A stretch of 63,126 bases of DNA, counting the filler, from Basidioascus undulatus (taxonomy: Eukaryota), in assembly GCA_000826855.1 (NCBI GenBank). It is 6 parts of 6 records of this genome, joined end to end, with 100 filler letters (N's around TTAATTAATTAA, not from the genome) between each part and the next. Parts side by side here need not be neighbours in the genome. Positions count along the whole stretch, not along the records: positions 1 to 27,473 come from JTLS01000163.1; 5 more parts are not named here. One strand, 5' to 3'. The notes beneath the pieces are model-generated. The model was not told the origin of the DNA, made no database searches, and saw nothing but the letters and a program-made list of their open reading frames with translations. The position numbers and the translations under genes were made by a program. Positions 1-63,126 of this stretch are shown one piece after another; position 1 is the stretch's first letter, and each line of letters opens with the position of its first letter.

Positions 1-375
1 AGGGTGAGCGTGGAGAGAAGCGGAGGGAGAGGGAGAGGACGCACGGCGAACGAGGTGGAGTACCACTGCTTCACGCGCTTAATGCTCGGTGCGTCGGCGA
101 GGTGCTCGGGCAGCATGTCGAGCTCCTGCACTCTCCGTGCGAGGCGGATCGGGAGCTCCTCTGCTCGCCAACCCAGCCACATCAGCGCTGCCACTCAAGA
201 GAAGTGATGTGGAGGGAGGAGTGGACGCACCAGCAAGGAACATACTACTCCGCAGGACCACGCCCGGGTCCACCCTCCTTCCAAAGGCTGCGAGCTGGGA
301 GAGGGAGACGGGGGACTGTGGGAAGGTCGCGTAGTGCGCTATGGACGAGCGCAGCGCTTTGGGCGGGAGGGACAT
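1..375 (-). CDS. Mitochondrial pyruvate / branched-chain alpha-ketoacid dehydrogenase kinase, 5' part (runs off window)
   Basis: Exon 375-231 MSLPPKALRSSIAHYATFPQSPVSLSQLAAFG..SSMFLA splices GT-AG to exon from 160, EELPIRLARRVQELDMLPEHLADAPSIKRVKQWYSTSF, matching the PDK/BCKDK N-terminal domain. Confidence 0.9.
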
Positions 376-1644
376 CGTGCGCTGCTTTCTCCTCTTCTTC
401 GTCTTTGTCTTGCTTGATTAAAACCCGCCAGATTGAACGAGGCGAAAGAGAAATATAAAGAGGTGTGGTGGGTAGGAAGACGGTGGAGATTGAGTCGGTC
501 GTCTGCGCGACGAGGGCGAGGTGCGTCGTCGAGTCAAGCGAGCAAGGAGATGGAAACCCAAATTACCCCGCATTGCCCCGCCCTCCCGGCTCTCGCCTTC
601 GCCTGGACCGGCGCACCAATGCGGGGAAGCCCGGCTCGAATATCGTCGGCTTTCCCAGGCTTTCGCCCTCCCTCATCCGCTCTTCCACACTGCCCTTATT
701 TCTTGTTATTTCTCTTGCAGTTTTTGGTATGGCGCGATGGTCAGGTGGTGGATGGGTGCATGAGGAGCTTGGCGGTTACGAGGGTGTCGCCAAAAAGCGC
801 CGGAGCTCCGCACCTGTCACATACTGCAACTGCCAGTGCCAGACGTATCGCGCATCTTCCGCTTTGCGAGTCTTCCCGCGTTCGTTTTCTCCTTCTTCTG
901 CACACCTGTGCGGACCTCTGCGTATCAGGGATCTGATCGATGTTGTGACTGCCGAACGTGGTAGGTGAACCAAGAAGCTGCTGACAGAATGCGCGACGGC
1001 CGCCGATAGAGTCCCATACGCACCGGTATCTTCTTGCCGACTGCAAGTGGACGTGCAGTTGAAAGTGTCTAAAAATTTCCAGTTCTCGATAGCATGTGAA
1101 GTGGCCCCCTGAAGACGAATGCGGACAGACAGGCAACGTCCGCGAGCGAGCCGGCTGCCTCGCCATCACGGCTTCGTGCCATCCGGACCAGCTGTCCTGC
1201 ATCTGCGCGCAATCCCCGCTGCTCCCAAACACGCTGCATGCAGAAGCCGTGGATCCCATACATGAGTTACAAACAGTGGAATCCTCCATACAAGCTGGGG
1301 TACACCACGCCATGCTGCGCGGACTGAATCAAGAGGAAGAGGAAAGCCCGTCGTGTACCTTTCCTCTAACCGCCTTCCACTTTTCAGACCTACTCGACTC
1401 GGGATCTGAGAACTTAAGATTCGCTCCCCACACCCGAACTCGTTCTCCTAGTTGTTCGGACCATCGGACAGCCTGCGCGCACGGGCAGCAGCCAAACAAT
1501 GAACGTAGGGACCTGTCATGTTGCGGTAACTAGGTAACAAATGCATTCGCTTGACCAATGTCGTTTAAAAAAGAATGTGAAGTGCGTGTGTGTGTTCTTG
1601 AAACCCAACCCCATCCCATCATCTCAAAGTAACGGGCGAGTCGT

Positions 1645-3712
1645 TCAGACGGTAATCTTGCCCCGCACCGGCGCTGGCCTTGACGATGGACTGTGCTCCG
1701 AACAGCCGATCGTGAGCAAATGGGCAGGGGGGACTGGGGGGAAGGAAAGTAAAGGGAAAGACGCACCTCGACGTCCGCCGCGTCCAGGGTGTATTGGTAC
1801 GGCACGCTGTCGAACGAGCCGGCGTTGGAGAGGTCGGGCTCGTCGGCTGGTCATCGTGTCAGTGTCTCCTCCTCAGAGTTAAACCATGGAGGGGGAAGCC
1901 CTCTCACAGTCGGTGTTGATGTTGTCCCGCTCTACAGCGTAGCCGCCCTTGAGCTTAGTCTCGATCGGCTTCTTGCTGCGAAGATGTCAAGCCTCGTCAA
2001 CCGTGGGACTTGATGGGGAGAAAGGGAGGAGTTGAGGGGGGGAGAGACGTACACGTTGTTGAAGGAGTTTCCCTGCAATAGGGTGCCAGAGGGCAGCCAG
2101 GAGGGGCGAAAGGGTGGGGTGGCAGCACCTCGACGAGAACCTGCGCGCCCAGACGCGAGTTGATCCCTGAGCCAGACACGTCTGAGAAGAACGAGTTGTA
2201 GATGTGGCTGTCCCCCGCCCCCGGACCCCCATTCCACAAACATCAATGTCGCCTTCCCAAAGCGCTGCGAATACACTGCGGACTGCTTACCCGGTGCCGA
2301 AGCGGAGCGAAGGGAGGCGGGAGCTGCGGGGGGAGGGTTAGATGGGTGTGGGAGGGCGGAGGAGGGAGGAAGGAGGAGGGAGGAAGGGGGAAGTACTTGA
2401 CGTCGTGGATGTACTGTGAATGAGGGTATGAGGGTATGGTTAGCGAGACTGGGATGTGAGGGTAGGGAGGGGAAGGACGGACGTTGTGGTGGTAGGTAAC
2501 GCGGATGTGGCTCTTGTCCTCAGACTCGTTCTTGTCCGAGTGGCCTGTCCGCGTACCCTTTCTTAGACAAAAATCCACACTCTCTCCGGAGGCCCATCCG
2601 ACCCACCGACAAGCGGGGTCTATCGACGATGAACAGATTCCATCAGCTTGTGCAAGGCAGGGCCTGGGCGGAAGGGGTGCACCTTGTAGATGCTGTGGAT
2701 CTCCTTCCAGGACACAGTGACGTAGTCGACAGAGTGAGTGAGGTCGACAACACCGTCGTACTGTCCGGGTCCCCAGCCAGCCAACCACCCATTCAGGGAT
2801 GCGCCAACGATCCAGCAGGAAGCACCGCGCGAAATACGCACGTAGTCCTTGTCGTGGTCCACGGCCAGAAACAGGTTAATAACACACCTGCAAAGATGCG
2901 GCTTTGGAGAAAACATACAGGGTGTTGTGGTAGATACAGACCTAAAAGGGGAACGTCAGCTGCTGCAGGCATTTGCACAGTTTCGGCACTCATGTTCGAG
3001 CCGCCCTGGACGAGGATGAGGTCCGTCGGGGCCTTGGAGAGGGAGATGATCAGGTTGCGGATGATCGCGTCTGGAATAGGCCTTTTAATAGGTGCTGGAG
3101 TTAGGAAGAAGAAATGGAAAACTGCGTACTCTGCTTCTTCTTGACGCGACTGCCGGTCAGACCGCTCGTGCCGTCGCCGAGGATGGACTGCATTCCCTCC
3201 CAGCTCAGGCCCCCCCACTTTTATTTCTCTAACAACCAGGAATGCGCACGGTGTTGCCTTGCGACAGGTTCTCCCGGATGAGTGAGTCCGAGTGTCCTAC
3301 CCAGCAAGTTGGAGATGCGAAAGCACTCACTGCCGACGTCGACAACCTCGCCGTCGCCTTAGATCGTGCCCGAGATGCGCACGGTCTTAGCGTCGTCCGA
3401 GTCGAGCGCCTTGCGGAGGTCCGCCAGCGTGGAGACCGTGACCTCCTGCCTGCCCTGGCCACCAGTCGTGCCATCTCCGAGAGTCGCGTAGCCAACGAGC
3501 TCCTGCAGAACCAAGGAGTATCAGAACCACCACTATCCCCCCGAGTTCTTAAAGTAGTCCCACATCGACTAAACATATGTTGAGGTCAGTAGGCTATTTC
3601 GTTACAAGTGGGCAGGATGGAAGGACGATGTACCAACTGCAGCCCGCTTGAAGGGAGCCGCAGCCGCCAGGGCCGCGAAGAAGAGGGGTATAGCGTTGGA
3701 GAGGCCCAGCAT
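1645..3712 (-). pseudogene. Pectate lyase (PL1), multi-exon, apparently inactivated
   Basis: Signal peptide MLGLSNAIPLFFAALAAAAP; motifs GYATLGDGTTGG, IIRNLIIS, DHDKDY/YDGVVDLTH..YVTVSW, GHSDKN..HIRVTYHHN, SRLPSLRFGT, HIYNSFF..GINSRLGAQVLVE. In-frame TAA at 3359-3361, donor-like ATGAGT at 2993, and WIDH motif reading CIYH. The 3' end is approximate. Confidence 0.85.
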
Positions 3713-3854
3713 CGAGTGTTTTTCCAAGAAGGAGCGAAGTAAAGTGAAAGTGGGAAGGTATCAGGGAGGGGAGGGGAAGAGACTAGGTTTTAGGTAGGTG
3801 GAACAAGAAAGAAGCGGAAAGGAATGGGGAAGTTGAGAAGGGAAGGAGGGGGCC

Positions 3855-3868
3855 GGCTTATATAAGCC
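3855..3868 (-). promoter_or_regulatory. TATA box of pectate lyase, within a perfect 14-bp palindrome GGCTTATATAAGCC
   Basis: TATATAA about 145 bp upstream of the ATG at 3712, followed by a pyrimidine-rich leader on the minus strand. Confidence 0.6.
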
Positions 3869-4781
3869 AGAATTTAGTCGACCAAGAGTCTGGGAAGAAA
3901 CATGCCTTGTGGGGCTCATAGCACGACAGCGCTGGGGGAGTGGTGGTCAGGCCGGCAGTGTTAATGAGGTGGGGGCACATCCGCTTTCCGTGCAGTCCGT
4001 GGCGCTACGCATGCACTCCGGGCGGGCGGCTTTCCGCTGTTGTTCTGGCATGACGACTCCGGGTACAATCGATTCATCTCTTGTGTTACTAAGATCCATC
4101 AAGCGCCTCACGCCCACCACTTTTCGAGGCAGTCTCAAGGGTCGACTGTACGCTGAGTGCTGCATACGCGTCTGACAGACCACCGCGCCTCTGCACGTTT
4201 CCTCTTGTCTGCGCATATGAGTTGTGGAGATTTGGAACATTCAAAGAGCAGGGAGCTGCTCACAGGTCCCGTAAAATCCCCACACCCCCACGCAAGTGTG
4301 GATGTTGCAGGCAGTTTCGGCATCCGCTGCCAAGTGCTGAAACCACGGAAGGGGCTTTGGTCGCTCGGACCGTCCTCTGAGATCCGAGGGAAGCACCGGT
4401 CCGTATAATTTCAGGCTGGAAAGCCCTGTCCGCGGCCGTTCATTGCTCATCTTGATGTTGGAGACTGGGAACCGCGGCCCGTAGCCTATAACCTTGATGC
4501 TGAACGCTTCGTACTGTCCGCTGGGGATTCGCTCACGCTCACCATTCATCATTCGCCTGCGCACTGGCCCACGCTCCTGGCGATGATCTTTCATTACCAC
4601 CACGGCTGCTCCAGCCCGAGGTGGACCATGAACAACCCGCCTCGTGCATGAGACGTCGATCCTCTCCAGGACGAATTCAGTGGTCAGCTGGTGGGAGGTC
4701 CGACCCCATGCACTGCTGCTCAGGCTTGCTCAAGCGCATCCGCATACGTTGCGACACTCCAAGAAGCGCCTTGACTGTGAT

Positions 4782-6081
4782 TCATTGTCCGTGCCCAAGC
4801 CCGCTCATGCCCATGGCCGTGCCCTGGACCTTCTTGTGGTCTGCAAGGACCATCGGATGAACAGTCAGCGAAGCCACACAGACCGCAGAACAGAGACAGA
4901 CGGACCTGCTGGATTCGCTTGGGCTTCGTAGACCGCTGACAAAGACGACGGGTTCCGGGAATGAGCAGAGGTTCATGGGAGAGGGGAAGGGGACAGAGTG
5001 CGCACTGATGACTGGATCGCGCGTTAACTGTGCGTCCCAGCAAGACAAGAAGGTTTGTTAGTGAGAGAAACAGCGATTGTGGAGGGAGGGACGAGGACTC
5101 ACAGCCGACCACGACCCCTTGAACCCGACAAAGCTGACCCGGCTCGTCTCCTCGTCGTCCCCGCCCGAGTGGTTGCCCGGGAAGAAGAGCGTCAGGCTGC
5201 GTACATTCGAGAACTTGGTCGCCCTGTCGTTCGTACATCCATCCACATCAGTCTATCATGACGCAGAGATGGGAGGACGCCGGGGGGAGAGGTAACGCAA
5301 CGCACTTGACCGCAAACTCGACTACGTCGGACGTGATGGGCACTTCGAACTCCTGCGTTGCTTCGCGGCCGGACTCGAGGTCAGAGAAGTCGAGAGAGAG
5401 GTCGTTGGCGTACTGAGAAACATGTCGAGGCAAGTCGTCAGAGGTGGGAGGGGGGGTGAGGGGAGATGAAGGCGAGTCAGGACGGACGACAAGCATTTTG
5501 GATGGGGTGAACCCGGCTGGACCGGACTTGAGAATTATGGAGCGGAGCTTTCTGGAGGCGGGTTAGCGGGGCGCGCGGTCGGGTGATTGCGGGACTGGAA
5601 GGGGGAGGAGGGGAGCCGCACATGTTGCCCGTGAAGGGGACGCGGAGGATGAGCTGGTCGTCGGCGTCGGACTCCAGATACTGAAATTAGATATTCAGCA
5701 TAATTTCAAGAAGATAGAGAGAACGAATCAAACGCACCTCTTCGACGTCTTCCCGCCGATCCCACTCCTTGATCACCCTCTGGCCCATACCCTCCTCCGC
5801 CTCGTTCAGCGCAACGACCTGCAGGCCATTCCGTTTAGCATCCGCATTCCCGTCTTAGAAAGAAACTCCACGTACGTTCGCGCGGTCAATCTTCTCATAC
5901 AGAACGTCCTCCCCGATCCCCGTCCCGGGCGGCAGGTCATGGTCATGCCCGTCGTGCTGCAGGACGCCTGGGATCAGCCCCCTTCTCTCTCTCCCTTTCC
6001 TGGAGTGACTGAGCGCACAGAATAATCATGCTCGTCTGCGCACGAGTGTGAATGTGAATGGTCGTGATGATGATCCGGCAT
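4782..6081 (-). CDS. PITH-domain protein (PITHD1-like), multi-exon
   Basis: His-rich start MPDHHHDHSHSHSCADEHD; LYEKIDRAN; KFSNVRSLTLFFPGN..SRVSFVGFKGSW; YEAQANPADHKKV..GHGQ*. Confidence 0.85.
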
Positions 6082-6287
6082 CGCGTGTAAAGTGTAAAAT
6101 GATGGAAGTTGCGAAAGTGGAAGGTCCGACTGTGCAGGTCACTGACATGTGATCGCAAAGCGTCTATCGGCCTTAAGCGAGTTCATTCCCCTCCCTCGCC
6201 CGGCACATTTTGGGAAGCTCAAGAACGTCTTCCCTTCACCACCATAACCCAGCTACTGTTCTAATCGCTTTCTTTAATCGGCACAAA

Positions 6288-8252
6288 ATGGGCAAAGCAC
6301 GCTCCGCAGCAGCCTCCGGCAAGCGCCACGATCCCCTGCACGTCCAGGTCTCGGAGGACGCGGCGTACCAGAAGTTTGGGCGCGTCACGGCGCCGGGGAA
6401 GCGCAGCAAGGGGAAGGGCAGGGAGGGCGACGAGGAAGAGCGTAGAGTGGTGCGTTGGCCATCTACGCTTCATGCTTTGAGGTATGGAAGCTGAGAAATT
6501 GGCGGGCCCATGGTCAACAGGACGTCACGGACCCAGCCATGTCCAGGAAGATCCTGGCGCTGGCGCGGGAGCAGCAGGACGAGATTGAGCGGGAGGAGGC
6601 GGAGGCGTGTGGAGAGACACTCGAACTGGAGGACGACGATGATGATCAGTGCGTGGACCTGATTAACTTGTGGGTGGCCGGCGAGGCATGCTGACGCCGC
6701 TGGAGGACTGGTAGACCGATGGGGGCTGCCCGCGGCGGGGAGGGATCTGAAGACGAGGAGGAAATTGAAGAAGAAGAGGTGGAGGAGTACGATGTTGATG
6801 AGCTGGTGCATCTTTCTCCTCCCGAGCTATATCTGTCTCACAACGCTCACGCACTTTCCCGCACGCTCTACAGGAGATCGACCCGTCCGACCAAACGCTG
6901 CTGGACCGCTTCCTCCCCCCCGCACCATCCTCCCGACGCACCCTGGCCGACATTATTTTCGACAAGATCGCCGCCGGCCCAGACGGCGGCGATGCTGCGG
7001 ACGGTGGGAAGGGCGCTGCGGACGACGAGGAGGGTGGGGAGCGCCGGATCCCGCCGGGGATGAACGAGAAGGTCGTTGAGGTGTACACGAAGTGGGTCTC
7101 CCTCCTCCCCTCAATCTACTTGCCCCAGATCCCCGCTGATCTGCTGCCTCGCCTCCCCTCCCCAGGGTCGGCGTCCTCCTCTCTCGGTACCGTTCCGGCC
7201 CGCTCCCCAAAGCGTTCAAGATCATCCCCTCCCTCCCGGCGTGGGTGTCGATCCTGCACCTGACCGTGCCCGAGCGGTGGACCCCCCACGCAACCTTCGC
7301 TGCCACCCGCCTCTTCGCGTCCAACCTCAAGGCCGCCCAGACCCGCGTCTTCTACGAGCACGTCCTCCTCGAGCGGTGCAGGGAGAACATGTCGGAGAAC
7401 TCGGGCAAGCTCGATTATCACTTGTACCAGGTGCGTTTGCGGAGCGCTCCGGTTGTGGGCGGGCAGTGCGGCTCATGCGTGCGTGGTGTGGCGAGACAGG
7501 CACTCAAGAAGGCGCTCTACAAGCCCGCGGCGTTCTTCAAGGGCATCCTCTTCCCTCTCTGCGAGGTGCGCAAATCCCTCTCTCTTTCCCCCCACCCCGC
7601 TCACGCGTTTCGGACACCACGACCAGAGCGGCTGCACCCTCAAGGAAGCCGCCATCTTCGCCTCGGTCCTCTCAAAAGTTTCCGTGCCCGTCCTGCATTC
7701 CGCCGCGGCCCTCCTCCGCCTCGCCGAGATGGACTACACCGGTACACTTCCCCTCTTCCCTCTCTACCTTCCCTCCTCTTCTCTCCTTCGATCCATTACT
7801 TACTGTGCAGGAGGTTGACCAGGCCCGAACTCCCTCTTCATTCGCGTCCTGCTGGACAAGAAGTACGCGCTCCCCTACAAGGTCGTCGACGCGCTCGTGT
7901 TCCACTTCCTCCGCTTTGCGCGGGACGAGCGCAAAATGCCCGTGCTTTGGCACCAGAGCCTGCTCGTCTTCTGCCAGCGGTACAAGTCGGACTTGACCCC
8001 TGACCAGAAAGACGCTGTTCGTCCTGTCTTTCCTGCTTCCCCCTCTTCCCCCGTCCCCCCGTCTTTCTTTTCGTTTCCTCGGTTCGCCTCCCGGTTGGCT
8101 GCTAACGTGGGGTGGGTTTGATGCAGCTCCTCGACGCCATCAAGATCGAGACGCACCACCAGATCTCGCCCGAGGTCCGGCGCGAGCTCGTCAACAGCGT
8201 GCCGCGCGGGGAGGCCATCCCGGACGCGCCGGAGGTCGACATGGACTTCTAG
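6288..8252 (+). CDS. ENP1: Bystin / Enp1, 40S biogenesis factor
   Basis: [96 protein letters not shown]. Confidence 0.95.
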
Positions 8253-8627
8253 AGACTTTTCACTACAGTCCTTCTGCTCTCCCGTCTCGGGCATTCATGC
8301 ACTTCATATCCCTTGTTGTTGCTTGCTGCAATGCCCGTGCGCTTCCCTTCCGTGGGCATCGCGAGAGGGAATTGCGAACTCAAGGACGAAGGAGAACAAT
8401 AAGGGTATCAATTGCGTCGTGATATCTCGAACAACAACAAGAAGAGTTCCTCAGTCAGTCCCGTCATGTACCGCCTCACTTTGCCCGCCGCGGTCCACCG
8501 CCCGCAGCCTGCCCACCCCCTTCGCCTGCCACCTTCACAGTCCATGCTTTTCCGTGTCCTTTCCGCCCTCGCGCTGCAAGCTGACCCTCACTGCCCGCGC
8601 GAGAAAGGGTGCGCCTGACGCGCAGCC

Positions 8628-9192
8628 GCTAGCCGTCGCCGAAGAAGTACTCCGCAGCGATGCGGTGCGCCTCCTCCACAGCATCCTTCTGCATCTTCTC
8701 GAGTGCATGCCGAACCAGAAACGAGAAGACCTATTAGGAAGGGTTTCGCCGACGCCACTCGTGTGCCCTCGTCCCGCCTCGGTAGCGGCGCCCGAAACAA
8801 CGGATCGTGATCTTTGTCCTCCTCGCTCGCCGCTCGATTCAGTACCGTTGAGTTCGGGATGTGCTTGAGCACCAGGCCGGGGGGAGCGGAAGGCACGGTT
8901 TCGGCCTCGGCGGATGACTTTCGCCCGGCCGACGCCTGCGTCGAGAGTCGCGCAGACTTGCGCGTGGGCTCGATCGGTACTCGGGGGGTAGGTGGGGGGC
9001 GCTTTCGCTTCGAAGGGAGCTGGGCGAGAGGTTTGGGGAAGGACAATCTCTTTTGCGACTGATGGTTGGGGTCGGCACATTCGGCGATACGAGACAAAGG
9101 AGAGCACGAACCTGCTCCAGCCCCAGTTCCTGCAAAAGCTCGGCATTCTTTGCGATGTTGGCCAAGCGTTCACGCTCATACACAGTGGACAT
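8628..9192 (-). CDS. Hypothetical protein with 'YERERLANIAKN' N-terminal helix and PTRKSARL motif; 3' structure unresolved
   Basis: Exon MSTVYERERLANIAKNAELLQELGLEQ, then intron, then basic/Pro-rich exon to ..PLPRRDEG. Downstream frame is unclear. Confidence 0.5.
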
Positions 9193-10067
9193 GTCGATCT
9201 CTATACGGTAAGGAAATATTGTTTATGAGACTCTGAGTGCAAGCCACGGGCTCCGCAGGCTCGTCGAGCTCTCCGGAGAGCAGATCGGCAATCTGTGACG
9301 TCAAACACGATAAGTTACGCTCGGAAACACTCACATCGAAGAAGAGGCATCGGCCTGCGAAAGACTTTTTTCAGTTCTATCGCAAGCTGTTGAAATTGTA
9401 AAGTATTCAATACTGAAGCACGCTCGGAATCTAGCCCACGCATCGTTGTGGAACACGAACCCTTGACCAGCTTCTAGCGCCAGCTGTCCTCTCACCCACC
9501 GAGCACCTGTTAGTGTGATCTTCTATGTATGGCCACCAGGCTAATGAGGATACTGAACATTTAATTTCATACAAACACAATGTCATGAAAGAACAGGAGG
9601 CGCATTAGGTCAAGCTTCCCGCAGCGGGTGAAACCGCCGCTGTAGCTGTAATAACGTCCATGCCTTTGCCTTTCCCTCGTCCGCTGCAAGGGGTCCGCAG
9701 CTATAGTACCATCGGGGTGGTGTATTGATATCAATAAAGATATTGAACTTCTTAGTCCTCCCCAAAGAATTCTCTGGGGTTCCAGATATTCGGACATTCA
9801 ACCTCTGTGCCAGCTTCGGCATGCATTATCGTCGCTCTCAAGCAAAAAGGTCCATTACATGGCAGTAAATATCCCTCATCGACCGTTTCTAGAAAATACA
9901 AGTGTTCTATTACACACATAGCTATCAACTTATGTAAGCTTAGTCGACCAGGAAGGGTCAGGTTGATAAATGCATCTTGCGCTGAGAATACCCCAGCAGG
10001 TAAGTCAACCGCTTTCGCTGAGCATGTTGAAGGTATTCCGTGCTCACATGCTAGTTCAAGGGTGCCA

Positions 10068-11043
10068 TTACGAGGTCTGCAAACAAGCAATGAGCGAAAT
10101 CCCTCAAACAGCTGTGGCTGAGGGCTGACACTGGCACTTACGTTCGTGACAACCCCCAACTTGACGAGGTCTGCAAGGTTGATGCCGAGCACAGAGTTGA
10201 GTTGGCGGGAGTAGCGCCGGTCCCAAGGAGGTCAGAGAGAAGGAGTCCGTCCCGCTGCTCGAGCTGAAGTAGAAGGGTTAGGCATGATTTAAAAGACAAG
10301 CTGAGTACATCTCACTCACGTTGCTACGCTTGTTGGTCTGTAACAAGGTCCCCTCTACAGGTAAGCAGCAGCACTCGAAGCCAAGAGCTGTCCCTAGCGC
10401 ACCTCGTTGATGGACCAATCTTCAGGATGTCTCCGAGCGAAACGCCCAGAACAGAGTTGACGTGGTCAGGTGTGGCTCCACTGCCGAGTAGGGCAGAGAG
10501 GATGTCGGAAATGAGTCCGTCGCGCTGCTCGAGCTGCAACAAAGGCTTCAATAACAGCTATGCGACGGGAATAATATTCACTTACACTGTCACGCTTGAT
10601 GGTCTGAAACGAAAACAGGGTGATGAGCGAGACGGCGAACGTCAGTGGAGAACAGGTTGGTGGAAAACGTACCCTTGTAACGGCGCCGATCTTGAGCAGG
10701 TCTGCAAGAGAGATGCTGAGAATGGAGTTGACCTGGTCTGGGGTAGCGCCCTCCCAAGGAGAGCAGAGAGGAGGTTCTGGATGAGTCCGTCATGCTTCTC
10801 GACCTGTGGAAGCATGGTTTCAGCGCTGTTGTCCAACAATCTCGCAATTCAGAGTACCAGTATACGTGGAACTCACACCAGGGAACACCAGGCCTCCTCG
10901 GGGATGCCTGCAAAACGTGCTGACAGCCCAGTGTTTGCGTTGAAGGTGGACCGTGCCGCAACGAGACCGCTGGCGTCGGCGAAGGGCGCGGCGGACACGG
11001 CAGCAGCCGCAAGGGCGAGGGGAATGAGGGAGCGGAAGAGCAT
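10068..11043 (-). pseudogene. Secreted Kex2-processed repeat-peptide precursor (KEP-like), three amphipathic repeats, frameshifted
   Basis: Signal peptide MLFRSLIPLALAAAAVSAAP; repeat exons 10803-10673, 10533-10403 and 10263-10142; micro-exons 10603-10586 (TIKRDS) and 10337-10320 (TNKRSN); terminal exon TS*. Each repeat exon lacks 1 nt relative to the others. Confidence 0.8.
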
Positions 11044-11162
11044 TTGGGATGGAGAGTAGGGGTAAAAGTTTAGAAGTGTTTCCGTGGTAAGACGTGGGCA
11101 GAGGGGAAGGTGGTGAAGAACGTGAACGAGGACAAGAGGACGACCGGCACGAGCTGGTCGAT

Positions 11163-11169
11163 CTTTATA
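11163..11169 (-). promoter_or_regulatory. TATA box (TATAAAG) of the repeat-peptide gene
   Basis: About 120 bp upstream of the ATG at 11043. Confidence 0.55.
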
Positions 11170-13173
11170 CCTCAGCGACGGGGTCATCCAAGAAGTAATG
11201 ACAAGCCACCGTGAGCGTCAGGAGCGGTTTGAAGGGGCCTTTCCAAAGTGTGCAGTAGGCTTGTTCAAAAGTGGAAGTCAACCACGCCGGGTGAGCTCGT
11301 TGAAGTTCTGCACTGAGGTGAGTGAGCCATGCGGTCCAGCCATTTCCCAGCCGCCGCAATGCCCCGCTCGCAGGGGATACACGGTAAAGTTACCGGATGA
11401 CTGAGATGAGCATGAACATTTTGAAGTTGAGGCGTGCGACACCGTGGTTGGTACGCGTATGCGAGAGTCGCCAGTACCGCGGGACGAACTGCCCGTTGCG
11501 GGGATGCAGGCAAAAATTTGGTGCTAGGCAATGCATGCAGCACGACGTTGTGCCCCTCGCCTTATGGCGTGCTGGTTGACTGCCTTCCACTGCTTAATTT
11601 GTCAACACACAGGCATTAGGATGACAGAATTGCCTCTTGGGGTACACCCACGTCCATCCCGAGCAGCGCCAGGGCAGCGCTTGGGGAGTAATAGCGCAAT
11701 ATTATCCCGCAGCTGATGTTGATGTGAGACTGCCGAAGCAGCGGCTAACGAACCTTTCACTTCCCTTTTTCTTGTAGCTCCCTAGAAATGGTATAGAGTC
11801 AACAGTGGCATAAGTGCATTTGACGTGCACGCGAGCATACTGCAGCCCAGCAACGAGTAATGCTTCTTGTACCCTCACTTGCGACCGGAGAGGCAATGCC
11901 CAACGCCTCGGTTTCAACATAGGAACTATAGAGTTGTTTGAGAGCCTTCTAGGGCTCGTGGATGAGCTGTTGTCATTGGGTGATTAGCACGGCCACTCGC
12001 TCGCAGCGTGCTTCGCTATGGGACACGGTGAAGGCTATGTCGACGGGGCCTCCACTGCCCTGCCGTGCACGCAACTGAATGCAGGCTTGTAATGAATTAT
12101 AGCCCACAAAGTTCAGATGGTCTACTCTGACGGCCCTGTTCGTGCAACGCGCCACCAACCCAGTGTGTATTTTCACGCCGATACGCGGTTGGGAAGTTTG
12201 TCAGAGTCCTATGGGTCAATAGTTTAACGGGTTCCTACAAAATGCTCATTTACAACATAGGAGGAACTTGTTTAACCACGGCTTACGGAGTAAGCGGCGA
12301 CCTGGAAGCCGTCTTTGGCAGAGCCAATGCAGGTGGCTCGGATGTGCACACTACCTCGGAAGAGTGATGCAACCTTGGGGAGCTCTTTCATAATCTATAA
12401 TGGTGTTCTTGATTATGAATGACTCGACAGGCCACACTATCTCTGCAAGGATATAGTAGGCCGTTATGGGTGTGAGAGTGGCCTTCAGGCTTCAGGCAGG
12501 GGCAGGGCCCACCTTGATGACCACGTAACAAGTCAAAGGGTTGATGCTTGTCGTTCCTCTAAAAACTGTCTTTGTTCCAGCAAGTCACGTCATCGTTGTT
12601 AAGAACGCTCCTTCCCAACGCTCGTGTGTGGGTTGAAACAGCCCCTTCAAACTTCCAATGCCTTGTGTGGCCCTTTCCCTAACACCTTTGCCAGACCGAT
12701 AATATCCAAGGTCTTCCACTACACTCGACCAATGAGTTCTTTCCACATGCAGTGTCGAGATGTGTTCCACTCGATTGCCGCACGTGCACAAGTAGTGCAA
12801 GGCGTAGCGGTGTAGCGCGTTGGCAGGCGATGCCTTCCGCCTGTGATGTTGAAGGGGAGCTTTTCCTTTTTGTTGATCATCTAGCTTCTACACCCCTTGG
12901 GGAAAATGGCCAAACAGCCACATGTCATACACAACGTGCCTGTTTTGAGCCATCAGACCAGGGTAGAAACGCAAGCCACCTCCCCTCCCCCTCGAGTCCG
13001 CGGACCTCCCGCCTTCGCGCCTTCGGCAAAGGACCTTCGCGCGCCCCCTGGCAGGCCTCGTCGGTTCTCTCCACGCCAGCTCCGTCGTTCCAGCACAGCG
13101 CAGCGTCGCCCACACTCTACGCCCAGTCCACTCCTCCCCGCTCTTTTCTCTCTCCCCGCCCCGACCCACCGCC

Positions 13174-13854
13174 ATGTCTTCTTCTTCCTGTGCGTCGCCG
13201 CGCTGCTGCCCAGGGCCATGCCGAGCACAGCCCGACTGATAGGGAGCGCGTCGTGTCCTGCTACAGCCCAGCCTACCCCCCGGTACCGCCAGGCCACGGC
13301 CACCGACATCCCCACGCGTCTTAAGGCCGCCGACATAGCCTCCCTCAGCCGCACGCCGGGCGGCAACAACCTCATCTACGGGAGCACGCCCGGAGGGTGA
13401 GTGGGCTCCGGCAGATGGCGGGGTGGAAGCGGGGGCGGGGCCCGTGGGGTGCGCAGGGAGAGGAGCGGGCAGGGGCTTATTCGGGGCGTTCCGTGACGGC
13501 AATGGTTAGGACGAAGATCGTGTACTCCCGGGACCAGCTGCTCTCGCTGGCATCGAGCCCGCTGTCCCACACGCCTCCCAAAGGTGCGTCTTCTTCCTTC
13601 CGTCACCCGCACATCTCTCTGTGTTGCTGATGATAATTCTCTTGCCAGGCCTCAACAACTTCCCCCCCGAGATGTCGCGCTCCTTCAAGGCGACGAGCGG
13701 GCTTTCCTCGCCGTCCTTCATCCCCTCCCGCGGCAACGGCGACGTGCCGCCCCTCTCGGCCGGCAAGGCTGACAACGGCAAACCCGCCGTGGACGCCAAG
13801 ACCCAACACGATAAGGGTCACGCGGACGAGGAACAGTTCGAGATGGACGTTTGA
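13174..13854 (+). CDS. eIF4E-binding protein (4E-BP family), 4 exons, 141 aa
   Basis: Exons 13174-13189, 13267-13396, 13510-13583 and 13649-13854 join in frame: SRTPGG..YGSTPGGTKIVYSRDQLLSLASSPLSHTPP..EEQFEMDV*. Confidence 0.92.
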
Positions 13855-13928
13855 GCGGCGGACGCGGATGGGCAGAGATGGAGGAGATGGGGGCCAAGAA
13901 CGGGTCGGCGGACGAACGGAAGATTAAC

Positions 13929-13977
13929 GACACACATCAACACACTCACACACACATTCACACACACTCACACACAA
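13929..13977. repeat. Imperfect (CA)n microsatellite
   Basis: Interrupted CA runs downstream of the 4E-BP stop codon. Confidence 0.8.
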
Positions 13978-14248
13978 TTCGAACTCCCCTCAGCGGCAGA
14001 CTGCTTGTACCTTGTGAACGCTCGCTTTGTACCATGAATGCGAAGGCTGCGCGGCCAACTCCTGTGTGCCAGTGTGCGCTTTGACCGTATGCTTCGTCGT
14101 CCAGTCCTGAACGAGGTCATTAGGGGTGCACAACCCGCGGCAAACAGTCTGCAAAGATGCGGATGCGATGCGTGCGAGTACAAAGGCAGAGTGGCCCATA
14201 CAGTCCCTTCTCCCCCCTCCTTCCCTCCTCACCCCCGTCCCAAGTGTT

Positions 14249-14875
14249 CTACTGCTCCTGCTGCTGCGCCTGCGCCCGCGTCTCCTCCTGAACCTCCTGC
14301 AAGATCCTATACACCTTCTCGTCGAGCCCCGCGGTCAACCTCCGCTTCTTCCCGCCCGCTTTCGCCGGCTCCTGCAGGCGTCTAAGCACCTCCTCCCGCT
14401 TCGCCCCCTCCGCGGGGTCGCTGTTCCAGGACGAAAAGTAAGAGTTGACGATCGACTCGGCCCAGGGCACCGTGAGTTCGACGTCCCGCGAGACGTAGGG
14501 CTTGAGCTGGGGAGCACGGGGCGATGAGCGAGCGAGCGAGCGGACGCGAGAAGACGCTCGAGTTTTCAGGGGACAGGGAGACACACGAGACAGTTCTCCA
14601 GCTCTGTAGGCGCAATGAAGATGCGCGCCTTGGTGTCGTCGATTTTGTAGTCCGACTTGCCCTTCAGGACGTGCCGACCTGGTGGGCCCGTACGCCAGCC
14701 ATCGATGAAGGACGTGCGGGTGCCTGCCGTCGCCGCCCCATCCCCGCCCGTCAGCTCCTTTGCCACGGATGCTCGCCCGGAAGCGCCGCAGCGCACCCTT
14801 GTAGTAGTGCTTGGTGCCGTGCTTCGGCGTGAGCGGTAATCTGGAGGCGCCCAGGCGCGGGAGCGAGGCGAACAT
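14249..14875 (-). CDS. MRPL27: Mitochondrial ribosomal protein mL41 (yeast MrpL27 family)
   Basis: RLPLTPKHGTKHYYKG, G.GRH..YKIDDTKARIFIAP, LKPYVS; two introns. Confidence 0.85.
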   Translation of the reverse strand: MFASLPRLGASRLPLTPKHGTKHYYKGALRRFRASIRGKGADGRGWGGDGRHPHVLHRWLAYGPTRSARPEGQVGLQNRRHQGAHLHCAYRAGELSRVSPCPLKTRASSRVRSLARSSPRAPQLKPYVSRDVELTVPWAESIVNSYFSSWNSDPAEGAKREEVLRRLQEPAKAGGKKRRLTAGLDEKVYRILQEVQEETRAQAQQQEQ

Positions 14876-15399
14876 GGCGATGAGATGGGGTCCGGAGGTG
14901 AGAAGCAGGCGGGCCGAAGCGAGAAGACCGGCCGCTTTCGGCGAAGGGAATTCATGCCAGACTCACTGCCTGCTTGCTTCCACCGTCGCCAATTAATGTT
15001 GAAATGCGGTTTCACTCAATATTGCCAGAAAAAGTCGCCTAAAATTTACATCAATAATATACACAAATAATGTGGACAACCTGTACGTTGCTGAATGGTC
15101 AGACGGAGTCACAGTCGAACGTTTCGACAGTGCAAACGTCGTGTCCAGCGGCGGACTTCCACGGCCTTTCACGAATGGGCAAGTGAACCGAAATAATCCA
15201 TACATGTAGCCGCTTTGATGATGAAAACAATGACAAGAGAGCTTCCGCATGTGAGCCTATTCATCGGAAGCGCCTGCGTGGACTGTGTACTCAGGCGACC
15301 ATCATCGACATGCCGGCTCCTGAAACTCCTCAATACTTATGGGCGGAAGGCGGTCCGCAAAAATCATTTCCGCTGGTTCAGTCACTGCGAGCGCCCTCG

Positions 15400-16330
15400 C
15401 TGATGCTCATCAGCTCGCACTGGCGTTGACGAAGCATGACCGCGTCCGCGCGGTGCTCGCGACCTGGTCCGGAGCGATGCGGGCCAGCCGCTCATGCCCA
15501 TCGAGGAAGTCCGAAATGAGTAAGTGAGTGAGGAGGAGAAGAGGGCCATCCGCGAACGGGTTGGAGATGGGCCGACGGAGATACTGGTTGAAAGGAGGAC
15601 CCATCGTAAGAGTGAGCTGCGGGCGTACGCAAAGGAGAATCCAGAGGCCGTGGTGATACCTGGACTCGTAAGTCCCACTACAAATTGTGCTAATCCAGCC
15701 TGCCTAGCTCATCCTTTCACTCGGCAGTACTTGCACGACTATCTCGCGGCCAAACACAAGCTCCTTTTCTGCGACGGCAGCTCGGATCCGTATCCCACCG
15801 CGCTCCTAGCCGAGCGGCACCTCCTCTACTTCCATCTTCCTGCGCACCCTGGCTGCGTGGGTGCGGCTAAGGTGCTGCGGGCCCGCCCAGACGCCCTCAT
15901 GGTTCTGGACACTGAACGGGTCTACAGGGACTTCAGTGGCTACCCCGGTGCTGGCCGGCCAGAGAGCAAGGCGGGCTTCTGGGCTGTGGACCATCGTGCG
16001 CCATCAGAAGGGAGGGAGGGAATCGTTTCATTACCGTATCTCAGATGAAGTCGTGCTCGACGTTGTGTCGAGTGCGCGTTTCCTTCCCATCCCCGCATCC
16101 TACCCTATTAGCTGCTCCGTCGCTGAAAACTGCAACAGATCCGCTCACCACCCCGCACCTCACGCCTCCCTCACAAGAGCTTATCATAGACGGGCCCGAG
16201 TCTTTCCACTGGGTCCAACACCATGGGTATGATCCGGTGACGTCATCCGCTACAGCAAGCAAGCCCCGTGCCCTTACACGGTTGCCGAACGTGACGCGAC
16301 CGGCCGATGCACAGGAGGCGCTATGCTTGC
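15400..16330 (+). pseudogene. Degenerate hypothetical gene
   Basis: Coding-like 174-aa ORF with an intron-like segment. There is an in-frame TAA just upstream (~15521) and an apparent frame switch at a GGGA repeat (~16010). No family recognised. Confidence 0.3.
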
Positions 16331-17061
16331 GCCGGCGACGAAGGTGTGATGGGGGCTTTTATACTTGCAGTTTATATTGCAGGGTCGCTTCGTGGGCATG
16401 CTGAGGACTGTCCACGTTTTGTCGCTTGGGCTTGGCTCCATTTCGCCCTCGTCTACTTGAGCTGGTCAGGACCTACGCGGCAACCGCGCCGCGCAGACAT
16501 TTTGCCAGAACGGACTTCTGGAACATTTTGAGGGGCCAATAAACAGTTGTAGCAACAGTGTTATTGATGTAGATTGGAAACGGGGTCTGGCCTGTCGCGC
16601 ACGAGGAGAAGCGAGTCCACCAGCTTGCACCATTCTGGACTCTGGCCGCTGGGGCAATGTTGCTTGCATGCTCCTGTGCGAGAGATATTAAATTGGAAGA
16701 GTACACATCTCTACCCAGTTCACAAACCATGGAGAGTGCTGCGTGTCCAGAATTACCTGTGGAGATGACCGTCTGCACAGCGGACGCAAACCTGAAAGTG
16801 CAGTGGCTGTCGCCTTCCCTCCACCCATAATGTCTAGCCGATTGAACATGTCAAACTGAAAATTGGGATCCTAAACTCGGATATCGAACCGATTCTCAGA
16901 GCGATGGCCGACTCTCTCTTGCGGCATGACTTAGGATGAGCGAAGCTTGAGTGACCCAGTGCCGCGGGTTGGCTGTCTGTACAGCGCTGGCTCGTCCGCA
17001 CTCCCATCGCCTCAACACCGCTGTAACCCGCACCGTCCTTAAAACTACTTTACTATTTACT

Positions 17062-18769
17062 ATGAACGAGATGGACAAGCGTGCCGGCTTCTCTCCCCCG
17101 AACGGCAGGGCTTCCCTCCCCTACCTCATAATCTACTACGCCTTGCAGCTCGGCGGGGCGGCCTTCCTCGCGGCGCTGCTGAGCACCGCGCTGCTGTCCA
17201 AGGGCGTCCAGCGACACTCGAGCCTGTGCTCCTTCTTCTTTATCTGGGCGGTGACCAGCTTCCTCAACGCCATGCTCGCGTGGAGCGGCAACGCGCGCAA
17301 CGACAAGGTCACGACCGGGTGGAAGATCGCCAGCGCGGTGACATACCTCTGCGGGCTGCCGTTGCTGGCGGCTAGTGCGCTGGGGATGATGTTCAAGGTG
17401 AGTGGAAGGACCATAAAGAACTTGGTGGAAGGCTCAAGTGCCGGGTGTCCCGCAGATATGGAGTGTGGTTATGAAGAGTACGGCGGGCAAGACGTTCGGG
17501 ACACTGGCTGAGAAGCTTGCGAACAATAAAGCCGTGAGTAGCAGAGTTTCTTTAACCTTCCATGTTGCTATTCGTGACTGATTGACTTACGGATACGATA
17601 TGAACAGCTGCTCGCTTTCCCATGGCTCGCGACTCTACCAACTCTTTTCACTGCGCTGCCTGTGTGTCACACCTCACGCCTCACGTCTGACCTGCGACCG
17701 CTACCAAAAACTTACACCCCATGGTGCCACATCTGCCAGTACGCCTTGAAGAACGTCGATAAACTCGCTCGGTCCGACTTCTTCTACGTTCTCCAAGGCA
17801 GCAAGCAGTACGTTCCTCTGCCCGACGCGCTGGGATCTTGTTCAGCTGAAACTGGCGGAACTGCAGTCACGACGCGACCGTCCTCTTTTCGAACGCACTC
17901 ATTTTCCTCACCGTCGTTGGAGCGGCCTGGACGGCCTTCGCATACGCCTACTGGCGTAAGGCCCATTTCGTCTCGCATGAGGGCACTATCAACCAGCATG
18001 TCGTGTTGCGGATGTTGGCTTTCTCTGTAATGGCTGCGTTGTCTTTTGGGTGAGTTCGTGCTGGACCAGGGATGGAGGCGAAAGGAGCTGAACCTTTGAC
18101 AACAGTATCGTCATGACCAACTACTTGCGGCGCAAAGAACCGCCGGCGCCGGGTAAGTATCCATGGTCACTCGACACCGCACTCTTTGAGGCAGAAAGTG
18201 CTGACCAGCAGGATTGGGCAGCGATGGTGGTCGTGGGACTCATTCCATGTGCGGCGTTCGTTATCTTTGCCAGTCAAGAGGTGCGCGTTTCGGCGTATGC
18301 AACATCTCCTTCGTATTGCCGAACATCTCATCCCTTTCCACAGGACGTTCTCCGTTCCTGGCACGTCCCCGAAAGGCTCATCCCGCACATCTCGGATTTC
18401 GCCGGGGAGGCCTCGACGTTCGCCAAGTCCGGTGGCCTCAAGCCGCAGGATGCGCTGGCGTTCGCGGCGAATATCGCAAACGAGGCGCTCAAGACCACAG
18501 GTGACAAAGCTCACAAAGCGAAGGAGGGCGTGAAGAAGGGGGCCAGCCAGGCCAAGGAGAAGGCGAAGGGCGCGCACAAGAAGATGAAGGAGCAGTACCA
18601 GGCTCTGGACCGCGAGGAGAAGGGGCAGCACTCGGACGGGGTGGCCACGCCGAAGCCGGAGCGGTCGATGTCGCCGGGGGATTCGGGGCGCAAGGGGAAT
18701 GCAGAGCATGGGGCCGCGGATGAGGATTTGCACACGCCGCGAGGAAACTCACCTCTCCTGCCCCACTAG
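17062..18769 (+). CDS. 7-transmembrane GPCR-like protein with charged C-terminal tail
   Basis: About seven hydrophobic segments over seven or more exons, ending LIPCAAFVIFASQEDVLRSW, then a Lys/Glu-rich tail. Confidence 0.7.
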
Positions 18770-19122
18770 AGCTTCTGGGTGGAACATTTTATGCGCTGGT
18801 TGTTCAATGTATTTGTGTCCAATAGTTACAATATATCGTTGAGCGGGGCTTGCACTCTGGTGCAGACTGGTTCCGTTCAATTCAGAACCGCCTCCATGGA
18901 AGTAGGACCGGTGGTGTTGTCAGCGCTGTGGATTTCAAATCTGCAAGGAAAGAATTGATATTATCTTCTTTCCTTTTATATGTGTGTCCACACTTGACAA
19001 CAATTTCCCAGAGCACTGGTCAGCTGTTTGCCACTTCATGTCAATCGATGTCACGTGCCAGCTGCCGAACTTCCAAACTTCACATCGTCTTCTGATCCCC
19101 AACTTGTCCATTCACCACCGCC

Positions 19123-21352
19123 ATGGCGCCCTCATCACTCGCCAGCGCGCCCAAAAAGCGCAAGCTCACGCCTTCCGCAAAGTCCTCTAGGGCCTTAGCC
19201 TCGGTCCCGGCGCTCGAAGCTGCGCTGAACTCCCTGACGGACCTCAACCCGCTTGCGGACCTCGTCCAGCTCGCGCTCACGTCCGCCGACCCTCGCACAT
19301 CGCACAAGGCGCTCTTTGCCGCCCAGCGCGTGTTCGCGAACCTCATAGTCAAAGGTCGCTTGGTTGGCGGCGTCGCGGGGGCCAAAAAGGACGCGGAGGA
19401 GGTGAAGATTGTCAGGCGGTGGGCGATTGAGCGGTACAAGGAGTACGTTCTAGGGTGCGGCGGGTTGCTGCGGGATGCCGAGAAGGGTCTTCGAGTGAGT
19501 GAACATCATCTTTCTGGAGGATCGAGATGGCATCTGATAGCTCTTCAACCAGTCCGCCGCTCTCACCATCCTCCTCTCCCTCGTCAGCACCGAGTCTTCC
19601 TACCTTTCCTCCCTCTCCAAGCCGCCATTTCCGCAAATTGCGATCGACACCTTCCGCCGCTTCACCCGCGCGATGCTTCTCGGCTCTCCCTCTCCGCGCT
19701 CTGGCTCTTGCGCCGACGCTCCGGATGCGTCCCTGCCTCTGCCTGAAGACGTTCGGGACGAGTTCCTCGAGAAGTGGCTCGGGAAGTGCGACGATGTGCG
19801 GTACTGGTTCTTGAAAGAGGCAACGTAAGTTCTCACTCTCAACGCCCTGTGATGAGATCCTGACTGTTCCGCGGATCAGCAACCTCCTCAAGTCCTTCGA
19901 CAACGCCAAGCCCTCTACTCTCCCTCGCCCAGCGCACCTCACCTCCAACCTCCTGTCCCTCCTCGAGCGACTCGACACACTCCCGACCGAAGCGTCCGAG
20001 ATCAACGAGTTCTGGATCTCCGAGTTCGCGACGCCTCTCGACCCCGAGACGTCCGCCGCGGCGTCCAAGAAGAAGAAGAAGAATGCGGGTGCGGCCGCGG
20101 CGGACGAGGGCGCCGAGGACTGGCGCGACTACTTCGACACGTCCTCGGAGGACGAGGGCGACGACGAAGACAAGCCCAAGAAGCGCGCGCCGACGCCGCG
20201 GGACATGCATGCGCTCCCGGCGCACCGCGCGCTCTTCTCGGCGTGCTGGCTCACGCTGCTCCGCGTGCCTGGCGGGCTAGCTGCGCCCGAGGCAAGGCGC
20301 GCCCTCACGGTCATGCATCAGCTCGTCGTCCCGCACTTGCGCGGCCGCGAGCGCGTCGGGCTCGGGGACTGGTTCGGAGACTGCTGTGACGCGGGCGGCG
20401 TCAGCGCGCTGCTCGCGCTGAACGGGCTGTGGAGGTTGATGAGGGATCATAACCTGTGCGTTTATGTTCTTGTTTTCGTCATCGCCGCCCATCAACTTCA
20501 TCCTGACCCTGCTCCTTCAGTGACTATCCCGACTTCTACAAGCGCCTCTACGCCCTCCTCGACCGCGACGTCATGCACGTCCGCTACCGCGCCCGTTTCT
20601 TCCGCATGCTGGACCTCTTCCTCAACTCTACGTAAGCCCTGATCCCTGCTTCCTCGTACCTTCCCAGCTGCTAACACTCTGATCCTCCAGCCATCTTCCC
20701 GTTGCGCTGGTCGCGTCGTTCATCAAGCGCCTCAGCCGCCTGTCCATCTCTGCCCCGCCCGCCGCCGTCGTCATGATCATCCCCTTCGTCTACAACCTGC
20801 TTAAGAAGCACCCGGGCTGTATGGTTCTCATCCATTCCACCTCCGACGCCCAAGGTGCGGTGTCTCCCTCGGCCGTTTCGTCTCTCGAAGCTGACGTGGG
20901 ATTGCGCCGAACAGGTGCCGACGCCGACGCTTTCGACGCGACCGAGACGGACCCCAACCACGCACGCGCGCTCGAGTCGTCCATCTGGGAGCTCGCGAGC
21001 CACCGGCGACACTACAACTCGGCCGTCTCGGCGATGGCGAAGGTGTTCGAGGAGGTGTTCACCAAGCCGAACTTCGCGATGGAAGACTTCCTCGACCACG
21101 CCTACAGCACCGTGCGTTCATTCCTTCCCCGCTCTTATGAGGATCTTCGTCGATGGGCCGCTGAACGGCGTGTGCAAACAGATGTTCGAGACCGAGGCGA
21201 AGCGCAAGCTCCGGAACCCGCCGGCGCTAGCGGACGACCTCGAGGGCGAGGTGTTTGGCGGACCGGTCCGCAAGCGCAAGGCGGCTGTCGAGGCGGAGGA
21301 GGATTCGGGCGCGCTGCCTAGGGACGCTGTTGCGGAGATCTTCGCTTTCTAA
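19123..21352 (+). CDS. NOC4: Nucleolar complex protein 4 (CBF/Mak21 family)
   Basis: DDVRYWFLKE, LLALNGLWRLMRDHNL/DYPDFYKRLYALLD..HVRYRARFFRMLDLFLNS, LVASFIKRLSRL, IPFVYNLLKKHP, ALESSIWEL..HY, EDFLDH. Confidence 0.93.
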
Positions 21353-22167
21353 AAGCCATTGCATTTTTCACTGCGTTACTCGCTGGCCTGAGTCTGTCCA
21401 GCTCTAGCATAATGGGACCTGTCTAAAGTCGTGCACGTCGAGATTGCTGGTAGTTGGCTTGAGGCCGTTCAGCATTCAGTTGAATCTCGTAACGCAAATG
21501 GATCGACTGCGAGAGATACCCTACAGCCGCGCCACGCCTTCTTTGCACGTCACCGGCGTGTTCGGCCCAATGGAGATGCCAACCACTTACTGCACGACCT
21601 CTTATGATCTTGGCCTTGATGATGGGTCAGCCGGTTTATATCGTCGTACATTGCGCGGCGACAGCGTGGCGGTCGCAACTGGTTGGTCCTCAAACCTTCT
21701 GCACAAGCTCGCTTCCATTCTTTCGAAGTCCAGTTTCTTATCGTTTTTCACTCTTTTTTTCTTTCTTATAGTGTTCCACTCATTTCACAGCTCAAAACGA
21801 ACAGGACGCTCCAGGCGCTCGCGGGACGACAGTCAGACAAGTAGTGCGTGTCATTTCCCTTTTTCAGCCGCTTCTTGAGAAGCAAAAAATGTTATTTTTG
21901 CCATGTAATGCAGTTTGTAGATCCGGCATCACGGCATTGGCGAGCTCAGGCGAGCTGTTGACGACTTGCATCAAGGCCTCAAGGCGGCCAACAGACCCTG
22001 TTACCAACCCTTTGGGACTTGATCTGCAAAACACCACACAGCTGTATGAAACGGTCGAGTCAAGTCGAGACCCGGCGTTAAGTACCGGTCGATCGCTGCT
22101 GCAGCTGGGACGTCCGTCGCGCGCGGGGCTGCTCTCCGCTTTCGTCCATCGAGGCCCTCCTCCCATC

Positions 22168-23250
22168 ATGGCTCTGCTAACTGCCTGTCGCTCGCTTCGG
22201 CTTGCTCGCCCGGCACCTTTCGGACCCACTAGAGCTCTTGCGACCGCCCAGACTGATGGATCGCGACTCGAATTGGTCCAGCGATTAGTGGCAGACTTGC
22301 CCGAGTGCGTCGCGTTGAGGCTGATCACTCAGACTGTTGAGCTGATGGGGAGCGCGACGACAGGCGGGTAAAGCCCCACTGGGATATCATGTCGGTACGC
22401 TCACTATCTTAGTCAAAACTCTTGACGAAAACGCAGAGCTGAAAATACGTCTTTAAGGCTACGACCGCCACGGCATTGGGCCATGGACCCAAGTTCCTCC
22501 CCCTCATCCTGCGGCGTCTTTGCGCGTCCACGTCCCCGCGGTCTGCTCCCGCGCAGCACCTCCCGCGTCTCAAAGAAGCCATCGTATCTTCGGCGATCCT
22601 GCACGGCGTGCCAAAGTCGATCGAGAGCACGCTGGCCCTGTACAAAGATATCCCGCTCGAACAGCGCGACGACGCTTTCGAGCGCCGAGCCGTTACTTGG
22701 AGCAGCGATGTCGAGAAGGCCGGCACAGAGGGGCTCGACAAGGTGTACCGCAAGGACATCATCCCGATTTGGGAGAAATTCGACGCGGGGATGAAGGATT
22801 GGCGTGCGTTGACGCCCCTCACTCGGTCTCCTCGCCGTACGGCTCGCTGAATCGTAGCCCTTCACTCCCTGCATTTTCGTACCAGGATTCATCTCCCAGA
22901 ATGTGACATACGGGCTCTTCTTGAACCCGCCTACGGGGCGGCAACCCATCTTCTCGCACGCAGAGCTCGAGCTCGTTATCCTAAGCTCCATCATTCCTCA
23001 GGATTGCCCGCAAGTCCCCGTTCTCCTTTAAGCAACTCCGAACTCACGGAACTCACGTCTCACGTGCTCCTTATTCTTCAGAACTGAAACCAAATGGCAC
23101 CTGCGCGGCGCTCTGCGGTCGGGTTGGACGCGAGAGGAGGTCGAGGGCGCGCAGACGTTCATCGAGCGCTTCGCCGAGGAGTTGGGAACCAAGGTCGAAG
23201 GTCTGCCGCGGGAGCGGGATCTGGCGGAAGCGGAGGTGTACAAGGACTAG
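22168..23250 (+). CDS. AhpD/carboxymuconolactone-decarboxylase-like protein with predicted mitochondrial presequence
   Basis: Arg/Ala/Leu-rich N-terminus; RLKEAI..LHGVPKSIE; ELELVILSSI..ETKWHLRGALRSGWTREEV. Includes a GC-AG intron at 23010-23081. Confidence 0.75.
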
Positions 23251-23915
23251 ACTTGAGGAGTACTCGGATACGGCTGGAAATAGACCTACAACGTCACAGT
23301 GTGGACGCTTGACCTCGCGACTTGGGCGCTTCGCGCCGGAATATCCTCAGCCTCTTTTCCTGCTGCCCAAAATTGATGGCGCACTCAGATAGTCACCAAT
23401 TCGGGAAGCAGAAGACAGAACGATCATTACCGTTGAAAGTGAAAGGTGTGATGAGTGAGGCGCCTGCACCGACTCGTCTCAGTCCGGCATGTCTTTGAAC
23501 ACCAAATACCAAAGGTGATGGTAAGTGTTCGAATGCGCATGCAAAGTGCAAGTGTACAAAAAATGTCTCTTGCATTGTCTGTTTACGCATTTAATGCTTA
23601 CAAGGTTTTATTTCGTAAACCTTTTGAGGGAGACGCGGTGCGTGCAGAGAAAATGTCAGTAAGCAGGGCACTGCTCGCGGTTTCCAGTACCTACAGCCAT
23701 GCATATTTGAGATAACTCTCCCGAACAACTTAAGGGATATTATTTCTGAAATACTGAACTTATCGAGGATGGTCGGACAACAGAGGCCACAGAGAATCAC
23801 AGAACGGCTCTCCTCGGAATGTGCTCCTGAATTCCGTCGAGCGTCCTAGCACGTCTTGACCGACTTCCGCCATCATCTCGATCTCTCACTTGTTCCGGCT
23901 GAGCAATTCCCAGTC

Positions 23916-24983
23916 ATGGCATCTCTTTCACTCACGTCTCTGTGCAATATCTTCGAGACGAGCACGCTGTTGACCACGTACGTCCTCTTCGCCCAAACTC
24001 GCAGAGGGGTGGATGAGGGGGGGAGGATGGCAGATGGGTGTATGGCGCTTATTGGATACTTCAATCCCCCATTTACAGGGCTGCCGTGTTGGCCGTAGTT
24101 CTGTCCATAGGTGTAGGCAAGGCTTTCGAGAAGCCGCAGGAGCCGACCACACTGTGGGTTTGGATCGTCTGGAGCTTCAGCCACCTCCTCTTGGGCTCCT
24201 GGCTCCTCCACCCGAACCCCAAAACGACTACTCGCACTCCCCGGCTGGATGACGCCGAGCTTGCGACTCTCGCTCGCGCGATCATCGTCTTCGTTCAAGG
24301 CGCATTTGCTGACCTGAACCGGGCTGGCGCCCACCGCAACTCACGCGTCGCGGACCTTACTTCTCGACTATCGATCATCACGTCCCTCGTCCTCGAAGAG
24401 CTTCCGTCCACAGCGCATATGGGGATGCACCCGTCCCTAACTCGGCAGCGGGGTTCTCACGCTCTCGACTATGCGCCAGGAACTTGACCTGCTTGACCTG
24501 CTCAGCTCTCGCCTCTCGCATTGTCGTACCCTGACTTCCGCCATCGACAGAGTCCTGCCGCTCCTCATCGAAACAATCGCATACTTCAAAGTTTATGAAT
24601 CAGTGTGCAGGGTTCTGACCACGCCTGGGAGTTCGTCGCCGAGTCAGGTGCCTTTCATCCAGCAGATCCTCGGCCCGGGCGTGGATTTTCGGGCCCTCCG
24701 CGCTTTCACCAAGAAACTGGACGCCCTCGCTGTTCGGATTGACGCTCTCGACCTCAAGACGTTTCCCAGCCCTGCGGTCGCACCCAGCCCAAGATTCGAG
24801 GACGTGCGTGCGGTGTGGACGGCTTGTGAAGCATGTGAAGGGTTAGAGCCGCAGTGGTGGAAGAGCTTCCGCTGTTTTCGCGCATCTGGCATTCATTTTT
24901 ATGGCGGAGCGGTGGGGCGTGGTGTGGTAGGGGAGATTGGAAATCAGGCAAAGGAGGGAGTGCGCGGCATCACTGTCAACTAA
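23916..24983 (+). CDS. Hypothetical protein, about four exons, hydrophobic N-terminal region
   Basis: Consecutive coding-like ORFs (24038-24487, 24471-24983) separated by GT-AG intron-like segments. No family recognised. Confidence 0.45.
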
Positions 24984-25503
24984 TCTCATTGCGTCCATTT
25001 CACGTTTCGAGCAACTGTTATTTCCCAAGGAACTGATTTCCCCTCAGTTACACCAGTGAAAATTAAATAGGTACATGCAAGTGTAATGATAGCATCGCGC
25101 ACAGTGACACTGCGGTGGGCACTCCTGCACGATAGTTTCTCATCGATTCTTCGGAGGGGAAGTTGACTGTCACGTCTAAGAAATTATTTGGACATCCCAG
25201 GTCAAGTGTTGGCATGGAATAGAAAAACAAAAACCTTCATGCTTTGCATGCCGTTCTTTTTTCTCCCAGTTCTCGAAAGGTGAGGTCGGGCCCCATCCAC
25301 AAAACCAAAGCAACTGCCCGACAGACAAACCAAATCGCACCCTCGACCTCCCTCCCTCTCTGACAGCTCACCAACAACGCTTTCTTCGAAGCCCAACCGT
25401 CTCCCCAAAAATTGGCAGTGCAAACGTTCACTTCATTTCATGTCAACTCCATCCCCCATCCGCTTTCTGCCTGTTCCCTCCGCTCATTCGTCTTCCCCCC
25501 CCC

Positions 25504-27079
25504 TCAGCCCCGGAACGAATTCTTCATCTCCCGCAGCTTGGCCATGACCTTGACCTCGTTCGTCTCGCCCGTCGCTTTCCTACCCACCCCCACCCTCACA
25601 TTAGCTTCCCATCCCCCCTTCACCCACCCCTCTCCTGTAGGTGGATAGGAGGGTGTACAAAGCACGAAGCACGCACTGGATCGCCGGGCTCTTAAGTCGC
25701 ATGAACGGGTTATGCTTGAGCTCGTCGCCGATCGTAAACTTGCCCACGGTCGAAGCGTGCGAGTTGGCATAGTCCCGCAGGCGCTGCACGTCGGCGTTCT
25801 CGGGCTCGACGGAGGCGGCGAAGGCGACGCTGTTCCCCTCACCAAGGATCTGTATCAATCTCCTGCTCTTAAAAAGGCGAGTGAAGAAGGGGGAACGGGG
25901 AAGCGGCACCGACGCACTTCGACTTCGTATACTCATGCCCATTCCACACGATCGTGTCCTTCGGCAAGCTGGCGAGGACCTCGTTCAGCGCGTGGTTCAT
26001 CATGTGCGCATCGCCCTCGAAGAAACGCCCGCAGCCGGCGGTGAAGAGCGTGTCCCTGACGTTTCGCACTTCCATCGTCAGTCCGTCGTCTTTCAGGTCA
26101 GGGGATGGGAGAAGGGGAGGAAGGAGGGAGAAGGGGGAGGAAGGAGGGAGAAGGGGAAAGGGGAAAGGGGGAGGAGAGGGAGAGGGAGAGGAAGAGGGGA
26201 AGTAAGGGGAGAGGGAAGGCGCACCCGGTCAGCACGCCCCGCTGCTCCTGCGCCTTGTCCTCGAGGAACCACGCGAGCGAGTCTTTGGTGTGGCAGGGGG
26301 TCGCGTAGGTCCTGATTGGGTGGGCATGCAGGTTCCGTTTAGTCAAATGCCCCACGAGACGAGGAAAGGAACAGATGAGATGGCAAGGTGAAGAGGGAGA
26401 AATCTGACCCACCTAATCTTGATCCGCTCCCCCAGCCCCACCTCATCCTCATGCTTCAGCACCTTCGTAATCCCAAACGGCTTCTCCGACCCGCCGTAGA
26501 AGGGGATGTCGGGGTATGCGGCTTTCTGCTCCCTCCCCCCGGCCCCACACCTCACTTCAGCCCCTCTCCTAACACCTCACAACAGAATCAGACGCACAAG
26601 GTCCTTGTTCCCCCCTGCCCCAGCCCCGGTCGATCGAAGTTAGTCCTGTGCTCGTCGGACCTCACCCCCCTGAGGAAGAGGAAGAGGAGGGACCTGAATG
26701 GTCATGGTGGTGGTGCGTCGTAATAGACGCTGCGATCTATTGTCGCCCTTCTGTATTAGCATATCCATGTAAAGACGGGGAAGAGAGAGAGGGAAAGAAA
26801 GAGGACGCACAGTCACCCCCTCCCGCTCCGCGGCGCTCTGCACCTTCGGCACGTCGTACGCGTCCACCGCGGCTGCCTGGTTCGTCTTGTCGTCGATCAC
26901 TAGATACGCATAATTGTCCGACTGCCCTCCCAATCATCAGTACCTTCACACACCCAACCTTGCTATCTTCCCCCAGCCGCACCTGGTTCAGAACGGGGAC
27001 GACCTGCCTCTCGCCTTCTGTCAGCTGGCCCCGAAGGAGATGCGAGAGGAAGGGAGGAGAGCCGGGGACGCACACGCAT
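25504..27079 (-). CDS. GLO2: Hydroxyacylglutathione hydrolase (glyoxalase II)
   Basis: [77 protein letters not shown]. Confidence 0.95.
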
Positions 27080-27397
27080 GTTGTGAGTAGGGGTGCTGGA
27101 GAATGCTCTAGAGAAAGAGAGGGAAAGTGGACGATGGCTGGTACGAGCGAATAGGGACATGGGTGTTGGGAGGAGAGCGGGAGAAGGCGAGGCGAGAAGA
27201 CGTCATCTGAGCGAGCCTCTGTGGAGGTCACTGGCTAGCTGAGGAGGGGCTCACGGACTATTACACCTATACCTCTGTAGGATTTGGGCCTTCTTAATCA
27301 TTGGGTATGGGCCGGTCGAAATAGATGAATTGAGGAAAAACGCGAGAGGGCGACAGTCATGGGTACGGATGAGAGAAAAAGGACAAACGGTCACCAA

Positions 27398-27473
27398 GGC
27401 GAGATGGCCGAGCGGTCTAAGGCGCCAGACTAAGGATCTGGTCCGAAAGGGCGTGGGTTCGAATCCCACTCTC
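27398..27473 (+). tRNA. tRNA-Leu(AAG), 3' end cut by contig end
   Basis: TGGCCGAGCGGTCTAAGGC D-arm, CCAGA-CT-AAG-GA-TCTGG anticodon arm, long variable arm, GTGGGTTCGAATCCCAC T-arm. Confidence 0.93.
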
Positions 27474-27573
27474 NNNNNNNNNNNNNNNNNNNNNNNNNNN
27501 NNNNNNNNNNNNNNNNNTTAATTAATTAANNNNNNNNNNNNNNNNNNNNNNNNNNNNNNNNNNNNNNNNNNNN
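27474..27573. other. Artificial contig spacer (N44-TTAATTAATTAA-N44)
   Basis: 100-nt linker with stops in all six frames. Confidence 0.98.
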
Positions 27574-30500
27574 GATTGAACGAGTGAATGGGAGTGTCGA
27601 GGGACTGTTGGGAAGAGGGTGAGATGGGTGAAAAAGTCCAGGTGCGATGCAGGACACCTTTTAAGTGTTCTTGAGCTAACTGCCAAGAAAAGGTGCGGAC
27701 AGGCTTGCTCGATGAGTGTATGGGGTTTAGTTAGATCGTGGATACGGGGGCTGGCTGGCATCTTCACGGGAGAGGGCTAGCATTCATGCGGAGGCGCCTC
27801 ATGGAGCGGGTAAGTTGGACCTTGCCTACGTAATTCAACGGATCTCTTAGCGAGTTAAACAACATTCGTATGTGGCGTGAGGCAGCACAGTAGGAACCGG
27901 TGAACGCGATGAAGAAGAGGCGAGAAAGAATGCGACTAGGGCAGACGTGAGCGGCAAAGAAGCTCGAATGCGATCGGCACCATAGGCGGACAAACTAGTC
28001 TTAATCAGAACAACGAGATCTCGACCTACTGAACGTCGTTCTGGAATTTAGTACAGTCGGTCCATTCATTCAATGCTTATTCTAGTTAGCATCAGGAAGG
28101 CGAGGGGCTGGGAGGGCCATGGCGAGGGCACGAGGCGGTGCGAAATGGGAGTGGTCAGTGCGCGGAATGCAATATCGTTTGCCTTTCATTGAGACTACAT
28201 TTTACCGAGCACTGAGAGCGTGGCATTTTTTCCTAGGTGCCATGAAGCTTAGCAACGGGAGATGGATGCATCGGCGGATCGACCTCGGGCCGCGACAGCT
28301 TGGACTCCGAGTCCACAGGCGACGGTACATCAGTGCCTGTGGCACCTAGGTCGTGCCGCGGACCTCAGATGATCTCGGCCAAGATTTCAGCGGTCGAGGT
28401 CTTCAAGTGTTGTACATCTCCAATAATCCAATAACCGACAGTAACACTGATTCAAGCTTTTCTGCTTCCAGGGAGCAACGTGTGCAACCCTTGGTCCTGA
28501 CAACCAAGATGACCGCTGATCACCCTGCGGTGTATGGCAATACGAGAAGATCTGCATACCAACAAGTTTTGGAGGTTGCATTTCATCACCGAAGGTGCCA
28601 AAGGCCAGCTACCTAGGTAGGTTGCAGGCGACTAGACAGCAGCTGGGAAGAGTGCTTTCTCTCAAGGTTCGAAAGCTACTCGCTACTGCGAGGCTCCACT
28701 GCTACGGGCTCCGACGGGTGAACATTACATGTAAGAAGTATCTCGGCCTACGTTACTATGCATCGATTTAAATTATGTTTTGAGTGCCCTGCATACAATT
28801 TTTCATATTGGGGTTGTTGTCCCTCTCGTCAGTCTTTGACAAGTGAGGCTGTCGGCAACGCCGGAGCTCGCAGCGCCTGCCGCCTTCAAGCGAATTTCCT
28901 GCGATCACAAGTCTCATCAAGCATTTACTCAATCATTGTTTTCAAACACTTCATAGCTGTTTGAATCTGTTCGCCAATAACTCGAGGATCGGCTGGCTTG
29001 GGGCGAGAGGTACCACACATTGGCCGTGGAAGAGTAAACACTGTGCAGTTTTGTCTGAGGGTTACTTTTTGACCGTTTGCCTTAAAGCCACGAAGTCTAT
29101 GCAAAAATATACCAAGGGTGTTACGACTTTTTTGGCGCCGAACCCGGACGCTGGCCGTGGTCCAGGGGCTTGATCAGAGCCTCCGAGTCCGAGCGCTTGC
29201 TCCCTCGCCTGCTCCACAAGCCGGCTGTTGTTCTGTTTTGCCCTCGTACCAGTGACCCCCTCATAATCTTTCCTCCACAGACCTTTGTTTTCGGCGCCGC
29301 TCATGGCGCTTCAACCTTCTCTCGAAACGCGACCACCTCCGACTGTCACGCCCTCCTACCCTCCAGCCTCCAACTACCCTCCTGCCTCCAGCCGACAAGC
29401 GTTTGTACCGAATCCCAGCCGACAGGGATCATCCATTCCCGCCCAACCGGAAGCCGGCACGGGTCGTGTGAGAAGCGCCTGTGGGCGCCTGGGAGCGGCA
29501 GAAGCAGCGCGACGAGTTTTTGGGCGATAGCTGGATCAACATAGTCATGGCCCGGGAGCTCATACTCCTGTTCCCTTGGGAGGCTGAGGGGTTCTTAATT
29601 GTAGCAGTGTGTGAAACGCTATTGGGCGCCGGCTACTGATTACTCTTGCTCTCACAGCATGTTCGAGCACTTCTGACTAACTCCACCCTCTTGGCCCACG
29701 GGACCCTCCTCTGTCGCATTTGCAACTTCGATCACCCCTACATCGATCCTCTTCCAGGGCTTGAAGGCCCTGAGAAGCCGCTGGCCGACATTTACATTCG
29801 TCGGCGCGCTCGTCCGGCACTCGGACGAGACAGGTGCTGATCTCGAGCCTGTACGTCGATGGCTTGTCGAGCGAGCTCGCCTCTCCGTGGATCACCGCGT
29901 ACGCAGCGTATGGTCATCGCTTGTCCAGCGGGACCGTGGAGGGTGTGGGTGATGAGGAGGTGAAGCGGGCGCGAGAGCGGGTCTTTGGCTAAGTATGGGT
30001 CCGCCTCGGCGTACCTCGCAGCCCGGTCCGGCTCCGACAAGGGATGCTGCCACCGGCGACGTGGTCGCTGAGGGACCGCTAGGCAGGAGCGGCCCTCCGG
30101 TGTTCCGAGTTCGATTGCACGTCGGCGGTCAGGTCGAAGCTGGTGTGTATGCGGCGTCCCGCGCAATAGGGGGGGAGCAGGAGACGTTGGAGCTGTACTT
30201 GAAGGCTCATCCGGCCCCAGTAACTAAAACCCAACACTTGCCATCCCTTGCACGGAGCAATTTTCTGCCTTCGCGCACACCGCTCCCTCGTTTTACTCGA
30301 TCCTCTCCTTCTCACAGTCTGCGAAAGTACCGAGTGGAACGGACAGTACTGGGACTGGCTCAGAGCCTCCGTTGCCGCCTTGCCGCCTTGCTTGTTCCAG
30401 AGGTATACCATCATTTTGCTTTGCTCTTGGACAAAATATTTGATTGTGGAGACATATTTGCACTGCAAGCTTGCGCAATGGTAGCGCGTGTTTCTGGAGG

Positions 30501-30622
30501 TGGCCTGGCTCATGGTCTCCCCTTGCTGCCTTACTGCTCCAGAGGTAGACCAATGTTTGAATTTACTTTTCGGACATAATGATGTCTTTTCTTTTACAAT
30601 TTGCTAACTTAGCAAATCATAA

Positions 30623-30704
30623 GCCGTGCTGGCGCAATGGTAGCGCGTGTCTTTCCTAATTTGGTAATAGGACAAGGTTGTGGGTTCGAGTCCCACGTTC
30701 GGTA
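30623..30704 (+). tRNA. tRNA-Arg(CCT) with a ~10-nt intron
   Basis: GCGC-AATGGTA-GCGC D-arm; TGTCT-TT-CCT-A[ATTTGGTAAT]A-GGACA; GTGGGTTCGAGTCCCAC; T-run Pol III terminator at ~30717. The acceptor stem has one mismatch. Confidence 0.8.
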
Positions 30705-31023
30705 GTGGAAATCTTCTTTTTGCGTTCCTGTGTTTTTCCTTCGGGAACCCGCAACCTTTTTAGAGTGGCCCTTCGGGCGCCCCTCCCCTCTCCAGCTCCC
30801 AATATCTAGCCTGGGTATCCTCCCTTCAGTTGGTGTATTCAGCATGGGTTACCCGTACCCGTCACTCTTTCACTGCTGGAACTGTTACATTCGCAGGTCT
30901 GCTCAATACCAGTCAGTCAGCCTTTGAACGGTGATCTTGCATGGTCTTGTGTGTTCTCTTTTAGCCAGAGATAGAAGCCCGAGCACCATCGCCGTTAGCG
31001 TAGGCAGCCTGCGCGACCTTCAT

Positions 31024-31686
31024 CTACGCGCGACGGATGATGTCTCCGACGTCGCGGCAGGGCATTTTCTGGGCCATGACCTGCTGCCGCTCGCGGACGA
31101 CTCCCCCTGCGCTCTCCGGCATCTGCGCCGCTTGTCGCTCGGCGGCCTTGCGGGACCGGTCGGGTATCGCACGGTCATTTGCTGCCTCAAAACGTCCCAC
31201 GACATAGAGGTGCTCGAATCCTGGGCCCAAGCCCAATCTCCCCCACGCCTTTCCGATCTCGGGCTGCTTCCCGCTCTCGGCCGCCTTTAAGGCCTCGCCT
31301 GCAGCAGACGCGAGATCGAAGCGCATATCGGCGCCGAGGACGCGCAGAGTGCAGAGCAAGCTGGCTCGCGTCCAGTGCTATTCGCTGGGCTTCGCGCCAT
31401 CGCATACTGCTATCCTCTCATGGCACCCTTTGCTGCCCTACATGGATATTTGCGCCACTTCCGCCTTACTACCGCATAGAGCACGTCGAGCTGCGGATTT
31501 GGCTCTCCCCAGCCACCGCTCGTCTCTGGTACGAGCTTCTACGGCGTCTTCGACTGAGATAGCTATCAGAAGCCTCTCGAGTTCGAGTCGCGATCGACTA
31601 TACATGTGGAGAAGATGAAATCGTATGTCGAATTGTCTGTACTCTCCGAGAAGAGCTCGGAGTCTAATGCGGTTCAGCAGTATCAT
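31024..31686 (-). pseudogene. Possible degenerate gene remnant
   Basis: Two coding-like ORFs (82 and 111 aa) separated by a stop. No family recognised. Confidence 0.25.
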
Positions 31687-32738
31687 CTTACGGCCGCGCT
31701 CGGCGAGGTGCGCGGCCTACAGAATGTCGCGCATGCATGAGCCGTGGACATGAACCGCCGAGGGCGCATGGCTTGGGCGTACGCGCTTTCGGATTGTCTA
31801 TCAGCTCTCACTTTCTGACTCGATTCAATTTCAAGATCATGTGCGGTACACATAACCCCAGTCTGAAACGCGTCTCGCAGTGGGGCGACGAGGTCTTCTC
31901 GCTCTCTGGCACCGAGGACCCGGACAATGCGCCGTCCGTTGCGTCCGTTGCTCCAGATCCGTCGTTCCCCTTGTCTGGCGGATCTGCGATACGAGGGCTG
32001 ATGGTAGGTCCCGTTCGCCCTCCAGTCCGTCTTCCTGCAGCGGTCATTTACGTAGTGAACTTTTCAAATACTTTGCAGAGGTTGAATGACTTGCGTACTT
32101 CTCGGATGTAGTTGAAGTGATATATGCAAATGTTGTTGAAGCTCGCACGGCTGCCTCGGAGCGGCGACTGGTTGCTCTGTAAGAACTACCTTTATGTCAA
32201 GGGATGGTCAGCCGGTGCGAAGACTCGCGACTAGTGCCTGCTCGCATTGCCACGTTTCGCCTTACATGGGCCTGCCGCTGCAACCCATGGATTCAGCGTC
32301 GGTCCGCACATATCTCCGCAGCCAGCCACGTTAATGTCGTTTCGTGGGAGGGCCTCCGGACATTTGCTTGCAACAACGTAACGATCTTGAAGTAACGCAA
32401 GTTGCCTTGACGGATCACAGCCATCGTTATCACAGCTTTTTCTTTACCCGCACAGAATCAAAATGAAGGACCCTTTCTTTGTTAACTTGCCTTGGTCTTC
32501 TTCATGCCACCCAACCCACCCTCTCGAGCACGGGCAGACGTCACCCGCGAGAAACAGCCGAGTCAAGCAATGCGCCAATGTATCTCAAAAACGTAAGAAA
32601 AGTAGAAGACAATGCGGAACAAATGATAACACGAAGACAACAGGAAAATGCACCAGAAGCAAGGGAACAGATCGGTGGTGCGAAGCGGTGGTATACGATG
32701 CGATGAACGAGGGTAACGAGCGGAGCGTGAGAGGGGAA

Positions 32739-34557
32739 TCAGTGCGAGATGTACTGTCGCCGCGAAAGGTAGGATGTCAGGGCGGGGTGGATGGTGGAAA
32801 GAAGGAACGCAGGAAGGAAGGGAGGAGAGGACGCACCTGGAAGACCTGCGTGACCTCCGGGCGGCCGTATTCTGCGCGGAGGAGGTCATCGTGGTTCTTC
32901 GCCAGGCACTCATTGCTGAAGTGGTTCCACCTATCGTCCCTCCCGCGTCCCTCAGTTTCTTCTCATAACGAAAGCGGAAGAAAGACGGTTCCCCGCAACG
33001 TACGTGCTAACGTCCCCATAAAGCAGCGCGGGCGCCTTGACCGCCTGCTTTCCTCCCCTGCAGCGCTTGCACTTGAATGTGTCGTGCATGTGGCTCTTCG
33101 TGCCGTCGTGGAACTTGAACAGCTCGCGGAGGAGGTCGGCCGAGAAGTGCCGGTCCGCGTCCTCGGCCTCGTCGACGACGCACGCCGACAGGGATTGCTT
33201 GTACGCCTGCCGCATCAGGATCTGCTCCTCGAGGGTGCCGGTGCCTGTGAGCGGAAGAGAGGCGTCAGGTGTGTCTTGGGGGAAGGAGGGGAGGCAAGAA
33301 GGCGCACTGATAAAGCGGTAGACGAAGCCTGCGAAGGGAAAGTCAGTGTGTCGCCTCGGAAACACTCATCCACTCCCACCTACTCACACTGCTTCTTCTG
33401 TCCATCACGCCACACACGCGCAAGCGCCTGCTGGTCCGCAGCGGGGTTCCAGTCTTCCCCGTCCGTACTCGCATCAGCGCCGACGTCTTCCTCCCTATTC
33501 TTCACAGACGGAGGACGACGCACCGGGGTCGAACAAGATGAGCCGGTTGGCGCCGATGAGGTTGAGGCCGCAGCCGCCGGCCTTGGACGAGAGGAGGAAG
33601 ACGAACTCCTTGCCCTCGGGGTCGTTGAAGCGCTCGACGAGCTTGCCGCGCTTGTTCACCGTCATTGTCCCGTCTAGGCGGATACTGCCCCACCTGCGAG
33701 TCCAATCCCCAGTCTGTATACCACCGAAGAAGCAGAATGGGACCCGCGGGAAGGACGGAAAAGGGAGGCGATGACGCACCGCTTGTTGCGACACATCTTC
33801 TCAAAGAGGTCGAGCGTCTGCGTGTAGTTGCTGATGAGGACGATCTTGTCGTTCGTCTCCGCGCGCATCCTCTCCAAGAACCTACCCTCCCCCTCTTAAT
33901 CAGCCTCCTCCTCCCCCTCCCCTGCCACCCCAACGCACCGTTCCAGCACCACAAACTTCCCACTCCACTCCATACCCACGCCGCCGGCGCGCTTATCTCT
34001 GCGCTGGGCGAGGTACTCCTCGGGCAGCAGCTTCTCGGAGCCGGGGATGTCCGCCTCGAGGTCGAGCAGGTCCGGGTGGTTGCACAGCTTCTTGAGGATG
34101 CCGATCGCCTTGAGCGGCTGAGAGCCCTTGCCCTTGAGCAGCTTCTGGCACTCGGACGAGGAGAGGAAGAGGCGGTAGAGCGCGATTTGGAGGGGCGAGA
34201 GCGCGGTGAAGACGACGTGCTCGTACTTGATCGGGACTGCACCACCATCCCATACACCCGACATGTCAAATCACAATTCTCCAACATCGAAAACAAAGGG
34301 ACGGCGGAAGGAGAAGCTGGAGGGAAGACGCACGGTACTTGGACAGCAAGTCGTTCGTCCGCCGGATGATGAACTTGGAGACCATCCCGCCCAGCTCCTT
34401 GAGCTTCGCCTCGCTGTCCTCCTTCTGCTTGTCCGTCGCGTTCGCGTCCCGCCCCTTCAAGATTGCGTGCTCAAAGTTCTTGCGGAAGTCGCCCTTCGCG
34501 CCGAGGTACGCCGGGTTCGCAAAGTTCAGGAGCGAAAAGTACTCGGAGAGGTCGTTC
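32739..34557 (-). CDS. RAD54: Rad54 SNF2-family DNA translocase, 3' half (5' part lost at contig end)
   Basis: [112 protein letters not shown]. Confidence 0.97.
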
Positions 34558-34614
34558 TGGGGGATGGTACGTGGGAGGGCTGAAGTCTACGGAGGCCTTG
34601 GTATCGACTGCGCA

Positions 34615-34714
34615 NNNNNNNNNNNNNNNNNNNNNNNNNNNNNNNNNNNNNNNNNNNNTTAATTAATTAANNNNNNNNNNNNNNNNNNNNNNNNNNNNNN
34701 NNNNNNNNNNNNNN
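34615..34714. other. Artificial contig spacer
   Basis: N44-TTAATTAATTAA-N44. Confidence 0.98.
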
Positions 34715-35136
34715 TCGCTCGCTTCGCTTCGTTCTCCACTCTCCCTCTCCCACTTCACCTCTAATACCACTCGCCCCAACGCCGGCACCGGCACCTTCAG
34801 CAACGCGGGCGCCAAAGTCGGCGGGCACACTCGGCGGGTGTCCGACCTCGTTGCGCGGTTCGAGGCGCAGGAGCTGAAGGGCCAGGGGAAGGGAGGGAGG
34901 AGGGTGGTTACGCTGGGCGGGGGGGAGAATTGCTTGCGGGCTGGGGGGCCGGCGATGGGGAGGAGGGTGAGCGAGGGGGGTTTGGGAGACGGCGTGAAGG
35001 TGGGGAGGATGTGAGTGGGAGGAAGGAAGGGCCCCTTACAGGCTTTCTTCTTCGGTTCTCAGTTTCTCTAGGGTCGCTCGCTTCGCTTCGTTCTCCACTC
35101 TCCCTCTCCCACTTCACCTCTAATACCACTCGCCCC
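34715..35136. repeat. 63-bp exact direct repeat (34715-34777 and 35074-35136)
   Basis: TCGCTCGCTTCGCTTCGTTCTCCACT...TAATACCACTCGCCCC occurs twice, 359 bp apart. Confidence 0.9.
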
Positions 35137-36346
35137 CATCATCTGATACTAATGTCTCAAGTCCACCTATCTTCACCGTTCCTGCTGTATACTCTTCGCA
35201 GGATCAGCCCTTTCCGATATCCGTCCGCATCGTGTTGCCTTGACTTGCTTGGACATCTGATGCACTCCATCGTCTTTGAGAAAGTCAGGTGCAGAACCTG
35301 GAGACGCGGAGACTGTGGTCAGCGACGCGGCTGCGAATGAATATAACGACGTGTCTTGAGGACACATCGGAGCTACCATGAATTAATTTCAATTTCGACA
35401 GAGCCCGCTCTTCTGGAGGTATTGCGTGACAAAGCGAGGCTACACTAAAGGAGGAGTTCTAGGGCTCACTATGCGCAAGGTCGCCCGTTTACGCTAGGCG
35501 ATGTTGGAAAAAAGGTGAGCTCAACATCAACAGCTGCCAGCTTGCAGTTCACGCTGAGGAGTGGTAGCGAGTGCTTGCATATTATTGAACCCCAAGGATT
35601 ACGTTTTCCTGGAGGATCTATTAAGCCACAATCGCACAGGCCAGCTGCAGTTAGCCATTTCGTACCGTGAGCGATACTGTTGCAGTCCTCCTGAGGCATT
35701 GGAAGGCGCAGCAGTGTGAGGGCTGGAAGGCACCCAGGACTTGAATTGTAGTACCGCAGCGCTTTTTTAACCAATATACAATAAAGCTCAAGGCGAAAGG
35801 GCGACACGTGTTGGACATTGCAGTGCAGTTGGCTTTGTCGTCGGCCAGCCCGCCAGCTGCAGAGGTCAAGGCTGGTGCATGTACGTCTCATACATTAAGA
35901 AGAGTAGATTCGGTCAATATACATCCTCCTGCCTCCTCAGACGCGGGCGGTTGGTACGCTTGAGCCCGAAGATGGCGCGGAGGCTCAAGCACTACATGCA
36001 CTCTTGACCAAGGGAACGGCAGATCGACACCGCAATCTGCAGGCTTTGAGATGATTTTCCCATAATGACACAACCATGAGAAGCTCAATCCAGAAACAGA
36101 AAGGAAGGGAAAGTGAAGATTTTCCTAGACTAACATGAAACAACTCGCTGAACTCTTGCGCCTGCAGGCACCAGGGGGGCTGTGCGGCTGCGCCGAGTCA
36201 CTCGTCGATCATGCGGGGGTGCAGCACCTGATCTTGCATCGGCCTCGTCGCCTTCCAAAATACTTTTTCCAGTTCCTCTCATGCATCTCTCCCCATCTCC
36301 CTCACCTCCTCCTCCTCCTCCTCTCACCCCTCACTAACCCTCCCGA

Positions 36347-36910
36347 ATGTCCCCCGATCCTTACCTCGCGCACGTCCTCGCGCGCCTCGAAGCGGACATC
36401 GCCTTCCTCATCACGCAGGGACACCTCTCCCCCTCCGACGCGGAACTCATCCAGAGGAAACTCGCGGGGTCAAAGCCCACGGAGGGCGTGTCTGGACTGG
36501 CGAACAGGTTTTCTGGGATGCTGAGGAGGGAGTCGAGCGCGAGCGCGGCTTCGTCGGCGGCTTCGACGCCGCCGCCGCCGCCGCCGCCGCCGAGGGCGCC
36601 TACGCCCGCCGGGCCGCAGGCGAAGGGTGCGTCTGGGGGGCGCGTGTTGCTTTGTGGGGAGAGGAGATGCTCATGCTGTGTGGATGGGGCGGTGTCAGCC
36701 AAGTGGGACTACCCCGCGAACGAGGACGGCGATCTTGCCCTGCGTAAGGGGGACATCGTTACGATCTTGGAGGAGACGAACGCGGACTGGTAACTGCGTT
36801 CTCTTTCTCTTGCATGGGAGTGGGCTTTCTGACCTCCGTATCTGCAGGTGGCGCGCGCGCAACGCCCGCGGTGAGGAAGGACTCGTCCCCAGCAACCGTG
36901 TCGAGAAGCT
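36347..36910 (+). CDS. SH3-domain protein (Pin3/Lsb1-like), 3' end unresolved
   Basis: MSPDPYLAHVLARLEADIAFL, poly-Pro, AKWDYPANEDGDLALRKGDIVTILEETNADW/WRARNARGEEGLVPSNRVEKL. Confidence 0.85.
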
Positions 36911-36986
36911 GTGCGTCGCACGGTCTCTTCCTTCCCTCTCCCAGCCTCTTAACCCCTCCACGCCCTCCAATCCCTTAACCTCACAG

Positions 36987-37597
36987 TCCTCGACGACGCA
37001 GCCTACATGCACGCCTCCTACTCGCCTCTCTTCGCCGCGCTCGCACGGCTCCCCTTCCTCCGCGCGCTGCGCTTCGCTCCTCAAGAGTCTTTCCTCCGCT
37101 GCCTGACGGGCGCGGACGCGGGCGTGCTGGCCTTCCTGGACGCGTGCGGCCCGCGCTTGGAGCGATTGGAAACGACCATCCTTGTCTTGGGGTCGGACGA
37201 GGAGCTGCTGCAGCTCGTGCGTAAGGCTCCAAGACTGAGACACCTCGATCTGGACCCCCATGGGCGCTCGCTGGAGTCGACGCTCTCCCCCGGAGCGATT
37301 AGGGAGGCCCTGTGCGCTGCGAGGGGGATGCGCTTCTTCCGCGTTAATGTCCTACCGCCGTATGTGATAAAGGAGGAGGCCCCGGAGGAGGTGGAGGAGG
37401 AGGAGGGGGACGGGGCGGAGGAGTTTGATCTGGAGGTCTTTGCGGTGAGGGCGTGGGCGGAGGCGGATCCGAGGGAGGTGGCGCGGTTTGTGGTGCGGTG
37501 GTGTGGGGATGGGTGTGTGCGCTGGGCCAGGGGACAGAGGCTGGTGAGGAGGGCGGTGGAGTGGGAGCTGGAAAGAGTGGGGGGAGGTCGTAACTAG
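36987..37597 (+). CDS. Leucine-rich (RNI/F-box-associated-like) exon of unclear gene membership
   Basis: Codon-biased ORF with LPFLRALRF, GPRLERLE, APRLRHLDLD. Confidence 0.5.
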
Positions 37598-37991
37598 GTG
37601 TGGATGAATCGGGACGGATGGAGAGAGCGGATCATGGATTACATTTTTACAGTTTTCAGGGGAGGTGCAAGGCACAAACGGGTGAGGTTGAGCTTGCCTG
37701 AGGCTGCGCGCTGCCCTTTCATGCTGTGGATGTGGACGAACGATCTGTACCTACTGTGCAATTGCCATCGCAAATACTTCGCAAGACGATTTTTCCATTT
37801 TCATGGCTGTATTCGGGTCATCGGGAACAATCTCGATGTCGATGTAGTCGAACAGTCATAAAAGACGATATTCTGTCGACGTGCACATGCATCCAGCGGC
37901 CGTTGGCGCGCTGACACTTTCCCACTCGGAGTCAACCTCGCCTCAGCCTTCTCCCTTCCCTAACCTCCTCCTCCCGATCCACACGCCCGCC

Positions 37992-38521
37992 ATGTCGCAC
38001 GACCGCCGCCCGTCGCAGATCCAGCTGCAGGCCGAGCTCGCCAAGCTCGACCTCCCGCCGCCCTCGGGCGTGACCGAGGCCGCATCGCGCGCAGACTCGC
38101 GCAAGTCCGTCGACATGCTCACCGACCAGCTCGCCAAGCTCGACCTGCCTGAGCCCGAGCGCCTGAGGTGAGGCGAGCTTCCTTCGGAGGGAGTATGGTG
38201 GAAATTGTGGGGGACAGTGGACGGCCTGCTGTGGTTGCGAAGAGGGTGGAATCACGGAAGCATGGTCAGGCTAAGCTGAACTTGTGTTGGGTGTTTGTGT
38301 TCAACATGACCAGGGAACAGCAGGAGCAGCTTCCTTCTGGCGCTATGACGCCGCACAGCAGGCTGGTGGACCAGTTTGAGAACATGAAGTTTGACATTCC
38401 CGAGGGGATCGCCAACGAGGGCTACGCCCGCGTCCGGGGCGACAGGTGTGTCTTCTTCCCTCCCTCTCCTCCTCCTGCTCCTCCCACGCGCCCTCACCGC
38501 TCTCACCCCCGCAGAATCTAA
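37992..38521 (+). CDS. Small hypothetical protein with three imperfect LxxQLAKLDLP repeats
   Basis: Two exons join in frame (ERLR/EQQEQ). The next consensus splice gives ..RGDRI* inside the first M28 exon. Confidence 0.5.
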
Positions 38522-41500
38522 TCGTCCGCATCTCCTCCGGCACGCCCTCCGGCAAGGAGCACGCCGTGCTCGTGAACGCGCACATCGACAGCACGCTCCC
38601 CTCGCAGGGTGCCGCGGACGACGCGCTAGGCGTGGGGATCATGCTCGAGCTGCTCAGGATCTTCTCGCAGACGCCGGGGCTGATGCGGCATGGGGTTGTG
38701 CTGCGTGAGTAGTTTCTTCCTTCTTTCCTGTGAGGAGGTGTTTTTTTCGTGGGGGGCGTGGATTGGGCGAGAGAGGGAGAGGGGGAAAGATGGGTGATGG
38801 AAGACGGGAGACGGAGAGAGGGGAGACGGGACGGGAAGGAGAAGGCGGGGGAGACGGAGAGGAAAGCGAATGGAAGGTTGATTCATCCGGAATGGGGATC
38901 GGGCAGTCTGGAACGGCGCAGAAGAGAGCCTGCAGGACGCGTCGCACCTGTACATCACCCAGCATGAGACTGCGTCGAGGTGCGTCGCTTCCTCCATCCT
39001 TCTCATCTTCTCCATCCTATCTCCTCCTTTTTCTTTTCCTTCATTTGGGAGGCTGACGCCCTTGTTGATGGCGGGATACAGCATTCGCGCCGTGGTTAAC
39101 CTTGAAGGTAGCTCTTCCTCCTCGCCTTCTCTGTCTTCCATCCCTCTTCTCTCTTCCCACCTCCCCCTTCCTCCTCCCTCTCTCCTTTCCCCATTCCGCT
39201 ACAGAACTGATCTCTCCGTGAAAATCAGCCGCCGGTAACGCCGGCCCCGAAATCGTCTTCCAAGCGACCTCGGACGCCGTGATCAAGGCGTACCAGGCCG
39301 TGCCCAGGCCGTACGGGCAGGTGATGGCCAACGACGTGTTTGCGAGCGGGATCGTCTTGAGGTGCGGTTCCTTCCCCTCTTCCCGCTCAAAGAAAAGAGG
39401 AAGCTTATGGGGTGGGGTGCATGGTGGGATGGTGGGGATGACAGTGATACCGACTTTAGACAGTTCGTCCAGTACGGGAACGTTAGTGGGCTGGATATGG
39501 CATTGATTGAGAATGTGCGTGGAAGGGCAAGAGGGGAGAGGGGAGAGGGGAGAGGGATAGGGGACGAAGGAGGGTGGCTGACCGTGGTGCGGTGCGGGGA
39601 CAGTCGTACATGTACCACACCCGCAAGGACTCGCTCGAGAACTTGGTTCCGGGTTCTGTGCAGGTGCGTATTCCTTACAGCGAAGGGAAAGAGGCGAAGA
39701 AGGAGGACGAAGGAGGAGCAGGAGGAGGAAACGGAAGAAGGAACGCTGACAGTCCGAACGCCCCCACAGCATTACGGCGAGAACGCGCTCGCGGTCCTGC
39801 GCCAGCTCACCGGTCCCTCCTCGCTCCTCTCCACACTCCCGGTCGGCTCCCTGCCCCCCAAGCCAGACACGATCTACTTTTCGATTCTGCACACGTGGTT
39901 CGTCGTCGTGCCCGCCTCGGTCGCGGGCAAGATCTACGGGGCGATCAACGCGCTCGCGGTCGTGCTGTTGCTCGCGACTGCAAGGAGGGAGAGGTGGAGG
40001 GCGTATCTTGCCGGGTTTGTGGGCGTTGCTGGAAGTCTGGTGGGAGGACTGGTGGCGGCGAATGGGGTGGCGGCGCTGATGAGTAGGGGGTTGGGGAGGG
40101 CGATGAGCTGGTTCGTCGTCGGCCTTCCTTCATAGCATAGCAGGAGAAGCTGACCCTCAGGAAACAAGGTTCTCACACGAGTTCCTCTCCACCGCTCTCT
40201 ACGGTCCCCCGGCGCTCGCCGGCATCCTCTCGATCCAGCTCCTCCTCGCCCGCTTGCTCCCCGCGCCAGACGCAGCGCACCTCGAGCATGCCACGCACCT
40301 CGGCCTCGCACTCTTCTTCTCCCTCGCCTCCCTCGCCTTGCACCGTCTGGGGATGGGGTCGAGCTACTTGTTCGCGCTGTGGGGGGCGAGCCAGGTCGTT
40401 ACGCTTCTGCTGGTCGGCGAGGGAAGGAGGGTGCTGGAGGGGAAGGGGAAGAAGGAGAAGAGGGAGGGGGAGGAGAGGGTTTGGGGGAGGCGCGCGGGGC
40501 TCGCGGTTTACGCGGTGGGCGGGATCGTGCCGATGGTGCTCGGGACGGAGTGTCTGGCGGCGTTCAGCGATATCTTCGTACCACTTACGGGGCGGATGGG
40601 CGAGGTACGTCGTCTTTCCCCACCACCCACCTTCTTTCCCTCACTTTCCTCTCCTCTTCCGCCCTCTCCCCTGACCCCTTCACCCCCCGCGTAGATCGCC
40701 CCCGTCGACCACATCATCGCCTCCCTCGTGTCCTTTATGACCTTCATCATCCTCCCGCTCTCCCTGCCCTTCATGCACCGGCACGGCCCCGCGTTCGCCC
40801 GCTCCGTCGTCCTCGCCCTCGCCCTCGTCAGCTTGGCGAGCGTCGTGGGCTTCGCGAAGTGGCCTAGGACGTTCGATGAGAGGCACCAGAAGAGAGTGTT
40901 TTTTGAGCATGTTCATAACGTGCGTCGGGATTCTTCATTTGCTGCATCCGCTTCCTATTCCGTTCTTCCCTTCATCCCCATTCTCTTCGCCTTCACCCTC
41001 CATCCCGTCCTTCCCCCCCTTTCTCCCGCCCCCCTCCTCCCCACTAGCGAAGTCTACCTAGTGTTGGCATTGCTGATTCGGCGGGGGACCTGCGCAGATC
41101 ACGACCGGCGAGACGCACCTGCACGTCGGCGCAGCGGACGGCGCGCCCGGGTTCGAGACGCTCGTACAGGAGATCGCGCACGAGTTTGGCGCCGGCGATG
41201 CGGTGTACAACGTGATGGACGAGTGGAACTCAGACTGGGACATTCTGTACCCGTTCTCGGTGCGTCGACACTTCGGGTTCACGAAGGCCGAAGAAAGAAC
41301 ACAGGCTGATGTGAGTCGGATGGGGGAACAGCAATTTGTCACGCCGTACCGGATCCCTCTCGCGCCTTCCGGTCCCTCGTCCGAGGACGCCCTCGCGCGC
41401 GCCTTCACCGTGACCGCGGAGGACGTCTCCGCCGACCGCTCCGCGAACACGCGCACCCTAACGCTCCGCGTCTCGCACGCGGGCTTCATCTGGCCCGTCG

Positions 41501-41749
41501 TCGCCTTCGACGCGGACGTGCTCTCCTGGTCGCTCGACTCGGTCCCTACTCCCGGCCTTTTCAGGCACCACATCAAGCGCGCCGCGACACAGAACGTCAC
41601 GGAGTGGACGATGCAGTTCACGCTCCGGGGGGCGGACGCCCCACTCAGGGTGCAGTACTCCGCGATCGAGGAGCTGGGGATGTGGCCGAGCAAGGCTGTC
41701 GAGGGGAGGGGGAGAAGGAGCGTGGACCTGCTGGGTGGGGTGGATGGAT
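38515..41749 (+). CDS. ER metallopeptidase 1 (M28 family, multi-TM); N-terminus apparently absent and 3' end at gap
   Basis: HAVLVNAHIDSTLPSQGAADDALGV, NGAEESLQDASHLYITQH, VVNLEAAG, SDTDFRQFVQYG..GLDMA, YMYHTRKD, many TM segments, FDERHQKRVF. Confidence 0.92.
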
Positions 41750-41849
41750 NNNNNNNNNNNNNNNNNNNNNNNNNNNNNNNNNNNNNNNNNNNNTTAATTA
41801 ATTAANNNNNNNNNNNNNNNNNNNNNNNNNNNNNNNNNNNNNNNNNNNN
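41750..41849. other. Artificial contig spacer
   Basis: N44-TTAATTAATTAA-N44. Confidence 0.98.
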
Positions 41850-42801
41850 CACCAGTCCGCACCCATCTCTCCCTCGCCTCCCTCACATCTTCCTCGCCCC
41901 ACGTCCTCCTCCCCGCCCGGACATCCTTAAACAGCCCGCCGATCCACTCCCGCTCCTCCGCGTCAAGCAGGCAGTTCACCCACCACGTGTCCATGCTTTG
42001 CACGATCCCCGGCGTGGCGAGCTCGCCGTGCGCGGATTGCTCAGCGAGGACGTGCAGGAGGAAGGGGAACGGGTAGTGTGGGAGGCCGAGCAGGGAGAGG
42101 GATTTGAGGATGCGGGTGATGCGCAGATTCTGCTCCCCCACCACCTCATCAGTTTCTCCCTCCCTCCCTCCCGAGCGCACCCAACTTCCCACTCACGTTA
42201 TGCATCTTCCCCTCCAAATTCGCGTACCTCTCCTGCCACCCTTTCTCCTTCCTTCCGACCTCCCCACTCTCCTCATCCACCAGCCGCATCCCATAGAAAT
42301 CGAGCATCATCTCGTAGCTCCTTCGCAGGCGCGCGCGCACGCCTGCGTCGCGCGCCATCGCCGCGCGCTCGTGCGCCTGCAGCGGCTGCGCAGAGTAGTT
42401 CACGCCCTGCTCGGGGATGGGGAACAGCCACTGGATGAAGCCGTGGCGCGCTTCGAGGAGGTCGTAGGCGCCCGAACATTGGGAATGCATCTCGTCGATG
42501 CGAAGGTTGTCGGGGCGCGCGCGGAGCTCGTTCACTCCCACACCCCCATTGGGACTGCTCTCCCTGTAACGGGGAGGGAAAAGAGCAAGGAGGGGCATGA
42601 GCGCACCTTGTAGAACCGCAGATTCTTGTCCGCCGAGCGATCGTCGTGCTGGTTCGGATAGCCGGCAAGGAACTGGGCGATGTCGCGCGGGAGGCGCGCG
42701 GAGGAGGACGTGGACATAGCGGCAGCGGTGGAAGGGTTCGTGGGGTGTAGGTATGCGCGAGAAGGGTATAATTTGCTCATGAGCGTCCGGAAATATTGCA
42801 T
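41850..42801 (-). CDS. OGFr (opioid growth factor receptor) conserved-domain protein, 3' truncated
   Basis: NLRFYK, YDLLEARHGFIQWLFP, YEMMLDFYGMRL, HN/NLRITRILKSL. Confidence 0.9.
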
Positions 42802-43035
42802 CGATGGGAATAGCGCGCTTCGTGAGGGTGAGAGCGTAAGCGAGCGAGGCGAGGAGGGCGAGGGCCAGATTACGTCACCGTCCGTATCGCATCCTTTCAT
42901 CCGCGGACGCCGGACGCGCGTCGCCCTCGCCGCCATCGACGCTCAGCCTTCTACTCACACTCATCAGCGTCTTCTCTCTTCCTTCCCTAGCATCCCCACA
43001 CCGCGCATACCCACACCCCCTGCCCGGACCAGCCA

Positions 43036-45313
43036 ATGTCTCAAGACCCCGCCCCCTCGCGGCTCGAGCAGGCCGCGGCGTACCTCCCCTCCGAGCCGCG
43101 CAAGGCGGAGGCGCTGCTTAAGGAGATCTTGTCCCAGCGTGGGTCGCCTCGCCTCGCGCTGGAGTTACTGGGGAAGAGAAGGGTGGGAGGCTAATGGGGT
43201 GGTGGGATTGTGGGATGGTGTGGGCAGCGACGAAGAAGGATGAGGAGCTGCGGGAACAGGAGGGCGCGCTTCTGAAGCTCGGCGAGCTGTACAGGGACGA
43301 GAAGTGCGTCTTCCTCTCTTCCCCCTTGGTCCACTGTGCCTTCTCACGCTGAATATGGACTTGGAATACGGAACACAGGAACGTCCAAGCTTTAACAGAC
43401 GTCGTGCGCCAGTCACGCACCTTCATGGCCTCCGGCGCGAAAGCCAAGACTGCCAAACTCAGTGCGTGGCTCCTCCTTCCCTTGAGGAAGGGAATGGAAG
43501 TGGCTGATGGGAAATGGTACCAGTCCGCACTCTGATCGACTTCTTCACGCCCATCCCCAACTCACGCGACGCCCAGATCGCGTGCACGCAGGAGAACATC
43601 GAGTGGGCCAAGGGCGAGAAGCGGATATTCTTGAAGCAGAGCTTGGAGATTCGGCTGGCCGGGCTGTGGGTCCCCTCTTCTCCGTCGTGGTGGTAGTGGA
43701 TGCGGGTAAGTTTTGATGTGTGAGGGAGGGACGACAGGCACTTCGACCAGCAGGCCTACCGCCCCGCGCTCGCGCTCGTCGACGACCTCCTCCGAGAGCT
43801 CAAGCGCCTCGACGACAAGATGATCCTCACCGAGGTGCACCTCCTGGAGAGCCGCATCAACCACGCCACTGAGAACATGCCAAAGTCCAAGGTCCGCACT
43901 TTCTCCATATTTCCCTTCCCTGCTTTCTCTCTCCATTCCTCATCGTCCGGCTATCTCTGGTACTTTTTGCTGATACGGCATGTGAGCACACTCCAGGCCG
44001 CGCTCACCTCAGCCCGCACCGCCGCAAACGCCATCTACTGCCCGCCGCTGCTCCAAGCGCAGCTCGACCTCCAGTCGGGGATCCTCCACGCCGAGGACAA
44101 GGATTGGAAGACTGCGTCCGTCACCCTACCCCCTCTCCAGATAAATGCGTGGCAGGCAGACTGACATGGCGTGTACGGGGCGACCGGCAGGTACTCGTAC
44201 TTCTTCGAAGCGCTCGAGGGGTTCACGTCCCAGGAGGACCTGCGCGCGGTGTCGGCGCTCAAGTACATGCTGCTGTGCAAGGTCATGCTCAACCTCGTGC
44301 GTCTCCTCTCCTCCCCACTTTGCCTTCTTTCCCCCACCCTCCTCCTTCCCCGCTGTCCCTTCCCACTTTCTCTTGTTCTTTCGCCCCATAACCTCTTCGA
44401 AGGCAAGCACTGACACTGCGGGGGTTCGATGCAGCCCGAAGACGTAAACTCCATCATCCAAGCCAAGGCCGCGCAGCGGTACGCAGGGCGCGAGGTGGAC
44501 GCGATGCGCACCGTCGCAAAGGCGCACCAGAACCGGTCGCTCAACGAGTTTGAGAACGCGCTGAAGGACTACAAGCAGGGTGGGACTCTTCCCTCCCTCG
44601 CTCCCCTCCCCTTGGACCTCTTCCCCTTCCGCCTCCCACTTTCCCCGTTCTCCCGCGCTCCCATCGCTGTCCGTGAATGGAAATCCTGACTGTGGGCCGG
44701 GGGTGTGGTGCACAGAGCTCTCCGCGGACCCGATTATCCGCAACCACCTCGCGGCGCTGTACGACACCCTGCTCGAGGGGAACCTTGTGCGCATCATCGA
44801 GCCCTACTCGCGCGTCGAGATCGCGCACGTCGCAGAGCTTGTGCGCCAGCCGGTGCAGGCGGTCGAAGCCAAGTCAGTTTCTCCAAGACATAGGAAGTTT
44901 AGGAGAAACCGAGTGGGACGCTGATGAGTGTGAGCGTCGGGCGGACAGGTTGAGCCAGATGATCCTCGACCAGGTCTTCCACGGCATTCTGGACCAGGGC
45001 GCGGGGTGCTTGATCGTGTTTGATGAGCCGCAGGAGGACGTGCGTCGGGTCCCCTCCTCCCCCCTCCCGCGTTCTCCATCCCTTCCACCGTCCCTCTCGT
45101 GGTCCTCGCCACCTACGGTAGTTTTGGGTGCTTACGAGTCGGTGAGCACAGAAAATGTATGACGCGACACTGCACACGCTCAAGCACATCGGCTCCGTCG
45201 TGGACGGGCTGTACAATAAGGTGCGCTCACTTCGCGTCCTGCTCGTCTCCTGGCTTCCTTTAATAGGCTAACGCATGCGGCATGGTGCGATTGGATAGGC
45301 GACGAAGTTGTAG
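43036..45313 (+). CDS. RPN6: 26S proteasome lid subunit Rpn6
   Basis: [97 protein letters not shown]. Confidence 0.97.
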
Positions 45314-45941
45314 TGGGTTGTTGGTTGGCGGATGAGGGAGGGGTGGGAGATGGAGGCTCAGATTGATCATACAACGTAAAGATGAGATGACTGGGTGAAG
45401 CTGTTTGCGCTTGGATGAGGGGATGGGAGATGCGTTGTGGGATGTCGCCGCAGGGCAATGGGGGATTAGCTCCGGGAAAGACACGCGAGCAATGCCCCAC
45501 CCGGGCCATGGAGAATGAGGCGGATGGCGACGAACGTGAGCGCTGGCAGGGTTCTTTCCGACTTCGGCGGCAGGGAAGAGTCCGGCGTGGCCCGATGGAG
45601 CTGGAGGGATGGGAGGCCGGCATTCGGACTTCGTCGACGCTGGACGTTCTGTTATGACCACTTTGTCTTTTTCGACAATACCATGCGCTAGAAAAAGGTT
45701 GAATTCTCGCCGCACGGAGACGGGGTGGTCCGCGCTGCGAACGTAAACTCTCCTCCTGTTTGTGCGTTCTCGCCCCCTTTCATTCCCGTCCGCCGTCTAA
45801 GACGCGGTATTATATCGCCCTTTTGTCCTTCCCTGCCATTCCGAACAGATAAAAAGGGTCGCACGCGATGCCCCGCATTGTTCAGCTCTTCTCACCATGT
45901 TCCACCACCTGCCCCACTTCCATCCGCACATTGAACACGCC

Positions 45942-46959
45942 ATGCTCCCGCTCATCTGGTCGCTCCTAATCCCGGCAATAGTGAGTGTCCCAACAGGTAG
46001 AGTTCTATAATGCTCGTCCTTTAATTACTGATTGGATCTCAACAGCTCGCACAGAACGCCCAGCATACGATCCTGGTTGGGGTGGGCGGTCGATTCTTCT
46101 CGCCCGGTACGCTGCAACGTGAGCTCGTAGCGCGACGACGTCCAGCAGCCTGAATGCCGCGACGTTCACAGAGACCACCACTGGGGTCCAGGTCAACGAC
46201 TCCATCGTCTTCCGATTCGCGCCTGGAAACTGGTCACGTGAGTCTTCCTAAGCTAGCTCCGGGATGCACGTCTCAAATGAGCGGGGAAACGTGTGCAATG
46301 CGCAGTGGTGCAAGCGGATCCCAACGCGCCTTGCGTGCCACTAGAGGCGGGCTTCAACTCTGGATTTGTAGTCTCCGATGTTGGTCCCAATCATTGTTAT
46401 GAACACATAGCCATGCTCGTGATACTGACTCTGAGGTACGACCAGGTAACTGGTGGTCCGGAGTCGCTGTACTTCTGGCGCGCTACATGGGAGGACGCGG
46501 AGCCTGCCTACTTTTTCGACATTGCTGTATGTGCTGCCCAACCTCTTCCAATAGCCCAAAACAAGTCCGGACACTTTAACTCGTTGTTGTATACAGCGCT
46601 GTAGCGACGGGATGGTGGGCACGGTGAACGCGCCCGAGTCTGGCCGGGACTCGTTCGAGAACTACAAGCTACGTGCGCTCGGCGGATTTAACGGGACGAA
46701 CGACACCACCGTATCGGAGCCCGCTGCGGTGACGCAGATTGACGCTCGCGGGACCTATGTCTACTCGGTCGTCACCACGACGGTCAACGGCGCGGCCGAC
46801 GAGACGCTGGTGTCTTCGACACTGCAGCCAAGCGAAACGGCTTCGCCCTCGGAACCGGCCGACTCTGAGGATGACGAAGGGACACGTTCACTTCCTGCAA
46901 TCAGGCTCGGATGGGCTGTGTTGACGTTGATGTCGGTTGTTACTTCCCTTATGGTCTAA
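45942..46959 (+). CDS. Secreted cupredoxin-fold protein, Ser/Thr-rich stalk, probable GPI or C-terminal anchor
   Basis: Signal peptide; HTILVG..FFSP..VNDSIVFRF.PGNWSLVQ..APCVP..GFNSG; RCSDGMVGTVNAP..SFENYK; hydrophobic C-terminus. Confidence 0.78.
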
Positions 46960-48879
46960 TATGAGGCTGGTGTTGAGGGATGTAATCTTTTTTCGAATAA
47001 CGTATACGAACCCCCGCCGGCACCAGAATGACTGCAGTAATCATCCATGCAAAGGAGCCTGTTATCAACAGACTGTCCATTAGGGTCCGCTGAGAAAATG
47101 TAGGCAGGAATAAGTCGTGGCAAATGTCGGCTCCCCGCAGGCTTTGGATTTGACTACCCGAAGAAATTTTTGGCAAATGACTGTAAGACTGCATGCGGGC
47201 TTTTGGCGCTCTTTGAGCGTTCGTAGACTTGCGGTAGCACACTTGCCGATGACCACGTTTTAGTATGCATAATTCTATCTGGAACAGGGTGAAGAGATTG
47301 ACCGCGAACATGCGCGAACTGCGCTCGAGATGATCACAGCGAGTCCTCTAGTCGACTTCCGTCACCCCCATAAGCTGGACATTCATCGATGCTCCAAAAC
47401 GCGTGAATGCTACATGGACTTTGTCATGGAATTACATAAAGATAATTCGAGAGGATTTCTGTTGAATGTCGTTTAACGAACTAGCGTTCTGACGACGAGC
47501 GAACCTACCGCCTGTCGGCGCTGGTGCCCTTTCATCTTCAACTTTCCGCGAGCAAGGCGTTCCCCAGCATCGAACGTGCATCTTTCCCGGAGCTTGGATT
47601 GAAGCTGGGCTCTTTCAGTCGAGACAACGGTTGCAGCGTGTCCTGCATCTGTCTGAGCACTCTCACACGCTACAAGCGGACGGCGTTAAAGCTGCAGATA
47701 CAGACGTGATGCAAACACGAGATTGTATCCAAAAACAAGCGAGTGTGATTCATGCAAAAAAGAAGCGTGCCCGAACGTAACGACTTCACAAACTACCCTT
47801 GCTGCTGGAGGTCGGGAGTCCTGAGTGAGCGCACCCCGTCAGAACCTGCGCGCAAAGGTCGCCAAGTAGTGTGCGGGGTAGCGGGAGAGACGAACCTGGA
47901 CCGCAAGGCAATCTTGTGCGTCCTGAATATGCAGGCTGTGAGTGGCGTGAGACGATGGGTAGATGGCGGAGGCAGTATGCACCGCGTGAGGTATTCCCCT
48001 GAGGGCAGTGATGCGGATTGCGATGCGGACGAAGGGGACGAAGGTGGAGTTGGAGACGGTACAGGTCTTCTTCTTGCGGCCCTTGTGCCGCTTCGCCGCT
48101 CGGGAGTCGGTCTCGACAGTTCCCTCCCGTGCAGCCGCGTCCTGCAAAACGCAAGTGGGAAGTCAGTAGGCGTACGTAAGTATGGGACGGTGAATGAATG
48201 CGCCACCTACGCTCAAAGTGTCGGTAGGAGGACGGCGGCGCTGCAGACGCGAAGCCATGCAGTCGCAAAGACGGAAAAGACATTTGTAGAAACAAATTCA
48301 AAGGGGTAGGCAGTGGACAAGTGGGAAGTGCTTCAAGGTGGCCGGGCCTTTCGCAAGCATGCGCTCTCTCGTCTCTCGCCCCGGCAACCTGCACCTTCTT
48401 CAAATCTCCAAATTTCCTGGAGGATGTGAAATTCAGAGGCACCTCATTAAGGATCCTTTGCATGGTTCGACGGAAACCTCGCGATGGTCAGAGTCACTGA
48501 CGATTAGCACAGGCGGGTGGGCGCGTCTGGAAGGAGCAAAAGCTTGGCAAGAGCTGCAAGACTCCCGGGCCCGAGCTCCACATTGCTCCCAGTTGACATG
48601 CCAGTCCATCCAGGGGCCTCACCACCTTCCCAGCCGGAGCCTCCACCCCCTTCCCAGCCTTCGCCTTCAATGAGCACCCCAGCGAGCACCCAATGCCGTC
48701 ACCGCCTCCCTCCTCCTTCCCCACCCCCACACCATCCACTCTCATCAGAAATAAATCCATCCAACTCCCTCTCTCCCCCCTCCGCCCGCCTTCCCACACT
48801 CACTCAAGACCACCCGTCCCCGTCCCCCTCTCCCCCGCCTTCGAGCATCCCGATTGCCCTCTCAATCGCGACGTCAAGT

Positions 48880-48979
48880 NNNNNNNNNNNNNNNNNNNNN
48901 NNNNNNNNNNNNNNNNNNNNNNNTTAATTAATTAANNNNNNNNNNNNNNNNNNNNNNNNNNNNNNNNNNNNNNNNNNNN
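48880..48979. other. Artificial contig spacer
   Basis: N44-TTAATTAATTAA-N44. Confidence 0.98.
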
Positions 48980-49039
48980 TATCCACTTCCAACCCCAAGG
49001 GGACGCTTTACCGGCCGGTCGTCAGCTCCTCCAAAACAG

Positions 49040-49699
49040 TCCCGCGCAATCGGCCGCTACCTCGCGCTCAAGGCGTCCACCTCCACGCTCTACCCGCACC
49101 CCGGCTCGGGCGCGTCCGCCCACGCAGTCGCGCTTTTCGAACAGGCTGCGTCGATCGAGAACCGTGAGTGCCGTCCCTCCGCCACTTCCTCCCTTTCTTT
49201 CGCGGACTGAGATGTAGGTTTGGGGGATGGGGGGATTTTCAGAGCAATTCGAGCCCGACGCGCGCACCATCTTCCGTGAGAAGGTCAAGCCTGTGCGCGG
49301 GCTGGGCGAGACCAACGTTGCCGTCGTAGGCGCTGCGCGGGCATCGCTTGAGGTCAAGCTGGATGCGTATGAGAAGGTGCCTCTCTTCCTCCCAATTCAG
49401 TTTTCTCTCTCTCTTCCTTAGTTACCCCAACCCCCGGTGCGCACAGATCCTCGCCAAGCAGAAGTACCTCGCCGGCGATTCCCTGACGCTCGCGGACCTG
49501 TGGCACCTCCCCTGGGCGCAGCACTTGGTCAACCACGTAAATTTCCTGCTTTATCCCTCCCAGCTCTGGTAGGATAGTGAAGCTGAGCATGATAGGTGAA
49601 CAGGGCGAGGGCGAGCTCCTGACCATCCGCCCGAATGTCAAGCGGTGGTGGGACGCTGTGGGTGGGCTGGAGTGGGAAGGAAAGCAAAGGACACTGTGA
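49040..49699 (+). CDS. Glutathione S-transferase (phi-like), 3' part
   Basis: SRAIGRYLA, ALFEQAASIE, KLDAYEKILAKQKYLAGDSLTLADLWHLP, RPNVKRWW. Confidence 0.9.
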
Positions 49700-50103
49700 G
49701 AAAGGGGAACAGAGGTGAATGGATGATGCATTTCTTGAGCCCAAAGTTTCTGACTCAGAGCCCACGCAGGCTGCTGGGTAGTTTTGTGAAATTCCATCAT
49801 CTGCGAGCATCGAGATGATCCAGATAGTAGCTTATTTATGGCGAAGATTTAATTTTCGCATTCTCTGCGAGTGTTGTGGCAGCAAGGAAGGAGATGCCTG
49901 CGCTCAGCTGCCACAGCGGTTAGAGGGCAAGCTAAGCATGTTGCAAGTGCGCTGCTTTGAGCTGCACATGAGCTTTCAATATCACTTGGAGGTACGGTGA
50001 TGCCAATCCCTTGATGTCGCGGATACAAAACATCTACGCCTGGGTTTCGCAGTGCATTTCAGGTACACATCCCGCTCATCTCAGCATCCGCCTAGAATGT
50101 GAA

Positions 50104-50845
50104 TCACATCAACTCCCCGTCCTCCAGGACTTCCAACTCCCTCCTCAGATTCTCCCTAGCCATCTCCTCCTTCCCTGCGAATGCCTCGCTAATGAACAGT
50201 TTCTCCCTCCCCAGAAACCCACGCAGCACAGCCGCCCTGCCCTTGCGGAAGTCCGCATCCGAGTAGTGCGCGTACTCTGCCCGTATGCCCCAGGCATAGG
50301 AGGCGTACTCGTCCGGTGAGAAGGCGAGGACAGCAAGGTCCAGGTCGAGGAAGAGCGCGACGGTGTTGTAAGGGAGCGGGAGGGGCGGAGCGGGAATGAG
50401 GTGCGAGATCGTGCAGGTTATGAGGAACGAGACGCGGTTGATCATTCCCTCATCCTGCGTGTAGGGATAAATTTTCAGCTATTTCGGGAATGTCCCAGAT
50501 GGATGAAGAGAGAACTGAACGCACCAGCCCTGCCTGCCTCGCGAACCCCTCCCAGACCTCACGGCTACGCTCCTCGTTCCACCCTCTCTCGTCCAGCTCC
50601 GGATCATAAATGCAGTCGTGAAACCACACAGCGAGCTCCAATTCCCGCCGAACCGCATCGCTCAGGGACCCGCCGTGCTGCGTAGACAGCTGGAGCATGG
50701 CGGCAATGTGCGACAGCGTGTGGTACCGTCTGTGCGGCTCGCTGTAGGACGCGAGGAGCTGCGAAGCTGTGAGCGAGGCCAGGTCGGCTGCGCATAGGGA
50801 AGAGAGAAGGTCGAGTGGGTTTGGAGCGGGGAGGTCGAACGCCAT
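50104..50845 (-). CDS. Predicted HD-superfamily metal-dependent phosphohydrolase (COG4339-like), one intron
   Basis: YSEPHRRYHTLSHI, LAVWFHDCIYDP, NEERS, FLDLDLAVLA, IRAEYAH, ARENLRREL. Confidence 0.88.
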
Positions 50846-51214
50846 GATGTGGTTGAGGGAAGAGAGAAACGCGGCGCCGGAGTAGTTCTCAGTCCTGCCG
50901 GTTTACTTCCGTATCGAGACTGTGCAGGCGTATGTGCTGGGCTGTGACCTGAACAGGACGCGGTGGCTCTTGCGAAGTTATATGTAGATGACTGTATATT
51001 GAAATACACTTTGTGAAAAAAAAAGGGGCCTGGCACGGAAAAGGCGTCCACGCGGCTGCAGCGCAACCTGTCGGCCGTGAGGTTCAGAGCTCGACCACCA
51101 GCCACGGCGAAGAGTTGCCCTCAACTCACCAGCTCGAATGCAATTGCAGCTTCCTAAAGTATGCCTCTCGTTACCTTGATAAATTCACGGTGTACAGGAA
51201 GAGCGAGATTAGCT

Positions 51215-51246
<32 letters not shown>

Positions 51247-51267
51247 ACACACATACACACACACACA
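51215..51267. repeat. (CA)n microsatellite
   Basis: About 26 CA units with two TA interruptions. Confidence 0.95.
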
Positions 51268-51390
51268 AGAAGAGCGCCAGCAGTGGTAATCTATGTTTCG
51301 AATTCATTGTTCATCACCAAAATGTTTTTGTTCAACGGGGTTAATAAATATGCGATAATGTTCGCAAAGTCGTTATAAGAAGCAAAGGCA

Positions 51391-52343
51391 TCAAGACCCC
51401 CAGAAGAAGCGGTAAGCGGAGCTACCGGCGATGCGAGGCTCTCGTTGCTCGAACGACTTCTTCGGAATGGGAAGGGCGGAGGCAGAGGGAGGGGTGCAAG
51501 GTTGGGAGCCCGGAGAAGATTCGGGGGAGTAGCCGAACCCGGGAACGGCGGACGCGCACGAAGAAGGGGTCAACGGAGGGGAAGAGCAGGTGGGTGCGAC
51601 CTCGACGGGCTGCGGGCGCGGGTGCGGCGGCAGGGGAGGAGGTTGGGAAGCGGAGGACTGGACAGACGCGTGGGTGAGGGTGACAAGGAGGATGTCGATC
51701 TCTGCTTGCTCGACCCGGATCTTCCAGTCGAGGTATGACAGCAGCTCGCGTTCCACTGAGGATGCGGAAGCCCAGTCAGGATCCCGCTCTGCCAGACCAT
51801 GCACCCACCCAGCTGTTTGGCAACTTACTTTGATTGACCTCTCCGATGCTGAAGCGGTTTTTTGAAACTTCTGCCCACTACGAACAGACCAGGTTTAAGA
51901 AAGAAATCAAGAGAAGTGGGGACATAAGCGAAACTGCGTACCGATGCGGTGGAGAAGGTGTCGTCGCACAGCTCTTTGCTGGCGAGCATCAGCGACGCCA
52001 GCACAAGCCGCTCCCCACATGATCCCTTGACGCTCGGCTGAGGGAAACGGTTCATCAGTACAAGGGACTTCGCAAGTCGAGATTAAAGGCAATGACGCAC
52101 GAAGCGAGTCTTCAGGCGATGCAGTAGCACCAGTGCCGTGAGCACAACCGGCTGCTCGAGCTGGGTGCGGTAGAGGGCGTAGACCGTAAAGTCGCGAAGG
52201 ACTGAGCTGCTGGTCTCGGTCTCGAAGAGGGCGGTAACGAAGTGGGCTGCGAGAGAGGCGGTCTTCAGAGGGTCGGCGGAAGGGTAAGCGTGCTTCGTCG
52301 CCGACGTCACGGTGCTGGATGTGGTGGAGCGGGTGCGCGACAT
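51391..52343 (-). CDS. Pho85-type (PCL/Clg1-like) cyclin with Pro/Ser-rich tail
   Basis: FTVYALYRTQL..ALVLLHRLKTRF, GSCGERLVLASLMLASKELCDDTFS, WAEVSKNRFSIGEVNQMERELLSYLDW. Confidence 0.85.
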
Positions 52344-54159
52344 TGTTGTTGGGGAGGGGAGGGAAAAAGGAAGGTAAGGATGGAGGTCGGAATGCGGGAG
52401 GAGAACCGATGGATGGGAGCTCTCGAGAAAGTACACTGCGATATGATGTGCGAGCTGGACTGGATGTGAGGAGGTGGGAGGAAGACCATTTCCGTGCGAG
52501 AAGTGTTTCTGGGTCTACCCAACTCTATGATTCCCGCTTGGCGGCAGAATTCCCCGGACTTCTGACGTTCATATCCGGGAATGATTCATGGAAACAAGCC
52601 TGCGGCATGGGCTGGCCGGGCTGGCCTCAGCGGGGCTTGCCATGCGACTTGCGCAGGGAAGCCTCCCAGGCTGCTGCTGTACAACCGGAAGCTCAGAAAC
52701 GCATGTGATTCCGGCGCTTCTGAGCTTCCGGCCAGCGGTGACGGGGAGCTAGGCCAGGACCTCAATGATGAACCCATGGGCAGCGACGTCAGTCGTGGCT
52801 CCCAGGCGTTATCCCGCCGCCGCCGTTTCAGCTGAAACCTTCTCGAAAGCGTCTGGCAGTGGGTGTCTCGCGTCGATGTGTGTGGATGCTTGCGTCAATT
52901 TATGGATGGCCCAGGTACAGAACTCAGATAATTACCATGTATTCCAGACCCCCGGTTCGGGCCGCTGGTTATCAGTTGAATGTCGCACACGATGAAGCAA
53001 CCAACTGCGCCACAGCAGCTTGTGGAGGCAGACTGGTTTCCGGCTTCCACAGGAGCATGAACTGATCAATAAATCTAGACGCCTGCATACAGCTTCATGT
53101 GAGCCGTAGAGTCGCGACGCGAAACGGCTATGGCCCGGCCGGGCTGTTCGATGCTGAGTTTCAGGTCTCGCATGAGTGCCTCGAGTTCGGCTTGCGCTCC
53201 TCCGGCCTGCGCTTTCATACGGAAGATTCTCAGAACCAGCAGAGCCCTCAATCGAATCCATTGGTTTATACGTACTAGCGAGCCGCAGAACCTGCGGCTT
53301 TAAAAGAGAGTGGCGCAGTCAGCTGACCGCTGCTTAGCGCTCACTCAATCTCAACCGCAAGAGGTGTGGCCTTGAATTGTATGCCTCGAATCCTGTGACA
53401 TGGTCACAAGCAATAAAGCAACACTTGTCGTATGTACTGTATTGCGCTGGTCGAGAGCAGGCGTCGACCAGCTGCATGTCCTGAGTACCCGTTCACGGTG
53501 GGAGGCTGCACGCCCATCGGGAGTGTGTAACACTGCCGCAGGCCGAGTCCGCTTGGCGACCTTAGCCCATCCCCTTACTTTCACTTGCAGGTATGGTCTG
53601 ATTCGATCTCAGAGACCGATGCTTAGACCGAAAGCTGTTCATATGACTATGCTGGCTGGGCCCATAACGATGAGTCGGCATTGCAAGGCAAGTGAAGGCC
53701 TGGGCAGTCGTTTGCGAAGTCGGCCAGTCCAGTTCAACCACCAAGTTTATTCAATGTCGAACGTGCAGAATGATCATGCACAATCGCGACATACACAGCG
53801 GTCTTGGGCGGCGGGGCGAGGCGGAGTTTAGTCGCAACGCGGACCGCGGCCTCTGTAGCGAGCCCTCTCGATGCCTGCATACCCTCAGGTGGTGGTTGCT
53901 CAACATACTCGCAGGTGCGACTGGAACATTACGTTCGGAGGGTACGGAGGCCGGCGCACTCCTGCAGCCTTTGTTGTTCTAGCCTTCGCTAGCTGTCCAG
54001 TGTCGCGACCTTAATATCAGTGTCTTCAGCCAGCTTGACTCTACATCAGACGAGGTGCTCTCGAGAAAAGAGAGCGCGAAAGAAAAGAGTAAGAATAGAA
54101 CAAACAAAACCGGTACCAACTCTACATCGAAAATCAGCCCCACAAGTCCATGCCCCCGA

Positions 54160-54257
54160 TCAAGCCTCCGCAGACACCGGCGCGGGTGCCGGCGCCGCGT
54201 CCTCCCGCTGCTGTCGACCGCCCTGCCCGCCGCGCCCGCCCTGACCCCGCCGCTGAC

Positions 54258-54292
<35 letters not shown>

Positions 54293-55981
54293 CCACCGCC
54301 AACGGAGTTGATCGCGACGCCGAGCGCTTGAGACCTATGACACGCAGAAAGGGAGACCGGGTTTTCAGTGCCAGACCTCTTCGGCAGACGTCGGGATCAA
54401 GAACGCACCGGAAGGTCAGGCCCCGAGAGCGCTCGATGATCGATTGCAGGATGTGGGGGTGGGACTGGTTCATGTGCACGGTGTTCTGCGCGAAATTTGA
54501 AGTATCAGGACCGGCACAAGGGCGAGAACCAATTGAGAAGAATGCGGACCTCTTTGAAGTCGATCTTCGCGTCCGTCCGAGTGTCCCGGATCAGGTTGAC
54601 AATCCACTTCTCGCCCTCCTCCGCCGACATGTTCAACCGCGTAGAGAGATCGCTGGTAGAAAGAAAGATCAGGTAAGCAACGCGTCTGCGCTACAAAGGG
54701 GTCGGCCGCACGCACGCAATGTCGATCTTCTGGTGGATCCTGCAGTACGCCTCCGAGATGAAGTAGCGGGCGCTCTCCACAAAGTCGTCCTTGAAGTCAA
54801 TGAGGAAGAAGTCGTTCTCGATGAGAGCCTCAGCCTTGGCGAGCTCGTGCTGCGCGCTCTCGAAGTCGAAGTCGATATAGAGCTGGCGGACGAACTCGGT
54901 CAAGGGGTCCGTGTACTGGTAGCCCTCCGCCTGGACGAGGCGGACGAGCTCGCGGAGGGCCTGCTTCACGCGGCTCGGCGCGAGCGTCGGCGAGCGGCGG
55001 ACGAGGAAGACGGCCGCGGTGAGGTAGCGGAGGAGCCAGGGGCAGGAGGTCTGGAGGGTGTTGAGGTAGGCGGGCGAGGCGAGCCACTCGACGAGCGCCT
55101 CGCGGCCCTGCGGGTGGTTGAAGAAGACGTAGAGGCCCCAGTGCAGGAGCCAGGAGCGCTGCTGCAGCTGCAGGAGCGGCGCCGCGCCGCGGTCGACCGT
55201 GTCCCGGAGCGAGTTGAGTTCCTCGAGCGCGGCGTCCCACTGGCCCGAGAGGATGTTGGACGCGAGCTTGCCCCACTGGGAGGAGAGGATGAGGGCGCTG
55301 TCGGTCGAGAGAATGCGGAAGTGGTAGAGGTAGTCGGACGCCTCGGAGTAGTTGCCGATGGTGTACTGGAACTGCCCGAAGTGGTAGAGGACGGTGATTT
55401 GCTCGGGGTTGAGCTGTAAAGGGGGGGCACGAATCAGTCAGTCGGCTGGGACTGGAGAGCGATCCGGCAGGGCCCGGCGAGGGAGACGGACGTTGTAATT
55501 GTCCTTGAGGAAGGCTTGGTTACGGGTCTTGTCCTGCGTGAGGGAGGCAAGGACGTCCGGGTTCTGGATAACGTCGAGGACGGTCTTCGCCTTCTGCTGC
55601 AAAGACTCGTTCGTCGCCAGCGCCTCCGACCGCTTCTTGGTGATCTCTGCCCTCCCGAAGCCCGCCGCATCAGCGATCCGCCACGGCCAAGCCGCCCCAA
55701 GACCAACACCACCCGCGCCTTTCCTTTCGCCCATCCTCAACCGCCTTACTCTCCCAACAATCCACTCGAGATCCCCGCAGAGCAGATCCAACTCACCCTC
55801 CGGTTCGCTCTGCCCCTCATTCAGCTTCTGCCACAGCTCGGCCGTGTAGTCGACCATGTTGGTGCCCTTGGCGAGGTCATACTGCGCCTGGAGCACCTCG
55901 TTCGCGGGGAAGAGCTCCGTCTCGGCGAGGAAGTTGAGGAGCGGGACCGCCAAGTGGCGGTCGAGGAACGGCACCAGGCGC
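54160..55981 (-). CDS. INT6: Translation initiation factor eIF3 subunit e (Int6), first exon(s) lost at gap
   Basis: [82 protein letters not shown]. Confidence 0.96.
54259..54290 (-). repeat. (CAG)10 polyglutamine tract in the eIF3e tail
   Basis: CTG run on + strand, read as [14 protein letters not shown] on the minus strand. Confidence 0.9.
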
Positions 55982-56006
55982 TGCGGAGGCGGCGGGGGGT
56001 CAGCAT

Positions 56007-56106
56007 NNNNNNNNNNNNNNNNNNNNNNNNNNNNNNNNNNNNNNNNNNNNTTAATTAATTAANNNNNNNNNNNNNNNNNNNNNNNNNNNNNNNNNNNNNN
56101 NNNNNN
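56007..56106. other. Artificial contig spacer
   Basis: N44-TTAATTAATTAA-N44. Confidence 0.98.
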
Positions 56107-58019
56107 CCCACCCGAATCCCACGAGCCGTAGCCGCCGCTGCTGCGCCCAGCGGCCACCAATTCCGCTTTGGTCATTCGCCGTGGGCTCGTGTTCTCGCTG
56201 GGCGCGCCACCCGCTGCAGACGGGCTAGCCCACACGGACTGGCTCGTCGGAGGAGCACCACCGCCCCCCGCAGCTGAGCTGACTCCGCCGATATACGACT
56301 CGCCCGTGAATGGGTCGATGCGGCTGAGGCGCTCGTACTCGCTTCCGCGACTTCGGCGCGTATCGGACGGCGTGAGGTTTAAACCGGAAGGGGAAGAGGG
56401 AGTGAATAGGAGATCGACATCGCCCGACTCGTGCTTGATTATGTCCTCCCGCGCCGGTCGTCGCCGTCCTCGTCGCCACAGGCAGAACCCACCGATGAGG
56501 AGGAGGATGACGACGACGGCTGCGGCGGTTGCGATGCCGCCGAGGGCGCCGGAGCTGAGGATAATGCCGGATTGGGAGTCAGAAGTGGGGCTGTGCGACT
56601 TGGTCGTGCTGAAAAGGGGGCTGGAAGTCAGCCGGAGTGAGACAAGCAAGGGCATGAGGAAATATAGACGAAACGAGGATAAGGAGGTGGAAGAAGGCGC
56701 TATGCTGGTCGATATTTGCTGAGGCGAGCATCCGCTCACAGCAGCGCTATCCCCGTCCTTCACAGTTTCAACTACACAGCGCGCGCAAACATTGACGATT
56801 AGCTCCTGCCCTCAAAAGACCATGTCCCATAGAGCAAAGCAAAGACGCACTTAGCGAGACGCCGCCGCTGCCATGGGTGCCCGCGTCCAGTGCAACGATG
56901 GCCCACTTCGCGCCCGCGTCGAGTGGCACAGTCAGGTTGACGAGTCCGACGCCGTCCGGCTGGGTCTGCTGAGAGACGTTGAACGTTGCTCCTTGGAGCG
57001 GCAGGCCGATGAAGTTGTACGGCGGTTTGCCGTCGTCCCGCCAACCGATCGTCAAATTAGAACATGGCGTGACGAGCGAGGCGCCGTCGTCCTGCTCAAA
57101 GCAAACAAGATAAGAGGTCGAATAGACAAGGGTGACAAAGGTGATCCAGCGACGCACAGGCGAATACTGAGATCAAGAAGTCCCAATGCAGAACGCATCA
57201 GCACCAAAGCGTACGGGACGGCAGCCACCAGCCGCTTTGACTTACGAAGAACTGCGGACGCGAGTGGATGGCCATCTCATGAGCCAATTCCGCAAAGACT
57301 ACCGAAAGTGTTCAGAATATACGCACAGAAAAATCCATCAGGTTATCTCGGTAAGTCACGCACTGGTCGGACGACGAGCTGTTGCCTCGACTTTCCAACA
57401 GCCCTGCTCCCCTCGCCAGCTCGTGAGACGTTTCCAAAGACCCAGGAGAAGGAGATCTGGGAGCATACCCGATACGACGCCGCTGCCCCATCCTGTACGG
57501 TCGCTCGCCGCGACAAGAAACTGGTTACCTGCAATGGCGAAGAATCGTGATAAGCCCGACGCCCCCCATTTCATGCCTCCAACGCGGTCCGGAAAGGAGA
57601 AACTCACCCTGCCAGATATCAACCTTTTGAAGTCCCACACCGCTCAGGATCATGAGTCTCTGTCCAGTTGGAAAGAAGGAGAAGACTCGGACGCACGGCC
57701 CACTTGAGCTCAGAGGTGCCCTCGTCCAGTTCGTGCAGCTGCGGCGCGCTATTCGGGGGAGCGATCATGATAGTATATGGACCCTACCACCCGCCGAGCG
57801 TGAGCAAACATCCTTCCAGCCTGTCCCATCCCGATGCACACTGCAGATACAGAGGCTCACCTGCCCGCCGCTCACTGTGATGGTCGCCTCCTCGCACTGC
57901 CACGGCTCAGACACCTCGACGCGCAGCGCTGCTGCTGCCCGCGCAACGATGAGGGCGGCCGTCGCAGCTATCGGTGCGCGCGGCAGACACTGCTGCGAGG
58001 CTCGTCGCCTGAGCCGCAT
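56107..58019 (-). CDS. Single-pass type I membrane protein (two related extracellular beta-domains, Ser/Thr stalk, TM, cytoplasmic tail), 3' truncated
   Basis: Signal-like AATAALIVARAAAA; QCEEATITVSGGQGPYTI and PCSNLTIGWRDDGKPPYNF; TM GALGGIATAAAVVVILLLIGGFCLW followed by RRGRRR. Confidence 0.72.
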
Positions 58020-58949
58020 CAGCGCGAATGGTATCTCGGGGTGATCGAGTCGCGTCGGTTCGGAGTCGTGTGGAGCGTCGCAAGGCACGGGTGCGCAGAA
58101 ACGCGCAGCTACGGAATCGACAGCGAGATCGAAGGAGGTTTGGTGCGACGACTGCGCAAACGGCCAGAACAGAAAAAGAGAGAGAGAGCAGGACGGGCGT
58201 CAAGACCAATGAAGGAAGGACCGAAGGCCGCGATTGATGGCCATCAGCAGACCGCTCAAGGGCCGCTGTCGCGCGCCCCGAGCTGTGTCTCACTGTGACA
58301 GCCCATAAAGGCTGGTCAGCGAGCGACCCCTCTCTCCAAATGCAACTGAACAGCATTAAGAGCTCAGTTTCATATTCCGGATCTCGTTCGTTTATCGTTG
58401 AGTGTGCATATACAGAATCTCCCACTGCCACGATCAGGAGAGCAGCCATCGCGCTCTGAGATCACGTTCCGCCCCGCCCATTCGGAGAAACGGCACCTGC
58501 GATCATCGAATGCCACAGCGAAGGTCCATCGGGTGCTTTCTTTGATTGCTCTTTTGGACTTTATCAAGCAATAGTCTTAGGATAGCTAGGGGTGCTGGTC
58601 ACACAGCGGAAGGTCGCTGCGTACATTTTCAGCCTACAGCCACTGCTCTGCCCTCGCGAGAGTGAATCGCGGGCAGCCGAATATGCTCGGATGGACAGGC
58701 TCTCGCCGTCGAGGTGGTATGGTTACATTTGCGAAGCGGGTCATTCCAGTGAATCCTGTCAAAGAAGATTCATTGCGCACCCGAGATCTGCGGATACAGG
58801 CGAGGCCGGAGGAGAATCGTCTGGAGGCGCACCGTTTTGCGCGGCAGTCGCGTGGATGATTCGCAGGGGCTCGAGGCTCGAGGTTGACCATGAGACTCTC
58901 AAAGATGTGATTCTATGGCATGGGGAAGCGCTTAAACTGAGACTGTGTG

Positions 58950-59983
58950 ACTGAGACGTTCACCGACTGGTCCTCCGGCGAGGACAGCGGCGGACGGGGC
59001 CGCACGCCCGCGAGCATCCTGTGCAACTCGTTCAGCCGGGTGTGTCGGTTTGTCGGTCTCGAGCGCTGTGAGGTGAGATATCACACTTGCCCATATACCA
59101 TCTTGGTGATCTGAGGCCGGCGTTAGCTGCCTGGAGCACTGGGTACTTTGGGAAATAGCTCACCTCGAAGCCGCCACCCGGAGCGAGTACACGCATGATC
59201 TCCTGGCAGAGAGTGCGTAGTTAATCATCAGCAGACAGAATGCACAGGCGGCTTTCATCTCGCACCTCGAACAGACCGTCCCACTTGTGTTTCTGCACGC
59301 TGTGAAAGCTACGTTAGTCCCGGGCAAAATCCTCACATGCGTGGAAGAGGGCGCACCCAAGTCCAGCCTTGCGCACGGCGGTGCAACAACAGTCAGCGCG
59401 AGGCTCCCGAAAGGAAATCGCGATGTGTTAATGCAGACTACGCACGCATCGCATGTACACAAACTCGAAGCTTGCATCCCGGTACGGCAGGCGTTGTAGA
59501 CTGAGAACCGCATCCTCGTCAGACAGAACGCAGCTAGTGCCTGCCAGAAAGACGCACAAGTTGTCAACATGCCATTCCATGCGGCCGACGAGGTCATCTG
59601 GCACGGGCACTTGACACGGCGCGAGGTCGAAGCCGATGATGTGCGCGTTGGGCCAGAGCCATCTCGCAACGTCGATGCACCAGACGCCACAGCTGCTGGG
59701 AGCTATATCAGCGCAAGCTCGCAGTCGATCAAATTGATAACTTTGCGCTAGGCGCCTGGACTGCTTGGAGGGCACTGTGCGTTCGGCCTGAAGGCGCACC
59801 GAAGCCCCGGCAGATACGGATCGGAAGCGACGGGAAGGGAGGTGATGTGTGGGTGTCTACCGCACGTATGTACGTTTCTTGCGGTTTGGATCACTTAGCC
59901 CATTCAAAGCTACGGGAACGCCTTCGAGTGGTGGCGGAACGAGGAGGAGTTCGAGGCGGAGCTGGATGAATGGTTCAGCGACA
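58950..59983 (-). pseudogene. SAM-dependent methyltransferase (LaeA/TAM-like) remnant
   Basis: GVWCIDVA..WPNAHIIGFDL, EWHVDN/LQRLPYRDASFEFVYMR. The motif-I exon was not found and flanking frames contain stops. Boundaries are approximate. Confidence 0.55.
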
Positions 59984-61329
59984 TGGTGAGCGCTGCCCCG
60001 ACGCATTCTCCCCTGCGCCGCATGAGCTGACATTTTATTGGTTTTCGAGGGTCGCCGCATCGGCTTCGACGTCCTCACAGACTGCTTCGGCTGGCGAGAC
60101 ATGAACTAGAGCGTCCTGGAGGCGCCGCATCGGCAGCGCAGCGGAGCAACATCTGGGCGTTGGAGCGCGAGCGCGAGTCGCAAGCGGAGGACGACGTGAT
60201 TGCAAGGTGCGTTCACTTATCCTCTTGTCTGTATGGGACTATGAGACAAACTGAGTGACACTGGCGACGGTGCGCGAATACGGCAGCGTGCGAGAGTGCG
60301 TCCCCCCGAGTGGTCCTCGCTGTGTATGCGCACTAGAGCACTAACATTTCCTTTCCCTTGGCCTAGGTGTACATTTCATATGCGAAAACCAGCCCATTGA
60401 GATGGAAAACGAAGGGGGGGCAGACTGATGTACGGGCGTGCAGATGAAGCAAGTGGACTTTGGATGTCATCTTGCCGAAGGCCACCCCTTGGCGTTATTA
60501 AGACTAGTTCATTCTGTCGCCCTTGGCCAAAGAGCAAAGAAAAGGCAATAATAGAGCCATTTCACGGATGGAAGGATACATCGCTGCCGCCTCCCTCGGT
60601 GCAAAGACTGACCTCGGTATTTGAGGCGACCCTTCGTTGAAACCAGGGCACCTTCGGTTGGCTCAACCAGACTGCGAGAGAGCGAGATGTCTTCATGTAG
60701 GTAGGTATTTGGTGGGGATGTCCTTTGCCCTATCAGCTGTCATGATTGCACCTGGACTTGCCTCGACTTGGACAGACCGCAACTTGAAGCACAGCCAAAA
60801 AGCACACAACTCAAGAAGTACACATCAAGTCAAGAGTATCTTCATTGACAGAAATAAGTTCTCACTTTCCCGTTTCAAGTTTGCCCAAAGCACGCAGCTG
60901 TCCAAAGACAGGCTGCCCAGGCACTGCGTCCCCGAGGCCAAACGTGCTTCCTGAAGATGTTACGAGTCAGGAGACGAGGCATCCCAATCTTTTCGCCACT
61001 TGCCACTTCCCTACATATACTTCCGCACAATCGGGCCCTCCTGCGAATCCCGTCCAGCCGTTACCGCCTGCGCCGAACACAGCGCCTTCGAGGCAAGGTC
61101 CGCGCGGTTCGTAAAGTCTCGCGATACGCACTCGCGGTTCATGAATTGTCTGAAATCGAGGAGGCGAGGATTCGTAAGACCAGCAATGAAAGAGACACGA
61201 GAGGTGAGTACGCCCGCATCGCCTGAGAGCAGGAAATGAAAGCGAGAGCCACTCCCGCGAGCGAAAGAGCATTAAGAAGAGGTTTGGGAAACCGATCATG
61301 CATTAGCGTCCACAGCCGTCCCACACCTC

Positions 61330-62256
61330 TCAGCGTCCGACCCCGTCCTTCCCTCCGCCATCGACGCACCCGCACCCGTTGCGCGCTATGTCCGGCGGGG
61401 CGGGCGCGTGGATGCGCTCCCACGCTGCGCGGAGCCCCTCCCACGCGGAGGACGTCGGCGGCGGGTGGATGCGCAGGACATCGTGCCTGCTGATCAGGCC
61501 GGAGGGGGAGAAACGGTAGCCGAAGAGTCTGGCGGTCGGGCGGGTATGTTGAGTGCAAACCGAACAAAAAGAGGGGAGGTGGAAGGCGGGAGATGGAAAG
61601 TGGGAAGAAGCGAGCGAGAACTCACACATCCCACTGCGTCTCCTCGCCCGTCAACCTGCTCCGTCCGCCGACGCCCAAGCCCATGCGGACCTCGCGGTCC
61701 CGCGCACGCGCGCCGCCCTCGACGCGCACGCTGCGCAGCTCGACCCATGGGTCCGCGTGGAGCGCGTTGAAGCTGAAGCGGAGGACGGCGGCGCTGCGGA
61801 GGTAGAGCGTGCGCCCGCGCAGGGGGGGGAGATGCCCGTGCGGGAGATGCAGCGCGACGAGCGGGTGGTACAGCTCTGGCTCGGCGGGCGAGGGCGGGGA
61901 GGGGAGGTAGGAGAGCGGCGGGGAGGGGGAGAGCGCGTTGGGGGTCAGGCCGGTGCTGAAGAAGGTTGGGAGGGTTGTGCGGAGGGTGCGGATGGCGCGA
62001 CCTTGGGGAACGTTGGTCGGGTCGGCTGCGTAGAAGACACATGAAACACAAACGACGCACCGACGCGGATGTCATACTCCCTATCATCGATCTTCTCCTC
62101 CTCCTCCCCCCCGCCGTCAGGCTTGGCAGGCCCCGAATCGAACGGCGGAGGCAGCCCGAACTGGAGCGCGGCGCTGAGGCCGGGTGGTTGCGGCCGCGGA
62201 TGCGGGTCGAACGAGATGGAGCGTGTGAGAGAGCAGGAGCGCGGGGAGACGCGCAT
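61330..62256 (-). CDS. Conserved fungal hypothetical protein, probably mitochondrial (tentatively MMU163/Mug163-like)
   Basis: EYDIRV/GRAIRTLRTTLPTFF, LRGRTLYLRSAAVLRFSFNALH, GYRFSPSGLISRHDVLRIHPPP; two introns. Confidence 0.65.
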
Positions 62257-62647
62257 GGCAGCTTGGGGCGCTTTGGATGCGCCGGGGAGGAGCATGCGGC
62301 CTGAACGGAGATGCATGTCGGTCGGATGGAGATGGTCTGAAGGCAAGAGAGAAGGCCGGGACAGTCGCGGGTTGGATCCGCAAATGAGATCACTGCCGTT
62401 TCGAGACGTTCATTTTCTAGAACCAAGGCTCGCTTTTCCAGCATTATTCTGATCTTTTAGAGACATATTCCCTTCAGAATGCTATCCTAAAGAAAGCAGG
62501 ACAGGGCGAAAGACACTGCAAGCTGCATCCCGAGCCACAGCTGCAGGTAAGCACGCTCTCGGCATCAGCTTGCCCTTTCGCGCCTTCGCGTCCAGCTCGC
62601 GTCTCTTTCCTTCTCGCCCTTGTTTCTCACCTGCCCCCCCTCCCCAT

Positions 62648-63126
62648 CTTTTACCGCGCGCACCAGCATGTCAGATGACGCCGAGCGCTACATGGCCGCG
62701 CGGACCATTCTCGGTCCCGAGCTGTTCAAGCGCCTGCGCACCGCCCGCATCCTCATGGTCGGCGCGGGCGGCATCGGGTGCGAGTTGCGTGCGTCCCACC
62801 ATCGCCGCGCGCTCACTTCTCTGGGGGAGGTTGGCTGATGTGAGAGAGGCACGGGGGACGACAGTGAAGAACCTCGTGCTTTGCGGGTTCAATGATATCG
62901 AGATCGTGCGTCTTTTGTTTGGTCCTTTGCCGGGCGAGGGTCGCGTCCGCTAAATGAGATGGAACGAGCGCGGGACGCGTACAGGTCGATCTCGACACGA
63001 TCGACCTCTCCAACCTCAACAGGCAGTTCCTCTTCCAAAAGAAGCACATCAAAAAGTCAAAGGCCATCGCACGTCTCCCCCCCCCTCCAGCTGTTTTCCT
63101 CGGCTTCGCCACGCAATCAACTCGAC
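62648..63126 (+). CDS. UBA2: SUMO-activating enzyme subunit 2, 5' part
   Basis: [51 protein letters not shown]. Confidence 0.93.

Follow-up and report, generated by a model that had tools for sequence, protein, structure and literature searches.

A decayed gene of Basidioascus undulatus with the architecture of Kex2-processed repeat precursors and KR sites on 18-nt micro-exons

Kex2-processed repeat proteins (KEPs) are widespread in fungi, and most are without a known function. In Candida albicans, Ece1 is a secreted polyprotein cut at KR into several peptides, and candidalysin is a cationic, amphipathic lytic helix. Definitions of KEPs have been provided by Le Marquer et al. 2019 (PMC6339444), Umemura 2020 (PMC7329392) and Vogt et al. 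2022 (PMC9769878), with a published unit length of 3–352 residues (PMC6339444). The Le Marquer pipeline requires that four or more fragments result when all KR and RR are cut (PMC6339444), and the Vogt screen requires two or more dibasic sites, a length of no more than 800 residues, and one fragment that shares 70% identity or more with two others (PMC9769878). A described example is Rep1 of Ustilago maydis, for which KEX2 processing is reported to give 10 peptides of 34–53 residues, with the hyphal surface as their site of action (PMC3133707). With regard to micro-exons, about 9% of the gene models of the agaricomycete Coprinopsis are stated to contain one of 15 nt or less (PMC12230235), and in the literature that was surfaced by searching, Kex2 and micro-exons were found together in nothing beyond a yeast-lipase study.

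The locus described here lies in a 63,126-nt stretch of B. undulatus DNA (assembly GCA_000826855.1; hereafter the window), on the minus strand at 11043..10068, and is best read, at slightly better than an even chance, as a gene copy, now dead, that once encoded a secreted repeat precursor of modular, KEP-like design, with predicted release of peptides by Kex2. Behind a TATAAAG box it comprises a signal-peptide-like exon, three homologous exons (R1–R3), two 18-nt micro-exons and a 9-nt terminal exon (Table 1). An earlier note on this DNA had described the promoter box, signal peptide, repeat exons and both micro-exons with their clean flanks, all of which were recovered, the unit readings agreeing exactly when an X is placed at each break; the terminal exon, the cassette length of 270 nt and the loss of one base from every repeat exon are additional to it. 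Each of the six introns is bounded by GT and CAG, the least canonical donor, GTGCGC, also being used by the Bystin gene of the same window. Exon 1 could alternatively end at 10877 with the donor GTGAGT, giving a 51-nt intron 0 (10876–10826) that has the better donor, stays in frame and adds eight codons before R1. Its N-terminus, judged by the n/h/c rule of thumb, combines a basic n-region (M-L-F-R, with R4), a 12-residue hydrophobic core and the sequence V-S-A|A, with small residues at -3 and -1. R3 differs from R1 and R2 by a 3-codon in-frame gap. The length of the intron after R1, 69 nt, is divisible by three and no in-frame stop occurs in it, such that retention of this intron alone would keep the frame, and retention of the 52-nt intron after micro-exon 1 would break it.

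Table 1. Positions of the gene pieces and of recognised neighbouring genes, numbered along the window.
Feature	Position	Strand	Remarks
TATAAAG box	11163..11169	-	120 nt 5' of ATG; by sequence, putative
Start codon ATG	11043	-	by sequence
Exon 1: ATG, signal-peptide-like 18–19 residues, ~36-residue pro-region without KR	10879..11043	-	donor GTGTGA
Intron 0, 75 nt	10804..10878	-	
Repeat exon R1, 131 nt	10673..10803	-	one base missing ~10752/10751, after codon 17
Intron after R1, 69 nt	10604..10672	-	GTACGT...CAG
Micro-exon 1, 18 nt, phase 0	10586..10603	-	T-I-K-R-D-S; CAG before, GTAAGT after
Intron after micro-exon 1, 52 nt	10534..10585	-	GTAAGT...CAG
Repeat exon R2, 131 nt	10403..10533	-	40 codons in frame; one base missing ~10413/10412
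First in-frame stop, TGA	10422..10424	-	codon 142 of the unrestored spliced gene
Intron after R2, 65 nt	10338..10402	-	GTGCGC...CAG
Micro-exon 2, 18 nt, phase 0	10320..10337	-	T-N-K-R-S-N; CAG before, GTGAGT after
Intron after micro-exon 2, 56 nt	10264..10319	-	GTGAGT...CAG
Repeat exon R3, 122 nt	10142..10263	-	one base missing ~10206/10205, after codon 19
Intron after R3, 65 nt	10077..10141	-	GTAAGT...CAG
Terminal exon, 9 nt	10068..10076	-	T-S-stop; third homologous acceptor, in the place of a third micro-exon
PITH	5251-5562	-	Pfam E 2.2e-6
Bystin/Enp1 gene	7140-8118	+	three exon pieces, Pfam profile positions 48-159, 158-202, 197-266
eIF4E-BP	13325-13627	+	Pfam E 3.2e-5, marginal match at cut-off
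CBF/Mak21	20683-21318	+	Pfam E 8.9e-29
OGFr_N	42149-42874	-	Pfam E 8e-37

Similarity among the three repeat exons is evident in translation (tblastn between repeats, E 2.5e-8 to 3e-3) and in DNA (blastn, E down to 3e-13), and the units in restored frame share 27/42, 26/39 and 25/39 residues (64–67%). Differences between unit pairs fall at codon positions 1/2/3 as 11/5/23, 9/5/16 and 9/5/20, which is an excess at the third position, and GC content across the restored codons is 0.64/0.38/0.70 by position. Since dN/dS between the units is 0.18, 0.39 and 0.29, and the 138 restored codons contain no stop, a result equalled by 67 of 5000 shuffles (1.3%), the repeats have evolved as coding sequence, and the locus was genuinely a coding gene in the past. 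The two cassettes, each made up of a repeat exon, an intron, a micro-exon and a further intron, are exactly 270 nt long; their exons and micro-exons are 66–73% identical in DNA, and the intron bodies are at shuffle level in three of four comparisons (identity reached by 90, 105 and 231 of 300 shuffles), the exception being I1a against I3a (2/300). This demonstrates, as far as sequence comparison goes, that the gene grew by duplication of the 270-nt cassette, in keeping with the two-exon duplication that the earlier note envisaged. The micro-exons themselves are identical at 13 of 18 positions (reached by 8 of 300 shuffles), and at 25 of 32 without a gap when the splice flanks are included. T-x-K-R is conserved between the two linkers and the two residues that follow vary, with KR encoded as AAG CGT in both, albeit in the restored frame only. 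Conservation of this kind points, though indirectly, to inclusion of the small exons by splicing and to a role for the KR.

The lengths of R1, R2 and R3 (131, 131 and 122 nt) are each of the form 3n+2, i.e. one base short. When spliced without restoration, the 594-nt CDS follows the homologous frame for 72 codons and is then out of frame up to the TGA, with neither KR being read. Contigs rebuilt from two public read sets, X1 (2014, depth 18) and X2 (2025, depth 47), span 9900–11300 with no other letter and no gap, and no contig with an inserted base was found in either; X1 and X2 stem from different studies, and either may underlie the assembly, so that at most one of them is independent. A third read set, X3, from the same sample as X2, gave no contig over this stretch, which bears neither way on expression. 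Because one base is absent from each repeat exon, a stop is reached at codon 142 and the two read sets agree, this copy is a pseudogene, and the “ancestral”, broken state that had been ascribed to the gene is accounted for by three 1-nt deletions. The decay is recent, as the restored frames contain no stop. The three deletions together amount to three bases, so that the CDS regains the terminal frame, which would be relevant only if the TGA at 10424–10422 were bypassed, and this sum is treated as a coincidence. Rescue of the frame by an alternative donor, GTTTTC, 4 nt downstream of R1, was considered and rejected: it would recover the phase and still leave the unit out of its own frame.

Elsewhere in the same genome there is a longer paralogue, at single-copy depth. 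It was recognised on a second contig in both X1 and X2, of similar depth to the first (17.7 and 41.2), which matches three pieces of the gene: the start of the signal peptide with the first 20 codons (11045–10984; 7 differences in 62, i.e. 55/62 identical), the start of R1 (10806–10757; 6 differences in 50), and most of R2 (10540–10444; 18 differences in 97). The paralogue is known from about 200 nt, through these contig matches. Among the eight differences listed, four are synonymous and four are conservative replacements, and a 30-letter loose end past 10444, translated by hand in the same frame, gives the homologous decapeptide I-S-Y-G-D-L-V-K-I-G. Its unit starts lie 1118 nt apart, against 270 in the window; this spacing fits about four cassettes, and therefore the paralogue probably has at least five units. 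Present function, if it persists, would rest with this paralogue.

In the searches for relatives, the four exon peptides gave no Pfam family at E <= 10, such that a match to a known unprocessed folded domain, which the earlier note had named as a possible refutation, did not emerge. A profile of the unit, run against 1,835,955,588 representative proteins, returned six hits at E <= 0.001, comprising by Pfam four ankyrin-repeat proteins, one saposin-B repeat protein and one huge repetitive protein, and no fungal precursor was among these six. The alignments cover 17–27 columns only, at a helix-turn motif, and hhalign assigned a probability of 37.8% to the ankyrin protein (21 columns) and 5.9% to the saposin protein; five of the six hits are explained by a shared turn motif at a helix end, L-L-x-x-G-A-x-P-D-x-[VI]-N. 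Word-indexed protein searches gave 52 candidates for R2 among longer proteins and 3108 for exon 1, with none at E <= 1 in either case, and the ESM Atlas gave no usable match. A metagenome scan with the 77-residue stop-to-stop frame around R2 produced 592 pattern matches and no confirmed one, and a second scan, for G-A-T-P-D-[QH]-x-N-S-x-L as a degenerate pattern of 32 nt, produced three loci of unrelated context, with GC contents of 0.63, 0.45 and 0.34, whose surroundings resemble membrane transporters by eye. Within the window, tblastn with all pieces of the gene found no further copy. Sequence search of the PDB gave four weak rows, headed by a designed helical repeat protein (E 9e-4).

Overall, the searches brought up neither a relative nor a known folded domain, which agrees with the caution of the earlier note in claiming analogy and not homology. 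These negatives are weak, because the proteomes of the organism itself and of close relatives are absent from the searched library, as can be seen from the Bystin exon of the window: its best database match, from Wallemia, is only 63% identical, and the next matches, at 54–60% (Tremellales ~58%), are spread over Tremellomycetes, Ustilaginomycotina, Pucciniomycotina, Glomeromycotina, Mucoromycota and chytrids. The window is fungal, and its lineage is probably a thinly sampled one among the basidiomycetes. The recognised genes of the window are of the housekeeping type (Table 1). The introns of the Bystin/Enp1 gene are of about 60 nt, with the donors GTGCGC and GTACAC. A RiPP cluster linked to DUF3328 or a kexin was considered as a setting for the locus and rejected: in 121 frames between 3.2 and 19.7 kb, Pfam gave only PITH, Bystin and the marginal eIF4E-BP, with no DUF3328, kexin or other peptide-modifying gene.

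Structure prediction by AlphaFold2 for R2, using a five-row alignment of the repeats as input, gave a helix at residues 2–18, a three-residue turn at G-A-T-P and a second helix at 22–39, with a mean pLDDT of 76.7. Foldseek of this hairpin model against the PDB gave no match at E <= 0.001, and a complex prediction with three copies of the R2 peptide (score 0.01, mark 0.32, “no answer”) speaks neither for nor against association. The units contain no cysteine and carry net charges of -1, -4 and -2. Their best helical hydrophobic moments are 0.26–0.44, values reached by 54–85% of shuffled peptides. The helix-GATP-helix arrangement that had been proposed for the peptides is therefore supported at the level of prediction and their amphipathic character is not, and a membrane-active role is likewise unsupported, the net charges being unlike those of cationic lytic peptides.

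Several other explanations have been weighed. That the locus is a non-coding 270-bp tandem DNA repeat with frames open by chance would suit the exactly equal length of the two cassettes, but is scarcely credible given the dN/dS of 0.18–0.39 and the third-position excess, the rarity of so open a frame among shuffles (1.3%), the conservation of exons and micro-exons alongside randomised introns in three of four comparisons, and the signal-peptide-like exon upstream. Another is that the three missing bases are errors of assembly in an intact gene, as each repeat exon lacks a single base and the three deletions together restore the terminal frame of the 594-nt CDS. Against this, the X1 and X2 contigs, which differ in year and study, are identical at every letter, no break site is a long homopolymer, and the nearby Bystin gene has normal introns and no frame errors; assembly error is thus an unlikely cause of the missing bases, and an intact gene at this position most improbable. 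It is also decidedly unlikely that the locus is still functional, whether through a truncated product of 141 residues or through intact alleles carried by other strains or haplotypes. By sequence, the promoter box, the start codon, the signal peptide and every splice site are intact, and the stop-free restored frames indicate that decay is recent; nevertheless, the homologous frame would cover just 17 residues of a single unit in such a product before giving way to 69 residues read out of frame, later junctions lie far downstream of the stop, and no alternative contig with an inserted base occurs in either read set.

The main rival concerns the ancestral product, which could have been an uncut, folded, secreted helical-repeat protein of three packed helix-turn-helix units, to which the KR pairs were incidental. 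The units could equally pack in this way, as one protein with linkers that merely contain KR: the predicted fold of each is a helical hairpin presenting hydrophobic faces, their hydrophobic moments are unremarkable, the PDB sequence search has a designed helical repeat protein as its best, albeit weak, match, and in four of the six profile hits the helix-turn motif is matched by an ankyrin-repeat protein. On the other hand, no Pfam repeat family was matched at E <= 10, the hhalign probabilities are low and cover 21–27 columns, and what the two linkers have conserved is T-x-K-R, with variation in the two residues after it. Kexins, moreover, normally cut a KR that is exposed in a linker of a fungal secretory-pathway protein. 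On this balance an uncut repeat protein is considered unlikely, and the KEP-like precursor is retained as the preferred reading.

For such a KEP-like precursor, the ancestral product would have entered the ER by means of its signal peptide, and in the late Golgi a Kex2-type convertase would have cleaved it behind every exposed KR, with a Kex1-type carboxypeptidase trimming the basic ends. This would have released three anionic helix-turn-helix peptides of about 45–48 residues, following the same logic as KEPs. As no KR lies between the signal peptide and R1, the first peptide would retain an extension of about 36 residues. The weakest step is the role of the peptides, which is a guess: they may have been associated with the wall or surface, or otherwise extracellular, in place of acting as cationic membrane-lytic agents. 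A bolder proposal, regarded as quite a long shot, is that intact family members, the longer paralogue first among them, have one exon per peptide unit and one 18-nt phase-0 micro-exon per KR, with regulated skipping setting whether single or fused hairpins are released. If true, proteolytic processing would be programmed through splicing, and the peptides would make up a new class of anionic helical hairpins that act outside the cell, from a basidiomycete-like lineage of which few members have been sampled.

The value of the locus itself is limited, as this copy is a pseudogene for which no relatives were retrieved, and the paralogue is the object of interest. A family with units and cleavage sites on separate frame-neutral exons would nonetheless offer precursors a simple route of growth, by duplication of cassettes, and frame-neutral exons for the cleavage sites would in principle provide a means of coupling splicing to processing. 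There is also a warning for annotation, in that 18-nt exons are easily missed, and missing them removes the cleavage sites from predicted proteins.

Compared with known systems, the units share the turn motif at a helix end with ankyrin repeats and saposin B domains, but at 44 residues they are longer than the 33 of an ankyrin repeat, and the Ank profile was not matched (Pfam E <= 10). Saposins are built on conserved cysteines, which the units lack, and the SapB_1 and SapB_2 profiles were likewise unmatched at that threshold. The secreted polyprotein with KR cut sites is a likeness to Ece1, although cutting is only predicted here; candidalysin, being cationic and amphipathic, differs from these anionic units, whose amphipathicity does not exceed that of shuffled sequences, and no sequence similarity was found. 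Closer in general plan is Rep1, likewise a secreted pre-pro-protein of repeated units, and the 45–48 residues expected for the peptides here fit the range given for it (PMC3133707). Rep1, however, contains 12 repeats and assembles into amyloid fibrils; the present units are predicted helical hairpins, and no sequence similarity to it was detected among the six profile hits, in a library that may or may not include Rep1.

The architecture matches that of KEPs, and by analogy the locus resembles a decayed member of this kind. It has, by the sequence rule, an N-terminal ER signal peptide, three similar units in tandem, a KR between each pair in the restored frame, and a unit length within the published range; it is unlike KEPs in having only three units and two KR sites, and in its broken reading frame. 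The KEP architecture proposed in the earlier note therefore stands for its signal peptide, its three units and the KR on both micro-exons, and falls short of the numerical rules as these are described: the restored protein, with two KR and no RR, would give three fragments and not the four of the Le Marquer pipeline (PMC6339444), and it satisfies the number of sites and the length of the Vogt screen with a unit identity of 64–67%, just below 70% (PMC9769878). None of the five or six unit motifs compared occurs in the examined supplements of Le Marquer, Umemura or Vogt, although the Umemura table appears to list accessions, among which the family could be present unseen. The clearest difference lies in the gene structure: whereas the main texts of these surveys are without discussion of it (“exon” being absent from those of Vogt and Umemura, and “intron” occurring 0–1 times in those of Le Marquer, Vogt and Umemura), here every unit has its own exon, and every candidate cleavage site its own micro-exon.
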